Notes: generated by a model not told the origin, from the letters alone. A DNA stretch of 64,000 nucleotides from an uncultured Gemmatimonadales bacterium (GCA_963783305.1 CAWAMW010000013.1:69487-133486); one strand, 5' to 3'. Shown: positions 1-64,000, counted from the stretch's first letter. Translations and numbers: made by a program.

Positions 1-423
1 GGCCCGGTCGGGCAGCCGCCCCATCGCCTGGGTCAGGTCCATCCGGTGGTCCGTCCGCTGACGCGGTGCCCGCGCCCGCTCCATCGCCCAATCGTCACGC
101 CTGAACCGGTCCTGCCGCTTGCCCGCCTTTTCCCGCTTCGCCAGGCAGACGTTGATCGCCAGCCGGTACAGCCAGGTTCCAAACGAGGCCCTGCCCCCGA
201 ACAGCTCCAGCTTCTGCCACGCACGGACGAAGACATCCTGCACCGTATCATCGCACAGCTCCGGCCCTACCATCCGCCCGCACAGCGTGTGGATCCTGGG
301 AACGTGCCGCCGGTACAGCCGCTCGAAGGCTCGCGTGTCGCCGGCGATCGCCAGCGCCACGTCTTCCGTGTCCGTAGTCGGCACCCCGGGTTCGGTTGTG
401 TTCATCTCGGCTAGTCTGGCCAT
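1..423 (-). CDS. ECF (sigma-70 group 4) RNA polymerase sigma factor, runs off the left window edge
   Basis: Not in the ORF track; read manually: (MARLAE)MNTTEPG...LAIAGDTRAFERLYRRH...DDTVQDVFVRAWQKLELFGGRASFGTWLYRLAINVCL...LTQAMGRLPDRA, a typical sigma region 2 plus the start of region 4. Alternative start ATG at 405. Confidence 0.9.
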   Translation of the reverse strand, partial: MARLAEMNTTEPGVPTTDTEDVALAIAGDTRAFERLYRRHVPRIHTLCGRMVGPELCDDTVQDVFVRAWQKLELFGGRASFGTWLYRLAINVCLAKREKAGKRQDRFRRDDWAMERARAPRQRTDHRMDLTQAMGRLPDRA

Positions 424-434
424 TACACACGGTG

Positions 435-461
435 AGACAGCACGCGGGACGGAAAGGTTGG
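435..461 (-). promoter_or_regulatory. possible ECF-type promoter upstream of the first sigma gene
   Basis: Minus strand CCAACC-N17-GTCT resembles the ECF AAC/GTC consensus and lies just upstream of the ATG at 423. Confidence 0.35.
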
Positions 462-552
462 AAACGAATGTAGTATTGGCGGCGAGCGCGCCATACCCTC
501 GTGCCGGGAACCCGGGACCGCGGAAGGCGAGGACGGACCCCCCATACAACAA

Positions 553-581
553 GGGCCCGTCCGCTTTCCACGGACGGGCCC
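553..581 (-). terminator. intrinsic terminator after the second ECF sigma gene
   Basis: 11-bp perfect stem GGGCCCGTCCG/CGGACGGGCCC with a 7-nt loop, followed on the minus strand by TTGTTGT. Confidence 0.7.
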
Positions 582-602
582 GGAGCACTGCGGCGGCTTG
601 GC

Positions 603-1223
603 CTAGTTGAGCAGCGGCTCGATCATCTCGGCAAAGCTGGTGCGCGCCCGATGCAGCCGGCTCTTCACCGTACCGAGGTTTACCCCGGTAATGTCGGCGA
701 TCTCCTCATAGCTCTTGCCCTCCAGCTCACGCAGCCGGAAGACCAGCTGATGGTGCTCCGGCAGCTTCGAGACCGTCTTCTCGACCACCTCTTCCAGGTA
801 CCGGTTCCGATACAGCTTGTCCGGCTTCATGTTCGAATCCTCGAACTGCAGCGCGCGGTGGTCCGGCTCCCAGTTCGTGGTGAGCTTCTGGAACAGCACA
901 AGCGGACTCCGCGAGCGGTTCCGCAGCTCGTTCTTCGCCAGGTTCGAGCAGATCGTGTAGATCCACGTCGAGAACTTCTTGGACTGGTCGAAGCGGTGCA
1001 GGTGCCGCGTGACCCGCACGAACGCCTCCTGCACCAGGTCCTCCGCCCGATCCCCATCGCCCGTCTTGCGGCGGATGAAGTGCACCAGTCGGTCCCGATA
1101 CCGGTTGTAGAGTTCGCTGAAGGCCAGTGGATGCCCATCCAGATGGGCCGCCACGAGCTCGCTGTCGCTCATGTCGAGCAGCGACACGGTCTGCTGCTTG
1201 TCCTCGGACATCATAGTGGCCAT
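603..1223 (-). CDS. ECF RNA polymerase sigma factor (RpoE-like)
   Basis: AEDLVQEAFVR..FSTWIYTICSNLAKN (region 2) and LRELEGKSYEEIADITGVNLGTVKSRLHRAR (region 4). GGGAGG SD before ATG 1223. Confidence 0.95.
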   Translation of the reverse strand: MATMMSEDKQQTVSLLDMSDSELVAAHLDGHPLAFSELYNRYRDRLVHFIRRKTGDGDRAEDLVQEAFVRVTRHLHRFDQSKKFSTWIYTICSNLAKNELRNRSRSPLVLFQKLTTNWEPDHRALQFEDSNMKPDKLYRNRYLEEVVEKTVSKLPEHHQLVFRLRELEGKSYEEIADITGVNLGTVKSRLHRARTSFAEMIEPLLN

Positions 1224-1350
1224 TCGCGCCTCCCAATCGTTGGAACAGGGAAGCACCCGCATACGAGTGCTCCCCTGCCGGTCGTTCAAGAAAAAACCGG
1301 TTCCAGACCAGCGTCACGAAACCGGTGAGCGTTCCTTCAATCTACATTGA

Positions 1351-1379
1351 AATATAAGAAGAGGCGCGGACCGATGCAA
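1351..1379 (-). promoter_or_regulatory. sigma70-type promoter for the ECF gene
   Basis: Minus strand TTGCAT-N17-TATATT in an AT-rich patch. Confidence 0.6.
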
Positions 1380-1444
1380 GGGGTTGTTTCGACTTACGTT
1401 GAAATGAGGTAAGACGTTGTGCGCCAAGGTTTTGGACGTAGTAT

Positions 1445-1547
1445 GGTCGAGGGTCGATCCCTTCGGTACCCGCGGGCGCGGGGGTTGATGCTCGTGGGTC
1501 GCTCCGCGTCCCGGGGGCCCCGCTGGCGTGGGGGTCGATCGCCCGCG
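1445..1547 (+). repeat. dispersed REP-like palindromic repeat, copy 1 (composite)
   Basis: Core GGTCGAGGGTCGATCCCTTCGG (1445-1466) is identical at 8837-8858 and, inverted, at 41259-41280. The downstream CCCGCTGG..GGGGGTCGATCGCCCGCG segment is also shared. Confidence 0.8.
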
Positions 1548-1591
1548 ACCGATCGCCTCCCGCCCCACCGCCAGTTCAGCGATCTGCCGCT

Positions 1592-2116
1592 CTAGGACTC
1601 GTCGAGCTCCGGCTCGAGGGTCATCTGCATGACGCGGCCCTCGAGGCGGCGGTCCCGGCTCTCGACGTTCGCCACATCATCCAGTCGCTCAGCCACCTCA
1701 TCCAGGACGCGCTGACCGTTCTCGGGCCTGCGCATCTCACGGCGACGGAACCGTACGGTGATCCGGACGTGCTTGCCCTTCTTGAGGAAGCGGCGTGCGT
1801 TGCGGACCTTGAAGTCGAGGTCGTGGTCGTCGGTCTTGGGGCGGAACTTCACTTCCTTGAGTTCGTACGTGTGCTGTTTCTTCTTGGCCTCTTTGGCGGC
1901 CTTCTGCTGCTCGTACTGGTACTTGCCCCAGTCCATGATCCGTACGACGGGGGGGCGGGCCCTGGGGGCCACCTCGACGAGATCGAGGCTGGCTGTTGCG
2001 GCGCGCTCCCTGGCTTCGTCGAGCGGAACGATACCGACCTGCTCGCCTTCCGGGTCGATGAGTCGAACGGGACTGATGCGGATGTCGTCGTTTACGCGGG
2101 TTTTGGTCGTGCCTAT
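1592..2116 (-). CDS. infC: translation initiation factor IF-3
   Basis: RVNDDIR..VRLID..GEQVGIV..DLVEVAPRARPPVVRIMDWGKYQYE..KEVKFRP..DDHD. The frame extends upstream of the ORF-track call to an ATA at 2116 with GGGAGG 5 nt upstream. Confidence 0.95.
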   Translation of the reverse strand: MGTTKTRVNDDIRISPVRLIDPEGEQVGIVPLDEARERAATASLDLVEVAPRARPPVVRIMDWGKYQYEQQKAAKEAKKKQHTYELKEVKFRPKTDDHDLDFKVRNARRFLKKGKHVRITVRFRRREMRRPENGQRVLDEVAERLDDVANVESRDRRLEGRVMQMTLEPELDES

Positions 2117-2162
2117 GAGATCCTCCCTTGTGGGGTTGAGTGGTCCACGGGGGAAAGGTGTG

Positions 2163-3047
2163 TCAACCTTCGTGCCGTGGCTCGGGTAGAGCGACGCAGT
2201 TCAGGATGCCGCCCACCGGATTGAAGGTGAGCCACCGTCGCCCGTGAGACAACTGCTGGCGGGTGGAGGGTGAGCAGAGGGTGGAGACCGAGTCGCCTTC
2301 GACCACGAGCGCGGTCTCGCCGGCAGCGATGAGCCGGAAGCTGTGTGTGCCGGCGGGGACGGTGAGGACGAGGTCGAGGGGCGGGGCCGCGGGGCGGATC
2401 TCGAGGCGGTCCGGGACCCCCACGGAAACGGAGAGGGGCCGACTGCTCAGGACGCGGAACGGTCCGACCTCGATGCGAACGCTGATGGATGCGATGTTGG
2501 CGAGCTCCGGCAGACGGACGACTGCGGGTGCGAGGTCGCGGGTGAAGGTGGTGAAGAGCGACGGGTGGGGCGCCTCCGCCTCGACTGGCAGGAGCGCGTC
2601 CTCACGGCCGCCGTAGTCCATGGCCTCAGGGCCGTAGTCGATGGCCTGACGGCGGGGGTCCACGGCCTCTCCCCACGCGAAGGTGCGTGCGCGGGTGTGG
2701 CTGGACATCGTCTCGCCCATGGGTCGGCCGGGGAGCCGCACCTGGACCCAGACCTCGTCGGGGACGGCGACCATGTAGTCGACAGGGCCGTCGCCTGCGG
2801 CGGTGAGGGTGAGCGCATCGTGCTCGGCGAGTCCAGCGGCCGTGAAGCCCCTGGGCGCGCGGCTCGCTACCCGAACCGACCCGGGGCCTCCCCGTATGAC
2901 CCTGAGGGTGCCAGCGCTCTCGGCATCGACGTAGATGGTCAGCCGGCTGCCGGCGAAGGCGAAGCTCTCACGTGAAACCTGCCATTCCTGCGCGGCCGCG
3001 GCCGACGGCCCCAGCAGGGCGAGGATGGCGATCAGGATGGTTCTCAT
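2163..3047 (-). CDS. hypothetical exported protein
   Basis: Signal peptide MRTILIAILALLGPSAAAA-Q, beta-rich mature part, co-oriented downstream of the PBP operon. Confidence 0.7.
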   Translation of the reverse strand: MRTILIAILALLGPSAAAAQEWQVSRESFAFAGSRLTIYVDAESAGTLRVIRGGPGSVRVASRAPRGFTAAGLAEHDALTLTAAGDGPVDYMVAVPDEVWVQVRLPGRPMGETMSSHTRARTFAWGEAVDPRRQAIDYGPEAMDYGGREDALLPVEAEAPHPSLFTTFTRDLAPAVVRLPELANIASISVRIEVGPFRVLSSRPLSVSVGVPDRLEIRPAAPPLDLVLTVPAGTHSFRLIAAGETALVVEGDSVSTLCSPSTRQQLSHGRRWLTFNPVGGILNCVALPEPRHEG

Positions 3048-3121
3048 GGCGTTATCTCTACCGGGCGCTCAGGTCTGTGGATGATAGCCCGTGCCGGCGG
3101 AGATGTTCCGAGCTCGCTCCG

Positions 3122-3676
3122 TCAGGTGGCGCCGACGCCCGAATCGGCTGATGCCGTGCCGGCGGCCTCTTCATCGACCAGCTTGAACGAGCGCACGACC
3201 GTCCAGCTGTCCGAGCCGGGGCTCCGGGACAGGACGTCGGATGCGATCTCATCGGTCATGGCCGGGTCCGACTCGCGGAGGACGCCCCGGACGTTGACGG
3301 TGTCCCCCTTCCGTATCCTGCGGGCGGAGTCCACGCGCAGGAGGGTGGACTCGGCGAGGATCCAGAACGCGTCATTGCCGGTGGCGAGGACTTCTCCGTC
3401 TGCCAGGACCGTCTCACCGAGGTGCTCCTCACTCAGGGGGAGAAGGTCGGCGACGCTGGGGGTCGCCGGTGCGGTGGCCGCACCGGGGCCGAGACTCGGG
3501 ATGCGGGCGGGTGGGAGGGTGTCGGCCGCGGTCGGCGGCAGCTCCAGTCCCTCCGGCTCTTCCGGTGACCGGAGGAGTGCGGTCGCACCCCACGCGAGGA
3601 GGGCCAGCAGAACGACGCCGAGCAGCCAGGGCCAGCGGAAGGCGCGCTTCTTCTCCACGTCGATCCTACGCATCAT
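3122..3676 (-). CDS. membrane-anchored hypothetical protein (possible OB-fold C-terminus)
   Basis: Single N-terminal TM (WPWLLGVVLLALLAWG) and a Pro-rich linker. The start overlaps the PBP stop (ATGA). Confidence 0.7.
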   Translation of the reverse strand: MMRRIDVEKKRAFRWPWLLGVVLLALLAWGATALLRSPEEPEGLELPPTAADTLPPARIPSLGPGAATAPATPSVADLLPLSEEHLGETVLADGEVLATGNDAFWILAESTLLRVDSARRIRKGDTVNVRGVLRESDPAMTDEIASDVLSRSPGSDSWTVVRSFKLVDEEAAGTASADSGVGAT

Positions 3677-6099
3677 CGTCCTCCCAGATCAGCGGGCGGT
3701 GCCGGTGTGGAGTCCGGCGGGCTCTCGCCCACCGGGCGGCCCACGAGCGTGTCCTCGGGGAGCGGTCGCGGTGTGGTGTCCGGCCGCTGGGGCCGGAGTC
3801 GAATGGTGTCCCGCGGCGTTGGATTCATGCGGATGGTATCGCGGCGGATCGTGTCGGGGCGGACCGGATCCAGCCGGGTGTCGCGTTCGCCCATGATGAT
3901 GGTGTCTGGCCGCTGGGCCGGTGTGGTGTCACCGGCGGCGGTATCGCGCTCCTCGTCGCCGAACACGCGCTGCCGGATGCGTCCCCACCACGAGTCATCG
4001 CCCTCATAGAGTGAGTCGGCGCCGAGAGTATCGTATCCGAGGAGGTAGTCGTTGCAGCCGGCGGTGCTCACGGTCCCGCGCATGAAGTACTCCTCGTGCA
4101 GGTCGCCGACCGTGGGGCAGTTGGATGCGACGACGTTGCCGCGGGCATCCACCATGTGCTGCTCGATGCCCGGGGGCGGTGACCAGCCGCTGGATCCCGG
4201 CGCCACCTGTCTCATGATCCGGCCCCATACAGGCGCCGCGAGACGACCGCCGGTGGCGCTGGCCATGATCCGCTCCGGGTCATCCATGCCGATCCATACG
4301 CCACCCGCTATCTCGGGGGTGAAGCCGACGAACCAGACATCGGCGGACTCGTTCGTGGTGCCCGTCTTTCCCGCCGCCGGCTGGGTGAAGCCGACGGAGC
4401 GGACGGCGGCGCCGGTGCCGCGGTCCACCACGTCGCGCATGAGGCTGACCGTGAGGAAGGCGACGTCGGAGGAGAGGGCTCGCTGCGAGCGCGGCGGAAC
4501 CTGCCAGACGAGATTGCCCTGCCGATCGGTGACGCGTGTGACGAAGCGCGGCTCCGGGCGCTCGCCGAGCGTGGCGAAGGTGGCGTACGCGGCGACCATC
4601 TCCAGGAGCGTCACCTCGGCCGCGCCGATGGCGACGGACGGATACGGGGGGATATCACCGCCGATCCCGAGGCGGTGGGCCATGTCGATGACGCGGCTGA
4701 GTCCTACCTGCTCCGCCAGTCGGATGGTGGCGACGTTCTTCGAGTGGGTGAGCGCCTCCCGCATGGTGATCTCGCCGGAATAGCTGCCGCCGAAGTTCTT
4801 CGGAGACCAGCGCTGGCCGTCACGGACGGTGGTGTAGGGAGTGTCCTGGAGGATCGTGGTCAGCGGGTACCCGTTCTGGAGCGCGGCGGCGTAGACGAAC
4901 GGCTTGAACGCGCTCCCCGGCTGCCGCCGGGCCTGGATGGCGCGGTTGAACTTGGAGTCGTCGAAGTCGCGCCCGCCCACGAGCGCGAGGATATCCCCGG
5001 TCTCAGCCGCCATGATGATCGTCGCGCCCTGCAGGTAGGGGGACCCTCCGCCGCTGGCTGTGTGGGTGCTGTCAGCCATGGTCCCACCATACGTGGGGTG
5101 GGGGAAATAGCCGAATCGACCGGATTCTATGGCCTGGAGCTGCTGGCTCAGCTCGCGCTCGGCCACGGCCTGCGCGTCCAGATCGAGGGTCGTGTGAATC
5201 GTAAAGCCCTCGGTATAGACCTCGTCGCCCAGCCGCTCCTCGACGAGCTGCCGGACGGTTTCCATGAAGTACGCGGCCCGGTCGGGGCTCTCGAGTCGGC
5301 TCCGTGCCAGGTCGGGCTCGTCGTCGGCGATGTCATCCGCCTGCTGCTGGGTGATGTAGCCCTCGTCGACCATGCGGCGCAGGACGGTACGGCGGCGCTT
5401 CATCGCCCGCTCCATGCTGCTGCGGGGGTTGAGTTCCGAGGGTGCCTGCGGGAGCCCGGCCAGCAGGGCGGACTCCCCCAGCTCCAGCTGCGAGGCGGAC
5501 TTGCCGAAGTACTCCTGGGCGGCCGCCTCGATACCCCATGCGCCGCTGCCGAAGTAGATCTGGTTGAGATACAGCGCCAGGATCTCGTCCTTGGAGTACC
5601 GGCTCTCCAGCTCCCTCGCCACCTTGATCTCGCTGATCTTTCGATTCAGCGTGCGCTGGTTCGCCGGCAGTTGCTCCGGGAAGACGTTTCGCGCCACCTG
5701 CATCGTGATGGTGCTGAAGCCCTCCTCGATGCTGCCACTCCGGACGTTCCGCAGGAGAGCGCCGACCGCCCGCGACCAGTCGACGCCGCCATGGTGGAAG
5801 AAGTCCTGGTCTTCGATGGCGACGAACGCCTGCGTCACGTGCTCCGGGAGCGAGTCCAGCTCGACGATCTGGCGGTTCACACGGAACAGCTTACCGATCT
5901 CCTCATCGTCGCGATCCACGACCACGGACGCCTCATCGGGCACGAAGCCCTGCACCTGCTCGATCTCGGGGCAGCCGGCGAATCCGCACGTCTGGTATGC
6001 GGCCAGCAGCACCGCGAGCACGACCACCGCCACGGCGAAGAGCGCCACCACGATCGCGTACAGGGACAGCGGTCCACGCTTCCGGTTCTTATCGTCCAT
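3673..6099 (-). CDS. class A penicillin-binding protein (PBP1a family, transglycosylase/transpeptidase)
   Basis: TG motifs EDQDFFHHG, GFSTITMQVARN, RKISE, KDEILALYLN; TP motifs SAFK, SKN, KTG; N-terminal TM. Confidence 0.95.
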   Translation of the reverse strand: MDDKNRKRGPLSLYAIVVALFAVAVVVLAVLLAAYQTCGFAGCPEIEQVQGFVPDEASVVVDRDDEEIGKLFRVNRQIVELDSLPEHVTQAFVAIEDQDFFHHGGVDWSRAVGALLRNVRSGSIEEGFSTITMQVARNVFPEQLPANQRTLNRKISEIKVARELESRYSKDEILALYLNQIYFGSGAWGIEAAAQEYFGKSASQLELGESALLAGLPQAPSELNPRSSMERAMKRRRTVLRRMVDEGYITQQQADDIADDEPDLARSRLESPDRAAYFMETVRQLVEERLGDEVYTEGFTIHTTLDLDAQAVAERELSQQLQAIESGRFGYFPHPTYGGTMADSTHTASGGGSPYLQGATIIMAAETGDILALVGGRDFDDSKFNRAIQARRQPGSAFKPFVYAAALQNGYPLTTILQDTPYTTVRDGQRWSPKNFGGSYSGEITMREALTHSKNVATIRLAEQVGLSRVIDMAHRLGIGGDIPPYPSVAIGAAEVTLLEMVAAYATFATLGERPEPRFVTRVTDRQGNLVWQVPPRSQRALSSDVAFLTVSLMRDVVDRGTGAAVRSVGFTQPAAGKTGTTNESADVWFVGFTPEIAGGVWIGMDDPERIMASATGGRLAAPVWGRIMRQVAPGSSGWSPPPGIEQHMVDARGNVVASNCPTVGDLHEEYFMRGTVSTAGCNDYLLGYDTLGADSLYEGDDSWWGRIRQRVFGDEERDTAAGDTTPAQRPDTIIMGERDTRLDPVRPDTIRRDTIRMNPTPRDTIRLRPQRPDTTPRPLPEDTLVGRPVGESPPDSTPAPPADLGGR

Positions 6100-6148
6100 C
6101 ACGGCTCGTATTCCACTCTGTTCGGGTGATTACGGAGTCGATGCTGGG

Positions 6149-6163
6149 GCAAGTACGGTGCCG
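6149..6163 (-). promoter_or_regulatory. possible sigma54 (-24/-12) promoter for the PBP operon
   Basis: Minus strand CGGCAC-CGTAC-TTGC gives exact GG-N10-GC spacing, about 50 nt upstream of the start. Confidence 0.4.
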
Positions 6164-6245
6164 GCACGCGCCGGGGCCCCCGTTTTGCCAAACCCCCGCA
6201 TGCGTGGCTAGCTTTAACTGGACCCTACCCGGACGGAGCCCCCCA

Positions 6246-7187
6246 ATGACCCGATACACCGAAGACGAGCTCAAGCGTAAAGTCCAGGACGGCTACATCC
6301 TGGAGTCACCGGACGAGATGACGCCCGGCTACCTGAAGGCTCTCACGATCCAGCTGCTGGTGCAGGGCGACACCGAGCTGATGAGCGCGCCCGCCTACTG
6401 GGGCGCCGCCCAGGACGCGCCCTCCACGAACACCATGGTGAGCGCGGTAGCCATCATCCAGGACGAGCTGGCACACGCGAACATCGCCTATCGGCTGCTG
6501 GAGGACATGGGGCAGGACAAGGAGCACCTGCTCTACGGCCGTGAGCCCCACGAATTCAAGCACCCGTACGGCTTCGACCAGCCGCTCGAGAACTGGGCGG
6601 AGCTGGTCACGGCAAACGGGTTCTTCGACCGAGCCGGAATCACCCTGCTGGGGGACGTGCACCGGAACACGAGCTACGGACCGCTCAAGCGGGCGCTGGT
6701 GAAGGTGGACATGGAGGAGACCTTCCACCTGCGACATGGTGAAGTCTGGATGCGCCGGCTGGCGGCGGCGGGCGGTGATGCGCGGGAGAAGCTCCAGCGG
6801 TCCGTGGACTGGATGTTCCCGATGACCATCGAGTGGTTCGGGCTGCCGGACGAGCTGAAGCGCCACAGCGATCAGCTGGATTACCGCCTCAAGGGGATGA
6901 CGAACGACGAGCTGCGGCAGACGTGGATGGCGTCCACGGTCCCGCTCTGCGAATCCATCGGGATCGACATCCCGGCGCACTATGACGAGCAGAAGGAGCA
7001 GTACATCCTCGACTATCCGTTCCCGTGTCAATACGACGCGGCGGCCAAGCACTGGGACTTCACCGGTGGCGAGATCGGCTGGGACGTGGTGTTCGAGCGC
7101 TGGAAGGGACGCGGTCCCATGAACGAGCGCTATGTCGAGAGCATCCGCAAGAGCCACGGCGCCATGAATCGGATGATGGCGGCTTGA
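6246..7187 (+). CDS. PaaA-family diiron oxygenase/epoxidase catalytic subunit (divergent)
   Basis: Ferritin-like ligands DTE, QDELAH, FDRAG, EETFH; WMFP..EWFG and TNDELRQ motifs as in the PaaA family. Confidence 0.8.
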   Translation: MTRYTEDELKRKVQDGYILESPDEMTPGYLKALTIQLLVQGDTELMSAPAYWGAAQDAPSTNTMVSAVAIIQDELAHANIAYRLLEDMGQDKEHLLYGREPHEFKHPYGFDQPLENWAELVTANGFFDRAGITLLGDVHRNTSYGPLKRALVKVDMEETFHLRHGEVWMRRLAAAGGDAREKLQRSVDWMFPMTIEWFGLPDELKRHSDQLDYRLKGMTNDELRQTWMASTVPLCESIGIDIPAHYDEQKEQYILDYPFPCQYDAAAKHWDFTGGEIGWDVVFERWKGRGPMNERYVESIRKSHGAMNRMMAA

Positions 7188-7600
7188 GTGCCCCCGCCCC
7201 GCTGGGGGTGCGGGGCCCCGCACTGAACGCCGCGGTGGGCGCTCCGCTCCTGGACCACGTCGTGGTCCGACCGGGCCTGGAGGGCTACTGGCGTGCGCTG
7301 AAGGAGGTCCTCGATCCGGAGCTCCCCATCAGCGTGGTGGACATGGGCCTGATCTACGACATACGGGAGCGAGCGGGTGAGGCGGGCGTGGGGGCGGTGG
7401 CGCTGGACGTCACGATGACGTTCACGGCCACGGCGTGTCCCTGCATGGAGCTCATGCTCATGGATATCCGCGACCGGCTCCTGGAAGAGCCAGGGGTCGT
7501 GGCGGTGGAGATCGAGGTCGTCTGGGACCCGCCGTGGACGCGGGGTATGATCACGGACGAAGGGCGAGTGAAGTTGCGGACGTACGGAGTGGCGAGCTAG
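7184..7600 (+). CDS. PaaD/SufT-like (DUF59) metal-sulfur cluster assembly protein
   Basis: ALKEVLDPELPISVVDMGLIY..MTFTATACP..VWDPPWT. Start uncertain (TTG overlapping the upstream stop, or a later GTG). Confidence 0.85.
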   Translation: MSAPAPLGVRGPALNAAVGAPLLDHVVVRPGLEGYWRALKEVLDPELPISVVDMGLIYDIRERAGEAGVGAVALDVTMTFTATACPCMELMLMDIRDRLLEEPGVVAVEIEVVWDPPWTRGMITDEGRVKLRTYGVAS

Positions 7601-7608
7601 GGGGCAGA

Positions 7609-7815
7609 ATGGTGTTCGAGGTGTTCGCGAGAAAGAGTCGCGGGGAGCCGCTGAGGCATATCGGCAACCTGAACGCTCCGGACGTGGAGCTGGCGAAGGT
7701 GTATGCCTTCAACACCTACGACGAGGAGCGGTGGTTCGACATGTACGTGGTGCCACGCGAGCAGCTCGCAGAGGTGTTCACGGTGGATCGGGGCGAGCCG
7801 GCGGAGGTGCAATGA
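7609..7815 (+). CDS. PaaB-like small subunit
   Basis: FEVFARK....HIGNLNAPDVELAKVYA...Y.E......VVPR matches the PaaB pattern. Confidence 0.8.
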   Translation: MVFEVFARKSRGEPLRHIGNLNAPDVELAKVYAFNTYDEERWFDMYVVPREQLAEVFTVDRGEPAEVQ

Positions 7816-8606
7816 CGACGGGAACGGCGCGGGAGCTGGATGAGGCGACGCTGGAGGCAGTGAGGGATCTGATCCTGGTGCTGGCCGACAGCAAGCGGCT
7901 TCTGGGCTATCGGTATGCGGAGTGGATGCTGGGTGCGCCCGAGCTGGAAACGGGGATCGCGTGCTCGTCGATGGCGCAGGACGAGTGGGGCCACGCGCGT
8001 CTCCTGTACGCGCTGCTGAAGGGGTTCGACGATGACGTCGAGGGGCTGGAGCACGGGCGTGAGCCGGCGGGATATCGGAACATGTCGGTGCTGGACGAGC
8101 CCACGGAGAGCTGGACGGACGTGGTGGCGCTGATGACGGTGACCGACGGCGCGCTGTCGGTCCAGTTCGAGTCGTTGCAGAGCTCGACGTACGAGCCTCT
8201 GCGACAGAGGGTGGAAAAGCTGCTGGATGAGGAGAAGTTCCACGCTGCCCATGGCGCCGCGTGGTTCCGCCGGCTGGCGGCGGGCACGGAAGCGAGCCGG
8301 ACTGCGCTGCGGGAATCGGTGCTGCGGGTACTTCCCCCGGTGCTGGCCTGGTTCGGTCCCGATTCGGAGCGGAGTGTCATGCTGAAGTCGGCGGGTGTGG
8401 TGAGCGAGGCGGGAGCAGCTCTGCGGGACCGGCTGCTGAACCGTCTGGCTCCTCTCCTGGACCTGGTGGATGTGGAGCGTCCGGAGGAGGATGTCCCCGC
8501 CGATTTCGACGAGGCGCGGCGGCGGGCGGGCGGCGGTGGCCCGAATGCCGACACGATCCGCCGCGTCCGAGGGGACCACAACCGCGATTTCCTCATGGAG
8601 AGCTGA
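7812..8606 (+). CDS. PaaC-like ferritin-fold subunit
   Basis: LADSKRLLGYRYAEWMLGAPELE..QDEWGHAR..EEKFH; ATGA overlap with the PaaB-like gene. Confidence 0.85.
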   Translation: MTTGTARELDEATLEAVRDLILVLADSKRLLGYRYAEWMLGAPELETGIACSSMAQDEWGHARLLYALLKGFDDDVEGLEHGREPAGYRNMSVLDEPTESWTDVVALMTVTDGALSVQFESLQSSTYEPLRQRVEKLLDEEKFHAAHGAAWFRRLAAGTEASRTALRESVLRVLPPVLAWFGPDSERSVMLKSAGVVSEAGAALRDRLLNRLAPLLDLVDVERPEEDVPADFDEARRRAGGGGPNADTIRRVRGDHNRDFLMES

Positions 8607-8610
8607 GGTC

Positions 8611-8808
8611 GTGGCGTCGGAGGAGTACGGGCTGCCGGAGAACCCGGCGTGTCCCTTCTGCGAGGGGCGCGAAACCGAGCTGCACTCGGCGTTTGGGACC
8701 GCGCTTTCCGTCGCCACCTACTGGTGCCGCCGGTGCCGGACTGCCTTCGAGTGGGTGAAGTGGGCAGAGTCCTCCGAGCGGACCGGCGACTCAGCGGCGG
8801 ACCGCTAG
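8611..8808 (+). CDS. stand-alone PaaD-type zinc-ribbon protein
   Basis: CPFC...TELHSAFG......WCRRCRTAFEWVK resembles the PaaD C-terminal CxxC/CxxC ribbon; GTG start after GAGG. Confidence 0.75.
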   Translation: MASEEYGLPENPACPFCEGRETELHSAFGTALSVATYWCRRCRTAFEWVKWAESSERTGDSAADR

Positions 8809-8836
8809 CAGGTGATGAAGGGGGTCCGCGGGGGAG

Positions 8837-8899
8837 GGTCGAGGGTCGATCCCTTCGGTCGCTCCACTCCCCGAGGACCCCGCTGTCGCGGGGCGTCGA
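8837..8899 (+). repeat. dispersed REP-like repeat, copy 2
   Basis: Identical 22-nt core at 8837-8858, then GGTCGCTCC..CCCCGCTG.CG.GGGG.GTCGA similar to 1497-1538; lies between convergent genes. Confidence 0.8.
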
Positions 8900-8931
8900 A
8901 GTGACGGGCCACGCGCGGGTTCAGCAATTCG

Positions 8932-9477
8932 TCAGGGGCTTGCTTCCTCTTCCCTTTCTTTCTCTCCTCCGTCCTGTTCGATCCGGACCTCAAGCAGGAA
9001 GTCCTTCAGGGGACCGCTCGTGACGGTGGCCGCCTCCGCCAGCTCGAGGGTAATGGCAGGGCGCCGCATACCGTTGATCAGCACGTGCCGCGCGGCCACT
9101 TCCACGACCTTCTCATCCGTCGCCCTCGTGGCCGCCTCGTAGTACTCGATGTAGCGGGCGCTCACGCGCTGCTCGAAGAGGGGGAGCTGTACGCGAGGGA
9201 TGGCGCGGGGCTCGAGGTCCTCGTAGATGGCGTGGTGCATGGCGTCCAGCACCTGCCTGACGCGCTCGGGCTGGTCGGCGCACGCCTGCTGGCACGCGTG
9301 CGTATGCAGCCACATGAAGAAGATGAGTGCTTCTTCGGGCTCCACGGTGGGTAGCGCGAGCACCGCCGTCCCGCCGGTGCTCTCGGGGGGAAGCCCCCGT
9401 CGCTCGATGAAATCGGTGAAGCTCTCCCATACCAACTGGGCGAGACTGTCACCCAGCTCCGCGGCTGACATCCGCAT
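8932..9477 (-). CDS. hypothetical protein (alpha-helical)
   Basis: 181-aa ORF with GGAGG SD, natural composition and a TTGACA-N17-CGTATT promoter candidate upstream (9505-9533). Confidence 0.65.
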   Translation of the reverse strand: MRMSAAELGDSLAQLVWESFTDFIERRGLPPESTGGTAVLALPTVEPEEALIFFMWLHTHACQQACADQPERVRQVLDAMHHAIYEDLEPRAIPRVQLPLFEQRVSARYIEYYEAATRATDEKVVEVAARHVLINGMRRPAITLELAEAATVTSGPLKDFLLEVRIEQDGGEKEREEEASP

Positions 9478-9603
9478 GTGGCCTCCGTTCTCGTGTGGGC
9501 TGCTAATACGGAGCGGTGAACGGCAGGTGTCAAGATCCGCGCGTCGCGCTGGCGGGCGCCGGTGGGCCGAATCAGTGCCAGCCGGCGCCGCGGTCGTCGG
9601 ATG

Positions 9604-9909
9604 TCAGGCGGGAACGACGGTCCAGCCGATCTGGACTTCTCTGCCGTCACGAACGGCGTCTCCGGTGGGGACCACCAGGTCGAACTCGCGGTACTTCTCC
9701 ACGCGCTCCCTGGTCTGGCGACCGGCGGTGGCGGAGAGGCCTTTCACGGTGGCGCTCCACTCCTCGCCTTCGGGAGTGAGGATGCGGAAGGAGGAGCCGG
9801 GCTTGAGCATGGACGGGTCGAAGTCGCCCCCGGTCAGCTTCAGGCGGAGCATCCACCCGCGCAGGGGGACCATGTAGGAGTCGGATACGTTGAAACGAAA
9901 GTCGGCCAT
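9604..9909 (-). CDS. small hypothetical protein, possibly an EF-Tu domain II-like beta-barrel
   Basis: FRFNVSDSYMVPLRG..LKPG..TVKGL..EVQIGWTV pattern; ATG start. Confidence 0.65.
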   Translation of the reverse strand: MADFRFNVSDSYMVPLRGWMLRLKLTGGDFDPSMLKPGSSFRILTPEGEEWSATVKGLSATAGRQTRERVEKYREFDLVVPTGDAVRDGREVQIGWTVVPA

Positions 9910-9979
9910 GTCATCGGTATCGTGAGACCAGGGCCCGGCCGCCCCATGCGAGCCGGCTAGCGGGTGCAGGATACCGTCT

Positions 9980-11554
9980 CTACCGGCCGGGGTCCAGTGC
10001 GAGTGTGGGGGCGGAGGGAGAGGTAGCGCGGCGAGCCGCGTGCCGGCGGGCGGTATCGGCCGCCCTGGTCAGCCCGTGCAGAAGGTCCTGCGCGGCGGCT
10101 TCGTCCAGATCGCGAACGCTCGCAACGCGGCCGCCGGCGGCAGTATCGACGAGAAGTGTCTGCAGGTGGAGCCGCCGCTGAAAGGGTGTGTTTCGGAGGT
10201 GGAGTGTCTGGATCTTCTCGTCAGGCACGACCCAGCTTACCCGGGTCAGGACGCCCCCCCGGATGATGGTGTAGCCGGCGGTCCGCCCCCAGGCGCGGGC
10301 CCGGTAATCGGCACGGGCGTAGAGGAGAGCGGGCATGAGCAGGCCCAGGAGGGCCAGCCAGCGCGGACCGAGCAGTACGGTGCACAGAACGGTGGCGACC
10401 AGGACGGGTACCGCGAGGCGCATGAAGGTGCGGCGGGTCGCGAGGGGGGAGACGGAATGCATCTCGACGTTCTCGAAGTGCGCGTCCGGGAAGACTTCCC
10501 TGAGCAGGGGCCCCACCTGCCGTTTGCGGGCAATCGGAACGAACGCTTCCGACTCTCCTGCCCGGGGTCCGCGGCGCTGAGGCCCGGCACCGGCGGTCTC
10601 GATCTTGAGCGCCACGAGGCCAAATGGCCGGCGGAAAATGGACTCTTCGATGCGCACCGCCTGGACCCGCTCGACAGGGAGCGTCGAGTGGTGGCGGCTG
10701 AGGAGGCCGAAGTCCCGTCGTATATCATCTCCCACGCGCGTGAGCGTGAATCCGTGGTAGCGGATGATGCTGACGAACACCGAGACGACCCAGCCGGTGA
10801 GGACGAACCCGAGTGCCAGTGCTGCTCCGACCACCAGGGCGCCGGCCACCCCCAGCGCCGCACCCTGACCGAACGCCTCGTCCAACCAGCGCTCGACGAG
10901 GAGGGCGCCACCGACATCGCTGATGACCTGGAGACCCGTGGCGAGGCCGGCGGCGATCAGTCCCGCTTCGTTCGATGTAGCGCCGGCAATGGCGAGATCG
11001 GCGGTGGAGAGGCGGAGTAGTCGACGGACGGTTGGCTCCCCTGCCGCGGTCGGGCCATCGGCGGAGGCCGCGGCCCCGGTCTCGGATCCCTCCGCTCGTG
11101 AGGCGCGGGCATCCCCGCGCCGCCGCATGAGCTCGGTCTGGAGATCCCGCGCCTCGGCGATGGCCAGGACCGCCAGGGAGGCTTCGGTATCGCCCCCGCC
11201 GGACGCGGTCTCGAGCTGGAGGGTCGCTACTCCGGCGAGTCGCTCCACCGCGGACTGCTCGAGGTCTATGTTCTGAATACGGGCCAGGGGGATCACCCGG
11301 CGTCGACGTGAGAGGACGCCACTGTCGATGATCAGCTCATCACCCTCGAGCCGGTACCGGAACATGAGCCAGCCCGCGGCGGCGAGCAGGAGCGACGGGA
11401 TGGTGAGGATGAGAGCGATCCACTGAAGGGTGCCGACCACGCCGTCGCCGACGGACGCACCGCCCAGGAGCGCTGGAAGCACGAGCTGTCGGGCGAGCTG
11501 GAGCGCCCTGGACACGACGGTAAAGCCGTGGAGGCGGCGTCCTTCAGACGGCAT
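9980..11554 (-). CDS. YdbT-like membrane protein with bacterial PH domains
   Basis: Repeated bPH_2 motifs (IPLARIQNIDLEQS, LPVERVQAVRIEE, KIQTLHLRNTPFQR) separated by TM pairs. Confidence 0.85.
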   Translation of the reverse strand: MPSEGRRLHGFTVVSRALQLARQLVLPALLGGASVGDGVVGTLQWIALILTIPSLLLAAAGWLMFRYRLEGDELIIDSGVLSRRRRVIPLARIQNIDLEQSAVERLAGVATLQLETASGGGDTEASLAVLAIAEARDLQTELMRRRGDARASRAEGSETGAAASADGPTAAGEPTVRRLLRLSTADLAIAGATSNEAGLIAAGLATGLQVISDVGGALLVERWLDEAFGQGAALGVAGALVVGAALALGFVLTGWVVSVFVSIIRYHGFTLTRVGDDIRRDFGLLSRHHSTLPVERVQAVRIEESIFRRPFGLVALKIETAGAGPQRRGPRAGESEAFVPIARKRQVGPLLREVFPDAHFENVEMHSVSPLATRRTFMRLAVPVLVATVLCTVLLGPRWLALLGLLMPALLYARADYRARAWGRTAGYTIIRGGVLTRVSWVVPDEKIQTLHLRNTPFQRRLHLQTLLVDTAAGGRVASVRDLDEAAAQDLLHGLTRAADTARRHAARRATSPSAPTLALDPGR

Positions 11555-12017
11555 CGCCGGACCCACTGAGGGCGGCGAGGGAGTCCCTGAGCTCTTCGGC
11601 ATCGGCGGCGGGGAGGGCGGGCACCGTGATGATGGCGCCGCGGGTGCCAGCCGTGAAGATCACGAGGGAGGCGAGGCCGAGCCAGCGGTCGAGGGGTCCG
11701 TGTCGCGTGTCCACGTGCTGGATCCGGGCGTACGGGATGATGCTGCTTGTATGAAAGAGCACGCCGCGGCGCAGGTAGAAATGGTCATCGCGGAGAGCGA
11801 ATCGCCATGCGTGGTAGATGCGGTGTGGCAGGAGGATGAGAGCGGCGAGCACCAGAGCGGCGATCGGCGCGGCGAGAATGCCTCGGCGGAAGGGCAGATC
11901 CAGCCCGATCTCCGCCATTACGGCGAGGAGGATGAGCGCGAGCCCCTGGGCGGCGATGGTCAGTCGCCAGAGGCTCATGGCCTTCGGATCCAGCGAGCGA
12001 AGCGACCCGACGGTCAC
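11544..12017 (-). CDS. YdbS-like PH-domain membrane protein
   Basis: Two TMs, then IPYARIQHVDTRHGPLDRWLGLASLVIFTAG. Confidence 0.9.
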   Translation of the reverse strand: MTVGSLRSLDPKAMSLWRLTIAAQGLALILLAVMAEIGLDLPFRRGILAAPIAALVLAALILLPHRIYHAWRFALRDDHFYLRRGVLFHTSSIIPYARIQHVDTRHGPLDRWLGLASLVIFTAGTRGAIITVPALPAADAEELRDSLAALSGSGDAV

Positions 12018-13123
12018 GAAGTGGCGGGAGCGGGGGGTGTGGTGAGGATGGCGGGTGGACTGGCGAGCCGAACGCGATTGCGGCCGGCGCGCTTGGCGTC
12101 GTAGAGCGCGTCGTCGGCCTTCTTCATGAGCTGAACGAAGCTCGTTCCATCTTCGGGGAAGGAGGCCAGCCCCGCGCTGACGGTGATGCGCTCGTGGGGC
12201 TGGATGTCGCGATGGCGGAACGGATGCTCCTGGACGTCGGCGCGGAGGCGTTCGAGGATCTGGAGCGCCTTCTCCTTGCCGGTGTTGATCATGAGCACGG
12301 CGAACTCCTCACCGCCGTAACGAGCGACCATGTCATGGAGGCGGAGCTCGCGGCGCATGACATCCGCGAGCTCCCTGAGCACGCCATCGCCGGCAATGTG
12401 CCCGACGGTGTCGTTGTAATGCTTGAAGGAATCGACATCGACCATGGCAACGGAGCAGCGGCCGCCATACCGGTGAACGCGGTCGAGCTCGGCGTTCAGC
12501 ACCTGCTCGAAGTGGCGGCGGTTGGGCAGCTGCGTGAGCGGGTCGGTGAGCGCCATGGTGGAAAGCCGCTGACGCAGCTGACGCATCTCCAGCCGATCCG
12601 CCTTGAGTCGCTCGAAGACGAAGCCCGCGTAGATGCTGAGGACGATCACCGACCCCGCCACGGCGGCCTCGAACGTGAGGGAGAGCGGGTAGCTCCCGCG
12701 CGCGAGGGCCACACCCACCAGGAAGTAGCTGCTGGCCATGATCGCGCTCATGGAGACGACCGCGCGAAAGCCTCCGAGTCCGGTCATGTTGAGCAGCGCG
12801 ACGAACCAGCCCAGGAGGATGACGAAGCGCAGCTCCGGGGCCAGGTAGGTGTAGAGGGCGAGCAGCAGTACGGCGCCAAAGAGGGGAGTGAAGAGAAAGT
12901 GGCGATCGCCGGGGATGAAGCGGTCGAGCCCGCGCCATGCGATAATGAGCATGAGCAGCTGAATGACGGCCGTGGCAGCGGCGGCGGCCAGCCAGCCGGA
13001 GTAGGCGAGGACGGTGAGGTCCAGCGCGCGCATCCCGAGCATCAGGAGGAGAGCGGTGGCGAGCCCGCCGGTGGCGAGGACCACGCCACGCGCCTTGATG
13101 TATGCTCTCTTGGATTCGTCCAT
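12014..13123 (-). CDS. membrane-bound diguanylate cyclase
   Basis: Multiple N-terminal TMs; TDPLTQLPNRR, DVDSFKHYNDTVGH, RxxD I-site (RLHD), GGEEF, ADDALYDAKRAGRN. Confidence 0.95.
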   Translation of the reverse strand: MDESKRAYIKARGVVLATGGLATALLLMLGMRALDLTVLAYSGWLAAAAATAVIQLLMLIIAWRGLDRFIPGDRHFLFTPLFGAVLLLALYTYLAPELRFVILLGWFVALLNMTGLGGFRAVVSMSAIMASSYFLVGVALARGSYPLSLTFEAAVAGSVIVLSIYAGFVFERLKADRLEMRQLRQRLSTMALTDPLTQLPNRRHFEQVLNAELDRVHRYGGRCSVAMVDVDSFKHYNDTVGHIAGDGVLRELADVMRRELRLHDMVARYGGEEFAVLMINTGKEKALQILERLRADVQEHPFRHRDIQPHERITVSAGLASFPEDGTSFVQLMKKADDALYDAKRAGRNRVRLASPPAILTTPPAPATS

Positions 13124-13269
13124 GCAATGCCTGCAGGACCGCCGCCCCAGGGGTGGGGTAGACAGCCTCCCGGGCCCGCTTCGCTTGTGCGTGCGGCTCC
13201 GGCCACGAGGAGAGTTAATGGGGAATATGTCGGGCAGGGCGGTATTCCCACAAGCTGAAGGAGCGATGG

Positions 13270-13548
13270 ATGGCGGAGATCGAGTGTGTACGGTGTGGCG
13301 AGCGGGGCGAGCAGCTGGCCAAGCCGCCGCTGCGAACGGAGCTGGGCGAGCGGATCCACGCGTCCATCGACCGGGCGTGCTGGGACGAGTGGCTGGCGTA
13401 CCAGCAGGCGCTGATCAACCATTATGGGCTGGACGTCCGCGATCGTGAGGCGCGGGAGTTCCTGACCACGAACATGGAGGCCTACCTTTTCGAGACGGAG
13501 GAGCCGGAGGACATCGACACCAGTGAGGAAGGGAACATCAGCTGGTGA
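13270..13548 (+). CDS. yggX: Fe(II)-trafficking/oxidative damage protection protein (YggX family)
   Basis: PP..ELGERIHASI...CWDEWLAYQQALINHYGL....AREFL...ME.YLF. Confidence 0.85.
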   Translation: MAEIECVRCGERGEQLAKPPLRTELGERIHASIDRACWDEWLAYQQALINHYGLDVRDREAREFLTTNMEAYLFETEEPEDIDTSEEGNISW

Positions 13549-13593
13549 TGCGGTGCCCGGGTCGAGACGTGTTCGGAAGGGTGGTCTGGTGAC

Positions 13594-14130
13594 ATGGCGG
13601 TTTTCGGGGAGTTCAGGCGGGCGTGGCGGGAGGCGGTGGACAACTTCTGGCGGGAGCTGGAGGGCGACGCGGCGGAGAGCGGCGCCCGTGGGGTGTACCG
13701 CGAGGTGGCCGGGGTGCGGAACCAGCTGGGCGAGCTGGATGACGCGATCGCGGAAACGGGCCAGCGACTGAAGCACGAGCTGGAGCAGGTGGAGTCGTGC
13801 GCGCGCCGCGAGCGGCTGGCCCGGAAGATCGGGGATGAAGAGACGGCCCGCATCGCGGGTGAGTACCGGGGCCGGCACCAGGAGCGTGCGGACGTGCTGC
13901 TGCGGAAGGTGGAGGCGCTGGAGGCGGAGCGTCGGCTCTGTTTGCGGGACCTCGGCGAGATGGAGCGGGCACTTCAGGACCGGGTGCCGGCCGACGACCT
14001 GGATGAGATCGACGAGATCGATCTCAACCGCCACCCGCGGGAGCGTGAGTTCCGGGGGCTGGAGGACACGGAGCGGAGCCGCGCGGCGGCGGAGCGCCTG
14101 GAGGAGCTGAAGCGGCGGATGCAGCAGTAG
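13594..14130 (+). CDS. PspA/IM30-like coiled-coil protein
   Basis: Long coiled coil with ARKIGDEETARIA and C-terminal RLEELKRRM, typical of PspA/IM30-like proteins; short for the family. Confidence 0.55.
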   Translation: MAVFGEFRRAWREAVDNFWRELEGDAAESGARGVYREVAGVRNQLGELDDAIAETGQRLKHELEQVESCARRERLARKIGDEETARIAGEYRGRHQERADVLLRKVEALEAERRLCLRDLGEMERALQDRVPADDLDEIDEIDLNRHPREREFRGLEDTERSRAAAERLEELKRRMQQ

Positions 14131-14188
14131 CCGCGTCGAGGCGGGGAGCGGGTAGCTGGGGGCCCCGGGGGTCGCTCCCGTCAGGGGC

Positions 14189-15340
14189 TCAGAAGCGGCC
14201 GCTCACCAGCGTGATGCCCACGACCGTCCGGTACCCACCCGACGGTCCACGGACCGGCGTGGTGAACACGGGGCCGCCCAGGCTCCAGTCGCGGGGCTGG
14301 CCATCCACACGGCCGGAGGAGCCGGATTCGTCCTGGCCCGAGCTCGTACCGATCCCGGCGCGACCCGCACCCAGTGCGAGTCCAATGGCGCTGGTGACGG
14401 CCGGAATCGCGATGGCCACCTTCTCGTTGTCCGGCTGCGCGATCAGGTCCACCCCGGCGCCGGCGAGGCCAGCAACCACGCCGACGATGCTGGCGATCCT
14501 CGCCTGGCTACGAGAAACCGGTGTGGAGCGGGCGAGCGCGGCCCCCGCCAGTGCCCCGATGTTCCCGCCCACCAGCGTGGCGGCCATGAGGTCGTCGTCT
14601 TCCATACCGCCGAGGATACCGAGAGCCGCTCCATACCACGTTCCCCAGAGGGAGCCCAGGTTCAGGAGCGACGCGTCGCCTGGCGAGATGTCGAGGGAAC
14701 GGGTCGCGAGGATTCCGCCGGCGGTTCCGGCGAGGCCGCCGGCGATCATCCAGCCGAAGACCGTTTCCGGGCTGGGTCCGCTCTCGCAATAGCCGAAGTC
14801 GTCACAGCTGCCGGCTCCCGGGTCGACGACCTGCGCCCAGCCGAACCCCTGCCAGGTGCCCCAGCTCCCCGCCCAGGTGATCGCGCTCGCGCGGCCATCG
14901 CTGATGGGCGTTGCCCGGGTCGCGCTCCAGCCGGCGCCGAAGCCGATGGGACCGCCGACCAGGAGCCCCAGGCCGTACGCTTCGCTGCCGTCGGCGGAGA
15001 GCATGGCGGGGACGGCCACACCGAGCCATAGCCCGTACAGGGTGCTCCACACGATCAGCTCGGTGCGTCCGCCGCCCTCGATCTGCCGGCTACCGGGAGT
15101 GGAGCGGGCGATCCGGATCGTGCGGGCGGCCGCCGATTCCGGGTAGCGGCGGAGCACGAAATCCTTGAGCGCTTCCGCCAGCTGGATCTCGCCCTCGGCT
15201 TCGAGTGTGCGAGCGGCGGCGTAGAGCTCTGCGGCGGGATCCGGCCCCGCCGTGCCGGGGTCCTGGGCGGCGGCGGGGGTGTAGCAGAGCGCGTGTGCGG
15301 CGAGGGCGAGAGCGACGAGTGAGCAGCGAGCGGTGCGCAT
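14189..15340 (-). CDS. exported Gly-rich membrane protein with an N-terminal TPR-like helix pair
   Basis: Signal peptide; LYAAARTLEAEG..VLRRYPES; repeated hydrophobic Gly-zipper segments; ends ITLVSGRF. Confidence 0.7.
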   Translation of the reverse strand: MRTARCSLVALALAAHALCYTPAAAQDPGTAGPDPAAELYAAARTLEAEGEIQLAEALKDFVLRRYPESAAARTIRIARSTPGSRQIEGGGRTELIVWSTLYGLWLGVAVPAMLSADGSEAYGLGLLVGGPIGFGAGWSATRATPISDGRASAITWAGSWGTWQGFGWAQVVDPGAGSCDDFGYCESGPSPETVFGWMIAGGLAGTAGGILATRSLDISPGDASLLNLGSLWGTWYGAALGILGGMEDDDLMAATLVGGNIGALAGAALARSTPVSRSQARIASIVGVVAGLAGAGVDLIAQPDNEKVAIAIPAVTSAIGLALGAGRAGIGTSSGQDESGSSGRVDGQPRDWSLGGPVFTTPVRGPSGGYRTVVGITLVSGRF

Positions 15341-15521
15341 GGCGCGAATATCGGCAGCGGAGCGCCGCAAGTCCACAGAGACGACGACGGAGTCCGGGGC
15401 CGGCTGTAGCAAAAAACTTGCAGAAACAGCGGTGATCGCAGAACATAGCGACCCCTGCGGGCCGAAAACGCCGAGGTGTTTCAGCCTTCGAGCCGTCCAT
15501 CACACCGGGAGTGGTATCTCG

Positions 15522-17288
15522 ATGACGAAGGATCCTAATAGCGAATTCGCGGACCAGGAGGCCTCGGCTGTGGGGCGTGGCGGCGCGCCCGCGCTACCGG
15601 GCGGGACGTTCCTCGGCCATCCGCGCGGCCTGTCCACGCTGTTCTTCACGGAGATGTGGGAGCGCTTCAGCTATTACGGGCTGCGGGCGCTGCTGATCCT
15701 GTTCATGACGGCGGCGCTGGTCGGCGAGAACCCGGGGCTGGGCTTCGGCGAGGCCACGGCGGGCGCGGTGCTGGGGCTGTACACCTCGATGGTGTACCTG
15801 CTCACGCTGCCCGGTGGCTGGATCGCCGACAATCTGTGGGGCCAGCGGAAGTCGGTGTTCTGGGGCGGCTGCGTCATCGCGCTGGGCCATTTCACGATGG
15901 CGGCGCCGTTGCTCGGGGCGCCGGATCTGGTGTCCTTCTACCTGGGTCTGCTCTTCATCGTCATCGGAACGGGGCTGTTGAAGCCGAACGTGTCCACCAT
16001 GGTGGGGGATCTGTACCCGGATCCCGAATCCATGCCGACGGAAAGGGAACGGGACGAGATGGGGGCGAGGCGGGATGGCGCCTTCTCCATCTTCTACATG
16101 GGGATCAACATCGGCGCGATGCTGGGCCCGTTCATCTGCAGCGCTCTGGGCGAAGGCCTGGACTGGGGCTGGCTCTCGTTCGCGGGGAGCTGGCACCTCG
16201 GGTTCTCGGCGGCCGGGTTCGGCATGATCCTGGGCCTGGTGCAGTACAGGATGGGCGATAAGTACCTGGGCCACGCGGGGGAGTTCAGGACCACGGACCC
16301 GCCGGAGGTGGTGAAGCGGAGGAGTGATCGTTTCTTCCTGGGCACGGGCGCGGTGGCCGCCGCCGTGGGCGTGATGGTGTGGATGATGGTGTCGGGGGTG
16401 GTGGGCATCCCGCTGGATGTTTTCGCGACGTGGGTGGGCTACGGCATCCTGCTGCTGGCGATCCTGTTCTTCGCGTGGCTGATCCTCGGCACGGTGTGGG
16501 CGGCCGGCCTGGTGGGGCTCTTCCTGGTGCTCTCGTTCGTGCTCGGCGGCACCGTGGAAGCCGGGCAGTGGGCGATCCTCACGACGCTGGGGCTCTTCAT
16601 CGTGGCGAACCTGGGTCTGCTGGTGACCAGGGGTGAGGAGGTTTCGGTGGAGAAGCAGCGGCTGATGGTGATCTTCTGGCTGTTCCTGCTGGCGGCGATC
16701 TTCTGGTCGGGGTTCGAGCAGGCGAGCTCATCGCTCAACCTGTTCGCACGCGACCTGACGGATCGGACCATCTTCGGGGCCGAGCTTCCGGCCGGCTGGC
16801 TCCAGAACATCAACCCGTTCTTCATCATCGTGCTCGCGCCGGTGTTCGGTGCCATGTGGACGTGGCTCGCGCACCGGGACAAGAACCCGTCGATCCCGGT
16901 CAAGTTCGCGCTCGGGCTACTGGGACTCTCGGCCGGGTTCTTCGTCATCGCCTGGGGTGCGGCGAACGCCACGGACGCCAATGGCGCCTCTATGGCGTGG
17001 CTGGTGGTGACGTACTTCCTGTTCACGGCGGGTGAGCTGGCGCTCTCCCCGGTCGGGCTGTCGTCGATGACGAAGCTGGCGCCTCCGGGTCGTCTGGGTC
17101 AGATGATGGGGGTGTGGTTCATCGCGGCGGCGCTGGGCAATCTCTTCGCCGGGCTGGTGGCGGGGAGCCTGGAGACGCTGGCGCCCTCGGCGCTCTTCCG
17201 GATGGTGGCGCTCTTCACCGCCGCGGCTGGCATCGTGGCGCTGCTGGCGAGCCCCTGGGTGAAGCGGCTGACGCACGGTGTGAAGTAG
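15522..17288 (+). CDS. POT/PTR family di/tripeptide:H+ symporter (MFS)
   Basis: GHPRGL..FFTEMWERFSYYG (ExxERFxYY), GGWIADNLWG, GLLKPN, FYMGINIG, GELALSPVG. Confidence 0.95.
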   Translation: MTKDPNSEFADQEASAVGRGGAPALPGGTFLGHPRGLSTLFFTEMWERFSYYGLRALLILFMTAALVGENPGLGFGEATAGAVLGLYTSMVYLLTLPGGWIADNLWGQRKSVFWGGCVIALGHFTMAAPLLGAPDLVSFYLGLLFIVIGTGLLKPNVSTMVGDLYPDPESMPTERERDEMGARRDGAFSIFYMGINIGAMLGPFICSALGEGLDWGWLSFAGSWHLGFSAAGFGMILGLVQYRMGDKYLGHAGEFRTTDPPEVVKRRSDRFFLGTGAVAAAVGVMVWMMVSGVVGIPLDVFATWVGYGILLLAILFFAWLILGTVWAAGLVGLFLVLSFVLGGTVEAGQWAILTTLGLFIVANLGLLVTRGEEVSVEKQRLMVIFWLFLLAAIFWSGFEQASSSLNLFARDLTDRTIFGAELPAGWLQNINPFFIIVLAPVFGAMWTWLAHRDKNPSIPVKFALGLLGLSAGFFVIAWGAANATDANGASMAWLVVTYFLFTAGELALSPVGLSSMTKLAPPGRLGQMMGVWFIAAALGNLFAGLVAGSLETLAPSALFRMVALFTAAAGIVALLASPWVKRLTHGVK

Positions 17289-17319
17289 GCGTCGGCGGGA
17301 GTAATCGGGTGGCATGAAG

Positions 17320-17355
17320 GAGCGCCCCCGGCGGTGGTAGCCGCCGGGGGCGCTT
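17320..17355. terminator. bidirectional terminator hairpin between the convergent transporters
   Basis: AGCGCCCCCGGCGG / CCGCCGGGGGCGCT stem with a 6-nt loop. Confidence 0.7.
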
Positions 17356-17378
17356 CGCTTATCGCGTCATGGTCGCGA

Positions 17379-19377
17379 TCAGGCGTTGACGGTCTCTTCG
17401 ACCTCCTGACGCGCGGCCCGGTCGGACCGGCTGTAGAAGAACCAGAGGATCAGCGGGAACACCAGCAGGCCCAGCAGCCCCTGGATCAACGGACTGTCGA
17501 TGAGGGTGGGCAGCGTGATGTTCGCCACAATGAGGGCGGCGATGAACACACCCATCAGGGCTTCGCCCGCCACCAGTCCCGATGCCACGAGCACGCCGGC
17601 GTTGTCCGCCCGCATGCGCGCGTCGGCCTCGGCATGCCGCCGCTCGATGCGCCGGTCCACGATCCAGCGGAACACGCCGCCCACGAAGATGGCGAAGGTG
17701 CTCCAGATCGGGAGATACATGCCCACCGCCACCAGCATCACCGAGGGGGCCCGAACGAGGATCAGCATGACGGCGAACATCATCCCGCCGATGAAGAGGG
17801 GCCAGGGCATCTCACCGTTGATGATCCCCGAGCTCACCAGGGCCATGAGTCCCGCCTGGGGCGCCGGGAGGGCGGTGGCGGGGTCGGCGCCGGGCGCACC
17901 GGCGAAACCGTAGGCGGAGCTGAGGAGCGCCAGCACCCCGGCCAGCGCGGGTGCGGCGAGGACCACGGCGATGAGCTCGGCCTTCTCCATGCGGGCGGGG
18001 GTGCCGCCGAGGATATGGCCGACCTTGAGGTCCTGCATCATGTCGCCGGCGATGCCCATGGCGCAGCAGACGACCGCGGCGACGCCGAGGACGGCGAGGA
18101 TCCCCTGGTCGCCCTCCAGCCCGATGGCGACCATGAGGAGTGCGGCCAGGATGAGTGTTGAGAGGGTGAGGCCACTGATCGGGTTGTTGCTGCTGCCGAT
18201 GAGCCCCACCAGGTACCCGGCCACCGCTGCGAAGAGGATCCCGGCCACCACCATCACCACGGCGGCGACGATGGAGCCGGCGAAGCTCTGGGTGAAGTAG
18301 TAATAGAGGACGGTGATGGGGACCATCAGGCCGAGAATGCCGAAGACGATCCACTTGTAGCGGATGTCGGTCTCGTGACGATCGGTGGTCTCGGTGGATC
18401 CGGCGGCGCCGCGGATGTCGGAGAATACCCGGCCGAATCCGGTGGCGAGGCTGGCGCGCATCCGCCAGAGCGTCCATACGGCACCAACGACCATGGTACC
18501 GACGGCGAGGGGTCGGACCTGCTGCTGCCAGACGGTCTCCATTGCGACGGTGCCGAACCCCTGCGCCTCAGCGGCCAGTAGGAGGTCGCGATTGACGAAC
18601 ATCATGACCGGCACCAGGCACCACCAGCCGAGGACGCCGCCGGCGAAGACCACGGCCGCGAGGGCCGGGCCGATGATGTAGCCGACGCCCAGGAGGGCCG
18701 GGGAGGCCGATGGTGTGGATGCGAACATCCCGCCCTCGTAGACGGAACCGGCGGGGCCACCGATCCGCGCACCCGTCGCCTGACCCCACGACCACCAGCC
18801 GGTCATCTGCGACTGGAGTGCCTGGAGCCCGGAAGAGTTCTTGAGCAGCTCGATCCCTGCGGCCATGACGCCTGCGGCCATGAGGATCTTTCCGCCGCCC
18901 GTGCCCTGCTGCCCAGCCTTGTGGATCTCCAATGCCGCGATCGACTCGGGGAACGGCAACCCCGACTCCTCCACCAGGGTCCGGCGCAGGATGATCACGA
19001 AGAGCACGCCGAGGATGCCGCCCACGGCCATGATGAACGTCGCGATCCAGAATGTTCACGCTGTCCCACACGCCCGCGATGACGAAGGCGGGAATGGTGA
19101 AGATGGCTCCCGCGACGAGCGCCTCCCCGACCGAGGCGGTGGTGCGGGCGATGTTCTCCTCGAGGATCGTCCCTCCCACCGGCCGGAGCGCCGCGAGGGC
19201 GACAATGGCGGCGGGGAACGTCGCGGCGATGGTGAGCCCCGCCACCATCCCGATGTAGGCATTGGCCGCGCCGAGAACGACCGCCATGACCACGCCAAGA
19301 CCCACCGCCCGGAAGGTGAACTCCGGTATGTCTTCCTCGGCCGATATGAACGGCTTGTACGGTACCTGGTCCGCCAT
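17379..19377 (-). pseudogene. OPT family oligopeptide transporter with one frameshift near 19053 (real lesion or sequencing error)
   Basis: N-part ANAYIGMVAGLTIAATFPAA..ENIARTTASVGE; C-part LPFPES, SSNNPISG, MQDLKVGHILGGTP, LPAPQA, SGLVAGE. Removing one base in GTG AAC A TTC TGG ATC joins the two frames. Confidence 0.8.
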
Positions 19378-19742
19378 CAGACCCTTCCGCGTTCAGGATG
19401 AACGATCCCGGGAGCCGGGCGGCCGCCGGGGGTTGAAAAATCCTGATTGGCACGCTGTTCGTGCGCTCACTCGAAGTCAAGGAGGCGCCCGCCGCGGGGC
19501 GCCTGTTTCCGGTCCTTCGGCCTCCACGAACCCGGTCGGGGCGAAAGGCGAACGTGGTACGACTTCTGGCAGCGGGCATGGTCGCGCTCGTCCCATCCGT
19601 GGGCTACTGCGGGATCGTGGCGCAGCAGTGGTGAGCGCCGTCGCTTGACTGCGCAGGCGTACGGCGCCACCCTCCCGCCGAGCGGGTCCCGTACGGGCGG
19701 CGCACCGCCGGGGGCCGGCAGGAGACCTGGCCGACAGGAAGC

Positions 19743-21608
19743 ATGGACACCACACTGCTGCGAACCCTCCGGAGCCACCCGCTCACGCGGAAGCTGAGCT
19801 CGGACGAGCGGAACTACCTCATCTCGCAGGGCCGGGTGCTGGGATACCTGCCGGGCACCTACATCTTCCACGAGAGTCAGCCCCGGCAGGCGTTCGGGGT
19901 CATCCTGAAGGGGCGGCTGGAGCTCCAGACGGGGCAGCGCGGTCGGCCGACGGTGCTGGCGAGCCTCGGGGCGGGGGAGTCGTTCGGCGAGGGCAGCCTG
20001 CTCGATGATTATCCTCACTCCACCTCCGCTTTCGTGCGGGAGGCGCTCGAGGCGTTCGAGATTCCACGGGACGCTCTGTCCGTCATCGGACGCGACCGCC
20101 CGGAGCTTCATTCGCGGCTCGTCAGCGGGGCGGCGCGGATCATCGCGGAGCGCGTGAGCTCTGTCGGTCGGGTGGCGGGAGGGGAGGCGGCGTTCCGCTC
20201 GGGGGCCGTGCGCCGGGAGCACGACCTGCTCGGCGAGCGCGACGTGCCGGATCGCAACTACTACGGTCTCCAGACGATGCGGGCGGTGGAGAACTTCCCG
20301 ATCACGGGCGTCCCCATCTCGCAGTACCCGCAGCTGATCAACGCGCTGGCGGCGGTGAAGGAGGCAGCGGCGGAGACCAATCGTGACCTGGGGCTTCTGG
20401 AGGAGGAGATCGCCGACGCGATCATCCGGGCCGCCCGGGAGATCCGGGGGGGGCGGCTGCACGGCGAGTTCGTGGTGGACGTGATCCAGGGCGGCGCGGG
20501 GACGTCCACGAACATGAACGCCAACGAGGTGATCGCCAACCGGGCGCTGGAGCTGCTGGGGCGAAATCGCGGCGAGTACGACGTGGTGCATCCGAACAAC
20601 CACGTGAACCTCTCGCAGTCGACCAACGACACCTACCCGACGGCGCTGAAGATCGCGGCCATCTGGTCGATCCGCGACCTGGAGCAGGCCGTCGCCGCGC
20701 TTCGGGACGCCTTCCTCGCCAAGGGGGACGAGTTCGCCGACATCGTGAAGATGGGCCGGACGCAGCTCCAGGATGCGGTGCCCATGACGCTGGGACAGGA
20801 GTTCCGGGCGTTCGGCGTCACGCTGGGCGAGGAGGTGGAGCGGCTGCGCGCCGCGGCCGGGCTGATCCGCGAGATCAACATGGGCGCCACGGCCATCGGA
20901 ACGGGGATCAACACCGACCCCAGCTACGCCGAGAAGGTGCGTGCGGCGCTTTCACGGGTCACGGGGCTGGACCTGATCACGAGCCCGAACCTGGTGGAGG
21001 CGACGCAGGACACGGGCGTCTTCGTGCACCTGTCCAGTACGCTCAAGCGACTGGCCGTGAAGCTGTCGAAGATCTGCAACGACCTCAGGCTTCTGTCCAG
21101 CGGACCCCGGGCGGGGCTCGGCGAGATCCGGTTGCCGGCCATGCAGCCCGGGTCGAGCATCATGCCCGGCAAGGTCAACCCGGTGATCCCGGAGGTGGTG
21201 AACCAGGTGGCGTTCCAGGTGATCGGCAACGACCTGACGGTTACCATGGCCGCGGAGGGCGGTCAGCTCCAGCTCAACGTCTTCGAGCCGGTCATCGCGT
21301 TCAACATCTTCCAGTCCATGGACATGCTGATCCAGGCGTGCATCGTCCTGCGGGAGCGGACGGTGGTGGGGATCGAGGCGGATCGGGACCGTATCCGGCA
21401 GGGGCTGGAACAGAGCATCGGCATCGTCACCGCGCTTGTCCCGTATATCGGGTACGAGAAGGCCTCGGCCGTGGCCCGTGAAGCGCTGTCGTCCGGGCGG
21501 GGCGTCTACGAGCTGGTGCTGGAAAAGGAATGGCTCAGCCGCGAGAAGCTCGACAGGATCCTTTCGCCCGACGCCATGACACGGCCGCGGGGGCTGCCCG
21601 GGACCTAG
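19743..21608 (+). CDS. aspA: aspartate ammonia-lyase with an N-terminal cyclic-nucleotide-binding-like domain
   Basis: EHDLLG..YYGLQTMRAVENF, QGGAGTSTNMN.NEV, SQSTND, KMGRTQLQDA, GSSIMPGKVNP; N-terminal ILKGRLE..LGAGESFGEGSLL. Confidence 0.9.
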   Translation: MDTTLLRTLRSHPLTRKLSSDERNYLISQGRVLGYLPGTYIFHESQPRQAFGVILKGRLELQTGQRGRPTVLASLGAGESFGEGSLLDDYPHSTSAFVREALEAFEIPRDALSVIGRDRPELHSRLVSGAARIIAERVSSVGRVAGGEAAFRSGAVRREHDLLGERDVPDRNYYGLQTMRAVENFPITGVPISQYPQLINALAAVKEAAAETNRDLGLLEEEIADAIIRAAREIRGGRLHGEFVVDVIQGGAGTSTNMNANEVIANRALELLGRNRGEYDVVHPNNHVNLSQSTNDTYPTALKIAAIWSIRDLEQAVAALRDAFLAKGDEFADIVKMGRTQLQDAVPMTLGQEFRAFGVTLGEEVERLRAAAGLIREINMGATAIGTGINTDPSYAEKVRAALSRVTGLDLITSPNLVEATQDTGVFVHLSSTLKRLAVKLSKICNDLRLLSSGPRAGLGEIRLPAMQPGSSIMPGKVNPVIPEVVNQVAFQVIGNDLTVTMAAEGGQLQLNVFEPVIAFNIFQSMDMLIQACIVLRERTVVGIEADRDRIRQGLEQSIGIVTALVPYIGYEKASAVAREALSSGRGVYELVLEKEWLSREKLDRILSPDAMTRPRGLPGT

Positions 21609-21904
21609 CTGGCGGCGCCGATTTGCCCGGCCGTTCCGCCGCCGGTATTTTCCAGGTCGCTCGCCTGTCCCGCTCGGGGCAACCCTCCACAGCGACCGGA
21701 AAGTGATGCAGGGCACTCAGTCCGATCAGTCGGCCATCGGTAGGTGCGCGGCGCGTGGTGCGCCGGGTGCCCGCGCGTCCGGTGCTGGTGAGCGCACGGA
21801 CCGCAGCTATCTGCTCCGACGCGAGTGCCGATACCCGTTCCCGAGGCTGCAGGACGGGGCGGCGACGGTTCCACTGCGTCGCGCGCGCCGGGTGTGTGCG
21901 AGCT

Positions 21905-22525
21905 TCAGCGCGATCCGGTCCCTGGCGCGTGAGGATCAGAGCTGAGGGGGGAGCGCATGTCGACCACGAGGTGGGCGCGCTCGGCGGTGGCGGCGAGCTG
22001 GTGCGCGACGATCCGGAGCAGCGTGCGAGCGCGGTCGTCGAACCGCTGTCGCTCAGCGAAGTAGAAGCTCAGGGCGCCGAACACCCGATTCTCGGCCGCG
22101 AGCGGGTGCGCGGTCATGGACACGAAACCGAGCTCGCGGGCCGGCTCCCACCAGTCTGTGAGGTCCGGGTCCCCGAACACGTCCTCCACCTCGACTGAAG
22201 CGCCTTCCAGGACCGCGCGGCCGGTGGGTCCGCGGCCTTCCCTGATCCGGAGCTCGCTCAGGAACCGCGCGGAAGCCTGCGGCCAGTTCTGAGCGCACGC
22301 GAGACGGAGGAGGCGCGGGTCATCCTGGTCGCGGAGGAAGACCGAGGCGAAGGATGCGCCCACGAGGGGGGTGACGCGGGCCAGCGCGAGGCGATAGACC
22401 TCGAGCGGCGTCCGATCAGTCATGAGCGACCGGGCGATTTCGCGGGCGACCTCCGTCTCCAGCTCCCGTTCGTTCGCCGCGTCCTCGTCCGGGCCGGGCG
22501 GGAGCGGGTTCGTTGTTGGGTTCAA
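21905..22525 (-). CDS. stand-alone GAF domain protein
   Basis: GRGPTGRAVLEG..VEDVFGDP..GFVSMTAHPLAAENRVFGAL..F..LLRIVAHQLA; TTG start uncertain. Confidence 0.8.
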   Translation of the reverse strand: MNPTTNPLPPGPDEDAANERELETEVAREIARSLMTDRTPLEVYRLALARVTPLVGASFASVFLRDQDDPRLLRLACAQNWPQASARFLSELRIREGRGPTGRAVLEGASVEVEDVFGDPDLTDWWEPARELGFVSMTAHPLAAENRVFGALSFYFAERQRFDDRARTLLRIVAHQLAATAERAHLVVDMRSPLSSDPHAPGTGSR

Positions 22526-22540
22526 GGGCTAGCCGTTTCC

Positions 22541-22569
22541 TTGACGCATTCCGGGGGGCATCCTACTCT
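22541..22569 (+). promoter_or_regulatory. sigma70-type promoter for HU
   Basis: TTGACG-N17-TACTCT about 105 nt upstream of the start. Confidence 0.6.
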
Positions 22570-22674
22570 ATCCGGGCCTTCTGGCCAGAACCGTTGCCGG
22601 AGAACGTGAGGTCCCACGGCCCTCGCTGCAAGAGCATGAGTCCGCAACCGATCACCTCTTTCGAGGAGTAGCCG

Positions 22675-22962
22675 ATGAACAAGTCCGAGCTGGTGCAGGC
22701 GCTGGCGAACGAGACCGACATGACGAAAGCGGAGGCCCAGCGCACCGTCGACGCCCTCTTCAACACGAAGGAGGGCATACTGGCCAGCGCGCTGAAGAAG
22801 GGCGAGCGGGTCCAGATCACCGGGTTCGGCACGTTCGAGACGCGCAAGCGAAAGGCGCGCACCGGCCGCAACCCTCGCACGGGCGAGGAGATCAAGATCG
22901 GGGCGACCACCAGCCCCACGTTCCGTCCGGGGAAGGCGTTGAAGGACGCGGTGAAGAAGTAG
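22675..22962 (+). CDS. hup: HU family DNA-binding protein
   Basis: MNKSELV..ITGFGTFE..RKARTGRNPRTGEEIKI..FRPGKALKDAV; GAGGAG SD. Confidence 0.97.
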   Translation: MNKSELVQALANETDMTKAEAQRTVDALFNTKEGILASALKKGERVQITGFGTFETRKRKARTGRNPRTGEEIKIGATTSPTFRPGKALKDAVKK

Positions 22963-22987
22963 GACGGCGTCCTCTACGATCGGCTCT

Positions 22988-23032
22988 GCGGTAAGGGCCC
23001 CGGGGATCCTGGATCCCCGGGGCCCTTACCGC
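22988..23032. terminator. 22-bp perfect inverted repeat between convergent genes
   Basis: GCGGTAAGGGCCCCGGGGATCC-T-GGATCCCCGGGGCCCTTACCGC. Confidence 0.75.
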
Positions 23033-23054
23033 GTTCGGGCGCGTCGCGCGTCCG

Positions 23055-24884
23055 TCAGCCGCGACGCGGCGGACGGTCCCCCGTCCCGCCACGACTCGAG
23101 CCACCACGACTCGAGCCACCGCGGCCCGGACCACCGCGGCCCGGACCACCCCGCGAGGGGCCACCGCGGCCGCCTCCCGCGCCACCGCTCGGGCTCCGGC
23201 CGGACCCGCCACGGCTCGGTCCCCGGCTGCCGCCGCGGGCGGAGCCGCCCGATCCGCCGCGCGCGCCGCCGCCGGGGCCGCCACGATCACCGCGATCGCC
23301 TGGCGACTTCCGGGGTGCTCGCTCCTTGCGGTCGTAGTCGACCCGCAGGCTTCTGCCCTTGATCGTGCGGCCGTTCAGCGCCTGGATCACCTGGGCGGCC
23401 ATGGGGCTGGCCACCTCCACGGTGGAGTGGGACTCTCGGATGTCGATCTTCCCCACCTGGTCGCCAGCGATGCCGGCCTCGCCGGTCATGGCGCCCACCA
23501 GGTCCCCGGGGGTGATGTCGTCGCGGCTCCCGATGCTCACGAAGAGATGCGTCCACGTGGTGGCCGTGGCGGGCGGTGGTGCCCCCGCGCCGGGTCGTGC
23601 GCCGACGCCCGTCGCCCCGCCCGACCGGGGAGCCGCCCCCTGACCCGCGGGTGTCGAGCCCCCCTGGTGCTGCCGGCCCTGGTGCGTCGAGCGTGCGAGC
23701 TGGAGCGCAGCGGCGGCGATCTCCGCGGCGGGGAACTCGTCGAGGAGCGGCTCGATCAGGGCGAGATCCGCGGAGAGGTCGCCCGCCTCCAGGATGCGTC
23801 GGACCTGGCCGCGGACTGTCTCGGCGGGGTTCTCCAGCGCGGCCGGCGGATCGGCCCGGGGCTCGAGGGTGACTCCCGCCCGGCGGGCGATCCTGAGGAG
23901 GTGGGCTCGCTCCCGTGGGGTGGCGAGGATGGTCCCACCCCGGCCGTGCAGCTCGACGAGTGCATCCGCGTCGAACGGTACGTCGGCCGAGATGACCGTG
24001 GCGCGCGTGGTGCGCTGGTCCGCCTCCGTGAGCGGGAGCACCAGGATCCGGACGCTGGAGCCCTCGCCCTGCGTAGTGATGCCGCGGGCGGTGAGCGCCT
24101 GATCGAGTACCGCGGCGCGATCATGGCTCCTGCAGACAACCGCCACCTCACCGGCCTCGGCCTCCGCGATGAGCGATACGACGGCGCCGGCCTTCGCGTG
24201 CTCCGGGACGATCCGGTAGCGCACGGTGGCGCTGACCTCGGGCTGGTCGCCGCCGCTGGAGCGAGGCGGGATGGTCATGGCCTTTCGAGCGTGCCGCTCG
24301 ACGAACCCGTCAATGCGGGAGCCGAGGGAGCCGGCGACGATGATTCGCTGTGCGCTCCCGGGGACGATGTCGACGATCGTCTCGAGGTCATCCCACTGAC
24401 CGGTGGCTTCGATGAGGTCCGCGCCATCGACCACCAGCGAGAGGATTCCGTCGACCTTGAGAGCGGACTCTCGTACCGCTGTGGCGGCGGCGGTGGGGGA
24501 GAGGACCAGCAGATCGACCGGGCGCTGGCTCCAGCCGGCGCCATGAGCGCGGACCGTAATGCCGGCGGGAGCGGCCATGCGGGCGAGGGAGTCGGCGGTG
24601 CGTGAAGCCGCGTCGGCGTCCGGTACCAGGACCAGCGCACGTGGCCCGGGCGAATCCTGCCCGGCGCCTTCCTCCACGTCCGCCCGCGTCAGCTGGTCGA
24701 GGACCCCGAGGCCGTATGCCCCCACCGCGCCGCTGCCCGCGGAGGCATGGAGCACCACGTTGTTTCCGCGCCTGATCACCGGCAGCGCGTCCCGCTGCAG
24801 GCCGGCCGGTGTGTCCCAGCCCAGCGATTCCACGCCGGCCGAGAGCTCCGGCGATATTCCCAGATCCTCGAATCGATCCGTCAT
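23055..24884 (-). CDS. DEAD-box (CsdA/DbpA-like) helicase-fold protein with degenerate catalytic motifs, DbpA RNA-binding domain and RGG tail
   Basis: FEDLGIS..GWDTPAGLQ; motif I ASAGSGAV; motif II VDGAD; LFVSIGSRDDITPGDLVGA..VGKIDIRESHSTVEV (DbpA RBD); RGG repeats. Confidence 0.85.
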   Translation of the reverse strand: MTDRFEDLGISPELSAGVESLGWDTPAGLQRDALPVIRRGNNVVLHASAGSGAVGAYGLGVLDQLTRADVEEGAGQDSPGPRALVLVPDADAASRTADSLARMAAPAGITVRAHGAGWSQRPVDLLVLSPTAAATAVRESALKVDGILSLVVDGADLIEATGQWDDLETIVDIVPGSAQRIIVAGSLGSRIDGFVERHARKAMTIPPRSSGGDQPEVSATVRYRIVPEHAKAGAVVSLIAEAEAGEVAVVCRSHDRAAVLDQALTARGITTQGEGSSVRILVLPLTEADQRTTRATVISADVPFDADALVELHGRGGTILATPRERAHLLRIARRAGVTLEPRADPPAALENPAETVRGQVRRILEAGDLSADLALIEPLLDEFPAAEIAAAALQLARSTHQGRQHQGGSTPAGQGAAPRSGGATGVGARPGAGAPPPATATTWTHLFVSIGSRDDITPGDLVGAMTGEAGIAGDQVGKIDIRESHSTVEVASPMAAQVIQALNGRTIKGRSLRVDYDRKERAPRKSPGDRGDRGGPGGGARGGSGGSARGGSRGPSRGGSGRSPSGGAGGGRGGPSRGGPGRGGPGRGGSSRGGSSRGGTGDRPPRRG

Positions 24885-25033
24885 TCCCTCACCCGTGTTG
24901 TCAAATGCGTTCGTCCGGCCCGTGCCGGCGCGCGATCAATATAGTGGATTTCCCCCAGGGTTGCCGGCCGCGACGACGGCCGCCATCCTGAAGATGATCT
25001 TCTCTTGTCCCGTGCGGAGTCGGGGCTGTGCAG

Positions 25034-25058
25034 GGAACCTCCGTGTCCCGGCGGCGTA
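25034..25058 (+). promoter_or_regulatory. possible ECF-type promoter
   Basis: GGAAC-N16-CGTA about 40 nt upstream of an exported-protein gene. Confidence 0.3.
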
Positions 25059-25097
25059 TCGTGATGCGTCGCAACACGTTGTATCATCCCCATAAAA

Positions 25098-25649
25098 GTG
25101 AGGACCTCGGTGTCGATCGCATCTCGACTGTTCATTCCCTTCGTGGCCATCATGGCGGCCGCCCCTGGTCTCGCGGCGCAGCAGCAGGACCCGATTCCCG
25201 CGGGGCTCTACCAGTTCGTCCCCGACCAGAGTGACGAGATCGAGGGCCGCATCAAACAGGCCGCGTCTCACATGAACTTCCTGATCCGGGGGATCGCGGA
25301 GCGGCGGCTGCGGAACGCCAACAAGCCGATTGACCGTATCGACCTGCGGTACCAGGGCGACACGGTGTGGATCTCGCTGCGCGCGGACGAGCCGTGGGTC
25401 GCCACTCTGCGGAACGGCGAGTTCGGTCCCTATACGAGGGCCGATGGTGAGGTGGTTCAGGTCAAGACGCAGCTGAAGCCGGGGGTGATCGACCAGTACT
25501 TCCGCTCCGACGATGGCGAGAAGCAGATGATCTATACGCTGCGCAATGACGGCCGCATGGCCGTGGAGTCGATCGTCTACAGCGACAAGCTGAAGGAGCC
25601 GTTCCGCTACACGTGGGTCTACCGTCCGGTGGAGCGCCCGGCGCAGTAG
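25098..25649 (+). CDS. hypothetical exported protein (lipocalin/FABP-like beta-rich; fold is inference)
   Basis: Signal peptide ending GLAA-Q; GLYQFV..SD N-terminal motif and terminal YTWVYR strand. Confidence 0.7.
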   Translation: MRTSVSIASRLFIPFVAIMAAAPGLAAQQQDPIPAGLYQFVPDQSDEIEGRIKQAASHMNFLIRGIAERRLRNANKPIDRIDLRYQGDTVWISLRADEPWVATLRNGEFGPYTRADGEVVQVKTQLKPGVIDQYFRSDDGEKQMIYTLRNDGRMAVESIVYSDKLKEPFRYTWVYRPVERPAQ

Positions 25650-25734
25650 TCTCAGTAGTCTCCTGCAAGCGCCGCGGCGCCTGCGGCTGTCGAAGTGGAC
25701 TTAGCGAGCCAGCCGGCGTGATCGGCTGGCTCGC

Positions 25735-27885
25735 TCAGTTCATCCGCACCTGGAGGCGGAGCGTGCGCCCCGGCTGGGGCAGTCCGCACTGGTCGTACGC
25801 ACCGGAGTCGGTGACGTTGTCGATGGCGAGCTCCACCCCCACCCGCTCCAGGCTCGCTCGGCTCCGCCCGAGGCGGAATGTGCGGGCGACCTGGACATCG
25901 GCGCGGGTGCTCGGATCGAGCTGCCTGAACTCCTCCTGCCCCGCGGACGGCGTGGCGCAGAACTGCTTGCCCATGTACTGGACCTCCGCGGCCGCATGGA
26001 TCCCGGCCGGGAGCGGCAGCGTGGCGCCCATCCCCCCGGCCACCTCCGGTTCGTACTCGGCGCGCACCCCTGCTTTCCCCGGCTGCACCACTTCCACCGA
26101 CTGGAGCGTGAGCTCCGTCTCGAGAGTGGCCCTGCCCATGGTGTAGCCCGCGATCACCTCGAGGCCGGTGCTCCGGACCTGGTCCCGGTTCACGCGCATA
26201 TACCGTGCGCTGGAGCCGGTGGGCGCCGCGCCCCTGGCGATGGCGTCGTCGATCCTCTGGTGGTATCCCACCACCTGCAGATCGTAGCCGTCGAAGCGAC
26301 CCGTGAATCCGCCCTCGACTGCCGATAGGATCTCGGGGCGCAGCGCGGGGTTCGGCTCGAAGCGGCCGAGCGCCGACGAGTACATCTCCCGGAGTGCCGG
26401 AAACCGGCCCCGTCGGCTGAGGGCCGCGTGGAAGAGCAGCCCCTGGGAGGCCGACGCGCTCGCCCCCAGGCGACCTCCCCATTCGGTCATTGTGGGGCCG
26501 GCGCCCGAGACATCGGGTCCCGCGTCCGGTGTGGCGGCCCCGTCCCACACCACGCCACCGCTTATGCGGCCGCCCACCAGCGGACCGAAATCGATGGGAA
26601 GAGGCAGGTCGACCTCGGAACCCAGGCTCCAGAGCCGCTGCCGGTAGGCACCGGGGATCGCCTCGGGGGCATCTCCGGTCAGCCCGACGGTGATGACCTC
26701 GTCATGACGGATGTCCGCGAAGGTCGCCGCGGCGGCCACCGTGACGTCTCCCACCACCTGCCTGCCGCGCGTCCGCAGTGTGACCGTCCGATCCTCCGAG
26801 CTCTCGGTCTCCTGGAGGGTGCGGAAGAACGCGGCGGGTGCGAGAGCGGGGTCGTCCGGCGTCGGCGGGAGGGCGAAGTCCTGGATCTCGGTCGAGCCGC
26901 GATCGATCCCCAGATTGAGGTCGAGCTGGGCGGTCCCGAACGCGTTCTCGAGGTCTTCCACGCCCGCCGCGACGACGGCGATCATTCTGGATATGTCCGG
27001 GTAGCGCCACAGTCGCGGCCCATCGCTGTCCAGCTCCGGCGGTACTCCTCTGGTCGCGTCGTAGCCGGAGACCGTCGCGGAGATCCAGCCGCCGCCCCGG
27101 GGAGCAAAGCGTGCGTTGAGGAAGCCGTCGGTGTGGGTGAGATCGCTGTTCACGCGGAGGTCCCCACTGCCGAGGGCGGGGTACAGCGCATCCGGATCCG
27201 CGGATGCGACCAGCCCATCGTGCTGGCGGTGGCCGATTCCCCCGCGGACCACGAGCTCGCCCGGCTCCCTGTCCAGCCGGGTGGCGCTCAAGACGCCGAC
27301 CGAGTAGCCGCCGGTCTGATCGATACCGAAGGCGCCCTGGAGCGGCTCCACCTTCACCAGCGGCTCCGAGCCCATGGCGATCTCCACCACGCCACCCAGC
27401 ACGTTCGGGCCGTACAGTACGCTGGACATCCCGCGCACCAGCCGTACGCTCTGCGCGGCCGTCATGGGGATCACCGAGAGGTCGGTGCGGTGGTCCCAGC
27501 CGAGGGTGAGTGGGACGCCGTCGAGAAGGATGGCGATCTGGCGCTCTTCCGCTCCCCGGAGCGCCAGCTGGGCCTCACCCCGGCTGTTCGTGCGGACCTG
27601 GACCAGCGGGAGCTCCCTGAGCACGTGCTCCAGAAGCGGCGCGGGCCGGAGACGGACGGAGTCCATGCGCACCGTGATCGCGCTCACGCCGCCACTGGTG
27701 GCCGTGGGACGGACGGCGCGGACCGAGAGCGGCTCGATTTCGTACACCGTGTCCCGGCGGAGCGTGTCGGGGGCCTGTGCGTGGAGATGGTGCGGAGCAG
27801 AGACGAGCACGAGAGCCAGGCCCAGGGCGACCGCGAGGGCGGTGGCGAGAGCGCGAGCGGTGCTGATCTGAAAGGTATCGGTCAT
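25735..27885 (-). CDS. TonB-dependent outer-membrane receptor
   Basis: Plug motifs LRGAEERQIAILLDGVPL and VRGMSSVLYGPNVLGGVV; barrel motifs PNPALRPE, IDNVTD, PGRTLRLQVR. Confidence 0.9.
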   Translation of the reverse strand: MTDTFQISTARALATALAVALGLALVLVSAPHHLHAQAPDTLRRDTVYEIEPLSVRAVRPTATSGGVSAITVRMDSVRLRPAPLLEHVLRELPLVQVRTNSRGEAQLALRGAEERQIAILLDGVPLTLGWDHRTDLSVIPMTAAQSVRLVRGMSSVLYGPNVLGGVVEIAMGSEPLVKVEPLQGAFGIDQTGGYSVGVLSATRLDREPGELVVRGGIGHRQHDGLVASADPDALYPALGSGDLRVNSDLTHTDGFLNARFAPRGGGWISATVSGYDATRGVPPELDSDGPRLWRYPDISRMIAVVAAGVEDLENAFGTAQLDLNLGIDRGSTEIQDFALPPTPDDPALAPAAFFRTLQETESSEDRTVTLRTRGRQVVGDVTVAAAATFADIRHDEVITVGLTGDAPEAIPGAYRQRLWSLGSEVDLPLPIDFGPLVGGRISGGVVWDGAATPDAGPDVSGAGPTMTEWGGRLGASASASQGLLFHAALSRRGRFPALREMYSSALGRFEPNPALRPEILSAVEGGFTGRFDGYDLQVVGYHQRIDDAIARGAAPTGSSARYMRVNRDQVRSTGLEVIAGYTMGRATLETELTLQSVEVVQPGKAGVRAEYEPEVAGGMGATLPLPAGIHAAAEVQYMGKQFCATPSAGQEEFRQLDPSTRADVQVARTFRLGRSRASLERVGVELAIDNVTDSGAYDQCGLPQPGRTLRLQVRMN

Positions 27886-27976
27886 TGGCGGATCTTGAGT
27901 TCGTCGTCGGGCGGAACTCTGACGATACCATGGCTCGCTGTCAAATGGTCCGGAACCGGTCGGTGCCGCGCCCCCC

Positions 27977-30910
27977 TCAGAAGATATTCTTCGCCTCGAG
28001 GAGGCGAACAAGGGGGCGGTAGAGGACCTTGTTTACGCGGTACTCGCCCTGACTGGAGGGGAAGATGAGGTGCGCATCGACGAGGGCGGCGAGCTGGAGC
28101 CGGCTCTCGGCGTGGTCGAGCTGGAAGATCCGGCGGTGCTCCTCTTCCGAGAGGCCGCCGTGGAGGATGATCCCGGCTATGGTGTGGATGGACGCGAGGG
28201 GTAGCCGCTCGAGGAAGTCCAGGGCGATGACCTCGGGGGTGCGGAGCACCAGGACGTGGTCTTCGACCCGATCGACGGAGCGGAGCCAGTGGAAGAGACC
28301 CAGAAAGATGTTTCCGTCGGCGATCTGGTTTAGTTGGCGGAAGAAGGTCTTCCGCTCGAGTTCGCGGCGAGTGAGCTCGCCCTGGGGCTCGTTCCTGCGG
28401 AGGCGCTTCCACCACGTCGGCGCCGCCAGCCCGTCTTCTTCCAACTCGAAGCGCAGCCCGAAGCCGCTGACGTCGTGGCGGGACATGATGGCGCGCTCGA
28501 GCCGAGCGGCCGAGAGGTTGGTGGTCTTGATGGTATGGGTGAAGTGGAGGGCGATGCCCTGCACATGGTCGAGGTAGCGCCATGCGTGCTCATCGCTGGT
28601 GACCACCCAGAGGACGTCTTCGCGCGTGGCCGCCATCAAGTTTAGGAAGGCCTCGACGGCGGCGAACCCGCCGAGCGCCCGAAGGAACATGGTCTGGGCG
28701 TCCTCGACCACGATGACCGTGCGGCCAAGCTTCTGGATCGACGCGGTCAGCTCCCCCCACGACTGGCCGGGCACATCGAGCCCAGCCGCGATTCGCCCGG
28801 CCAGGTCATGGGAGCTCCGGCCGGTGCTCGCCAGAGGAACGGTCCGGACTGTCACGTCGCCGAGGAGCTGGCGAGAGGCCATGCGCAGGAGGGTGGTCTT
28901 CCCACTTCCCTTCTCGCCCACGACGGCCACGCTCGCCGACTGTCCCCGACCCCACCGGTCGAGAGCCCGGCGGAGAGTATCGATCTCGTCGTCGCGGGCA
29001 ACCAGGAGCTCTTCCCACGGGACCTCCCCTTCCACATCGAAGAGCTGTCGGTAGAGACCCGGGACACGGATCCGGTGTCGGTCCTCGCCCAGCAGCGACT
29101 CTTCCAGCGACTCCAGCATCTCCTCGCGCTCGACCGTACCGACGCCCAGCCGGCGCTGCGCCCACTCCTGCGTGCGCTCGAACGTCCGTCGACCTGCGGA
29201 CCAGCCCCGCCGGGAAAGCGCGAGTCCGCTGCCCACGAGGCGTCGGGCCGCCGCGGCCCCGGTCGACAACCGTCGGACCGCCTCCTCCTCCGCGATGTCG
29301 GAACGGATACGGAGAAACTCCCGGTCGGCCACGGCCCGACGGACGTCGTTCGATTCGGCAGTGCTCCTGCGCTCCAGCTCCGGGATCGCGCGCTCGACGG
29401 GATCGAGGGCTTCCAGACGGAGGTCCGCGATCTGGGACGCCGAACGTTCCATGATCCCGACCACCAGCTCCGCGGCCTCCTCCGGGTTGAACGTGCCCTG
29501 GAGCGGCGCACGGATGTGAAAATCGACCGCGTTCCGGACCCGCCCCAGCTCCTTCCGGAGCGCCTGGATCTCGTCGGCGGTGGCGGCCAGTGTCCGCTCG
29601 ACCCAGCGGGGAAGGGCGCCCCGGCAACTGGCCGCGAGCAGCTCCGCCAGCGGAGCTTCGCGGAGATCCAGGCGGACGGGCTGCTCCGGCACCCGGAGGA
29701 TGCGACGCTCCGAGATCCGCAGGTCAGCGGGGACCGTCTCCGGGATCCGGTCCAGCGCGGCGACAAAGGCCGCGGCCACGTCCGCCAGCTCTTCCGCCAG
29801 ACGATCGAGGTGCGGCAACTCCAGCTGGAACAGCTCCTCCGCCTCGGCTCGGAGCGCCTCCACGGCCTCGGGATCGGAAGACCGTCGAACGTCCTCCAGC
29901 TCCAACCGAGCCTCGGCCGCCCGGGCGAGCGCCGAGAGGCCGGCGGCCAGCCGGTCGAGCGGGTCCCGCGCGTGCTCGTCCAGCGCCGCCCCGAGCTCCA
30001 GGACGGCCCGGGCCGAAGCCGCCTCCAGAGCGGCGAGCGCGCCGGCCAGCGCGGCCTCCGACGTGGTGTTGGCGTGGAGGGCGGCCTCGAACGACTCCCA
30101 CTCCGTGACCAGACGTCCACGGCGCTCGGCTCCCCGCTCGACCATCCCCTCCGCCTGGTGCTCTCGGATGTGGACGGCAGGGGCGGCGAACGCCCGGGCC
30201 AGTCCATCCTCGATATCGGCGAGGGCTCCGTCGAGCTCGGCCTCTGCCGCCGCGAGGGTGGCGGTGATCGGGTCCGACGAGTCGGCGGTCAGGACGGGGT
30301 CTTCGGCCTGCCCCGGGGGGTCGACGCGCCGGTGGAACTCCGCCCGGATGGCCGCCAGCGCCACACTGTCCAGGCTGGCAGCGAGGCTGACCATCGGCTC
30401 GAGCCGGATTCCGAGCTGGGCCAGGTAGACCCGGACCAGCGCCCCGGCCGGGATCTCCCGCGGCTTCGAACTCCGGAGGGATCCGCCCAGGCGCTGCCCC
30501 AGGAGCGGCCGGATGAACGCATCCGGCGCCGGACCACCCGTCGCCACAGGCTCGAGTGTGATCGTGTCCGGGACCTCCACCCGGGTGTCGGGGAGGCCGT
30601 CGACGATGGACAGCAGCCTGGCCCGCGCTCGATCGGCGGGGTCGAGCAGGTCGGGTCTGAAGCTGGCCGTGAAACGGTCGACGTACGCGAGCCGCTCCCG
30701 TGGCAAAAGTCCGGCGCGGGCGTCCGCCGCGCCTCCAGTGGGCTCGTCGCCTGTTTCCGTGCGTGGCCGTGGCCCGGGCTCCTCGGCGAGGGCGGCCATG
30801 TCCCGAAGTATGCTCCGCAGTGCGTCACCGTACTCCCCGAGCGCCTGGCGGAGCGGCTGGCGAGCGGCCTCTTCGAGAGCGGTGGAGAAGCGGGACTGGA
30901 TGTCGCTCAC
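27977..30910 (-). CDS. large protein with a helical N-terminus and C-terminal P-loop ATPase plus probable winged helix
   Basis: Walker A GEKGSGKTT and Walker B IVVEDAQ. GTG start overlaps the mscS stop (GTGA); the ORF-track extension to 31558 is shadow sequence. Confidence 0.8.
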   Translation of the reverse strand: MSDIQSRFSTALEEAARQPLRQALGEYGDALRSILRDMAALAEEPGPRPRTETGDEPTGGAADARAGLLPRERLAYVDRFTASFRPDLLDPADRARARLLSIVDGLPDTRVEVPDTITLEPVATGGPAPDAFIRPLLGQRLGGSLRSSKPREIPAGALVRVYLAQLGIRLEPMVSLAASLDSVALAAIRAEFHRRVDPPGQAEDPVLTADSSDPITATLAAAEAELDGALADIEDGLARAFAAPAVHIREHQAEGMVERGAERRGRLVTEWESFEAALHANTTSEAALAGALAALEAASARAVLELGAALDEHARDPLDRLAAGLSALARAAEARLELEDVRRSSDPEAVEALRAEAEELFQLELPHLDRLAEELADVAAAFVAALDRIPETVPADLRISERRILRVPEQPVRLDLREAPLAELLAASCRGALPRWVERTLAATADEIQALRKELGRVRNAVDFHIRAPLQGTFNPEEAAELVVGIMERSASQIADLRLEALDPVERAIPELERRSTAESNDVRRAVADREFLRIRSDIAEEEAVRRLSTGAAAARRLVGSGLALSRRGWSAGRRTFERTQEWAQRRLGVGTVEREEMLESLEESLLGEDRHRIRVPGLYRQLFDVEGEVPWEELLVARDDEIDTLRRALDRWGRGQSASVAVVGEKGSGKTTLLRMASRQLLGDVTVRTVPLASTGRSSHDLAGRIAAGLDVPGQSWGELTASIQKLGRTVIVVEDAQTMFLRALGGFAAVEAFLNLMAATREDVLWVVTSDEHAWRYLDHVQGIALHFTHTIKTTNLSAARLERAIMSRHDVSGFGLRFELEEDGLAAPTWWKRLRRNEPQGELTRRELERKTFFRQLNQIADGNIFLGLFHWLRSVDRVEDHVLVLRTPEVIALDFLERLPLASIHTIAGIILHGGLSEEEHRRIFQLDHAESRLQLAALVDAHLIFPSSQGEYRVNKVLYRPLVRLLEAKNIF

Positions 30911-31830
30911 GCGGACTCCGACGTGGCTGCAGGTCGGGTCCGGCGCATCCCGGCCATGTCGTCGTCGGAAATGAGGCCGGCGTCCATGAGCCCCCGCTTG
31001 GCCCGGGCGGAGACATCGGCGAGGAAGAGGGTCTCGAGCCGGTGGTCGTAGACGTATGCGCGGATGAAGACCCGTGTGAGGAACCGGTTCCCGGCGATCT
31101 CCTCCCGGGTCTCGATGGTGACCGGCTTGGCGGCGTAGACGAACGGCGAAGTGATGGCCGCCTCCCGGGCAATGCGCCGGAGGGCGAGGGGATCGCTGAA
31201 GGACGGGACGGTGAGCTGCACCACGACCATGCAGTCGAGGGCACCGGAGTTGGCGTTCAGGACCGGCTGGCTCACCACCTCGGCGTTGGGGACGGCCACG
31301 AGAGTGTCGTCCCGGGTCCGGAGCAGGGTGGCGCGCAGCCCGATCCCCACCACCTCCCCATGGTGGTCCCCGATGTCGATGAGGTCGCCCACCTGGAACG
31401 GCCGGTCCAGGAGGATGACCAGGCCGCCGAAGACATTCTTGAGCACGTCCTGAGCGGCGAAGCCCACGCCGACGCCAATGGTGGCCCAGAGCGCGATCAG
31501 CGATTCCCGGGACGGCTGGACGATTCCCGCGACGATGACGTAGATCGCCATGATCCACAGGGAGATCCGGGCAACGGCAACGAACTGGAGGAGGAGGGGG
31601 CGGTGTCGCGGGAGACGAGTGGCCATTGCCTCCAGGACGAACTTGGCCAGCTTGATGACGTGGAACGTCACCACCAGCACCACGATCATCCAGAGGATAT
31701 CGGACCCGGAGATCACGGCCCCGATCTGCTCCGCGCGGTCACGCACCTCGTCGAGGGCGTCCGACACCTGCTGGAGCACAGCGAGAGCGGGAAGACCGGC
31801 GGCAGCGAAGATCGGGGGCATGACCATCAT
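30907..31830 (-). CDS. MscS-family mechanosensitive channel
   Basis: GVGVGFAAQDVLKNVFGGLVILLDRPFQVGDLI..GEVVGIGLRAT..VPN. Confidence 0.92.
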   Translation of the reverse strand: MMVMPPIFAAAGLPALAVLQQVSDALDEVRDRAEQIGAVISGSDILWMIVVLVVTFHVIKLAKFVLEAMATRLPRHRPLLLQFVAVARISLWIMAIYVIVAGIVQPSRESLIALWATIGVGVGFAAQDVLKNVFGGLVILLDRPFQVGDLIDIGDHHGEVVGIGLRATLLRTRDDTLVAVPNAEVVSQPVLNANSGALDCMVVVQLTVPSFSDPLALRRIAREAAITSPFVYAAKPVTIETREEIAGNRFLTRVFIRAYVYDHRLETLFLADVSARAKRGLMDAGLISDDDMAGMRRTRPAATSESA

Positions 31831-31892
31831 CTTGCAGTGCCACCCACCGCCGCGCCAGCTTCGCGCCCGTCCGGACCCCGATCACGCACTGC

Positions 31893-33182
31893 CTACCCGC
31901 GCTTCGTTCGCCCCTTCAGGAAGTCGCGCATGACGTACTGTCCGAGTGTCATGGTGCTGGTGAAGTAGGCTCGGCCGCGAGCCATGCGGCCCACCCGGGC
32001 CACGAACTCGACCAGCGCCGGGTCGCGCGCCAGCATGAACGTGTTGATCACGATCCCGCTCTTCCGGCACGCGGCGACCTCCCGGAACGTCTCGCGGAGC
32101 ACGAACGGGTCGAGGCCCGCCGGGTTCTTGTAGACGCGGCCATCGGGCATGGTCACCGCGCTGGGCTTCCCATCGGTGATCATGATGATCTGCTGCATGT
32201 CCTTCTTCTGCCCGCGCAGCATGCGTCTCGCGAGCTTCAGGCCCTCGGCCGTGTTGGTGTGATAGGGGCCGACCTGTGTGCGGGCGATGCCCTTCAGCGG
32301 CACCTCCTGCGCCCGGTCACCGAAGGTGAGGACGCGCAGCGTATCCCCGGGGTACTGGGTCCGGATCAGGTGGCTCAGCGCCAGCGCCACCTTCTTGGCG
32401 GGCCCGAACCGATCCTCGCCATAGAGGATCATGGAGTGGCTGATATCCAGCATGAGCACCGTGGCGCACGAGCTCCGGTGCTCGGCCTGGTGGACCATGA
32501 GGTCGCTGTGGCGCAGGTCGAGCGGGAGAGTGAGCCCCTCCCGGGCGATGGCGTTCTTGAGCGTGGCCGGGATGTCCAGGTTCATGGTATCACCGAACCG
32601 GTACCGCCTGGACGCGGCTTCCGCCTCGATCCCGGTGGAGAGGTGCGCGGTCTCATGAGCGCCGATGCTGGACCGGCCCAGGCCACCGAGCAGGTCGCGC
32701 AGCGTGCGGTATCCCAGGAAGTCCAGCCCCTTGCCCGTGAGGTTGAACTCGACCTGGCGGGCCGCATCGGCGGCATCGTCGGTCCGGCCCTTCCCCTCCA
32801 TCTCCTGGAACGACGACGGCATGCCCGTCCCCTCGTCGAGACTCAGGTAGCCTTCCTCCACCATCCGCTTCACCAGCTCGTCCAGCAGCGCCGCGATCTT
32901 CTCCCGGGTCTCCTCCGACCCCTCGCCCTCTCCCCGCAGCTCCTCCAGCATCTCCGGCGTGAGCTGACCGCTCTCGATCAGAGCCCGGAGCAGCGCATCC
33001 TTCAGCGCGTCCAGCGACCGGTCCCCGGACTCCGGCTGGTCCCATGACCACCACGGCTGGTCCTCCGGCCCGCCGGCGAAGCCCGCCTGAAGGAGGAAAT
33101 CGCTCAACTGCTCGAGCAGCGACTCCAGGTTCAGGGCGTCGAGCCAGCTGCCCTTGTACTTGCTGTAGGTCGTGAAGCGCAT
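31893..33182 (-). CDS. VWA (MIDAS) domain protein
   Basis: LMLDISHSM (DxSxS), HTNTAEGL, MITDGKPSA. Confidence 0.88.
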   Translation of the reverse strand: MRFTTYSKYKGSWLDALNLESLLEQLSDFLLQAGFAGGPEDQPWWSWDQPESGDRSLDALKDALLRALIESGQLTPEMLEELRGEGEGSEETREKIAALLDELVKRMVEEGYLSLDEGTGMPSSFQEMEGKGRTDDAADAARQVEFNLTGKGLDFLGYRTLRDLLGGLGRSSIGAHETAHLSTGIEAEAASRRYRFGDTMNLDIPATLKNAIAREGLTLPLDLRHSDLMVHQAEHRSSCATVLMLDISHSMILYGEDRFGPAKKVALALSHLIRTQYPGDTLRVLTFGDRAQEVPLKGIARTQVGPYHTNTAEGLKLARRMLRGQKKDMQQIIMITDGKPSAVTMPDGRVYKNPAGLDPFVLRETFREVAACRKSGIVINTFMLARDPALVEFVARVGRMARGRAYFTSTMTLGQYVMRDFLKGRTKRG

Positions 33183-33449
33183 GGCGGTGGCTCCGGTGTA
33201 GGGGGTACCGGAAGTTCTACCCTTACGGCGCTGTGATCAAGCCATCCGGTCCCGGGCAGGTGGAAGCCGGAGGGGAGTCGTCACCAGGGCAGGGCGCCAG
33301 GCCGGCGTCGATTCGCGACCAGCGCCGCCTCTCCCCGGAGGCTCCGCCCTGGCGCACCAGGGCGCACGCTCTGGAGAGCGGCCCGCCAACCTGTTACCGT
33401 GACGGGTGCACCGTGATCCGCGTCCCCCGTCCCGACCCTGGAGGCAAGT

Positions 33450-36104
33450 ATGAAGCGTGCCCGCGATCCCATTGTCGTACCGGCCGTGCTCCTGATGGCC
33501 CTGGTCCTGTCGGCGTGCGCGGTGGCCTCCACGGATGCTGGCCCCGCTGAGGCGGCGCCTGTCCCGTCCGCCCCCGAGTACGACGTGGTCATTCGCGGGG
33601 GGGTGGTGTACGACGGGACGGGCGCGGCCGGGGTGGTGGCGGACGTGGGGGTGCGAGGCGACCGGATCGTCGCCGTGGGCGACCTGGGTGAGGCGCGAGG
33701 GGCGGAAGAGCTCGATGCCGCGGGGCTCGCCGTGGCGCCGGGGTTCATCAACATGCTGAGCTGGGCGACGGAGTCGCTGATCGAGGACGGTCGGTCGCAG
33801 GGCGACATCCGGCAGGGCGTGACGCTGGAGGTGTTCGGCGAGGGGTGGTCGATGGGACCGCTGTCGGACACGATGAAGACGGTGGAGCGGGCGCAGCAGG
33901 GCGATATCCGGTACGACATCGAGTGGACCACGCTGGGGGAGTACCTGGAGCACCTGGAGCGGAGGGGCATCTCGACGAACGTGGCCTCGTTCGTGGGCGC
34001 GACCACCGTCCGCATCCACGAGGTGGGGCAGGAAGACCGGGCCCCCACACCGGCGGAGCTGGAGCGGATGCGGAGTCTGGTCCGGGAGGCGATGCGGGAG
34101 GGCGCGCTGGGGGTCGGGTCGTCGCTCATCTACGCGCCGGCGTTCTACGCGGAGACCGACGAGCTCATCGCGCTGGCGGAAGAGGCGGGCCGGTACGGCG
34201 GGATGTACATCTCGCACCTGCGCAGCGAAGGCAACGGGCTCCTGAAGGCGGTGGACGAGCTGATCACCATCGCCCGTGAGGCCGGGGTGCCGGCGGAGAT
34301 CTACCACCTGAAGCAGGCCGGTACGGACAACTGGCCGAAGCTGGACTCGGTGATCGCGCGGGTGGAAGCGGCGCGGGCGGAGGGGCTGCGGATCACCACC
34401 GACATGTACACCTACACGGCGGGTGCGACGGGGCTGGACGCGGCGATGCCGCCATGGGTGCAGGAGGGCGGCCTGGAGGAGTGGCGGCGGAGGCTCCAGG
34501 ACCCGGAGATCCGCGCCCGCGTGCTGCGGGAGATGCGCACCCCGACCGACGAGTGGGAGAGCCTCTACCTCCTCGCCGGCTCCCCGGAGCGGGTGCTCCT
34601 CGTGGGTTTCCGACAGGACTCGCTGAAGTACCTGACGGGGAAGAGCATCGCCGAGGTCGCGGCCATGCGTGGGACCTCGCCCGAGGAGGTGGCCATGGAC
34701 CTGGTGGTCCAGGACGACAGCCGCGTGGGCACCGTGTACTTCCTCATGTCGGAGGAGAACGTCGCCCGGCAGGTCGCGCTGCCCTGGATGAGCTTCGGGT
34801 CCGACGCCGGGTCCCTCACCACCGAAGGCGTCTTCCTGGGCTCCAACCCGCACCCGCGGGCGTACGGCAACTTCGCCCGGCTCCTCGGCCGCTACGTGCG
34901 GGAGCAGCGGGTGATCCCACTGGAGGAAGCGGTGCGGAAGCTCACATCCCTGCCCGCCCGGAACCTGGCGCTCCGCGATCGGGGCGAGCTGCGGCCCGGG
35001 TTCTTCGCGGACATCGTGGTGTTCGACCCCGCTACGATCACCGACCACGCCACCTTCCAGGAGCCTCACCAGTACGCCACGGGTGTCCAGGACGTGTTCG
35101 TGAACGGCGTGCAGGTGCTCCGTGATGGCGAGCACACGGGAGCGCTGCCGGGGCGGGTGGTGCGGGGTCCGGGCTGGCGCGGGTGGAGTGAGAGCGCGGC
35201 GCGCCCGTCGTCGCTCGAGGCTCTGGGGCGGCGGCTGGAGGAGCGGCTCGCGGACGTGCCGGGAGAGGTGAGCGTAGCGCTGGTCGACGTGGAGACCGGT
35301 GAGCGGATCGGGATCAACGACGACGTGGTCATGCACGCCGCCAGCACCATGAAGGTGCCGGTCCTGCTGGAACTGTATCGGCAGGCGGCGGAAGGAAGAT
35401 ACTCGCTGGACGACGCGGTCGTCGTACGGGACACGTTCATCAGCATCGCGGATGGCAGCCGTTACGCGGTGGGCCGTGAGGACGACAGTGAGCAGGAGCT
35501 GTACGGGCTGATCGGGCAGGGAGTGGCGCGGGGCGAGCTGGCGCGGCGGATGATCGTCCGGTCATCGAACCTCGCCACCAACCTGCTCATCGAGGAGGTG
35601 GACGCGGCCGCGGTGCGGCGCACGCTCGAGGCGATGGGGGCCGCCGACGTGAACGTGCTCCGGGGCGTTGAGGACATCCCCGCGTACCGACGCGGGCTGA
35701 ACAACACCACCACCGCGGCTGGGCTGGCCACGGTGCTGGCGGCCCTGGCACGATGCGAGGCCGGCGACGTGGCCCCGGCGCTGCGCCCGCTGCAACCGGC
35801 CGACTGCGCCGCGATGGTGGACGTCCTGGCCGCGCAGGAGTTTGCCGAGCGCATCCCGGCGGGCGTGCCCGAGGGCGTGCGGGTGGCCAACAAGACCGGG
35901 TGGATCACCGGGATCGACCACGACTCCGCCATCATCTACCCGCCGGGGAGGGGGCCGTACGTGCTGGTGGTGCTGACGCGCGGGGTGGAAGGCGCCGGCG
36001 TGAGCGGCGCCACCATCCGGGACGTGTCGCGGCTGGCGTGGGAGGGGCTGACCGGAGCGGAATCAGGCTCCACGCCGGAGTCTCCGACCCGGCCGCGGAG
36101 GTAG
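33450..36104 (+). CDS. lipoprotein: N-acyl-D-amino-acid deacylase-family amidohydrolase fused to a class A beta-lactamase-like serine hydrolase
   Basis: Lipobox LSAC; APGFIN, SHLRSEG, YHLK, GSDA, HPRAYG.F, ADIVVFDP; C-terminal STMK, SSN, KTG. Confidence 0.85.
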   Translation: MKRARDPIVVPAVLLMALVLSACAVASTDAGPAEAAPVPSAPEYDVVIRGGVVYDGTGAAGVVADVGVRGDRIVAVGDLGEARGAEELDAAGLAVAPGFINMLSWATESLIEDGRSQGDIRQGVTLEVFGEGWSMGPLSDTMKTVERAQQGDIRYDIEWTTLGEYLEHLERRGISTNVASFVGATTVRIHEVGQEDRAPTPAELERMRSLVREAMREGALGVGSSLIYAPAFYAETDELIALAEEAGRYGGMYISHLRSEGNGLLKAVDELITIAREAGVPAEIYHLKQAGTDNWPKLDSVIARVEAARAEGLRITTDMYTYTAGATGLDAAMPPWVQEGGLEEWRRRLQDPEIRARVLREMRTPTDEWESLYLLAGSPERVLLVGFRQDSLKYLTGKSIAEVAAMRGTSPEEVAMDLVVQDDSRVGTVYFLMSEENVARQVALPWMSFGSDAGSLTTEGVFLGSNPHPRAYGNFARLLGRYVREQRVIPLEEAVRKLTSLPARNLALRDRGELRPGFFADIVVFDPATITDHATFQEPHQYATGVQDVFVNGVQVLRDGEHTGALPGRVVRGPGWRGWSESAARPSSLEALGRRLEERLADVPGEVSVALVDVETGERIGINDDVVMHAASTMKVPVLLELYRQAAEGRYSLDDAVVVRDTFISIADGSRYAVGREDDSEQELYGLIGQGVARGELARRMIVRSSNLATNLLIEEVDAAAVRRTLEAMGAADVNVLRGVEDIPAYRRGLNNTTTAAGLATVLAALARCEAGDVAPALRPLQPADCAAMVDVLAAQEFAERIPAGVPEGVRVANKTGWITGIDHDSAIIYPPGRGPYVLVVLTRGVEGAGVSGATIRDVSRLAWEGLTGAESGSTPESPTRPRR

Positions 36105-36108
36105 CCGG

Positions 36109-37170
36109 TTGGACCGATCGTCCGCGGAGCGTCCGCTCGCCGAAGCGCTGCTCGACCATTTCGATGTCCACCGCCGCCCCATGCCATGGCGCGAGACCTC
36201 AGACCCGTACGCCATCTGGGTGAGCGAGGTCATGCTCCAGCAGACGCGGGTCGATACCGTTGTCCCGTACTGGGAGCGGTGGCTGGAGCGGTTCCCCACG
36301 GTCGGGGCGTTGGCGGATGCGGAACTGGACGACGTCCTGAAGCACTGGGAGGGGCTCGGCTACTATTCCCGCGCCCGCAACCTCCACAGCGCCGCGCGCG
36401 TGGTACGGGAGCGCTACGACGGCGCGGTGCCGAGCGAGCCCGAGGAGCTTCGCCGACTGCCCGGCGTGGGCGAGTACACGGCGGGGGCCGTGGCGAGCAT
36501 CGCGTTCGGCGTGCCCGAGCCGGCCGTGGATGGCAACGTCCGCAGAGTCCTTTCCCGGCTCTACGACCTGGAAGCGCCCACCGCCCGCGAGCTTCGGGAT
36601 CTCGCCGCGGCGCTGGTGCCGCAGGACCGGCCGGGCGACTTCAACCAGGCGCTGATGGAGCTGGGCGCCACCGTCTGCTCGCCCCGCAGCCCCGACTGCG
36701 CCCGATGCCCCGTGGCCGACCGGTGCGCCGCTCGCCGCCTGGGCGTGCAGGAGCTGCGGCCGCGACCGGCATCGCGGAAGGCGGTCCCGGTAGAGGCGGT
36801 GCGGACACTGGTGCTCGTGCGGCCCGATGGATCGCTCCTTCTGGTCCGGCGTCCGCTGGACGGACTGCTCGGAGGACTGTGGGAGTTCCCAGCCGTGGCC
36901 GGCCTCGACCATGTTCCCGGAGCCGCGGTGGCGGTCACCGCGGCCGACACCCCCGGTCGCGCCTCGGCGCTGGCCGCGGTGATGCACGCCTTCTCGCACA
37001 AGCGGGTGACCTACGAGCCGGTCCTGATCGGGCTCACGGCAGCGGAATCGGCCGGAGTCGAGGCGTCCGAGACAGTGCGGTGGGCAGCGCCCGACGCCCT
37101 GAGCGACTACGCCCTCCCCGTGGCGCAGCAGAAGATCGCGCGGCTGGTTATGGCGGCCCTCGGCCGCTGA
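36109..37170 (+). CDS. mutY: A/G-specific adenine glycosylase
   Basis: WVSEVMLQQT, GLGYYSRARNL, HhH LPGVGEYTA, VDGNVRRV, C-x6-C-x2-C-x5-C, GLLGGLWEFP. Confidence 0.95.
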   Translation: MDRSSAERPLAEALLDHFDVHRRPMPWRETSDPYAIWVSEVMLQQTRVDTVVPYWERWLERFPTVGALADAELDDVLKHWEGLGYYSRARNLHSAARVVRERYDGAVPSEPEELRRLPGVGEYTAGAVASIAFGVPEPAVDGNVRRVLSRLYDLEAPTARELRDLAAALVPQDRPGDFNQALMELGATVCSPRSPDCARCPVADRCAARRLGVQELRPRPASRKAVPVEAVRTLVLVRPDGSLLLVRRPLDGLLGGLWEFPAVAGLDHVPGAAVAVTAADTPGRASALAAVMHAFSHKRVTYEPVLIGLTAAESAGVEASETVRWAAPDALSDYALPVAQQKIARLVMAALGR

Positions 37171-37256
37171 GCGGACGGCCGTTCCGTGCGGGCGCCGGGC
37201 GGAGCCCGAGAGCGGACGCTTGAGCGCCGGGCGGCGGCGCAGCACATTGCGTCCCC

Positions 37257-38750
37257 ATGAACAGTCCCGATCCTCTGGAGGAGCTGGCCCTCCTCGTCCG
37301 CTCCCGCCACGGCCTGGCTGTCCTCGAGGTCGATGACGAGGATCGTGCCGAGTCGTTGATCCGACACCTGGCCGACCGGCTCGGCGTCCCCTGGTTCCGG
37401 TGGACCCGCACGGGCGGCCTGGTCCGCGACGGCGCCGATGGACCGGTCTACGACACGCAGCAGCCCGCCCGCGCTCTCGCCCACATCCATCACGCCGCCT
37501 TCCCAGCGGTGTACCATCTCCGGGGCCTCGCGCCGTTCCTGTCGGACGCCACGACGGCCGCAGCGCTGGCGGACGCGGTCCGCTCGTACGAGAGCAACGA
37601 CGGAATCCTGATCCTCACCGGTGTCGGCGGCACGGAGCTGCCGGAGGAAGTCCGGAGGCGGGCGGCGACGGTGCGGCTGGCGCCTCCCGTGGACGCCGAC
37701 TACCACCAGCTCCTCGGGCGAATCCTGCGGGATGTGCGCCGGCGCCAGGACGTGGAGGTGACGATCGAGCCGGAGTCGCTGAAGCGGCTGTACGCCAACC
37801 TGCGTGGGCTCACGCTGCTGGAGGCGGAGAAGGTGCTGACGCGGGCCATTGTGGAGGATGGGGCGCTCCGGGCGGAGGACATCCAGCTGGTGCTGGATCA
37901 CAAGCGGCAGGTGGTCGAGCGGGAGGGCCTGCTGGAGTACTATCCCACCGAAGAAGTGATGGCGAACGTGGCCGGGCTGGACACCCTCAAGGGCTGGCTC
38001 GCCCAGCGTCGCTCCATCATCACCGACCCCGACCGCGCTCGCGACTTCGGTCTCGTCTTTCCGAAGGGGCTGCTGCTCGTGGGGGTGCCCGGTTCGGGGA
38101 AGTCGCTGTGCGCCAAGGCCGTCGCGGCGGAGTGGACGCTCCCGCTCCTCAAGCTCGACCCCGCGGGCCTGTACAACAAGTACATCGGTGAGACGGAAAA
38201 GAACTTCCGCCGGGCCATGGCCACGGCGGAGGAGATGGCGCCCGTCGTGCTCTGGATCGATGAGATCGAGAAGGCGTTCGCCGAGGGGGGCGCGGAGGAC
38301 GGGGGCGTCTCGACGCGCGTGCTGGGCACCTTCCTGTCGTGGCTCCAGGACCGCACCGGCGATGTGTTCGTGGTCGCCACCGCGAACGACGTGGAGAAGC
38401 TTCCGCCCGAGCTGCTCCGGAAGGGCCGCTTCGACGAGATCTTCTTCGTCGACCTCCCGGACCGCGATGCCCGGAGCGAGATCTTCCGGATCCACCTGGC
38501 GCGCCGGAAACAGCCCACCCACCGGTTCGACCTGGAACGCCTGGCCCGGGCCGCGGATGGCTTCAGCGGCGCAGAGATCGAGCAGGTGGTCATGAGCGCC
38601 CTGTACGCCGCGTTCGCCGATGGAGGCACGGTCGATGACGGCCGGCTCCTCGTCGAGATCGAGGGCACTTCGCCGCTGTCCACAGTCGCGGCGGAGCGCG
38701 TCGCCCGGCTCAGGGCGTGGGCGGACGGTCGGACCGTCCGGGCGAATTGA
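37257..38750 (+). CDS. AAA+ ATPase (Ycf46-like)
   Basis: GVPGSGKS, LWIDEIEK, TAN..LPPELLRKGRFDE, GFSGAEIE; degenerate N-terminal domain. Confidence 0.9.
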   Translation: MNSPDPLEELALLVRSRHGLAVLEVDDEDRAESLIRHLADRLGVPWFRWTRTGGLVRDGADGPVYDTQQPARALAHIHHAAFPAVYHLRGLAPFLSDATTAAALADAVRSYESNDGILILTGVGGTELPEEVRRRAATVRLAPPVDADYHQLLGRILRDVRRRQDVEVTIEPESLKRLYANLRGLTLLEAEKVLTRAIVEDGALRAEDIQLVLDHKRQVVEREGLLEYYPTEEVMANVAGLDTLKGWLAQRRSIITDPDRARDFGLVFPKGLLLVGVPGSGKSLCAKAVAAEWTLPLLKLDPAGLYNKYIGETEKNFRRAMATAEEMAPVVLWIDEIEKAFAEGGAEDGGVSTRVLGTFLSWLQDRTGDVFVVATANDVEKLPPELLRKGRFDEIFFVDLPDRDARSEIFRIHLARRKQPTHRFDLERLARAADGFSGAEIEQVVMSALYAAFADGGTVDDGRLLVEIEGTSPLSTVAAERVARLRAWADGRTVRAN

Positions 38751-38956
38751 TCGGGAGGCCCGGCTGGAGCCCGAGAGGGCACCATTCTGGGCGGTAGGGA
38801 ATCTTCCCACCAGCATTTCAGCGTCCTCCCTACTGCATCCGGACCCCCGAAACGCCATTGTTGTCCTCGGAATGGGGTCCGCGGCGCGCGGGTAGGGGCT
38901 TCGCCGGAGAGTCGCCGTCGGGCCCTGTTCCTTTTTTTAATCAGGAGGGTCGGGAG

Positions 38957-39955
38957 GTGACCATTCCCAGATCGGTCCTCGTACCTGTCGACGGCTCCAA
39001 CTTCGCCGAGCACGCCCTTCCGTACGCCCTCGGTATCGCCCGCCGCACCGGCTCCACGCTGCACCTCGCCCTCGTCCATGTTCCCGCAGAATCGGTCTCT
39101 CCGACGTACCCTCTGAGCAAGGCGCTCCAGGCGCACTACAGCGAGCAGCGGGACCAGGAGGCGGAATATCTCCAGCGTCTGGTCGGTCGGCTCGAGCGCT
39201 CCGGCGTACCGCTGCATCCCGTGCTGCTCAGAGGAAGGGTGTTTAACGCTCTGAGCGACTATGTGGAGAGCGCGGACATCGATCTCATCGTCATGACGAC
39301 CCACGGGCGGGGCGGCTTCCAGCGCACGTGGCTGGGCAGTACCGCCGACAGTCTGATCCGCCACGTCATGGTTCCGCTCCTGCTGCTCCGACCCTCCGAG
39401 GCCACCCGCGACATCGGCCCCGACAGCGACCGCACCGTGCGGCACGCGGTGGTCGCCCTCGATGGGAGCGGGACCGCCGAGACGGCGCTGCACGACGCGC
39501 TGGAGCTGGGTATCACCCGCGACGCGAGCATGACGCTGCTCCACGTGCTCCAGCCGACCGGGGCGATGACGGCGCCTTACCTGCCGCAGGGCATTCACAT
39601 CGGCCCGGACGAGCTCGAGGAGCGGAAGTCGCACATGCTGGAGTACCTCAACCGTATGGCGGAGTCAGCGGCGCTGCACCAGCGCGGATGCGAGACACGG
39701 GTCGCGCTGGACTACCATCCCGCGCCCGCGGTCCTGGAGCTCGCGGAAGAGAAGGACGCGGATCTCATTGTTCTGGGAACCCACGGGCGGAGCGGCCTCC
39801 GCAGACTCATCCTGGGCAGCGTGGCCGACAAGGTGATCCGGGGCACCCACCGGCCAGTGCTGGTGCATCGGGGAGTGGGTCGCATTGCGCACCTGGTGCA
39901 CCTGGTAGACCGACCGCACAACTCCGAGCAGGCCGGCTCCAGCCCGCGCCCGTAG
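38957..39955 (+). CDS. universal stress protein with tandem Usp domains
   Basis: VLVPVDGS..DLIVMTTHGRGG..LGSTAD and VVALDGS..DLIVLGTHGRSG..LGSVAD; GGGAG-like SD before the GTG. Confidence 0.93.
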   Translation: MTIPRSVLVPVDGSNFAEHALPYALGIARRTGSTLHLALVHVPAESVSPTYPLSKALQAHYSEQRDQEAEYLQRLVGRLERSGVPLHPVLLRGRVFNALSDYVESADIDLIVMTTHGRGGFQRTWLGSTADSLIRHVMVPLLLLRPSEATRDIGPDSDRTVRHAVVALDGSGTAETALHDALELGITRDASMTLLHVLQPTGAMTAPYLPQGIHIGPDELEERKSHMLEYLNRMAESAALHQRGCETRVALDYHPAPAVLELAEEKDADLIVLGTHGRSGLRRLILGSVADKVIRGTHRPVLVHRGVGRIAHLVHLVDRPHNSEQAGSSPRP

Positions 39956-40028
39956 CTCGCTCGCGCCGGGCGGCTTCGCACGCCGAGCGACCCGCAGAAC
40001 CCGGTCGGTCCTGGCGGGTAGTGAGCGT

Positions 40029-40724
40029 ATGACTTCCACGACGCATGCCGCCGCCGTCACCGCCGTCCTGTTCGACCTGGACGGGACTCTGATCAACACC
40101 AAGTCCCTCTATCTCGAGGCCTACCGTCGCGCGGTTGCGCCGTACGTCCGCGACGACATGAGTCACGAGGACATCAAGGCGCTCCGCCCCACCTCGGAGC
40201 TCGCCTTTCTCCGCGCGCTGGTCCACGACCACGACTTCGACGCGTGCCTCGCCGATTTCTACCGCGCCTACGAGGCCCTCCACGCCGAGAGCTTCCACGG
40301 CGTGTACGACGGCGTGCCGGAGCTGCTCGGCGCTCTTCGCGACGCCGGCATCCCCCTGGGCCTGGTGACCGGCAAGAGCCGCCGGTCGTGGGAGATCACT
40401 CGTGCCGTCGTCGAGTCGATCGAGCCGTTCGACGCCCTCGTCTTCGACGACGACGTGCGCGCGCCGAAGCCCGACCCGCACGGGCTCGAGCTGGCCGTCG
40501 AGGCGCTCGGCGTGGCGCCCTCGGACACCGCGTACGTCGGCGACACCCTCAGCGACATGGAGGCCGCGCACGCCGCCGGGCTCCGGCCGGTGGCCGCCCT
40601 CTGGGCCTTCGACGACGAGGAGCGGCGCGCGCTGCATCTGGAGCGGATCCGCTCGGTCCAGGCGATCGCCATCGAGCACCCCTCCGAGCTGCTGCGGCAG
40701 GTGGGGCTCGCGCCGGCGCGATAG
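40029..40724 (+). CDS. HAD-superfamily hydrolase (PpaX/Gph-like)
   Basis: FDLDGTL, VTGK, KPDP, YVGDTLSD. Confidence 0.92.
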   Translation: MTSTTHAAAVTAVLFDLDGTLINTKSLYLEAYRRAVAPYVRDDMSHEDIKALRPTSELAFLRALVHDHDFDACLADFYRAYEALHAESFHGVYDGVPELLGALRDAGIPLGLVTGKSRRSWEITRAVVESIEPFDALVFDDDVRAPKPDPHGLELAVEALGVAPSDTAYVGDTLSDMEAAHAAGLRPVAALWAFDDEERRALHLERIRSVQAIAIEHPSELLRQVGLAPAR

Positions 40725-40852
40725 GCCGGCGATGGAGCGGGCGCGGCCCCACACGCGGAGTTCAGGGATCCCCGACACCGCTCCGCCGGCGGTGGCAGTA
40801 CAATGAAAACAGGGCAGGCAGGGACCAGGAACAACCTCGAAGGGAGCGGCAA

Positions 40853-41107
40853 ATGGGATTCGGCGGACTGGGTGGCATGGAGCTCGGGCTGATCATGCTC
40901 GTTCTGATGCTGGTCTTTGGTGCCAAGAGACTGCCGGAGCTGGGCAGGGGCCTGGGTCGAGGCATCCGGGAATTCAAGGACTCCGTGAGCGGGATCACCG
41001 CCGAGTTGGACGAACTCGACCGCGTCTCGCCCGTGGCCTCGGAGTCGCCAAGGCTCCAGACCGGCGCCCATGAGCCGGGAGCAGAGCGCGGCGCTCCTCA
41101 GGACTAG
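40853..41107 (+). CDS. tatA: twin-arginine translocase subunit TatA/E
   Basis: GGMELGLIMLVLMLVFGAKRLPELGRGLGRGIREFK. Confidence 0.92.
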   Translation: MGFGGLGGMELGLIMLVLMLVFGAKRLPELGRGLGRGIREFKDSVSGITAELDELDRVSPVASESPRLQTGAHEPGAERGAPQD

Positions 41108-41227
41108 CAGGTCACTGAAAACGTGCGGGCAGGGAGCGAACGGTCGCGTGCGCTCCCTGTCGACCGCCTCGCTGCGCTCGCTGGTCGAGCGCTTCGGCCT
41201 GCGGCCTCGCGGTGGCCTCGCGCGAAG

Positions 41228-41280
41228 CGCGGGCGATCGACCCCCGCTCCAGCGGGTCCCGAAGGGATCGACCCTCGACC
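41228..41280 (-). repeat. dispersed REP-like repeat, copy 3 (inverted)
   Basis: Minus strand GGTCGAGGGTCGATCCCTTCGGGACCCGCTGGAGCGGGGGTCGATCGCCCGCG; lies between convergent tatA and the App1 gene, next to other short hairpins (41160-41230). Confidence 0.8.
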
Positions 41281-41308
41281 CGAGCTATGATCTCTGCCCG
41301 GTCACGCG

Positions 41309-42439
41309 CTATGCGCCCTGCTCCGCCGCCACCATCGCCTCCCGCACCTCCGAGATCGCGTCCTCCGGGATCAGGTCGAAATCGGCCGCGGCCCGGGCCA
41401 GCGACACACTGCTCTCGGCCGCCGCGGCCGCGACCCCGTGTTCGGCGATCTCCTGGATGATCCGCCGCACCTCGCTGTCCCTTTCGGGCGGGGTAACCGC
41501 GCGGATCAGGACGGCCCGGACCCGCTCCTTGCCGTGCTCCTTCACCAGGTCCAGGTAGGTCTCCGGGTCCGTCTGGCCGCTGTCCCCCATCAGGACGAAC
41601 GGGAGCTCGGGGTAGTCGTCGAAGAGCCCGGCGATCACGTCTCGCTTGTGGTGCTCCGATCCGATCTCCAGCGATTTGCGTTCGATGATGGCGATGTCCT
41701 GGAGGTAGAGCGGACCCCTGGGCAGGTCGTGGGCGTCCAGGAACGCACGGATCAGCTCATACAGGCCCCACCCGCTCTGTGACACGTAGAAGAAGGGGTT
41801 GCTGCCCTTCCGGTCGGGTCCGCCCTCCAGCATCCGGTAGAACGGCGCGGCGCCGGGCATGGGGGAACGGTCACGAGCGGTCTTCGAGAAGATCAGCCGA
41901 AGCTTCGTCGACAGGTCACTGGCCCGGGTCTCCAGGACGGTGTCGTCGATGTCGCTGATGATGGCGTACTCGGCGTCTTGCGGCGGGATCAGCACCTCGG
42001 CTCTGGACGTCAGCCCGGCTCCCCCCGCCAGCGAATCCAGGAGCTCCACTTCCACCTCGATCCAGCCGGGCCCGAACGACTCCTCGGTCTCGAGGACGAG
42101 TCGGAAGAAGCCCTCGTTGTCCGTGCGACCTTCCGCCATGGCGGTCTCCCCATAGCGCGCGATGAGCGGCGCGTCGGGGATCTCATCACTCTCGAATCGC
42201 TGGATGGTGTCATAGACGTTCTCGATCACGCCGGCGTCCTCGGAGGGGTCGCCCGCCCCCTTCTCCTCGATGAGCCGGCCGATCACATGGATCTTGCCGT
42301 TCCCGCCATGGCTGAGGTAGACCTGAAGGACCAGCGGGTCGAACGTGTCCAGACGGCGCTTCAGCTCTCGTTTCGCGTCGTCCCAGTGCTTCTGTCCGCG
42401 TTCGGCGATGCGCCAGAACGTCCCACTCCTCTCCGACAT
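41309..42439 (-). CDS. App1-family phosphatidate phosphatase-like protein (DUF2183)
   Basis: IISDIDDTV, FFYVSQS.W, LPRGPL.L, FVLMGDSGQTDPETY. Confidence 0.88.
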   Translation of the reverse strand: MSERSGTFWRIAERGQKHWDDAKRELKRRLDTFDPLVLQVYLSHGGNGKIHVIGRLIEEKGAGDPSEDAGVIENVYDTIQRFESDEIPDAPLIARYGETAMAEGRTDNEGFFRLVLETEESFGPGWIEVEVELLDSLAGGAGLTSRAEVLIPPQDAEYAIISDIDDTVLETRASDLSTKLRLIFSKTARDRSPMPGAAPFYRMLEGGPDRKGSNPFFYVSQSGWGLYELIRAFLDAHDLPRGPLYLQDIAIIERKSLEIGSEHHKRDVIAGLFDDYPELPFVLMGDSGQTDPETYLDLVKEHGKERVRAVLIRAVTPPERDSEVRRIIQEIAEHGVAAAAAESSVSLARAAADFDLIPEDAISEVREAMVAAEQGA

Positions 42440-42558
42440 GCTTCCTCGCGCCCGCACGAGTCGTTCCTCCCCCTGACAGCTGCCTCCCTTCGATCCGTGT
42501 CCGAATTGGCTGCTCCGGGTCGACCCTGTCACACCCTCGGGTTACCTTAGCGGCCGAC

Positions 42559-45500
42559 ATGGAAAGCACTCCCACCCCCGCGGTCCTCCGGGACCTGAAA
42601 GCCGCCACCGCCCGCGATCCGGTGGACCGAAAGCTTCTCGTCTGCGCGAGCATGGGTGAGGGCCGGGAACTCCTGCGCGCACTGGCGGCGCGCAGGTCGT
42701 GGATCGGTTGGGAGGTCACCACTCTGCGCAGGCTCGCCGCGCAGCGGGTCGTGCCGGAGCTCATGGCCGAGGGGCTCTCCATGGCCGACGCGTACGAGGA
42801 GCAGGCGGCGGTGGACACCGCCCTGGACGCGGCGCTGGAGCGTCCGGATCTCGCGATCCTCCATGAGCTCGGGGAGGCGCCGGGCTTCCGCCAGGCCGTA
42901 GTGAACGCGGTCGAGGCGCTTCGGCTGGCCGACGTGGCCCCCGACCGGCTGCTCCGCAGCCGCGCATCGAACCCGGCCGTGCGGGATCTGCTCGCCGCCG
43001 TTCTCCAGGGCTACCGGGACGCCCTCACCGAAGCGGGCCGCATCGACACCGCCGACGTGATGCGCCGGGCGGTCCGTACACTGGATGCCGCTGGCGCCCC
43101 TCGGATCGACCCGTCCCGCACCTTCCTCGCGCCCGGGCTGTCCCTCAGCGGCTCGGCCGGCCGCCTCGCCCGTGCCCTGCTGGATATGGGGGCCACGGCG
43201 CTCCGGTCCGATCCCGTGGAGGGTGTGGATACCCCGCCGGTGGTGTGGAGCCCGTCACCGGACGAGGCCCCGCTCTCGGGGCTGCTCGCCGGCCGGGTCT
43301 CCGGCGGCCCTCCTCCCGGCGGGCCGGACGGGGAGCCGGTCTCGCTCGGGTTGGACCTGTTCGCTGCTTCCGGCCCGGCCGAGGAGATCCGGGAGGTGCT
43401 CCGACGCGTGATGGCGGCGGGGCTGCGCTGGGACGAAGTGGAGATCGTCGCCACCGATCCCGTGGTCTATGGCGGCGCGCTGCACGCCGTGGCCGAACGC
43501 CTGGACATCCCGGTCAGCTATGCCGTGGGCCTGCCGGTGGATCGGACGCGGACCGGTCGGGCCGCCGCGGCCTGGTTTCGGTGGATCCAGGGCGGGTACC
43601 CCGCCGATGTCATCCGGCGGCTCCTGGAGTCCGGGGACCTGCGGGCGCCGGATGGTCTCGCATCGGAGCGACTCGGGAGACGGTTGAGATCGCTGCGGAT
43701 CGGCTGGGGCTCGCACCGCTACCTCCCCGCGATCGACCGCGCCCTGGAAGCGCTGGAAGGGCCGCCCCGGCCGCGGCGGAAGGAGAGCGAGGAGGAGGCG
43801 GCCGACCGGGAGGAGCGGGAGCGGCGGGAGCTGCGCTCTCTCCGATCGCTCATCGAGCCCGTGCTGGCGGCCACGCCGCGCCTGGACTCGGGCGACCCCC
43901 AGCTGCGCTGCTCGCCCGCCGAGCTCGCGGCCGGTCTGCGCGTGTTTCTCGATCGTGTCGCGCCGTCGGACGCTCCGTCCGCCACCGCCCGTGAGAAGCT
44001 CATGGGCATCACCGGCCGGGTGGCGGCGACGCTGCATCGGTCCACGCACCCACCCGCCGCCATCGCGCTCCTCCAGCGGCACCTGGAGATCAGGGTGCCC
44101 GCTCCCCAGCGGGAAGGCTCGGCGCCATGGATCTCGGCAGGGGGGCACCTCCACCTTTCCGACCTGAGCCACGGCGGCTACGCGGCTCGCCCGGCCACGT
44201 TCGTCGTGGGGCTGGATGCGGAACGCTTCCCCGGGGCCGGGCTCCAGGACCCGCTCCTCCTGGACTCGCAGCGTCGGGCGCTGGACGCCGAGGCGCTCCC
44301 CACGTCGGCCGACCGGCTCCTGGCCGCCCGCTTCCGCATGGCGGCCTGCCTGGCCCGCCTGCGTGGACCCGTGACCCTCAGCTACAGCGCGTGGGACCCC
44401 ACTGAGGCGCGGGAAGTGGCGCCCTCCTCCGTCATGCTGCAGGCATTCCGCGCCGCGGCCGGCCGGCCGGACGCCTCCTTCGAGGACCTCCGGGATGGGA
44501 TCGGCGCCGCGGCGTCCGCCATCCCCCGCACCGCCGCCATCGACGCGGCCGATGTCTGGCTCCACGCGCTCGACCACGGCGGTGTTCTGGCCGATGGCAC
44601 CGACGCGGTTCGCCGGAGCTACCACCGACTCGATGCCGGCCTCCGCGCCGCCAACGATCTGGCCGGGGACCGGGCCACACCGCACCACGGCCTCATCGCG
44701 CCCCGGCCGGAGCTGGACCCCCGGGACAATCCGGAGACGATCCTCTCCGCCAGCGGGCTCGAGGACCTGGGCACCTGCGCCCGTCGCTACTTCTACAAGT
44801 ACGCGCTGGGAATCCGTACGCCCGACGACCCGGAGCCCGACCCGGATATCTGGCTCGACGCCCTGAACCGCGGCCGGCTGCTGCATGCCGTGTATGACAC
44901 GTCGCTGAAGCGGGCTCGGGCCGCCGGTGTCCATGCCGGGGACGAGGACTTCATCGAGTTGGCGCTGCGGGCGCTGGACACGGAGGCGGCGGTGATCGCC
45001 CGTGAGGTTCCGCCCCCGGGCGAGGCGGTCCGGGCCCGGGAGATGGCGGCCTTGCGCGCGGACGTCCGCTCTTTTGCCGAGATGGTTGCGGGGGGCGACG
45101 ATGCCTGGGAGGCGCTGGAGCTCCAGTTCGGGTTCCGCGGCGAGCCCGCGGCGGCGCTGGAGCTCAAGGGTGGAACCGTGCGGCTCAGGGGCGCCATCGA
45201 CCGTGTGGACCGGACGGGCGATCAGCTCACGGTCATCGACTACAAGACGGGCGGCTCCGGGCGGTACGAGCGGAGGCACGGCACCTTCAACGGCGGCCGC
45301 CGCCTGCAGAACGCGGTGTATGCGGCGGTGGCGGAGTCGCTCCTGGGCGGCGCGGTGCGGAGGATGGAGTACCACTTCCCCACCCGGAAGGGCCAGAACG
45401 AAGTCATCGGATACGACCGGAGCGAGCTGCGGCGCGGCCTCGGTCTGATCGACCGGCTGCTCGAGGCCGTGGCCGCGGGTCGCTTCCTCCCCACCGAGGA

Positions 45501-45696
45501 GGGCAGCGACTGCCGTTTCTGCGATTACGCCCCCATCTGCCGGCACACTTCCGACGGCTGGCGCTCGGAGACGCCGCTCGCCGACTGGGCGGCCGAGCAT
45601 TTCGAGACGCTCCCCGAGTACCGCGAGCGTCGGGAGGCCCGCGTCTGGGAGCAGACGTTCCTCGACGAGCTGGAGGACCGTGGCGAAGCGAGCTGA
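42559..45696 (+). CDS. AddB-like inactive-helicase/PD-(D/E)XK nuclease subunit
   Basis: SASGLEDLGTC..RYF, RGRLLH, GAIDRVD..VIDYKTG..LQ..VY, CRFCDYAPIC (4-Cys Fe-S staple). Confidence 0.88.
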   Translation: MESTPTPAVLRDLKAATARDPVDRKLLVCASMGEGRELLRALAARRSWIGWEVTTLRRLAAQRVVPELMAEGLSMADAYEEQAAVDTALDAALERPDLAILHELGEAPGFRQAVVNAVEALRLADVAPDRLLRSRASNPAVRDLLAAVLQGYRDALTEAGRIDTADVMRRAVRTLDAAGAPRIDPSRTFLAPGLSLSGSAGRLARALLDMGATALRSDPVEGVDTPPVVWSPSPDEAPLSGLLAGRVSGGPPPGGPDGEPVSLGLDLFAASGPAEEIREVLRRVMAAGLRWDEVEIVATDPVVYGGALHAVAERLDIPVSYAVGLPVDRTRTGRAAAAWFRWIQGGYPADVIRRLLESGDLRAPDGLASERLGRRLRSLRIGWGSHRYLPAIDRALEALEGPPRPRRKESEEEAADREERERRELRSLRSLIEPVLAATPRLDSGDPQLRCSPAELAAGLRVFLDRVAPSDAPSATAREKLMGITGRVAATLHRSTHPPAAIALLQRHLEIRVPAPQREGSAPWISAGGHLHLSDLSHGGYAARPATFVVGLDAERFPGAGLQDPLLLDSQRRALDAEALPTSADRLLAARFRMAACLARLRGPVTLSYSAWDPTEAREVAPSSVMLQAFRAAAGRPDASFEDLRDGIGAAASAIPRTAAIDAADVWLHALDHGGVLADGTDAVRRSYHRLDAGLRAANDLAGDRATPHHGLIAPRPELDPRDNPETILSASGLEDLGTCARRYFYKYALGIRTPDDPEPDPDIWLDALNRGRLLHAVYDTSLKRARAAGVHAGDEDFIELALRALDTEAAVIAREVPPPGEAVRAREMAALRADVRSFAEMVAGGDDAWEALELQFGFRGEPAAALELKGGTVRLRGAIDRVDRTGDQLTVIDYKTGGSGRYERRHGTFNGGRRLQNAVYAAVAESLLGGAVRRMEYHFPTRKGQNEVIGYDRSELRRGLGLIDRLLEAVAAGRFLPTEEGSDCRFCDYAPICRHTSDGWRSETPLADWAAEHFETLPEYRERREARVWEQTFLDELEDRGEAS

Positions 45697-48600
45697 CGAC
45701 CCCACGCAGCTCGGGCTCTTCGGCGCTGCGGACGCCGCGGTTCCGGAACCCGTTGCGCCATCGGACCGGCCGCCCACCGGTGCCCGCGACCGCTTCATCG
45801 AGGGGGAGCTCCCGGACCAGCATGCCCGCGACCGCATCGCCGGTGAGCTGGACACCAACTTCCTGGTCGAGGCTGGCGCGGGGTCCGGGAAGACCACGGC
45901 GCTCGTGGACCGCATGGTGGCCCTCGTGCGGGAGGGCGTGGCGCCCGTGGACGAGGTCACGGCCGTCACCTTCACCCGCAAGGCGGCCGCCGAGCTCCGG
46001 CAGCGGTTCCAGACGGCTCTCGAGCGCGCCATCGCTCGCGCTCGCGAGGACGACAGTCAGGAGCTGGTCGACCGCCTGGATGGCGCGCTCCGGACCATCG
46101 ATCGGTCCTTCATCGGGACCATCCACTCGTTCTGCGCTCGATTGCTCCGCGAGCGCCCGGTGGAGGCGGGCGTCGACCCCGGGTTCCAGGAGCTCCTGGG
46201 GGCGGAGGAGGTCCGTCAGCGCCGGGCCTTCTGGCGGACCCACCTGGAGCGGCTCGCTGCGGCGGCCGACCCGAGCATTGCCGAGCTGGCCGCAGTGGGG
46301 CTCGTGCCTGCGCAGCTGGAGAGTCTCTTCGACCAGCTGGTCGGCAACCCCGACGTTACGTTCCCGGCGGAGCCGGTGGACCCACCCGGTGCGGAGGCCA
46401 TCGATGCCCTCCGCCGCGAACTGGACGCGCTGCTGGAGCGTGGCCGGGCCATGATCCCCGACGAGCCCGCCGAGAAGGGCTGGGACGACCTCCAGGCGCG
46501 GCTCCGCCTCCTCCTGTTCCTCCGCCGGGTGGTGGACTGGAGCGACAGGACGGAGTTCCTGGAGCTCACGGGCGAAGAGTTCGTCGGACGCTCCTATCGC
46601 GTGACGCAGAACCGGTGGCCCGATGGGAAGGCGGCCAAGGCCCTGTCGAAGGACTGGGGTGAGCTGCGCGATGGGCTCGCGGCCGAGATCCTCGACCGCT
46701 GGTGGGCCCACCGCTACCCCATCGCCCTCGAGTTTGCGCGGGCGGCCGCGGACGCATTCGCTCACGAGCGCCGACGGACCGGCCGTCTCAACTTCCAGGA
46801 CCTCCTCATGCTCGCCGCCCGCCTGCTCCGAACCCACCCGCGGGCGCGGGAGGAGCTGGGGCTACGCTATCGTCGGCTGTTGGTGGACGAGTTCCAGGAC
46901 ACCGATCCGGTCCAGGCCGAGGTCCTGCTCCTCCTGGCTTCCCCGGCGGATGATCGCCGGTGGCAGGACGTCGTCCCTCGCTCTGGCGCGCTCTTCGTCG
47001 TGGGCGACCCGAAGCAGTCCATCTACCGGTTCCGCCGTGCGGATATCGCCGTGTACAACCTCGTACGCGACCGCTTTACGCAGTATGGAGACGTGCTCGA
47101 GCTCGTGGCCAACTTCCGGTCGCTCCCACCCGTGGGCGAGCTCGTGGACTCAGTCTTCCGTGATCGCTTCGGCCCCGAGGCCACCACCCACCAGGCGGCC
47201 TTCGCGCCCCTGCGAACCCGACGCGTGCCCGACCCCGACCGCCAGGGGATCAGACAGTACTTCATCGATCCCGACGGTCGCTCGTTCGCAGCCGCGGCGA
47301 CCAATGGCGCCGCGCGTCTGGTCCCGTGGATAGCGAGGGAGCTCGCCTCCGGACGCCGGCAGCCGGGCGATTTCCTGATCCTGGCGCGCCAGAAGGCGGA
47401 GCTCGCCACCTACGCGCGGACGCTGGAAGCGTGGCGGATCCCCGTCCAGGTCACTGGCGCGGGTGTGGACCAGACGGAGGAGCTGCGGGAGCTCCTGGTG
47501 CTGCTCGAGGCCCTGTCGGACCCGACGGACCCCGTCCGGATCGTCGCCGTGCTGGTCGGGCTGCTCTTCGGCCTGGACCACGACCAGCTCGTCGACTGGG
47601 TCCTGACAGAGGATGCGCCCGGGAGCCGTCGGTTCGACATCTCTCGGCCGCACGGGGGCGAGGACTCGCCCGTGGCCGCCGCCCTCCACACGCTGCACCT
47701 GTGGTGGGACCGGTCCCGGAGAGAGCCCGCGGACGTGCTCGTGGGGCGGATCGTCGACGAGGTGGGGCTGGTCCCGCTCGCGGCCGCGCGGGAGCTGGGA
47801 GAGATTCGGGCCGGCTCGCTGCTTTTCGCCCTGGACACGATCCGCGTGGCGGCCCTGGCCGGTGACACCTCCATTGCCACGGCCACCGAGGCGCTGCGCG
47901 TGGCGCTGGAGGCCGATGAAGCGGAAGCGCCACTGGAGCCGGTGCGGGCCGGTGTCGCCCGGATCATGACGCTCCACCAGGCGAAGGGACTGGAAGCGCC
48001 GGTCGTGGCGCTCGTACACCCCGTCGGCGGGCGCGAGCACCCCGTGACGCGGCACATCGAGCGCGGCCAGGACGGCTCGGCGGTGGGCTACCTCGTGGTG
48101 CAGGAGACGGAGAACCACCGCACGCGTATCATCGCGCGGCCGTCCGGTTGGGAGGAGAAGGAGGCGGAGGAGCGCCGCTACGATGCCGCCGAGCAGGACC
48201 GTCTTCTGTATGTGGCGGCGACACGCGCGGCTGAAGAGCTCGTGGTCTCGCGCGTGGCGGGCGGCGAGGCGAGGTCGCCCTGGGCGGGGCTCTACGGCTG
48301 GATCGACGAGCACGGCCACGACCTGCGACTGGAGCCCGGGACCGCATCGGACCCGGATATCATGGACCGGGATGTGGACGAGCTTGCCCGTGCCGTGGCC
48401 CGGCTCCGGGACGAGCGCGCGGCGCGGAGCCGGCCTGGCTATGTCGTTCGCACGGCCACTTCACTGGCCAAGGCCGGCGGCGGGATCGAAGCCGGGGTCG
48501 GGGTACAGCCGTGGCCAGAGCCGCTCCCCGATCCGAGGGACGGACCGGACCCGGAGTACCGCGGACGCAGCTGGGGGAGCGTGGTCCACGGAGCGCTCGA

Positions 48601-49117
48601 GGCCGCCGCCCGCGGCGCGGCCGGTGACGACCTCCGTCGCATCTCGCGCGGGCTCCTCCTGGAGCTGGAGCGCCCGGTGAGCGGGGGTGAGCCCGTGGAG
48701 CTCGATGAGCTCCTCCAGCTGGTGGGAGCGGTTCGTTCCTCCGCGCTCTGGGCGCGCGCCGCGGTCGCCGATCGCTGGCTGTCCGAAATACCGTTCGCCT
48801 ATCGCGATGAGGCGGGCCGGTTCCACGATCCGGACCCGGATCTGCCCCCCGGGGTCCCCCGGATCATCGAGGGGGTGGTGGACCTGATCTTCCGCGAGGA
48901 CGGCGGGTGGGTCGTCGTCGACTACAAGACCGACGTGGGTGCCGACCCCGAGTTCCCGCGACGGCTCGAGTCGTACCGCCGCCAGGTGGAGCTGTATGCC
49001 GCCGCGTGGTCAGCCATGACCGGCGAGCCCGTGAAGGAGCGCGTGCTCCTCTTCACCGCACCCGGCGCCGCAGCGTACCTCCCGGCAGGATCCGGCGACG
49101 GGACCCTGCGCTGGTGA
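45680..49117 (+). CDS. AddA-like UvrD helicase/nuclease
   Basis: AGAGSGKT, TFTRKAA, TIHSFC, VDEFQDT, VGDPKQSIYRFR, TLHQAKGLE, LYVAATRA, GVVDL..VDYKT..QVELY. Confidence 0.93.
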   Translation: MAKRADDPTQLGLFGAADAAVPEPVAPSDRPPTGARDRFIEGELPDQHARDRIAGELDTNFLVEAGAGSGKTTALVDRMVALVREGVAPVDEVTAVTFTRKAAAELRQRFQTALERAIARAREDDSQELVDRLDGALRTIDRSFIGTIHSFCARLLRERPVEAGVDPGFQELLGAEEVRQRRAFWRTHLERLAAAADPSIAELAAVGLVPAQLESLFDQLVGNPDVTFPAEPVDPPGAEAIDALRRELDALLERGRAMIPDEPAEKGWDDLQARLRLLLFLRRVVDWSDRTEFLELTGEEFVGRSYRVTQNRWPDGKAAKALSKDWGELRDGLAAEILDRWWAHRYPIALEFARAAADAFAHERRRTGRLNFQDLLMLAARLLRTHPRAREELGLRYRRLLVDEFQDTDPVQAEVLLLLASPADDRRWQDVVPRSGALFVVGDPKQSIYRFRRADIAVYNLVRDRFTQYGDVLELVANFRSLPPVGELVDSVFRDRFGPEATTHQAAFAPLRTRRVPDPDRQGIRQYFIDPDGRSFAAAATNGAARLVPWIARELASGRRQPGDFLILARQKAELATYARTLEAWRIPVQVTGAGVDQTEELRELLVLLEALSDPTDPVRIVAVLVGLLFGLDHDQLVDWVLTEDAPGSRRFDISRPHGGEDSPVAAALHTLHLWWDRSRREPADVLVGRIVDEVGLVPLAAARELGEIRAGSLLFALDTIRVAALAGDTSIATATEALRVALEADEAEAPLEPVRAGVARIMTLHQAKGLEAPVVALVHPVGGREHPVTRHIERGQDGSAVGYLVVQETENHRTRIIARPSGWEEKEAEERRYDAAEQDRLLYVAATRAAEELVVSRVAGGEARSPWAGLYGWIDEHGHDLRLEPGTASDPDIMDRDVDELARAVARLRDERAARSRPGYVVRTATSLAKAGGGIEAGVGVQPWPEPLPDPRDGPDPEYRGRSWGSVVHGALEAAARGAAGDDLRRISRGLLLELERPVSGGEPVELDELLQLVGAVRSSALWARAAVADRWLSEIPFAYRDEAGRFHDPDPDLPPGVPRIIEGVVDLIFREDGGWVVVDYKTDVGADPEFPRRLESYRRQVELYAAAWSAMTGEPVKERVLLFTAPGAAAYLPAGSGDGTLRW

Positions 49118-49164
49118 CCTCCCGCCCTCTTCCTCCCCCTCCCGCCCGGCCCCAGAACGAACAA

Positions 49165-49193
49165 GGCCCGCCGATCTCCGGGATCGGCGGGCC
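49165..49193 (-). terminator. intrinsic terminator between convergent addA-like and SWIB genes
   Basis: GGCCCGCCGATC/GATCGGCGGGCC stem with minus-strand tail TTGTTCGTT. Confidence 0.7.
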
Positions 49194-49214
49194 ATAGTTC
49201 GGTCGGAGGGGGGG

Positions 49215-49475
49215 TCAGGTCTTCGAGACGTGCTGGTTGACGAGTTTGGTCATCTCGAACATCGAAACCTGGTTCTGCCCGTTGAAGATCGGACGCATGG
49301 TGTCATCCGCGTTGATCATTCGACGGTTCTGCGAGTCCTGCAGGTTGTTCTTCTTGACGTAGTCCCAGACTTTCTTCGTGATCTCGCTGCGGGTCATCGG
49401 CTGATTGCCCACTACTTTCGCGAGCTGATCATCCGGCTGCACCTTCTGAGCGAGACCCCCGCGTGCCTTGGCCAT
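49215..49475 (-). CDS. SWIB/MDM2 domain protein
   Basis: LAKVVG..PMTRSEITKKVWDYVKKNNLQD..NRRMINADD..VSMFEMTKLV; GGAGG SD. Confidence 0.93.
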   Translation of the reverse strand: MAKARGGLAQKVQPDDQLAKVVGNQPMTRSEITKKVWDYVKKNNLQDSQNRRMINADDTMRPIFNGQNQVSMFEMTKLVNQHVSKT

Positions 49476-49569
49476 CCAAATCCTCCGTGTGAGTGTAAAA
49501 GGGCGGTTCTCCCGCCTCCCAAGCTATGCGCAGAGCGCGGCGGCGCAATGATGGCGATTCAATGCCTGT

Positions 49570-50271
49570 TCAGCCAGTGGGCAGAACGACAAGGTCATCG
49601 GCCAGTCTGAAACGCAGCTGCGGATCCTCCATTCCGAGTCCCCGAAGCGCCGGCACCAGGATGCGCTCCAGCGCCCGCGCGGCGTTCACGCGGGGCTGGT
49701 ACGATGTGCGCAGGTGGCTCAAGGCCTGCCGCCTCATGGCCGTCTCCACGATCGAGAGCGCCCTCCGCTCGACCCTTCCTTCCTGCGAGCCGATCCGCGC
49801 CCAGCCCCGGGTCGTCTCCACCTCGAGTCGGCTCAGGTCCGCCTCCGCCGAGTACACGGCCAGTGCTGGGATCTCCACCTGGATCGTACCATCGTCCAAC
49901 ATCCGGACCATCTCCGGTCGCAGAGAGTCGGCTTCGAACCCGTACGAGACCCGTCCCGGGACGCGCACTGTGGCCCGGGTGGTGCCCAGGTTGAGACCGA
50001 TCACGCCCGGCAGCAGTACCTTGCTGTTCTCCACCCGAGTGGTGACGTTCATCTTCAGCTGACCCGTCACCAGGAACGCCGCAGCACTCTCCCGTTCGAG
50101 GGCGGTGTACATCGCCTCCCGCACCTGCTGCTCCGTGATCTGCGGTATGCCGGGCGCACTCGGGAGGCTGTCGGCCACCCACCGGCTGACCCCCATGGCC
50201 AGGCCGGCCATGATCGCGGCCATAATGCCGAGGAATACGAGGAGGCGCTGCTTGTTCTTGGTCACGACCAC
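49570..50271 (-). CDS. DUF4230-like membrane-anchored protein
   Basis: N-terminal TM; VPGRVSYGF..IQVEIPA..NAARALERIL. Start approximate. Confidence 0.7.
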   Translation of the reverse strand: MVVTKNKQRLLVFLGIMAAIMAGLAMGVSRWVADSLPSAPGIPQITEQQVREAMYTALERESAAAFLVTGQLKMNVTTRVENSKVLLPGVIGLNLGTTRATVRVPGRVSYGFEADSLRPEMVRMLDDGTIQVEIPALAVYSAEADLSRLEVETTRGWARIGSQEGRVERRALSIVETAMRRQALSHLRTSYQPRVNAARALERILVPALRGLGMEDPQLRFRLADDLVVLPTG

Positions 50272-50394
50272 CAACGAACGCAGGACCGGGGCCAGGGAGC
50301 CCCACCACACCCCGCCACCCCCCGCGCCGGGTGGTCCGGATCGTGCCACCTCACCCTGCCTCGTGCCAACACGAGCCACGCAATCCGGACCCGT

Positions 50395-51603
50395 ATGAAT
50401 TTCCTGCACATCGCCGACGTCCACCTGGGCGCTTCCTACTCCGGCTTCGGCGATCTCGCCGAACGCAGGTCGGGGGAGGTGCTCAACGCGTTCCGGCGCC
50501 TGCCGGACGTGGCGACGGAGGAGCGGGTGGACGCCGTGCTCTTCGCGGGGGACCTGTTCGACGGGCCGCAGCCGGGCACGGAGATCATGGCTGCCGTACG
50601 CGATACCCTGCGCCGCTTCATGGACCTCTGCGTACCGGTGTTCATGGTGCCGGGGAACCATGACGCGGTCACGCTCCGTCTGGATCCCTACCGGGAGCTC
50701 GCGCGTGGATCGAGGGTCGTGGTGCAGACGGGGGAGGATCGTCCGGATCGGCCGTGGCCGGTCGTCGACGAGGAGGGGCGCAGGCTGGCGGAGAAGCACA
50801 GCATTTACATCCTGGCCGCGCCGCGCTTCGGGGAGCCGGTCCACGTCCAGACGGACAGCGGTCCGCTGCACGTGTACGGGATCGCCTACGACAGCGCGGA
50901 GTCCAGGGACCCGCTCTCGACGTTCCGGCGGCGGGAGGGGGCGGGTGCCCACGTAGCGCTGCTGCACGCCTCCGTCCAGGATGCCGGTCACTGGAAGGCC
51001 TCGGGGAGCTCACTCGCGGTAGGATCCGCCGAGCTTGCGGCTCTGGACGTGGATTACATCGCTCTTGGCGATCACCACCGCCCCAGGATGCCGGAGGAGT
51101 TCGACGACCTGCCGGCGTGCTATCCCGGCTCGTTCGCCGCGTGTGACCTCACGGAGACGGGTCCTCGTGGCTACGTGCTCGCGGAGGTGGAGCCCGGCGG
51201 TGCGGCGCGGGTGGAGCATCGCGAATCGGGGGTGCTCGAGGTCGCGGCGATGGAGCTGGACGTATCGCCGTTCACCAATCACGTCCGGATCGTCGAGTCC
51301 CTCATCCGGATGCTCCCATCCCAGGCGGTACCGGTGGTCCGGCTGGTGGGAGAGCCCGGGTTCCCGCTGGATGCCGACCAGGTGACGGCGGAGCTTTCCG
51401 AGCGATACGGCCATGCGCAAGTGGCCGATGAGACCCGATATTATGCGTCCGCCCGGCTGGCCGAGTTGGCCGAGCTGGACACGGTCGCGGGCCACGTGGT
51501 GCGGCTGGGTCGTCAGAGGATCGAGGCGGCACCGGAGGGACGGGAGCGGGCGGTTGCCCAGCGGGCGCTCCGTGCGGCCCTGCGGGCTCTGGAGGTGGAC
51601 TGA
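50395..51603 (+). CDS. SbcD/Mre11 (YhaO-like) metallophosphoesterase nuclease
   Basis: ADVHLG, AGDLFD, PGNHD, LLH, YIALGDHH, YPGS. Confidence 0.9.
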   Translation: MNFLHIADVHLGASYSGFGDLAERRSGEVLNAFRRLPDVATEERVDAVLFAGDLFDGPQPGTEIMAAVRDTLRRFMDLCVPVFMVPGNHDAVTLRLDPYRELARGSRVVVQTGEDRPDRPWPVVDEEGRRLAEKHSIYILAAPRFGEPVHVQTDSGPLHVYGIAYDSAESRDPLSTFRRREGAGAHVALLHASVQDAGHWKASGSSLAVGSAELAALDVDYIALGDHHRPRMPEEFDDLPACYPGSFAACDLTETGPRGYVLAEVEPGGAARVEHRESGVLEVAAMELDVSPFTNHVRIVESLIRMLPSQAVPVVRLVGEPGFPLDADQVTAELSERYGHAQVADETRYYASARLAELAELDTVAGHVVRLGRQRIEAAPEGRERAVAQRALRAALRALEVD

Positions 51604-53780
51604 TGCTTCGCCCGCGGTTCGAGGTGGTGGACCTCCGTTACGGCTGCCATGAGGGGGAATGGACCCTGCCTCTCGAGGATCGACCGGTGGTCATCACGGG
51701 GCCGAACGGGAGCGGGAAGACCACCTTCGTCGAGGGTCTGGTCCGGACGCTGTTCGGGTTCGACCGTCGGAAGACCGAGGATACCACGGAGGTGGAGGCC
51801 CGCCGCCCCTGGAAGAGTGAGGGTCTGCGGGGCCGGGTGGTGCTGTCGCGGAACGGGGAGCGCGTGGAAATCCGCCGGGACTTCGAGACCGATCAGGTCC
51901 GGGTGTACGCGCCGGACGAGGGGGTGGAGCACTTCGTGGGCGACGGCAACCCTGCAGCCCGGAACCAGGAGGCGCGCCGATACCGCCAGCTCCTCACCAC
52001 CCTGCTGGGACTCCGCGGCCTCGACGCCTACCGTCAGACGCTCCTGATCCGCCAGGGCGATCTGGCGGACGCGGCGCTTGGCGACCACCTGCTCCGGGTC
52101 GCGGCCGGCGGCCACGCGCGGGTCGAGGCCGCGCGCCACCAGATCGCACAGACGCACCGCGCCACCACCCGGCGAGCGATCCACTCCGGCGCGGCCTCCG
52201 CCATCAATCCCCGGGAGATGGAGAAGCTCGACGAGGAGATCGCGGCGGTCGGCGCCCGCCTTGAGGCCGCCCGGACGGCGGGAGACAAGCGGGCCCCGCT
52301 CGCCCTGGAAAGGGACCGTGTGGCGGACCGGCTGACGCGCCTGGACGACGAGATCGTGCTCCTGGAGAACGCCCTTTCCGCCCTCGCCCGCACCGACGCT
52401 ACCGAGCTCCACAACCGACGACTTCGCCAGCAGGGCCGGGAGCTGGACGAGGCGCGGGAGTGGCTTGATCAGGCCGCCACCGAGCTGGAGCAGGCCACCC
52501 GCGAGCATAAGGAGGCCTTCGCCGGCGGGGCCTACCCGGCCGACGTGCCGGAGAGGATCGCCCGCGCCGAGGTCTGGTGGGAGGAGCTCGAAAAGCTCGG
52601 CAGCGCTCCGGCGCCGTGGCTGGGGGCCGGTGCGCTGGTCCTCCTGGCGGCCGGTGCCGCGCTCATGGCGCTCGGCTATCCCATCTGGGCCCTGATCACC
52701 GGCGGAACGGGCGTGGTCGCGGGCGCCGCCTGGCTCGCACTCTGGCTGTGGGGTCTACGCCGTCGCAAAGGGGCGCGCACGCAGGTGCGGGCGCTCCTCG
52801 ACGGCATTCCCCGGGGCAAGTCCCTCGGTCCGGGGAACCGGCAGAGTGCGCTCGCCCGCTATCAGGAGCAGCGGAAGGCGGAGCTGCGGATCGAAGCGGC
52901 CCGGCGCACTCTGGCCGAGGGGATGCGGGAAGCCCGTTCCGTGCTCGCCGAAGTTGAGCACGATCCAGGCTCCGGGTCCCCGGAGGACCCGCAGGCGGCG
53001 GGCGTCGCGGTGCGGGGGCGGCGCCTGGCGCGGCGAGCGGAGGACGCGGCGGCGCGGGTTCGAGACCGCCTTACCGCGGGCCGCTCTGAGATCGACCGTA
53101 TCGGGGAGCTCTCCCTGGCGCTCCCCCCGGACGTGCCACCCACAGAGGAGTCGGTGGCGACGGCCCTCAGGGAGCGCCGGGGGGAGCGATCCAAGGCGCA
53201 GGAGACGCTCCGGGAGGTTGCGCAGGAGCTGCTGGAGCGAGGCACTCCGAGCGAAAGCGCCGAGGCGCTCCAGAGCCGGCTCTCGTCGCTCGAGCCCAGG
53301 CGGGCGGCGCTGAGCCAGAAGGCCGAAGTGCTGGAAGCCGCCCACGCCCTGATCCTCGACGCCTACGACGACTTCCGCGACCGTGACCAGGACCGCCTGG
53401 TCGACCGCGTGACCGAGCAGGTTCACCGGCTCTCCAGTGGGCGCATGGAATCGATCCATGTGGAGGGCAGCCTCGACGAGGCGCGGGTGCGGATCGATGG
53501 TCGCCTGGTGCCCATGTGCTCGCCGCCCCTGAGCTTCGGTGAGTTCCACGCGCTCCAGCTGGGTGTGCGGCTCGGTGCCGCCGAGTTCCTGGCCGGCATG
53601 GGGATCCTGCCCCCGCTCCTGGTGGACGAGCCGTTCGCTCACCTGGATGCGGGTCGGGCGGAGGCCGTGTGGAGCCTTCTCCGGGACGTGTCGCAGACCC
53701 GCCAGGTCATCATCACGACCCGGGACGCTCGGCTGCTCGAGTCGCTCGGCGCCGAGCCCGATATCCAGCTGGAGCGCTGA
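51603..53780 (+). CDS. SbcC/Rad50 (YhaN-like) SMC-type ATPase with a central hydrophobic hairpin
   Basis: GPNGSGKTT, Q-loop IRQGD, coiled coils, signature LSFGE, LLVDEPFAHLD; two hydrophobic helices mid-protein. Confidence 0.88.
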   Translation: MLRPRFEVVDLRYGCHEGEWTLPLEDRPVVITGPNGSGKTTFVEGLVRTLFGFDRRKTEDTTEVEARRPWKSEGLRGRVVLSRNGERVEIRRDFETDQVRVYAPDEGVEHFVGDGNPAARNQEARRYRQLLTTLLGLRGLDAYRQTLLIRQGDLADAALGDHLLRVAAGGHARVEAARHQIAQTHRATTRRAIHSGAASAINPREMEKLDEEIAAVGARLEAARTAGDKRAPLALERDRVADRLTRLDDEIVLLENALSALARTDATELHNRRLRQQGRELDEAREWLDQAATELEQATREHKEAFAGGAYPADVPERIARAEVWWEELEKLGSAPAPWLGAGALVLLAAGAALMALGYPIWALITGGTGVVAGAAWLALWLWGLRRRKGARTQVRALLDGIPRGKSLGPGNRQSALARYQEQRKAELRIEAARRTLAEGMREARSVLAEVEHDPGSGSPEDPQAAGVAVRGRRLARRAEDAAARVRDRLTAGRSEIDRIGELSLALPPDVPPTEESVATALRERRGERSKAQETLREVAQELLERGTPSESAEALQSRLSSLEPRRAALSQKAEVLEAAHALILDAYDDFRDRDQDRLVDRVTEQVHRLSSGRMESIHVEGSLDEARVRIDGRLVPMCSPPLSFGEFHALQLGVRLGAAEFLAGMGILPPLLVDEPFAHLDAGRAEAVWSLLRDVSQTRQVIITTRDARLLESLGAEPDIQLER

Positions 53781-53855
53781 ACGGTTCCGTTCCAGCTATC
53801 AACCCCGTGATCGGTGTGCCGATACTACCTGTGCACCCCTTTGAGAACAGGAGCC

Positions 53856-56444
53856 ATGCAGGAGCTATTCGACCCGGCCAGCTACGGCAGCAGCGCGTTC
53901 TCCGTTCCCATCGGGGCGGTGGCGCTGCTGTCGCTTTGCCTGGGCGTCTGGGCGGTCTGGTATGAGCGAGGCCGCCGCGTCAGCCTGTCCCTCTTCGCCG
54001 CTACCCTCGCCGTGGCCACCTACCTCGGCGGCTTTGCGTTCATGGTCGGCGCCACCTCGCATGATGTCGCGCTCTTCTGGGGTCGCTTCGCATACCTCGG
54101 CATACCCTTCATCGTGCCGGCCGTCTACCAGCTCAGCATGGACCTGCTCGGCCGGCGAGAGCAGCGCCGAGCGCTCATCCGCGTGGGGTGGGGCGTCGGT
54201 ATCGTGTACGCGTTCCTGGCGGTGCGAACCGACTGGCTGGTCAGCGGCGTCTTCCGCATGGAATGGGGCTTCATCACCCACATCACGCTGTGGACGCTGC
54301 CGATCCTGCTCTGGTCCGGCGTCCTCCTCGGCCTGGCGATCCGGGACTTCGCGAAGGCATACCGCCACGCCGACGCCATCCAGCGGGCGAGAATCCGGCT
54401 GTTCGCCGTTCCCATCGCCATCGGCAGTCTGGCCTTCGTCGATTATGCGCCCTCGCTCGGGTTGCCTGTGGCGCCCTGGGGGTTCGTCTCCTTCGGTGCG
54501 TTCATCCTCAGCGCCGCCTGGGCCGTGGCGCGCTATCATCTGCCTGAGCTCACGCCGTCGTTCGCGGCGCACCAGATCGTCCGCACCATCGCCGAGCCGC
54601 TACTGGTCTGCGACGAACGCGGCGCGATCGCCTTCGCCAACCCCGCCGCCTCGCTCCTCTTCGGCTGGAGCCAGGACGAGCTGGTAGGGGAGCGACTCCA
54701 CCTGCTGTTCGGCAACAGGGAAGCACATCAAATCCTGAGCGATGACAGCGCCACTCCCACGGAGATGGAGCTGCTTGGGCGAAAGGGGGAGCCGCTCGCT
54801 GTGGCCGTGACCACCAGCCGGATCGTCGGGCGCTCCGGGCAGCAGGTCGGGACCGTGGTCGTGGCCCGGGACATCCGGCACATCCGGCGGGCCGCCCGGG
54901 AGCTGGAGCGGCGGGAGCAGCGCTTCCGGGCCCTGATCGAGCACGCCCGCGACGTCATTATGATCCTGAACGGCGACGGTCGGATCATCTACGAGAGCCC
55001 GGCGGCCCAGGAGCTTCTCGGGTACCGGCCGGACGAATCGTTCGCGTCCGTGGTGTTCGACCGGATCCACCCGGAGGACCTGGAATCCACCCGGTCGGTC
55101 TTCGCGGGTCTATTGGAGAGGCCCGGGGGGCTGGTGGACGCCGAGTGCCGGGTGCGGCACACGGAGGGCGACTACCGGGTGTTCGAGTACCGGGGCAAGA
55201 ACCTCCTCGACAACCCTGCCGTCCGGGGAATCGTGATCAACGCCCGCGACATCCACGAGGAGCGGCAGCTGGCGGCGCAGCTTCAGCAGGCGCAGAAGAT
55301 GGAGGCTATCGGCCGCCTGGCGGGAGGCGTGGCCCACGACTTCAACAATATCCTTACGGCCATCCAGGGGAACGTGGCGCTGATCGGTGAGGACCTGCCG
55401 GATGGCGGCACGTTCGGAGCGGAGCTGAGGGAGATCGAGGAAGGGGCTCGACGCGCGAGCCGCCTCACCAGTCAGCTCCTCTCGTTCAGCCGGCGACAGG
55501 TCGTTCGCGCCGAGGTCCTGAATCTGAACCACCTCGTTCGCGAGACGCAGAGCATGCTCGAGCGGTTGATCGGCGAGAACATCCGCCTGGACCTCCGGCT
55601 CGACGCCCGCAGGGATGTGGTCCGCGCCGATCGCGGTCAACTGGAGCAGATCGTCGTCAACCTGGTCGTGAACGCTCGCGACGCGCTGCACGATGGGGGA
55701 CGGATCGAGATCGCCACCGCCGATGTCGAGATCGATGCCGAAGCGGCTCGTGCGGCGGAGTTCCAGCTGGTCCCCGGCTCGTACGCACTCCTCACCGTCA
55801 CGGATGACGGCCAGGGCATGGACGACGAGACCCGGAGCCGGATCTTCGAGCCGTTCTTCACCACCAAGCCGCGCGGAAAGGGCACAGGTCTAGGACTCAG
55901 CACCGTCTACGGCGCCGTGCGCCAGGCGGCCGGCTATATCGGGGTGGAGACGGTGCCGGGCGCCGGCACCACCTTCCGTGTCTATCTCCCGCGCGTCGAG
56001 GACGCGACCCCCCGTCCCAGCTCGGACACGAAGACCCCGGTCGAGCTGGAGGCCGACGGTGACCTGGTTCTGGTAGTGGAGGACGAGGCGCCGGTTCGGA
56101 CGCTCATCGCGCGCATCCTGGAACGCCGTGGCTACACAGTTCTCCAGGCCGCCGACGGTCAGGAAGCGCTGGACCTCGCCGAGCGGCAGCAGGAGCGGAT
56201 CGATCTGCTCATTGCCGACCTGGTCATGCCGGGGCTCAGCGGCCGAGAGGTCGCCGACCGCCTCACCGCTCGGTACCCGGAAATGGCCGTGATCCTCATC
56301 TCGGGGTACACCGCCGACGAGGTGGTGCGCGAGGGGATCCTCACCGGCGTCCGGAACTTCCTGCCCAAACCCTTTACACCCGACGCCCTCGCCCGCACCG
56401 TGGCGGCGGTACTCGGCCAGAAGAGTCCCGACGCGTCCCGCTAG
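53856..56444 (+). CDS. hybrid sensor histidine kinase (7TM sensor, 2 PAS, HisKA, HATPase, receiver)
   Basis: [40 protein letters not shown]; receiver VVEDE..ADLVMPG..KPF. Confidence 0.95.
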
Positions 56445-57184
56445 GGGAGGGTTTCTCCCCGCTCCGGGTCCTTCCGGCGCACCAGGATCGTCAGCCAGCC
56501 GATCAGGAAGATCGCCGCGAAGCTGAACCACTGGATCGCGTAGGAGAGGTGCGGCCCCGGCTCGGGCGCGGGCGCATCCAGCAGCACCGGCAGCTCGGTG
56601 GCCGGGTCCGGCGCCGCCGGTCCCGTCGGCGCCACAGTCGCCCGCAGGTAGAGTGGTGACACCGGGTAGGGGTACTGCTCTCGTATGGCCGCGCCCGCGA
56701 AACGGTACCAGGTGGTCCTGAAACCCGCCGGCCGCTCCACGTCGACATCCGGGAACGGCATGAGCACTCCCTCTACCGTCACCCGTCCCGAAATGGCGAC
56801 GCTCGCCGCATCCACACTCGCCGCGTCCGGCGCCGGCAGCCATCCGCGGTTCACCAGGATCGAGGCCGCCCCCGTCCGCAACGGGACCAGCAGGTACGCC
56901 CCTGGCGCCCCGCCATGGCTTCGCCCCGCCAGCACGACGGAGCGGTCCGCGTCCAGCTCCCCTTCGATCGTAACCCGACGGTACGTCAGTCCTGCCGTGT
57001 CCAGCGGCGCGTCCCCCAGCGGCACGGGCTCTGCCGCGAGTCGCTGGGCAAGGGCCGTATTGAGGGCGAGGCGGTCCTCGCGGCGCTCCAACTGCCAGAG
57101 ACCGAGGCGAACGCAAACCACTGCGACAATGAGCACGATCACCGTGCCGAGGATGCCGGACCGGGTCAACTCGAGACTCTTCAT
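56441..57184 (-). CDS. SURF1 family protein
   Basis: LGLWQLERR, ILVNRGW, HLSYAIQWFSFA. Confidence 0.92.
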   Translation of the reverse strand: MKSLELTRSGILGTVIVLIVAVVCVRLGLWQLERREDRLALNTALAQRLAAEPVPLGDAPLDTAGLTYRRVTIEGELDADRSVVLAGRSHGGAPGAYLLVPLRTGAASILVNRGWLPAPDAASVDAASVAISGRVTVEGVLMPFPDVDVERPAGFRTTWYRFAGAAIREQYPYPVSPLYLRATVAPTGPAAPDPATELPVLLDAPAPEPGPHLSYAIQWFSFAAIFLIGWLTILVRRKDPERGETLP

Positions 57185-57276
57185 GGGGTTGAGTCTCCCG
57201 CATTCGCGGCCGCTCCGCCAGTCCCGGCCGCGCCGTAGCTTGACCGCAGCCGATCCACCTGGAGGCGAGGAGTACC

Positions 57277-58650
57277 ATGGGAACCATGAAGAGCGTCAAC
57301 CCGACCACCGGCGAAGTGCTGGCTCGCTACGAGACCCTCACGCCAGAGCGGCTGAGCGAAAAGCTGGAGCGGGCCCGGGAGACTTTCCGGTCCTACCGCG
57401 CTGGCGCTCTCGAGGAGCGGGCGCGCTTAATGCGCGCGGTCGCCGATCGTCTCGACTCGGAGAAGCGGCGGTGGGGCGAGCTCATGACGCGCGAGATGGG
57501 AAAGCCGCTGTCCGCCGCCATGGCGGAAACGGAGAAGTGCGCCTGGGTCTGTCGGTACTACGCCGATCACGCCGCCGACTTCCTGGCCGATGAGATGGTC
57601 GAGGCCGACGCGGATCGGAGCTTCATCCGCTATCAGCCGCTGGGGCCGGTGCTGGCCGTCATGCCGTGGAACTTCCCTTTCTGGCAGCTTTTCCGGTTCG
57701 CCGCTCCGGCCCTCATGGCCGGCAACGTCGCGCTCCTCAAGCACGCGTCCAACGTGCCCGGGTGCGCACTGGCGATCGAAGAGATTTTCAGGGCGGCCGG
57801 GTTCCCGGAGGGTGCGTTCCAGACCCTGCTCATCGGCTCCGCGGACGTGGAGCGCGTGATCGCCGATGCGCGCGTCCGGGCCGTCACGCTCACCGGAAGC
57901 GAGGCCGCGGGCGCCGCGGTCGCTGCATCGGCCGGGCAACACATCAAGAAGACGGTGCTGGAGCTGGGCGGCAGTGACCCGTTCATCGTCATGCCGAGCG
58001 CCGACCTGGAGAAGGCGGTGGAAATGGCGGTGAAGGCGCGCCACATCAACAACGGGCAGAGCTGCATCGCGGCGAAGCGCTTCATCGTCCACGACTCCAT
58101 TGCTGGTGAGTTCACCGCCCGGTTCGTGGAGCGCGCAGAGGCGCTCACCGTCGGCGATCCCATGGACGACGCAACCGACATCGGCCCGCTGGCCACCGAG
58201 GCCATCCGCGACGATCTGGCCGATCAGGTGCGGCGCTCGGAACAGGCGGGCGCCAGAATCCTGACGGGCGGACGCCCCATCGACCGCGACGGGTGGTTCT
58301 TTGAGCCCACAGTGCTCGCCGACGTGCCCGATGATGCCGCCGCGGCCCGTGAGGAAACGTTCGGTCCCGTCGCCGCGATCTTCGTCGTCTCTTCACTCGA
58401 CGAGGCCATTCACCGGGCCAACGCCACCGAGTTCGGCCTGGGCGCCAGCGCGTGGACGACCAATGCCGCCGAGCAGGAGCGGCTCGTGGGCGAGCTGGAA
58501 GCCGGGTGCGTCTTCATCAACCGGATCGTGGCCAGCGATCCGCGCCTCCCGTTCGGAGGTATCAAGAAGAGCGGGTACGGCCGCGAGCTCGCGCGCTACG
58601 GCATGCGCGAGTTCCTCAACATAAAGGCAGTGGGGGTGGACGCCCGCTGA
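57277..58650 (+). CDS. NAD(P)-dependent succinate-semialdehyde dehydrogenase (Sad/GabD-like ALDH)
   Basis: MPWNFP, LKHASN, TGS, LELGGSDP, NGQSC, EETFGP, PFGGIKKSGYGRE. Confidence 0.92.
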   Translation: MGTMKSVNPTTGEVLARYETLTPERLSEKLERARETFRSYRAGALEERARLMRAVADRLDSEKRRWGELMTREMGKPLSAAMAETEKCAWVCRYYADHAADFLADEMVEADADRSFIRYQPLGPVLAVMPWNFPFWQLFRFAAPALMAGNVALLKHASNVPGCALAIEEIFRAAGFPEGAFQTLLIGSADVERVIADARVRAVTLTGSEAAGAAVAASAGQHIKKTVLELGGSDPFIVMPSADLEKAVEMAVKARHINNGQSCIAAKRFIVHDSIAGEFTARFVERAEALTVGDPMDDATDIGPLATEAIRDDLADQVRRSEQAGARILTGGRPIDRDGWFFEPTVLADVPDDAAAAREETFGPVAAIFVVSSLDEAIHRANATEFGLGASAWTTNAAEQERLVGELEAGCVFINRIVASDPRLPFGGIKKSGYGRELARYGMREFLNIKAVGVDAR

Positions 58651-58689
58651 AGCCCTCCCTCTAGCCATGTGTCGATACGGCCGCCCGGG

Positions 58690-58718
58690 GATGTGACCCT
58701 CGGCGGCCCTCGCCCGTC
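58690..58718 (+). promoter_or_regulatory. putative ECF promoter, copy 1
   Basis: GATGTGAC-N17-CGTC, 90 nt upstream of the lipoprotein gene. Confidence 0.75.
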
Positions 58719-58808
58719 CAGTACAACAGAGCCGCCACGCGCGGCACTGCAAACGCTACTGGGCGGCCGCCGGGTTCAGCGGTAAGCCCGAAACCAGGAG
58801 CATCAGCA

Positions 58809-59756
58809 ATGACCAGACGATTTCTGAAGGCGCTCACCATCGCGGCGGCCATGACTCCGCTGCTGACCGCATGCGACGACAGTACGGGTCCCGGGACCGG
58901 CATGTCTCAGTTCACCGTGCTGCTTACGGACGCACCTGGCGACATGGTCTCCGCGGTGGTGACCATCGAGTCCGTGTATCTGCAGGGCGAACTCGGCCAG
59001 CAAGAGGGCGGCGACCGCGTCTACCTGCGGGAAACGCCCGTGACGACGGACCTGCTGAACCTGGCCAACGACGCGCTCGCGCTGGTGGAGAACGAGGCCG
59101 TTCCGAGTGGGACGTACGGACAGCTCCGCTTCGTGATCAGCGGCGGCTACGTCGAAGTGGAGAATGCGGACGGCAGCACGTCCATCTTCGCCAGCGACGG
59201 ATATGAGCACCTGCCGGATGGCCGCACTGCGGACGGACATCTCCAGATGCCCAGCTACGCCCACAGCGGTCTGAAGGTCGACTTCGAGGGCGGGATCGAG
59301 ATCGACGACTTCCAGGAGGTCGTGCTGATCGACTTCGACGTCCACCAGAGCTTTGGCCACCAGGCCGGCAACTCGGGCCGGTGGGTCATGACGCCCATCG
59401 TGAAGGGCGCGAAGTACAACCTCGCCTCCCGCGTCGAGGCCACCCTGGCCCTGGCCGATGGCGTGACCCTGCCCGAGGTGGACGGATCCCAGCTCACCCT
59501 CGGCGACTTCAGCGCCCAACTGGTGGGCCCTGAGGGCAACGCGAAGGAGGCCGTGTTCGAGGACGTGGGTGGGGTGTATACCGCCCGCTTCCCCTATCTG
59601 CTGCCGGACGCGTCGTACCAGCTGAGCCTCAAGGTGCCGGCCGGAGCGACGGTGACCACCGACCTGGCGCTCCCCGTCGACGTGTTCACGGTTTCGGAGG
59701 AGGTCCACACGTTCGAGGTGACGATCACGGAGGCGGCTCTCAGCGAGTCCAGCTGA
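58809..59756 (+). CDS. DUF4382-like lipoprotein
   Basis: Lipobox LTAC; VLLTDAP, DLLNL, GTYGQLRF, PS..SGLK, IDFDVHQSF, MTP; AGGAG SD. Confidence 0.85.
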   Translation: MTRRFLKALTIAAAMTPLLTACDDSTGPGTGMSQFTVLLTDAPGDMVSAVVTIESVYLQGELGQQEGGDRVYLRETPVTTDLLNLANDALALVENEAVPSGTYGQLRFVISGGYVEVENADGSTSIFASDGYEHLPDGRTADGHLQMPSYAHSGLKVDFEGGIEIDDFQEVVLIDFDVHQSFGHQAGNSGRWVMTPIVKGAKYNLASRVEATLALADGVTLPEVDGSQLTLGDFSAQLVGPEGNAKEAVFEDVGGVYTARFPYLLPDASYQLSLKVPAGATVTTDLALPVDVFTVSEEVHTFEVTITEAALSESS

Positions 59757-59782
59757 TCCGACCCGACGTCCCGGTGTACGCG

Positions 59783-59812
59783 GAAGGGGAGCCCGGTTCC
59801 GGGCTCCCCTTC
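59783..59812 (+). terminator. intrinsic terminator after the lipoprotein gene
   Basis: GAAGGGGAGCCCGG/CCGGGCTCCCCTTC perfect inverted repeat. Confidence 0.7.
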
Positions 59813-59926
59813 TGGCGTTCGGGCCGCGGCCACCTGCCCCCACATCGCAGTTGTCGGGGTCGTGAAAGCGTTTTACCCTCCATCCGGGCCACCTGCCGTC
59901 CCACGGGCGCTCCATGCGGAGCATCG

Positions 59927-59955
59927 GATGTGACGGTTCGAGGGACTGCATCGTC
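59927..59955 (+). promoter_or_regulatory. putative ECF promoter, copy 2
   Basis: GATGTGAC-N17-CGTC, 34 nt upstream of the anti-sigma-like gene. Confidence 0.75.
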
Positions 59956-59989
59956 TCCAGGACGGAGGCTCCTTCAGAAACGGGCGGGT

Positions 59990-60640
59990 ATGATGAGCGA
60001 CAGGATCCACGCCGCGCTGGACGGCGAGCTGCTTCCGGATGCACTGGATCCGGAGGAGCGACAGACGTACGAGCGGTTCCTGGCGGAGGCGGAGGCGGCG
60101 AGAGAGGTGCTATCCCGCCGGATGGCTCCGGACCTCTCGCAGGCTGTCATGGCGGAGATCGATCGTCGAGAGGAGCGGAGTCGAGCGCCGGGTCCGGTCG
60201 GTGCGGCGTGGACGGCGGCCTGGCACTGGCTGGTCGCGCCTCGAGCCGTCATGCTGCGACCGGCCTACGCGCTGGCCGCGGCACTCGCTCTCGCGCTTGG
60301 CGCCGGGCTCGTCGTCGGCGCGGCCACGGGAGTGGACGGCGGCACGGTCGCCTCGAAGGGGGACGAGCCGCAGATCTACGTACGATTCGACCTCACGGCC
60401 GAGGCTGCAACCTCGGTGCGACTCGCCGGCAGTTTCACCGACTGGGCCCCCAGCATCGACCTGCAGCCTGCCGGGGCCGGGCGCTGGAGCGCTCTGGTGC
60501 CGCTACAGGCGGGGATCCACGACTACTCCTTCGTCATCGACGGCGATCAATGGGTCGCCGACCCCTCCGCGCCGACCGTGGCAGACGGCTTCGGAGGACA
60601 GAACAGCCGGCTCTCACTCGTGCTGGCGTCCAGCCTCTGA
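59990..60640 (+). CDS. putative anti-sigma factor with a TM helix and C-terminal CBM48/AMPK-type glycogen-binding domain
   Basis: N-terminal IHAALDGEL (anti-sigma-like), PDLSQAVM, one TM, then VRLAGSFTDW..YSFVIDGDQWVADP..DGFGGQNS. Confidence 0.8.
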   Translation: MMSDRIHAALDGELLPDALDPEERQTYERFLAEAEAAREVLSRRMAPDLSQAVMAEIDRREERSRAPGPVGAAWTAAWHWLVAPRAVMLRPAYALAAALALALGAGLVVGAATGVDGGTVASKGDEPQIYVRFDLTAEAATSVRLAGSFTDWAPSIDLQPAGAGRWSALVPLQAGIHDYSFVIDGDQWVADPSAPTVADGFGGQNSRLSLVLASSL

Positions 60641-60645
60641 TCCGT

Positions 60646-61740
60646 ATGCTTCAGCGGCTGTTCGTGATGGGGGCCGCGAGCCTTGCCCTGCTTGCGCTCG
60701 GCACCGACGCCGCCAGCGCCCAGTGGGCGTTGGCCGCGTCCATCGGGGAGAGCCGGGAGGTCCAGCTCCCGGCGGACGCCGGGCTCCACTCCGCCCTCAG
60801 CCTCTTCGGGACGCTCTGGGACGGCGACATGAGCGTGCGGCTGTATGGCGGCGTCCCCTTCGCCCCACAGGAGGACGAGTCGTGGCTGGCGGCCGGCGCC
60901 ACCGCCGACCGGCGATGGGGCGGCGGCCGAATCGGACCCACGCTCCGCATCGACACGGAGACGTTCGGCTACCGCGATCCAGTCCTGGGCACCTTCGGGG
61001 GCGGTGGGATCGCGGAAGGCCTGGTGGGCCTCAGCACTGGATCCGGCGGCGTCTCGCTGCGGCTGGAAGCCGGTGCACGCGGCGCGTGGCTGACCACCAC
61101 CACGGCCACCTCCACGGCGGTCCCCATGGCGGCGGCCACGATCGAGGGCTCTCGGGGGCCGCTCACGGCAGAATTGGTCGCGGATGCCCAGCGCGTGGAG
61201 GGTCTGCTCCTGCCGCGGGCCGGCGCCCGTGCCGTGCTGCGCCAGGACCGCTGGATGATCTGGGCCGGCATGAGTCGCTGGTTCGGCGACGCGTTCCATG
61301 AGTCCTCCTGGCAGGCGGGTGCACAGCTGCAGTGGGGCCGCTACGGGCTATTTACGCAGGCAGGCCGAACGGCACCCGACCCCCTCTTCTGGAATCCTGG
61401 ACGGCGCACGTGGGCCGTGGGCGTGTCCCGGAGCCTCGGCGCCCGGCGCGCGCCGACCGGTGTCGTGCCGGCCACGAAGCCGGGGGGCGTAGTCCTGGAA
61501 GTGCCGGTGGCGCTGGCTCCGTCGGGACTCGCCGTCGCCGGCGAGTTCAGCGACTGGCGGCCCCTGCCGCTGCGACGTGTCGGCGGATCGTGGCAGCTCG
61601 CCCTCGATCTGAAGCCCGGGGTGTACCGATACGCGTACGTCCGCGAGGACGGCAGCTGGTTCGTCCCGGAGGACGCCCCCGGGCGCCAACCGGACGGAAT
61701 GGGGGGGCACGTGGCGCTGCTCATCGTCGGTGAGCCATGA
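60646..61740 (+). CDS. exported beta-strand-rich (possible outer-membrane barrel) protein with a C-terminal CBM48-like domain
   Basis: Signal peptide ending ASA-Q; alternating beta-strand pattern; C-terminal VAGEFSDW.PLPL..LKPGVYRYAYV.EDGSWFVP..DGMGG. Confidence 0.75.
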   Translation: MLQRLFVMGAASLALLALGTDAASAQWALAASIGESREVQLPADAGLHSALSLFGTLWDGDMSVRLYGGVPFAPQEDESWLAAGATADRRWGGGRIGPTLRIDTETFGYRDPVLGTFGGGGIAEGLVGLSTGSGGVSLRLEAGARGAWLTTTTATSTAVPMAAATIEGSRGPLTAELVADAQRVEGLLLPRAGARAVLRQDRWMIWAGMSRWFGDAFHESSWQAGAQLQWGRYGLFTQAGRTAPDPLFWNPGRRTWAVGVSRSLGARRAPTGVVPATKPGGVVLEVPVALAPSGLAVAGEFSDWRPLPLRRVGGSWQLALDLKPGVYRYAYVREDGSWFVPEDAPGRQPDGMGGHVALLIVGEP

Positions 61741-62288
61741 GCGACCGTTCGGATGGCGCACTGGTGCGGGCATGCCTGGAGGGGGAGCGGAGCGCCTACG
61801 GGGAGCTCGTGGGGCGCCACCAGGATCGCCTCTACCGCCGGGCACTGGCCCTGATCGACGACCCGGATACGGCGGCGGACATGGTCCAGGAGGGGCTGGT
61901 GCGGGCCTATACCAGGATCCAGGGCTGCGAGGATCCGGAGCGATTCGGTGGCTGGGTCTCGACCATCGTGCGCAACCTGTGCCTCGATTACATCCGTTCG
62001 CCGCGGAGCGGGCAGGCAAACGTCGACGATCTGCCCCTGGCGGAATCGGTGGGTGGTGGCCCGGTGGAGAGGCTCGAGACGGCCGACGCACGGCGGGCCG
62101 TCGAGGCCGCGCTCCAGAGGCTTCCCCCCCTCCTGCGGGAGGCCTTCCTGCTGAAGCACGTGGAGGGACTTTCATACCGCGAGATGGCCGAGGGGACCGG
62201 TGGCTCGGAGAGCGCGCTGAAGATGCGGGTGAAGAGAGCGCGCGAGGCGCTGCAGGACTCACTGGAGGGATATGCGCCGGTCCGCTGA
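61737..62288 (+). CDS. ECF RNA polymerase sigma factor
   Basis: AADMVQEGLVRAY..FGGWVSTIVRNLCLD; LKHVEGLSYREMA..SALKMRVKRAR; ATGA overlap with the upstream gene. Confidence 0.93.
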   Translation: MSDRSDGALVRACLEGERSAYGELVGRHQDRLYRRALALIDDPDTAADMVQEGLVRAYTRIQGCEDPERFGGWVSTIVRNLCLDYIRSPRSGQANVDDLPLAESVGGGPVERLETADARRAVEAALQRLPPLLREAFLLKHVEGLSYREMAEGTGGSESALKMRVKRAREALQDSLEGYAPVR

Positions 62289-62315
62289 TGTGACGCCCGG
62301 ACGCTCTTGCACGTC
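62287..62315 (+). promoter_or_regulatory. putative ECF promoter, copy 3
   Basis: GATGTGAC-N17-CGTC overlapping the sigma stop codon, 49 nt upstream of the next ATG. Confidence 0.75.
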
Positions 62316-62364
62316 TCTTAGATGGCCGACGGAAGGCGAAGGGACCTGTTTCCATGAAAAGACT

Positions 62365-63021
62365 ATGCCGATCCGAGTGATGTTCATCGTGTGCGCGGCT
62401 CTCCTGCTACCCGCAGCCGCAAGCAGTCAAGCCGCCGAGGTCCGGCTCGACCGTGCCCGCGCCGCGGTCGCAGAAGCGGGTGTGCCGCTGGAGCTCCTGG
62501 AATCGAAGGTGGCGGAAGGCCGGGCGAAGGGCGTGCCGATGGAGCGGATCGCCGTGGCCGTGGAGCAGCGGGCCAGTGCGCTGGTGCGAGGGCACGCGGC
62601 GCTGCTGCGCGCCGGCGCCGAGGCCGTCGCGCCCGCCGACATGGGAATGGCCGCCGACGCCCTCCAGGCCGGCGTGCCCGAAGCCGCCCTCGAACGGATC
62701 GCCTCGACCGCATCGGGAGATCGCCGTCTCGTCGCCCTCGCGGCCCTGGGACAGCTCGTGGGGGCGGGGATCCTCCCGGAGCGCGCACTGGCGCGGGTGG
62801 AAAGGGCCCTGGCACGCGGGCCGGAGGCAATGGCGCGGCTCCCCGCCCAGGCCCAGGCGGCTCAGGCCGGCCGTGGCGGGCCACCCGCGGGCGTGCCCGC
62901 GGCCGGGAAGCCCGCGGGCGCCGGCAAGCCCAAAGGCGTCGGAAAGCCGGGCGGTGGCCCTCCCGGCGGCGGCCCCCCTGGCGGTGGCCCTCCCGGCGGC
63001 GGCCCGCCTGGAATCCCATGA
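62365..63021 (+). CDS. exported alpha-helical hypothetical protein with a Gly/Pro-rich tail
   Basis: Signal peptide; GVPLELLESKVAEGRAKGVP motif; tail (GGGPP)x4. Confidence 0.75.
   Translation: MPIRVMFIVCAALLLPAAASSQAAEVRLDRARAAVAEAGVPLELLESKVAEGRAKGVPMERIAVAVEQRASALVRGHAALLRAGAEAVAPADMGMAADALQAGVPEAALERIASTASGDRRLVALAALGQLVGAGILPERALARVERALARGPEAMARLPAQAQAAQAGRGGPPAGVPAAGKPAGAGKPKGVGKPGGGPPGGGPPGGGPPGGGPPGIP
62950..63009 (+). repeat. 4 x 15-nt coding tandem repeat (GGGPP)
   Basis: GGCGGTGGCCCTCCC/GGCGGCGGCCCCCCT/GGCGGTGGCCCTCCC/GGCGGCGGCCCGCCT. Confidence 0.85.
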
Positions 63022-63059
63022 CCGGAATCTGACCGGGGTACAATGAATGGCAGCGGATA

Positions 63060-63104
63060 ATGGCAGCGGGGCCTGGTGGCAAACTTCCCAGGCCCCGCTG
63101 CCAT
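63060..63104. terminator. bidirectional terminator hairpin between the module and lon
   Basis: 17-bp stem ATGGCAGCGGGGCCTGG/CCAGGCCCCGCTGCCAT. Confidence 0.7.
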
Positions 63105-63159
63105 CTTCGTCATGGGCATACCGCGTCGGCCGGTGTGAACCGGCTCGCTGCCTCCGCCG

Positions 63160-64000
63160 TCAGTGCAGGTCGTGCGTCTTCCCCGGCCTGCTCTCCGGCG
63201 ACAGCAGGATCTCCGGAAACGTCAGCGCCCCGTCCTGCAGCTCCGCACCCCGCAGCGCGTGCACCAGCGCCTCGCCCAGCGTCGCCGCCAGGTGGAACGT
63301 CATCTCGGCTGCGACCTCCGCCGGCAGGTCATCCAGATCCGCCTCGTTGTCCTTCGGCAGGATCGCCTCACGGATCCCCGCCCGGTAGGCACCGAGCACT
63401 TTCTCCTTCACGCCGCCGATGGGCAGGACCCGCCCGGTGAGCGTGATCTCCCCCGTCATGGCGATGTCGTTTCGCACGGGACGGTCCGACAGCACCGACA
63501 CCACCGATGTGGCCATGGCTACGCCCGCGGACGGGCCGTCCTTCGGAACCGCTCCCGCCGGCACATGGATGTGCAGCTCGAGATCCTCGAACCGCTCCCG
63601 CGCGACCCCCAGCTGGGTAGCGTGGGTCTTGGCGTACGTGAGAGCGGCGCGCGCCGACTCCTTCATCACGTCGCCCAGCTGTCCCGTGAGGATCAGGTTG
63701 CCCTTCCCCTTCGAAGCGCTGCTCTCGACGAACATGATGTCCCCGCCCATGGGCGTGTAGTACATCCCCGTCGCCACGCCCACCGTGTCCTCCTGCGCCG
63801 CCTCCTCGGGATGGACCCGCGGGCGCCCCAGCAGCGGCTGGATCTCGTCCGCCCCGATCTCGACCCGCTCGGCGTCGCCGCCGGCGATCCTGCGCGCGGC
63901 CTTCCGCGCCACCTTCCCGAGCTCCCGCTCGAGCTGGCGTACGCCGGCCTCACGCGTGTACTCGCTGATCACCCGCGTCACCGCGTCATCGTGCAGCTCG
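63160..64000 (-). CDS. lon: ATP-dependent protease La, C-terminal part (5' end outside the window)
   Basis: [62 protein letters not shown]. Confidence 0.96.

What the first reader, a model, noticed from the sequence alone, without database searches (positions are those of the whole stretch)
58690..63104. Self-contained ECF sigma module with two CBM48 glycogen-binding-type domains: candidate trans-envelope alpha-glucan sensing system
Seen: five co-oriented genes (DUF4382-like lipoprotein; anti-sigma-like protein with TM and C-terminal CBM48-like domain; signal-peptide beta-rich protein with a second CBM48-like domain; ECF sigma; exported helical protein), with terminators at 59783 and 63060 and one promoter motif in front of each of the three units. 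Both domains keep the G(S/E)F.DW and DG..W tryptophan motifs. Known: AMPK-beta CBM48 binds glycogen through these Trp residues, CBM48 usually sits on cytoplasmic glycogen enzymes, and ECF/anti-sigma pairs relay extracytoplasmic signals and autoregulate. Inference: both domains are extracytoplasmic, so an outer-membrane protein and an inner-membrane anti-sigma could sense or be bridged by alpha-glucans (or pair as Ig-like domains) to release the sigma. No glycoside hydrolase is in the module, so it looks purely sensory or structural. I know of no functional characterisation, but cannot confirm novelty without a search.
Basis: partly seen in the sequence, partly recalled or inferred. Interest (0 to 1): 0.85.

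Follow-up and report, generated by a model that had tools for sequence, protein, structure and literature searches.

The report
ECF sigma module with periplasmic CBM48 domains
A soil-type Gemmatimonadota genome carries a self-regulated sigma/anti-sigma switch whose membrane sensor and an outer-membrane barrel partner both expose glycogen-binding-type domains to the periplasm, a widespread but unstudied signalling module whose signal is still unknown.

Summary
Five co-oriented genes at 58809-63021 encode:
- a DUF4382 lipoprotein;
- a single-pass anti-sigma-like protein with a C-terminal AMPK1_CBM/CBM48 domain;
- an exported protein that models as a 14-strand outer-membrane barrel plus a second AMPK1_CBM domain;
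- an ECF sigma;
- an exported all-helical protein of no known family.

Three copies of one ECF-type promoter, TGTGAC-N17-CGTC, sit before the three transcription units. Only 13 such sites occur in the 4.35 Mb genome.

In 20 of 20 related loci the two CBM48 genes are adjacent. The sigma is in the locus in 16 of 20 and the helical protein in 18 of 20. DUF4382 is nearby in only 4 of 20.

The same gene set, in shuffled order, occurs in Salinivenus and in Spirochaetia, Nitrospiraceae and other MAGs. The anti-sigma family is found in 192 of 301 sampled genomes of the phylum.

The anti-sigma's domain keeps the two tryptophans and the asparagine that bind sugar in AMPK-beta but has lost the lysine. 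The barrel protein's domain keeps only the tryptophans.

Carbohydrate binding, sigma binding and domain pairing remain untested. No glycoside hydrolase is linked. I found no publication on it. I rate it a new variant of a known kind.

The parts
58692..58718 (+). ECF-type promoter motif TGTGAC-N17-CGTC in front of the DUF4382 gene
   Evidence: Exact pattern match. The same motif precedes the DUF4382 gene in L038 and L047, and a near-match does so in L041.
58809..59756 (+). P1: DUF4382 lipoprotein, a loosely linked regulon member
   Evidence: PF14321, E 1e-23. Lipobox in the translation. A homologue lies near the module in 4 of 20 loci.
59781..59814 (+). 15-bp GC-rich hairpin, probable terminator after P1
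   Evidence: Minimum free energy -33 kcal/mol, z -4.3, 0 of 200 shuffles fold as well. Not listed by the T-run-based scan.
59929..59955 (+). ECF-type promoter motif in front of the P2-P3-sigma operon
   Evidence: Exact pattern match. An equivalent site lies upstream of the first operon gene in 19 of 20 related loci; the 20th reads N at that place.
59990..60640 (+). P2: single-pass anti-sigma-like protein. N-terminal cytoplasmic part (about residues 1-85), transmembrane segment (about 91-113), periplasmic AMPK1_CBM/CBM48 domain (about 130-206)
   Evidence: Domain hits, hydrophobic segment, family alignment, N-terminal profile against PDB, alignment to AMPK-beta CBM.
60646..61740 (+). P3: exported protein with a signal peptide, a 14-strand beta-barrel (residues 26-264), a disordered linker (268-279) and a C-terminal AMPK1_CBM-like domain (282-361)
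   Evidence: AlphaFold2 model, pLDDT 82.7. Foldseek hits are outer-membrane barrels, with OmpG fitting best (TMt 0.55-0.64). AMPK1_CBM in 28 of 28 family members.
61737..62288 (+). P4: ECF (group 4) sigma factor
   Evidence: Sigma70_r2 and r4_2. TIGR02937 above its cut-off; no equivalog model reaches its own cut-off.
62289..62315 (+). ECF-type promoter motif in front of P5
   Evidence: Exact pattern match. A second motif copy after P3 or the sigma is found in 17 of 20 related loci.
62365..63021 (+). P5: exported all-helical protein (helices to residue 170) with a Gly/Pro-rich tail (171-218), no known family
   Evidence: No Pfam or NCBIfam hit. AlphaFold2 pLDDT 86.6. No PDB fold match at E<=0.001. 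375 homologues; of the 120 listed, none has a Pfam domain and none a name other than 'hypothetical protein'.
63060..63104 (.). Long GC-rich hairpin between P5 and the convergent lon gene, probable two-way terminator
   Evidence: Minimum free energy -42.6 kcal/mol, z -6.5. Lon C-terminal domain on the - strand from 63160.

Best explanation
This is an autoregulated ECF sigma signalling module that spans the cell envelope.

How I think it works:
- The sigma (P4) is held at the inner membrane by the cytoplasmic N-terminal part of the single-pass protein P2.
- P2 exposes an AMPK-beta-type CBM48 domain to the periplasm.
- P3 is a 14-strand outer-membrane barrel with a second CBM48-type domain hanging into the periplasm.
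- Once released, the sigma reads TGTGAC-N17-CGTC promoters. These drive its own operon, the periplasmic helical protein P5 and, where present, the DUF4382 lipoprotein.
- The most likely input is a glucan-type oligo- or polysaccharide in the periplasm, bound by P2's CBM48 and possibly admitted or presented by P3. Binding changes P2 so that the sigma is freed, probably by regulated proteolysis.

Shown by computation: domain content, predicted topology and folds, conserved gene linkage, the shared promoter and its rarity.

Inferred only: sigma binding by P2, outer-membrane location of P3, the carbohydrate ligand and the release step.
For: Domains.

Anti-sigma role of P2:
- It lies next to the sigma, with the sigma upstream, in L051-L056 and in L001-L005 from other phyla.
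- It has a conserved N-terminus (RIHxxLDGEL ... PxPDL..VM) followed by one transmembrane segment.
- Its N-terminal profile has the anti-sigma-W factor RsiW as best PDB hit (E 0.0047), with RseA weaker at E 2.4.
- The Spirochaetia homologue carries an H-x3-C-x2-C motif.

P3 fold: pLDDT 82.7, 14 strands, outer-membrane barrel hits.

Linkage in 20 related loci: P2+P3 in 20 of 20, sigma in 16 of 20, P5 in 16 of 20 by tblastn plus 2 more by clustering. P5-like genes also occur in L003, L004 and L005 (hhalign probability 93% for L005).

Promoter: 3 sites in the module out of 13 in the genome. It is conserved before the operon in 19 of 20 loci and before P5 in 17 of 20.

Sugar-site residues:
- P2 W152, W188 and N205 align with AMPK-beta Trp100, Trp133 and Asn150 (contact residues from a passage of PMC9788615).
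- W152 and N205 are invariant and W188 is kept in at least 90% of 38 homologues.
- The equivalent Trp pair is needed for starch binding in plant PTST (passage of PMC4339375).
Against: - No Pfam anti-sigma model matches P2. zf-HC2 hits 2 of 38 family members, at E>=0.19, and the RsiW match is weak.
- The Lys126 equivalent is Ser in P2 and Ala in P3.
- By my own extension of the printed alignment, the window's P3 has Val at the Asn150 position. The second Trp of P3 is lost in the four loci L039, L043, L048 and L049.
- No glycoside hydrolase, sugar transporter or glucan-synthesis gene is conserved next to the module; the flanks are housekeeping genes.
- The regulon looks almost self-contained. 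The only other spacer-17 sites lying ahead of a gene precede a Polysacc_synt_2 gene and a GT2 gene. A motif before the Polysacc_synt_2 orthologue was seen in only 3 of 15 loci examined.
- In four genomes the sigma is unlinked and has no such promoter within 1.5 kb.
- No expression data were found.
Confidence: 0.5

Rival explanations
1. The architecture is the same, but the CBM48-type domains act as Ig-like protein-binding modules, not sugar binders. P3's periplasmic domain contacts P2's domain, or P5, much as FecA's signalling domain contacts FecR. The signal is then whatever passes through or distorts the P3 barrel.
For: - The window's P3 domain lacks the Lys126 and Asn150 equivalents, and some relatives lack the second Trp.
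- No carbohydrate-active enzyme is linked.
- Two domains of one fold on two partners, plus a co-regulated periplasmic helical protein, are always kept together.
Against: - P2's domain keeps Trp, Trp and Asn invariant or nearly so across 38 homologues, which is what a sugar site would need.
- Nothing computed here shows a contact between the parts.
Confidence: 0.25
2. The module mainly builds and monitors an envelope structure. P3 is an OmpA-like tether (barrel plus a periplasmic glycan-binding domain). P5 and DUF4382 are envelope components. P2 reports the state of a wall or periplasmic polymer, as B. subtilis RsgI is proposed to sense gaps in peptidoglycan.
For: - The regulon is largely the module's own envelope proteins.
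- P3 has an OmpA-like domain order.
- The two extra spacer-17 sites that lie ahead of a gene precede envelope-polysaccharide genes.
- The RsgI idea comes from the listed abstract of PMC9732909.
Against: - CBM48 domains are known for alpha-glucans, not peptidoglycan (my recollection).
- The polysaccharide-gene link is conserved in only 3 of 15 loci.
- No OmpA_C or peptidoglycan-binding Pfam domain was found in any part.
Confidence: 0.15
3. The genes are neighbours by chance or by lineage synteny and do not form one system.
For: DUF4382 linkage is loose (4 of 20 loci) and the sigma is unlinked in 4 of 20.
Against: - The shared promoter motif precedes all three units.
- Linkage persists through three different gene orders and across phyla, while the flanking genes differ.
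Confidence: 0.03

Closest known systems
SigI/RsgI polysaccharide-sensing pairs of Clostridium (Acetivibrio) thermocellum
   Same: A membrane anti-sigma factor carries a carbohydrate-binding module outside the cytoplasm and relays polysaccharide sensing to an alternative sigma by proteolysis. This rests on the titles and abstracts of PMC10328401, PMC6852018 and PMC12203970 in the listing.
   Different: - Those are Gram-positive sigma-I factors, with RsgI-type N-terminal and autoproteolytic periplasmic domains and CBM3, PA14 and similar sensors. They control cellulosome enzymes.
- Here the sigma is an ECF sigma in a diderm and the sensor is CBM48.
- An outer-membrane barrel partner and P5 are added.
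- No enzyme regulon is evident, and no RsgI-family Pfam hit was found.
Bacteroidetes ECF sigma/anti-sigma/SusC-like trans-envelope glycan signalling (original group ECF10, now ECF240)
   Same: An ECF sigma, a membrane anti-sigma and an outer-membrane barrel encoded together, linked to carbohydrates. A passage of PMC7826278 says ECF240 has been associated with carbohydrate scavenging in Bacteroidetes. The SusC details are my recollection.
   Different: - P3 is a 14-strand barrel without TonB-dependent receptor, plug or STN domains.
- P2 has no FecR domain.
- No SusD, glycoside hydrolase or PUL genes are linked.
FecI/FecR/FecA cell-surface signalling
   Same: The logic is the same: an outer-membrane barrel with a periplasmic domain, an inner-membrane anti-sigma and an ECF sigma, with autoregulation (my recollection).
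   Different: No TonB-dependent transducer, no FecR domain and no iron genes are present. The periplasmic domains on both partners are CBM48-type.
AMPK-beta CBM and plant PTST CBM48
   Same: The Pfam family is the same. Both sugar-stacking Trp residues and, in P2, Asn150 are kept.
   Different: - Those domains are cytosolic or plastidial and bind glycogen or starch.
- Here the domains are predicted to be periplasmic and attached to a signalling protein and to a barrel.
- The Lys126 equivalent is lost.
SigW/RsiW and SigE/RseA class I anti-sigma pairs
   Same: A single-pass anti-sigma lies next to an ECF sigma. The P2 N-terminal profile's best PDB hit is RsiW residues 36-77.
   Different: - P2 lacks the zinc motif in the window's lineage.
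- Its first helix is short.
- Its extracytoplasmic domain is CBM48.

Membership tests
ECF (group 4) sigma-70 factors | Only regions sigma-2 and sigma-4; matches the ECF superfamily model above its cut-off | tested here: met
   Sigma70_r2 at 55.3 bits and Sigma70_r4_2 at 55.8 bits. TIGR02937 at 92.2 bits against a 42.9 cut-off. No equivalog model reaches its own cut-off; the best, PRK05602, scores 106 against 208.
ECF (group 4) sigma-70 factors | Group-specific promoter in front of its own operon (autoregulation) | tested here: met
   TGTGAC-N17-CGTC lies before the operon in the window and in 19 of 20 loci. Transcription itself was not tested.
Class I anti-sigma factors (ASD/ZAS) | N-terminal anti-sigma domain recognisable by profile | tested here: inconclusive
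   Pfam zf-HC2 matches only 2 of 38 family members, at E>=0.19. The N-terminal profile has RsiW as top PDB hit (E 0.0047 for the sequence, 0.043 for the stretch) and RseA at E 2.4.
Class I anti-sigma factors (ASD/ZAS) | Encoded next to, and co-transcribed with, its sigma; single transmembrane segment | tested here: met
   In the window, P2 and the sigma share one operon. P2 lies directly downstream of the sigma in 6 of 20 related loci and in 5 of 6 distant loci. One hydrophobic segment.
Class I anti-sigma factors (ASD/ZAS) | Binds and inhibits its sigma | not tested
AMPK1_CBM / CBM48 | Profile match above the gathering score | tested here: met
   P2: 46.1 bits against 26.8, and 38 of 38 homologues match. 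P3: 26.3 bits by hmmscan, 29.9 bits in the six-frame search, and 28 of 28 homologues match at E<=0.01.
AMPK1_CBM / CBM48 | Sugar-contact residues of AMPK-beta (Trp100, Lys126, Trp133, Leu146, Asn150) | tested here: inconclusive
   P2 has W152, W188, F201 and N205 kept, with S180 in place of Lys. P3 has W304 and W338 kept, with A330 in place of Lys and Val in place of Asn. The contact list comes from a passage of PMC9788615.
AMPK1_CBM / CBM48 | Binds alpha-glucan | not testable with these tools
   This needs a binding assay.
Outer-membrane beta-barrel proteins | Signal peptide plus a closed antiparallel barrel with an even number of strands | tested here: met
   The model has 14 strands over residues 26-264 (pLDDT 82.7). 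There are 179 PDB matches at E<=0.001; the top 50 listed are almost all outer-membrane barrels, with OmpG fitting best (TMt up to 0.64). No Pfam family covers the barrel. Localisation was not tested.
SigI/RsgI system | RsgI N-terminal domain and a sigma-I-type sigma | tested here: not met
   No RsgI-family Pfam hit on P2 at E<=0.1, and the sigma matches ECF models.
FecIRA-type cell-surface signalling | FecR domain on the anti-sigma; TonB-dependent transducer with an N-terminal signalling domain | tested here: not met
   No FecR, STN, Plug or TonB_dep_Rec Pfam hit on P2 or P3.

The most novel reading that the evidence does not exclude
A trans-envelope glycan-sensing pathway that is widespread in this phylum and found in several others. 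An outer-membrane barrel and an ECF anti-sigma factor each present an AMPK-beta-type glycogen-binding domain to the periplasm. Together with a helical periplasmic protein of new fold, they report an alpha-glucan-like polymer, either imported or made by the cell, to an ECF sigma. This would be the first periplasmic signalling role for this domain family and the first CBM-bearing ECF anti-sigma described in diderm bacteria.
Probability: 0.3. Interest if true: 0.75.

Novelty: new variant of a known kind. Interest (0 to 1): 0.6.

Why it matters
ECF sigma/anti-sigma pairs are a main route of signalling across bacterial membranes, yet the signal is unknown for most groups.

This module is common. 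The P2 family occurs in 192 of 301 sampled genomes of the phylum, often in several copies, and the module recurs in at least four other lineages. Its parts are easy to express, and it has a clear, rare promoter. That makes it a ready test case.

If the CBM48 domains do bind glucan, this would extend a domain known from cytosolic energy sensing and glycogen enzymes to periplasmic signalling. It would also point to a periplasmic or imported alpha-glucan pool in Gemmatimonadota, a soil phylum with little experimental biology.

The promoter and sigma may also serve as an orthogonal expression part.

Tried and rejected
1. Complex prediction of the P2 periplasmic domain (residues 118-216) with the P3 C-terminal domain (272-364). 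The verdict was 'no answer', score 0.00 against a mark of 0.32. This is not evidence either way.

2. Expression data. The look-up of sequencing runs listed no RNA holder. Three DNA-type runs of one study, coded X1-X3 and labelled soil metagenome, were listed; only X1 holds over half of the sampled words.

3. Wider regulon.
- The genome-wide pattern search gave 13 sites against 7 for the reversed control.
- Outside the module, only two spacer-17 sites lie ahead of a gene: one before a Polysacc_synt_2 gene and one at a GT2 gene.
- A conservation test found a motif within 250 nt upstream of the Polysacc_synt_2 orthologue in 3 of 15 loci examined (own genome, G044, G046).
- One search returned 21 loci. 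I dropped 3 from unpublished genomes (L063, L072, L077) and 3 partial matches lacking the 5' end (L074, L076, L079).
- I therefore do not claim these genes as regulon members.

4. Fold of P5. Foldseek against the PDB gave no match at E<=0.001; the top rows are designed helical repeats. The protein atlas gave only unnamed Gemmatimonadota clusters.

5. P1 against PDB sequences: nothing significant (best E 0.39).

6. The word-index homologue search for P3 found only 8 proteins. The full profile search was needed.

7. The single-protein scan of genome contigs found only 6 distant loci. These later proved useful.

8. Literature.
- 0 papers for 'anti-sigma' plus 'AMPK1_CBM'.
- 0 papers for 'ECF' plus 'anti-sigma factor' plus 'glycogen-binding domain'.
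- 10 papers for 'CBM48' plus 'anti-sigma', with neither term in any title or abstract (listing only).
- 10 papers for 'AMPK1_CBM'; by title or abstract none is about sigma or anti-sigma factors (listing only).
- 1 paper mentions DUF4382 (listing only).
- The main text of PMC7826278 has no occurrence of 'glycogen', 'CBM' or 'Gemmatimonadetes' (find mode).

Full report
WHAT IS THERE

Region 58690-63104 holds five co-oriented genes on the + strand.

- P1 (58809-59756) is a DUF4382 protein (PF14321, E 1e-23). Its translation shows a lipobox.
- P2 (59990-60640, 216 aa) matches AMPK1_CBM at 46.1 bits (cut-off 26.8) and CBM_48 at 23.2 bits over residues 130-206. It has one hydrophobic segment, about residues 91-113.
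- P3 (60646-61740, 364 aa) has an N-terminal signal-like segment. Its C-terminal AMPK1_CBM match scores 26.3 bits by hmmscan and 29.9 bits in the six-frame search of the genome.
- P4 (61737-62288) is an ECF sigma. It has Sigma70_r2 and r4_2, and TIGR02937 scores 92.2 against a 42.9 cut-off. No curated equivalog reaches its own cut-off. Its ATG overlaps the P3 stop.
- P5 (62365-63021) has a signal-like N-terminus and no Pfam or NCBIfam match.

These are the only two AMPK1_CBM matches in the 4.35 Mb genome. CBM_48 is also found in three large open frames elsewhere (627, 738 and 1200 aa), probably glucan enzymes.

The flanking genes are unrelated:
- a 7TM-PAS hybrid histidine kinase;
- SURF1;
- an aldehyde dehydrogenase;
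- a convergent lon gene.

Homologue names place the organism in Gemmatimonadota, near Longimicrobium-type lineages.

PUNCTUATION

Two very stable hairpins lie at 59781-59814 (-33 kcal/mol, z -4.3) and 63060-63104 (-42.6 kcal/mol, z -6.5). The consensus terminator scan missed them because they lack a T-run, and it found no sigma-70-type promoters.

One ECF-type motif, TGTGAC-N17-CGTC, occurs exactly three times in the window, at 58692, 59929 and 62289. Each copy lies 60-120 nt upstream of P1, P2 and P5 respectively.

Genome-wide, the pattern with spacers of 16-18 occurs 13 times, against 7 for the reversed control. Three of the 13 therefore fall within this 3.6 kb. Within the window alone, 5 of 100 shuffles reach three matches. 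The argument rests on position and conservation, not on the count.

CONSERVATION

A search of 61 related genomes found P2 homologues in 42. That tally includes four unpublished genomes, which I did not analyse further.

I fetched 20 loci from published genomes and compared them with the five proteins.

- P2 and P3 are adjacent on one strand in 20 of 20 loci.
- The sigma lies in the locus in 16 of 20.
  - In 10 it follows P3, as in the window.
  - In 6 it directly precedes P2, the classic sigma/anti-sigma order. Two of these are same-genus genomes.
- In 4 loci, all of one genus, no sigma is nearby. Those genomes each hold a single sigma orthologue of about 50% identity elsewhere, with no such motif within 1.5 kb.
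- P5 was found by tblastn in 16 of 20 loci and by clustering in 2 more. Of the other two, one contig ends just after the sigma and one remains without a P5.
- DUF4382 lies within about 3.5 kb in only 4 of 20 loci, in varying position and orientation.

The promoter motif, searched as [TC]GT[GT]AC-N16-18-CGTC, behaves as follows.
- It lies upstream of the first operon gene in 19 of 20 loci. The 20th reads N at that place.
- A second copy lies after P3 or the sigma in 17 of 20.
- It also precedes DUF4382 in L038 and L047, with a near-match in L041.

Flanking genes in the relatives are housekeeping genes: citrate synthase, isocitrate dehydrogenase, TrkAH, NifU and MurB. No glycoside hydrolase is linked.

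BREADTH

- The P2 family profile matches 192 of 301 genomes sampled evenly from the phylum (82 of 127 genera), often with several copies per genome. This tally includes four unpublished genomes.
- The P3 profile finds 461 cluster representatives at E<=1e-30. Most of the best 150 are full-length proteins of 340-400 aa.
- P5 has 375 homologues. Of the 120 listed, none carries a Pfam domain and none a name other than 'hypothetical protein'.

The module is not confined to this phylum. Among six distant loci found with P2, five have an ECF sigma directly upstream of the CBM48 protein.

- Salinivenus iranica: sigma, P2-like, then a P3-like gene.
- A Rhodobacterales-labelled MAG and a Gemmatimonadota MAG: sigma, P5-like, P2-like and P3-like genes, in two other orders.
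- A Spirochaetia MAG: sigma, a P2-like protein with an H-x3-C-x2-C motif, and a P5-like gene (hhalign probability 93%, E 2.9e-7).

These rest.

STRUCTURE

The AlphaFold2 model of P3 (28-row alignment, pLDDT 82.7) has these elements:
- a signal helix;
- 14 antiparallel strands (residues 26-264);
- a disordered linker (268-279);
- a beta-sandwich (282-361).

Foldseek against the PDB returns outer-membrane barrels. The 14-strand porin OmpG fits best (TMt 0.55-0.64). With an even number of strands, both barrel ends face the periplasm, so the CBM48-type domain should be periplasmic.

All 28 aligned P3 homologues match AMPK1_CBM, and no Pfam family covers the barrel.

P5 models confidently (pLDDT 86.6) as nine helices up to residue 170, followed by a disordered Gly/Pro-rich tail. 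It has no PDB fold match at E<=0.001.

IS P2 AN ANTI-SIGMA FACTOR?

For:
- its linkage to the sigma, described above;
- its conserved N-terminus (RIHxxLDGEL, then PxPDL..VM) ahead of a conserved WLWxPRP..RPAYALA membrane segment;
- the best PDB hit of a 66-residue N-terminal profile, which is the anti-sigma-W factor RsiW (E 0.0047, residues 36-77), with RseA at E 2.4.

Against: Pfam's zf-HC2 model matches only 2 of 38 members, and insignificantly.

I rate the assignment likely, at about 0.85. It is not shown.

ARE THE DOMAINS SUGAR BINDERS?

In AMPK-beta, cyclodextrin is held by Trp100, Trp133, Asn150, Lys126 and Leu146 (passage of PMC9788615). The equivalent Trp pair is needed for starch binding by plant PTST (passage of PMC4339375).

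In the printed alignments, and by the spacing of residues in them:

| AMPK-beta | P2 | P3 (window) |
|---|---|---|
| Trp100 | W152 | W304 |
| Trp133 | W188 | W338 |
| Asn150 | N205 | Val (my extension of the alignment) |
| Leu146 | F201 | not mapped |
| Lys126 | S180 | A330 |

W152, F201 and N205 are invariant and W188 is kept in at least 90% of 38 P2 homologues.

The second Trp of P3 is replaced in the four sigma-less loci.

P2 therefore keeps most of a sugar site, and P3 keeps a degraded one.

MOST LIKELY MECHANISM

The core reading has four parts:
- an autoregulated ECF sigma;
- a membrane anti-sigma with a periplasmic CBM48 sensor;
- an outer-membrane barrel partner;
- co-regulated periplasmic proteins.

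I hold this core at about 0.85. That the input is a glucan-type carbohydrate I hold at about 0.35-0.4.

The rivals are these:
- The domains act as protein-contact modules, in the manner of FecA/FecR.
- The module builds and monitors an envelope structure.

The near-closed regulon and the absence of linked enzymes fit a sensory or structural role rather than a catabolic one.

COMPARISON WITH KNOWN SYSTEMS

- It works most like the SigI/RsgI polysaccharide sensors of cellulolytic clostridia (listing and abstracts). It also resembles outer-membrane-coupled ECF systems: FecIRA, and the Bacteroidetes ECF240/SusC-type systems (passage, the rest my recollection).
- It is not a member of any of these. 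No RsgI, FecR, STN or TonB-receptor domain is present.
- I found no paper on a CBM48-bearing anti-sigma factor in five searches.
- The supplementary ECF group tables of PMC7826278 could not be read and may already list this group by its gene neighbourhood.

VERDICT

The module is real, conserved and widespread. It is a new variant of a known kind of system. Its signal is unknown.

Noticed in passing
window 53814-56444 (+): An 876-aa hybrid histidine kinase with an N-terminal 7TM region (HisKA_7TM), several PAS domains, HisKA, HATPase_c and a receiver domain. A convergent SURF1 gene follows at 56441-57184.
   Followed up: partly
L054 and L056 (genomes G003 and G006, same genus as the window): Same-genus genomes carry the sigma-first gene order, and their P2 is only 32-37% identical to the window's. 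The closest P2 homologues (up to 49% identity) lie in another family (G056, G040). This suggests old paralogy or transfer between lineages.
   Followed up: partly
L039, L043, L048, L049; sigma orthologues in L080-L083: In one genus the P2-P3-P5 genes keep their promoter motifs, but the single sigma orthologue (about 50% identity) lies elsewhere in the genome. No motif occurs within 1.5 kb of it.
   Followed up: yes
G000:C8:18787-18813 (+) and G000:C7:610096-610122 (-); loci L057 and L058: Outside the module, these two spacer-17 motif copies are the ones that lie ahead of a gene. One is 130 nt upstream of a Polysacc_synt_2 (CapD/PglF-like) gene that follows a UDP-GlcNAc 2-epimerase. The other is at the start of a GT2 glycosyltransferase. 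The motif before the Polysacc_synt_2 orthologue is conserved in only 3 of 15 loci.
   Followed up: yes
L038:6901 (+): A third motif copy downstream of P5 precedes a 573-aa protein with IPT/TIG and Kelch repeats. It may be a lineage-specific regulon member.
   Followed up: partly
L005:5611-6351 (+), Spirochaetia MAG: The CBM48-bearing protein after the ECF sigma carries an H-x3-C-x2-C motif typical of zinc anti-sigma domains. The window's lineage lacks it.
   Followed up: partly
G000:C14:16782-16807 and 33498-33523 (-): Two identical pattern matches lie 16.7 kb apart, inside coding-like sequence. This points to a repeated segment on that contig.
   Followed up: no
window 62875-63018 (P5 residues 171-218): A Gly/Pro-rich low-complexity tail with repeated GGPP units. 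Homologues have tails of varying length and make-up.
   Followed up: no
L037, about 100 bases and more upstream of P2: A run of withheld bases (N) covers the place where the operon promoter would lie. A further motif copy lies at L037:2356, just upstream of this stretch.
   Followed up: no
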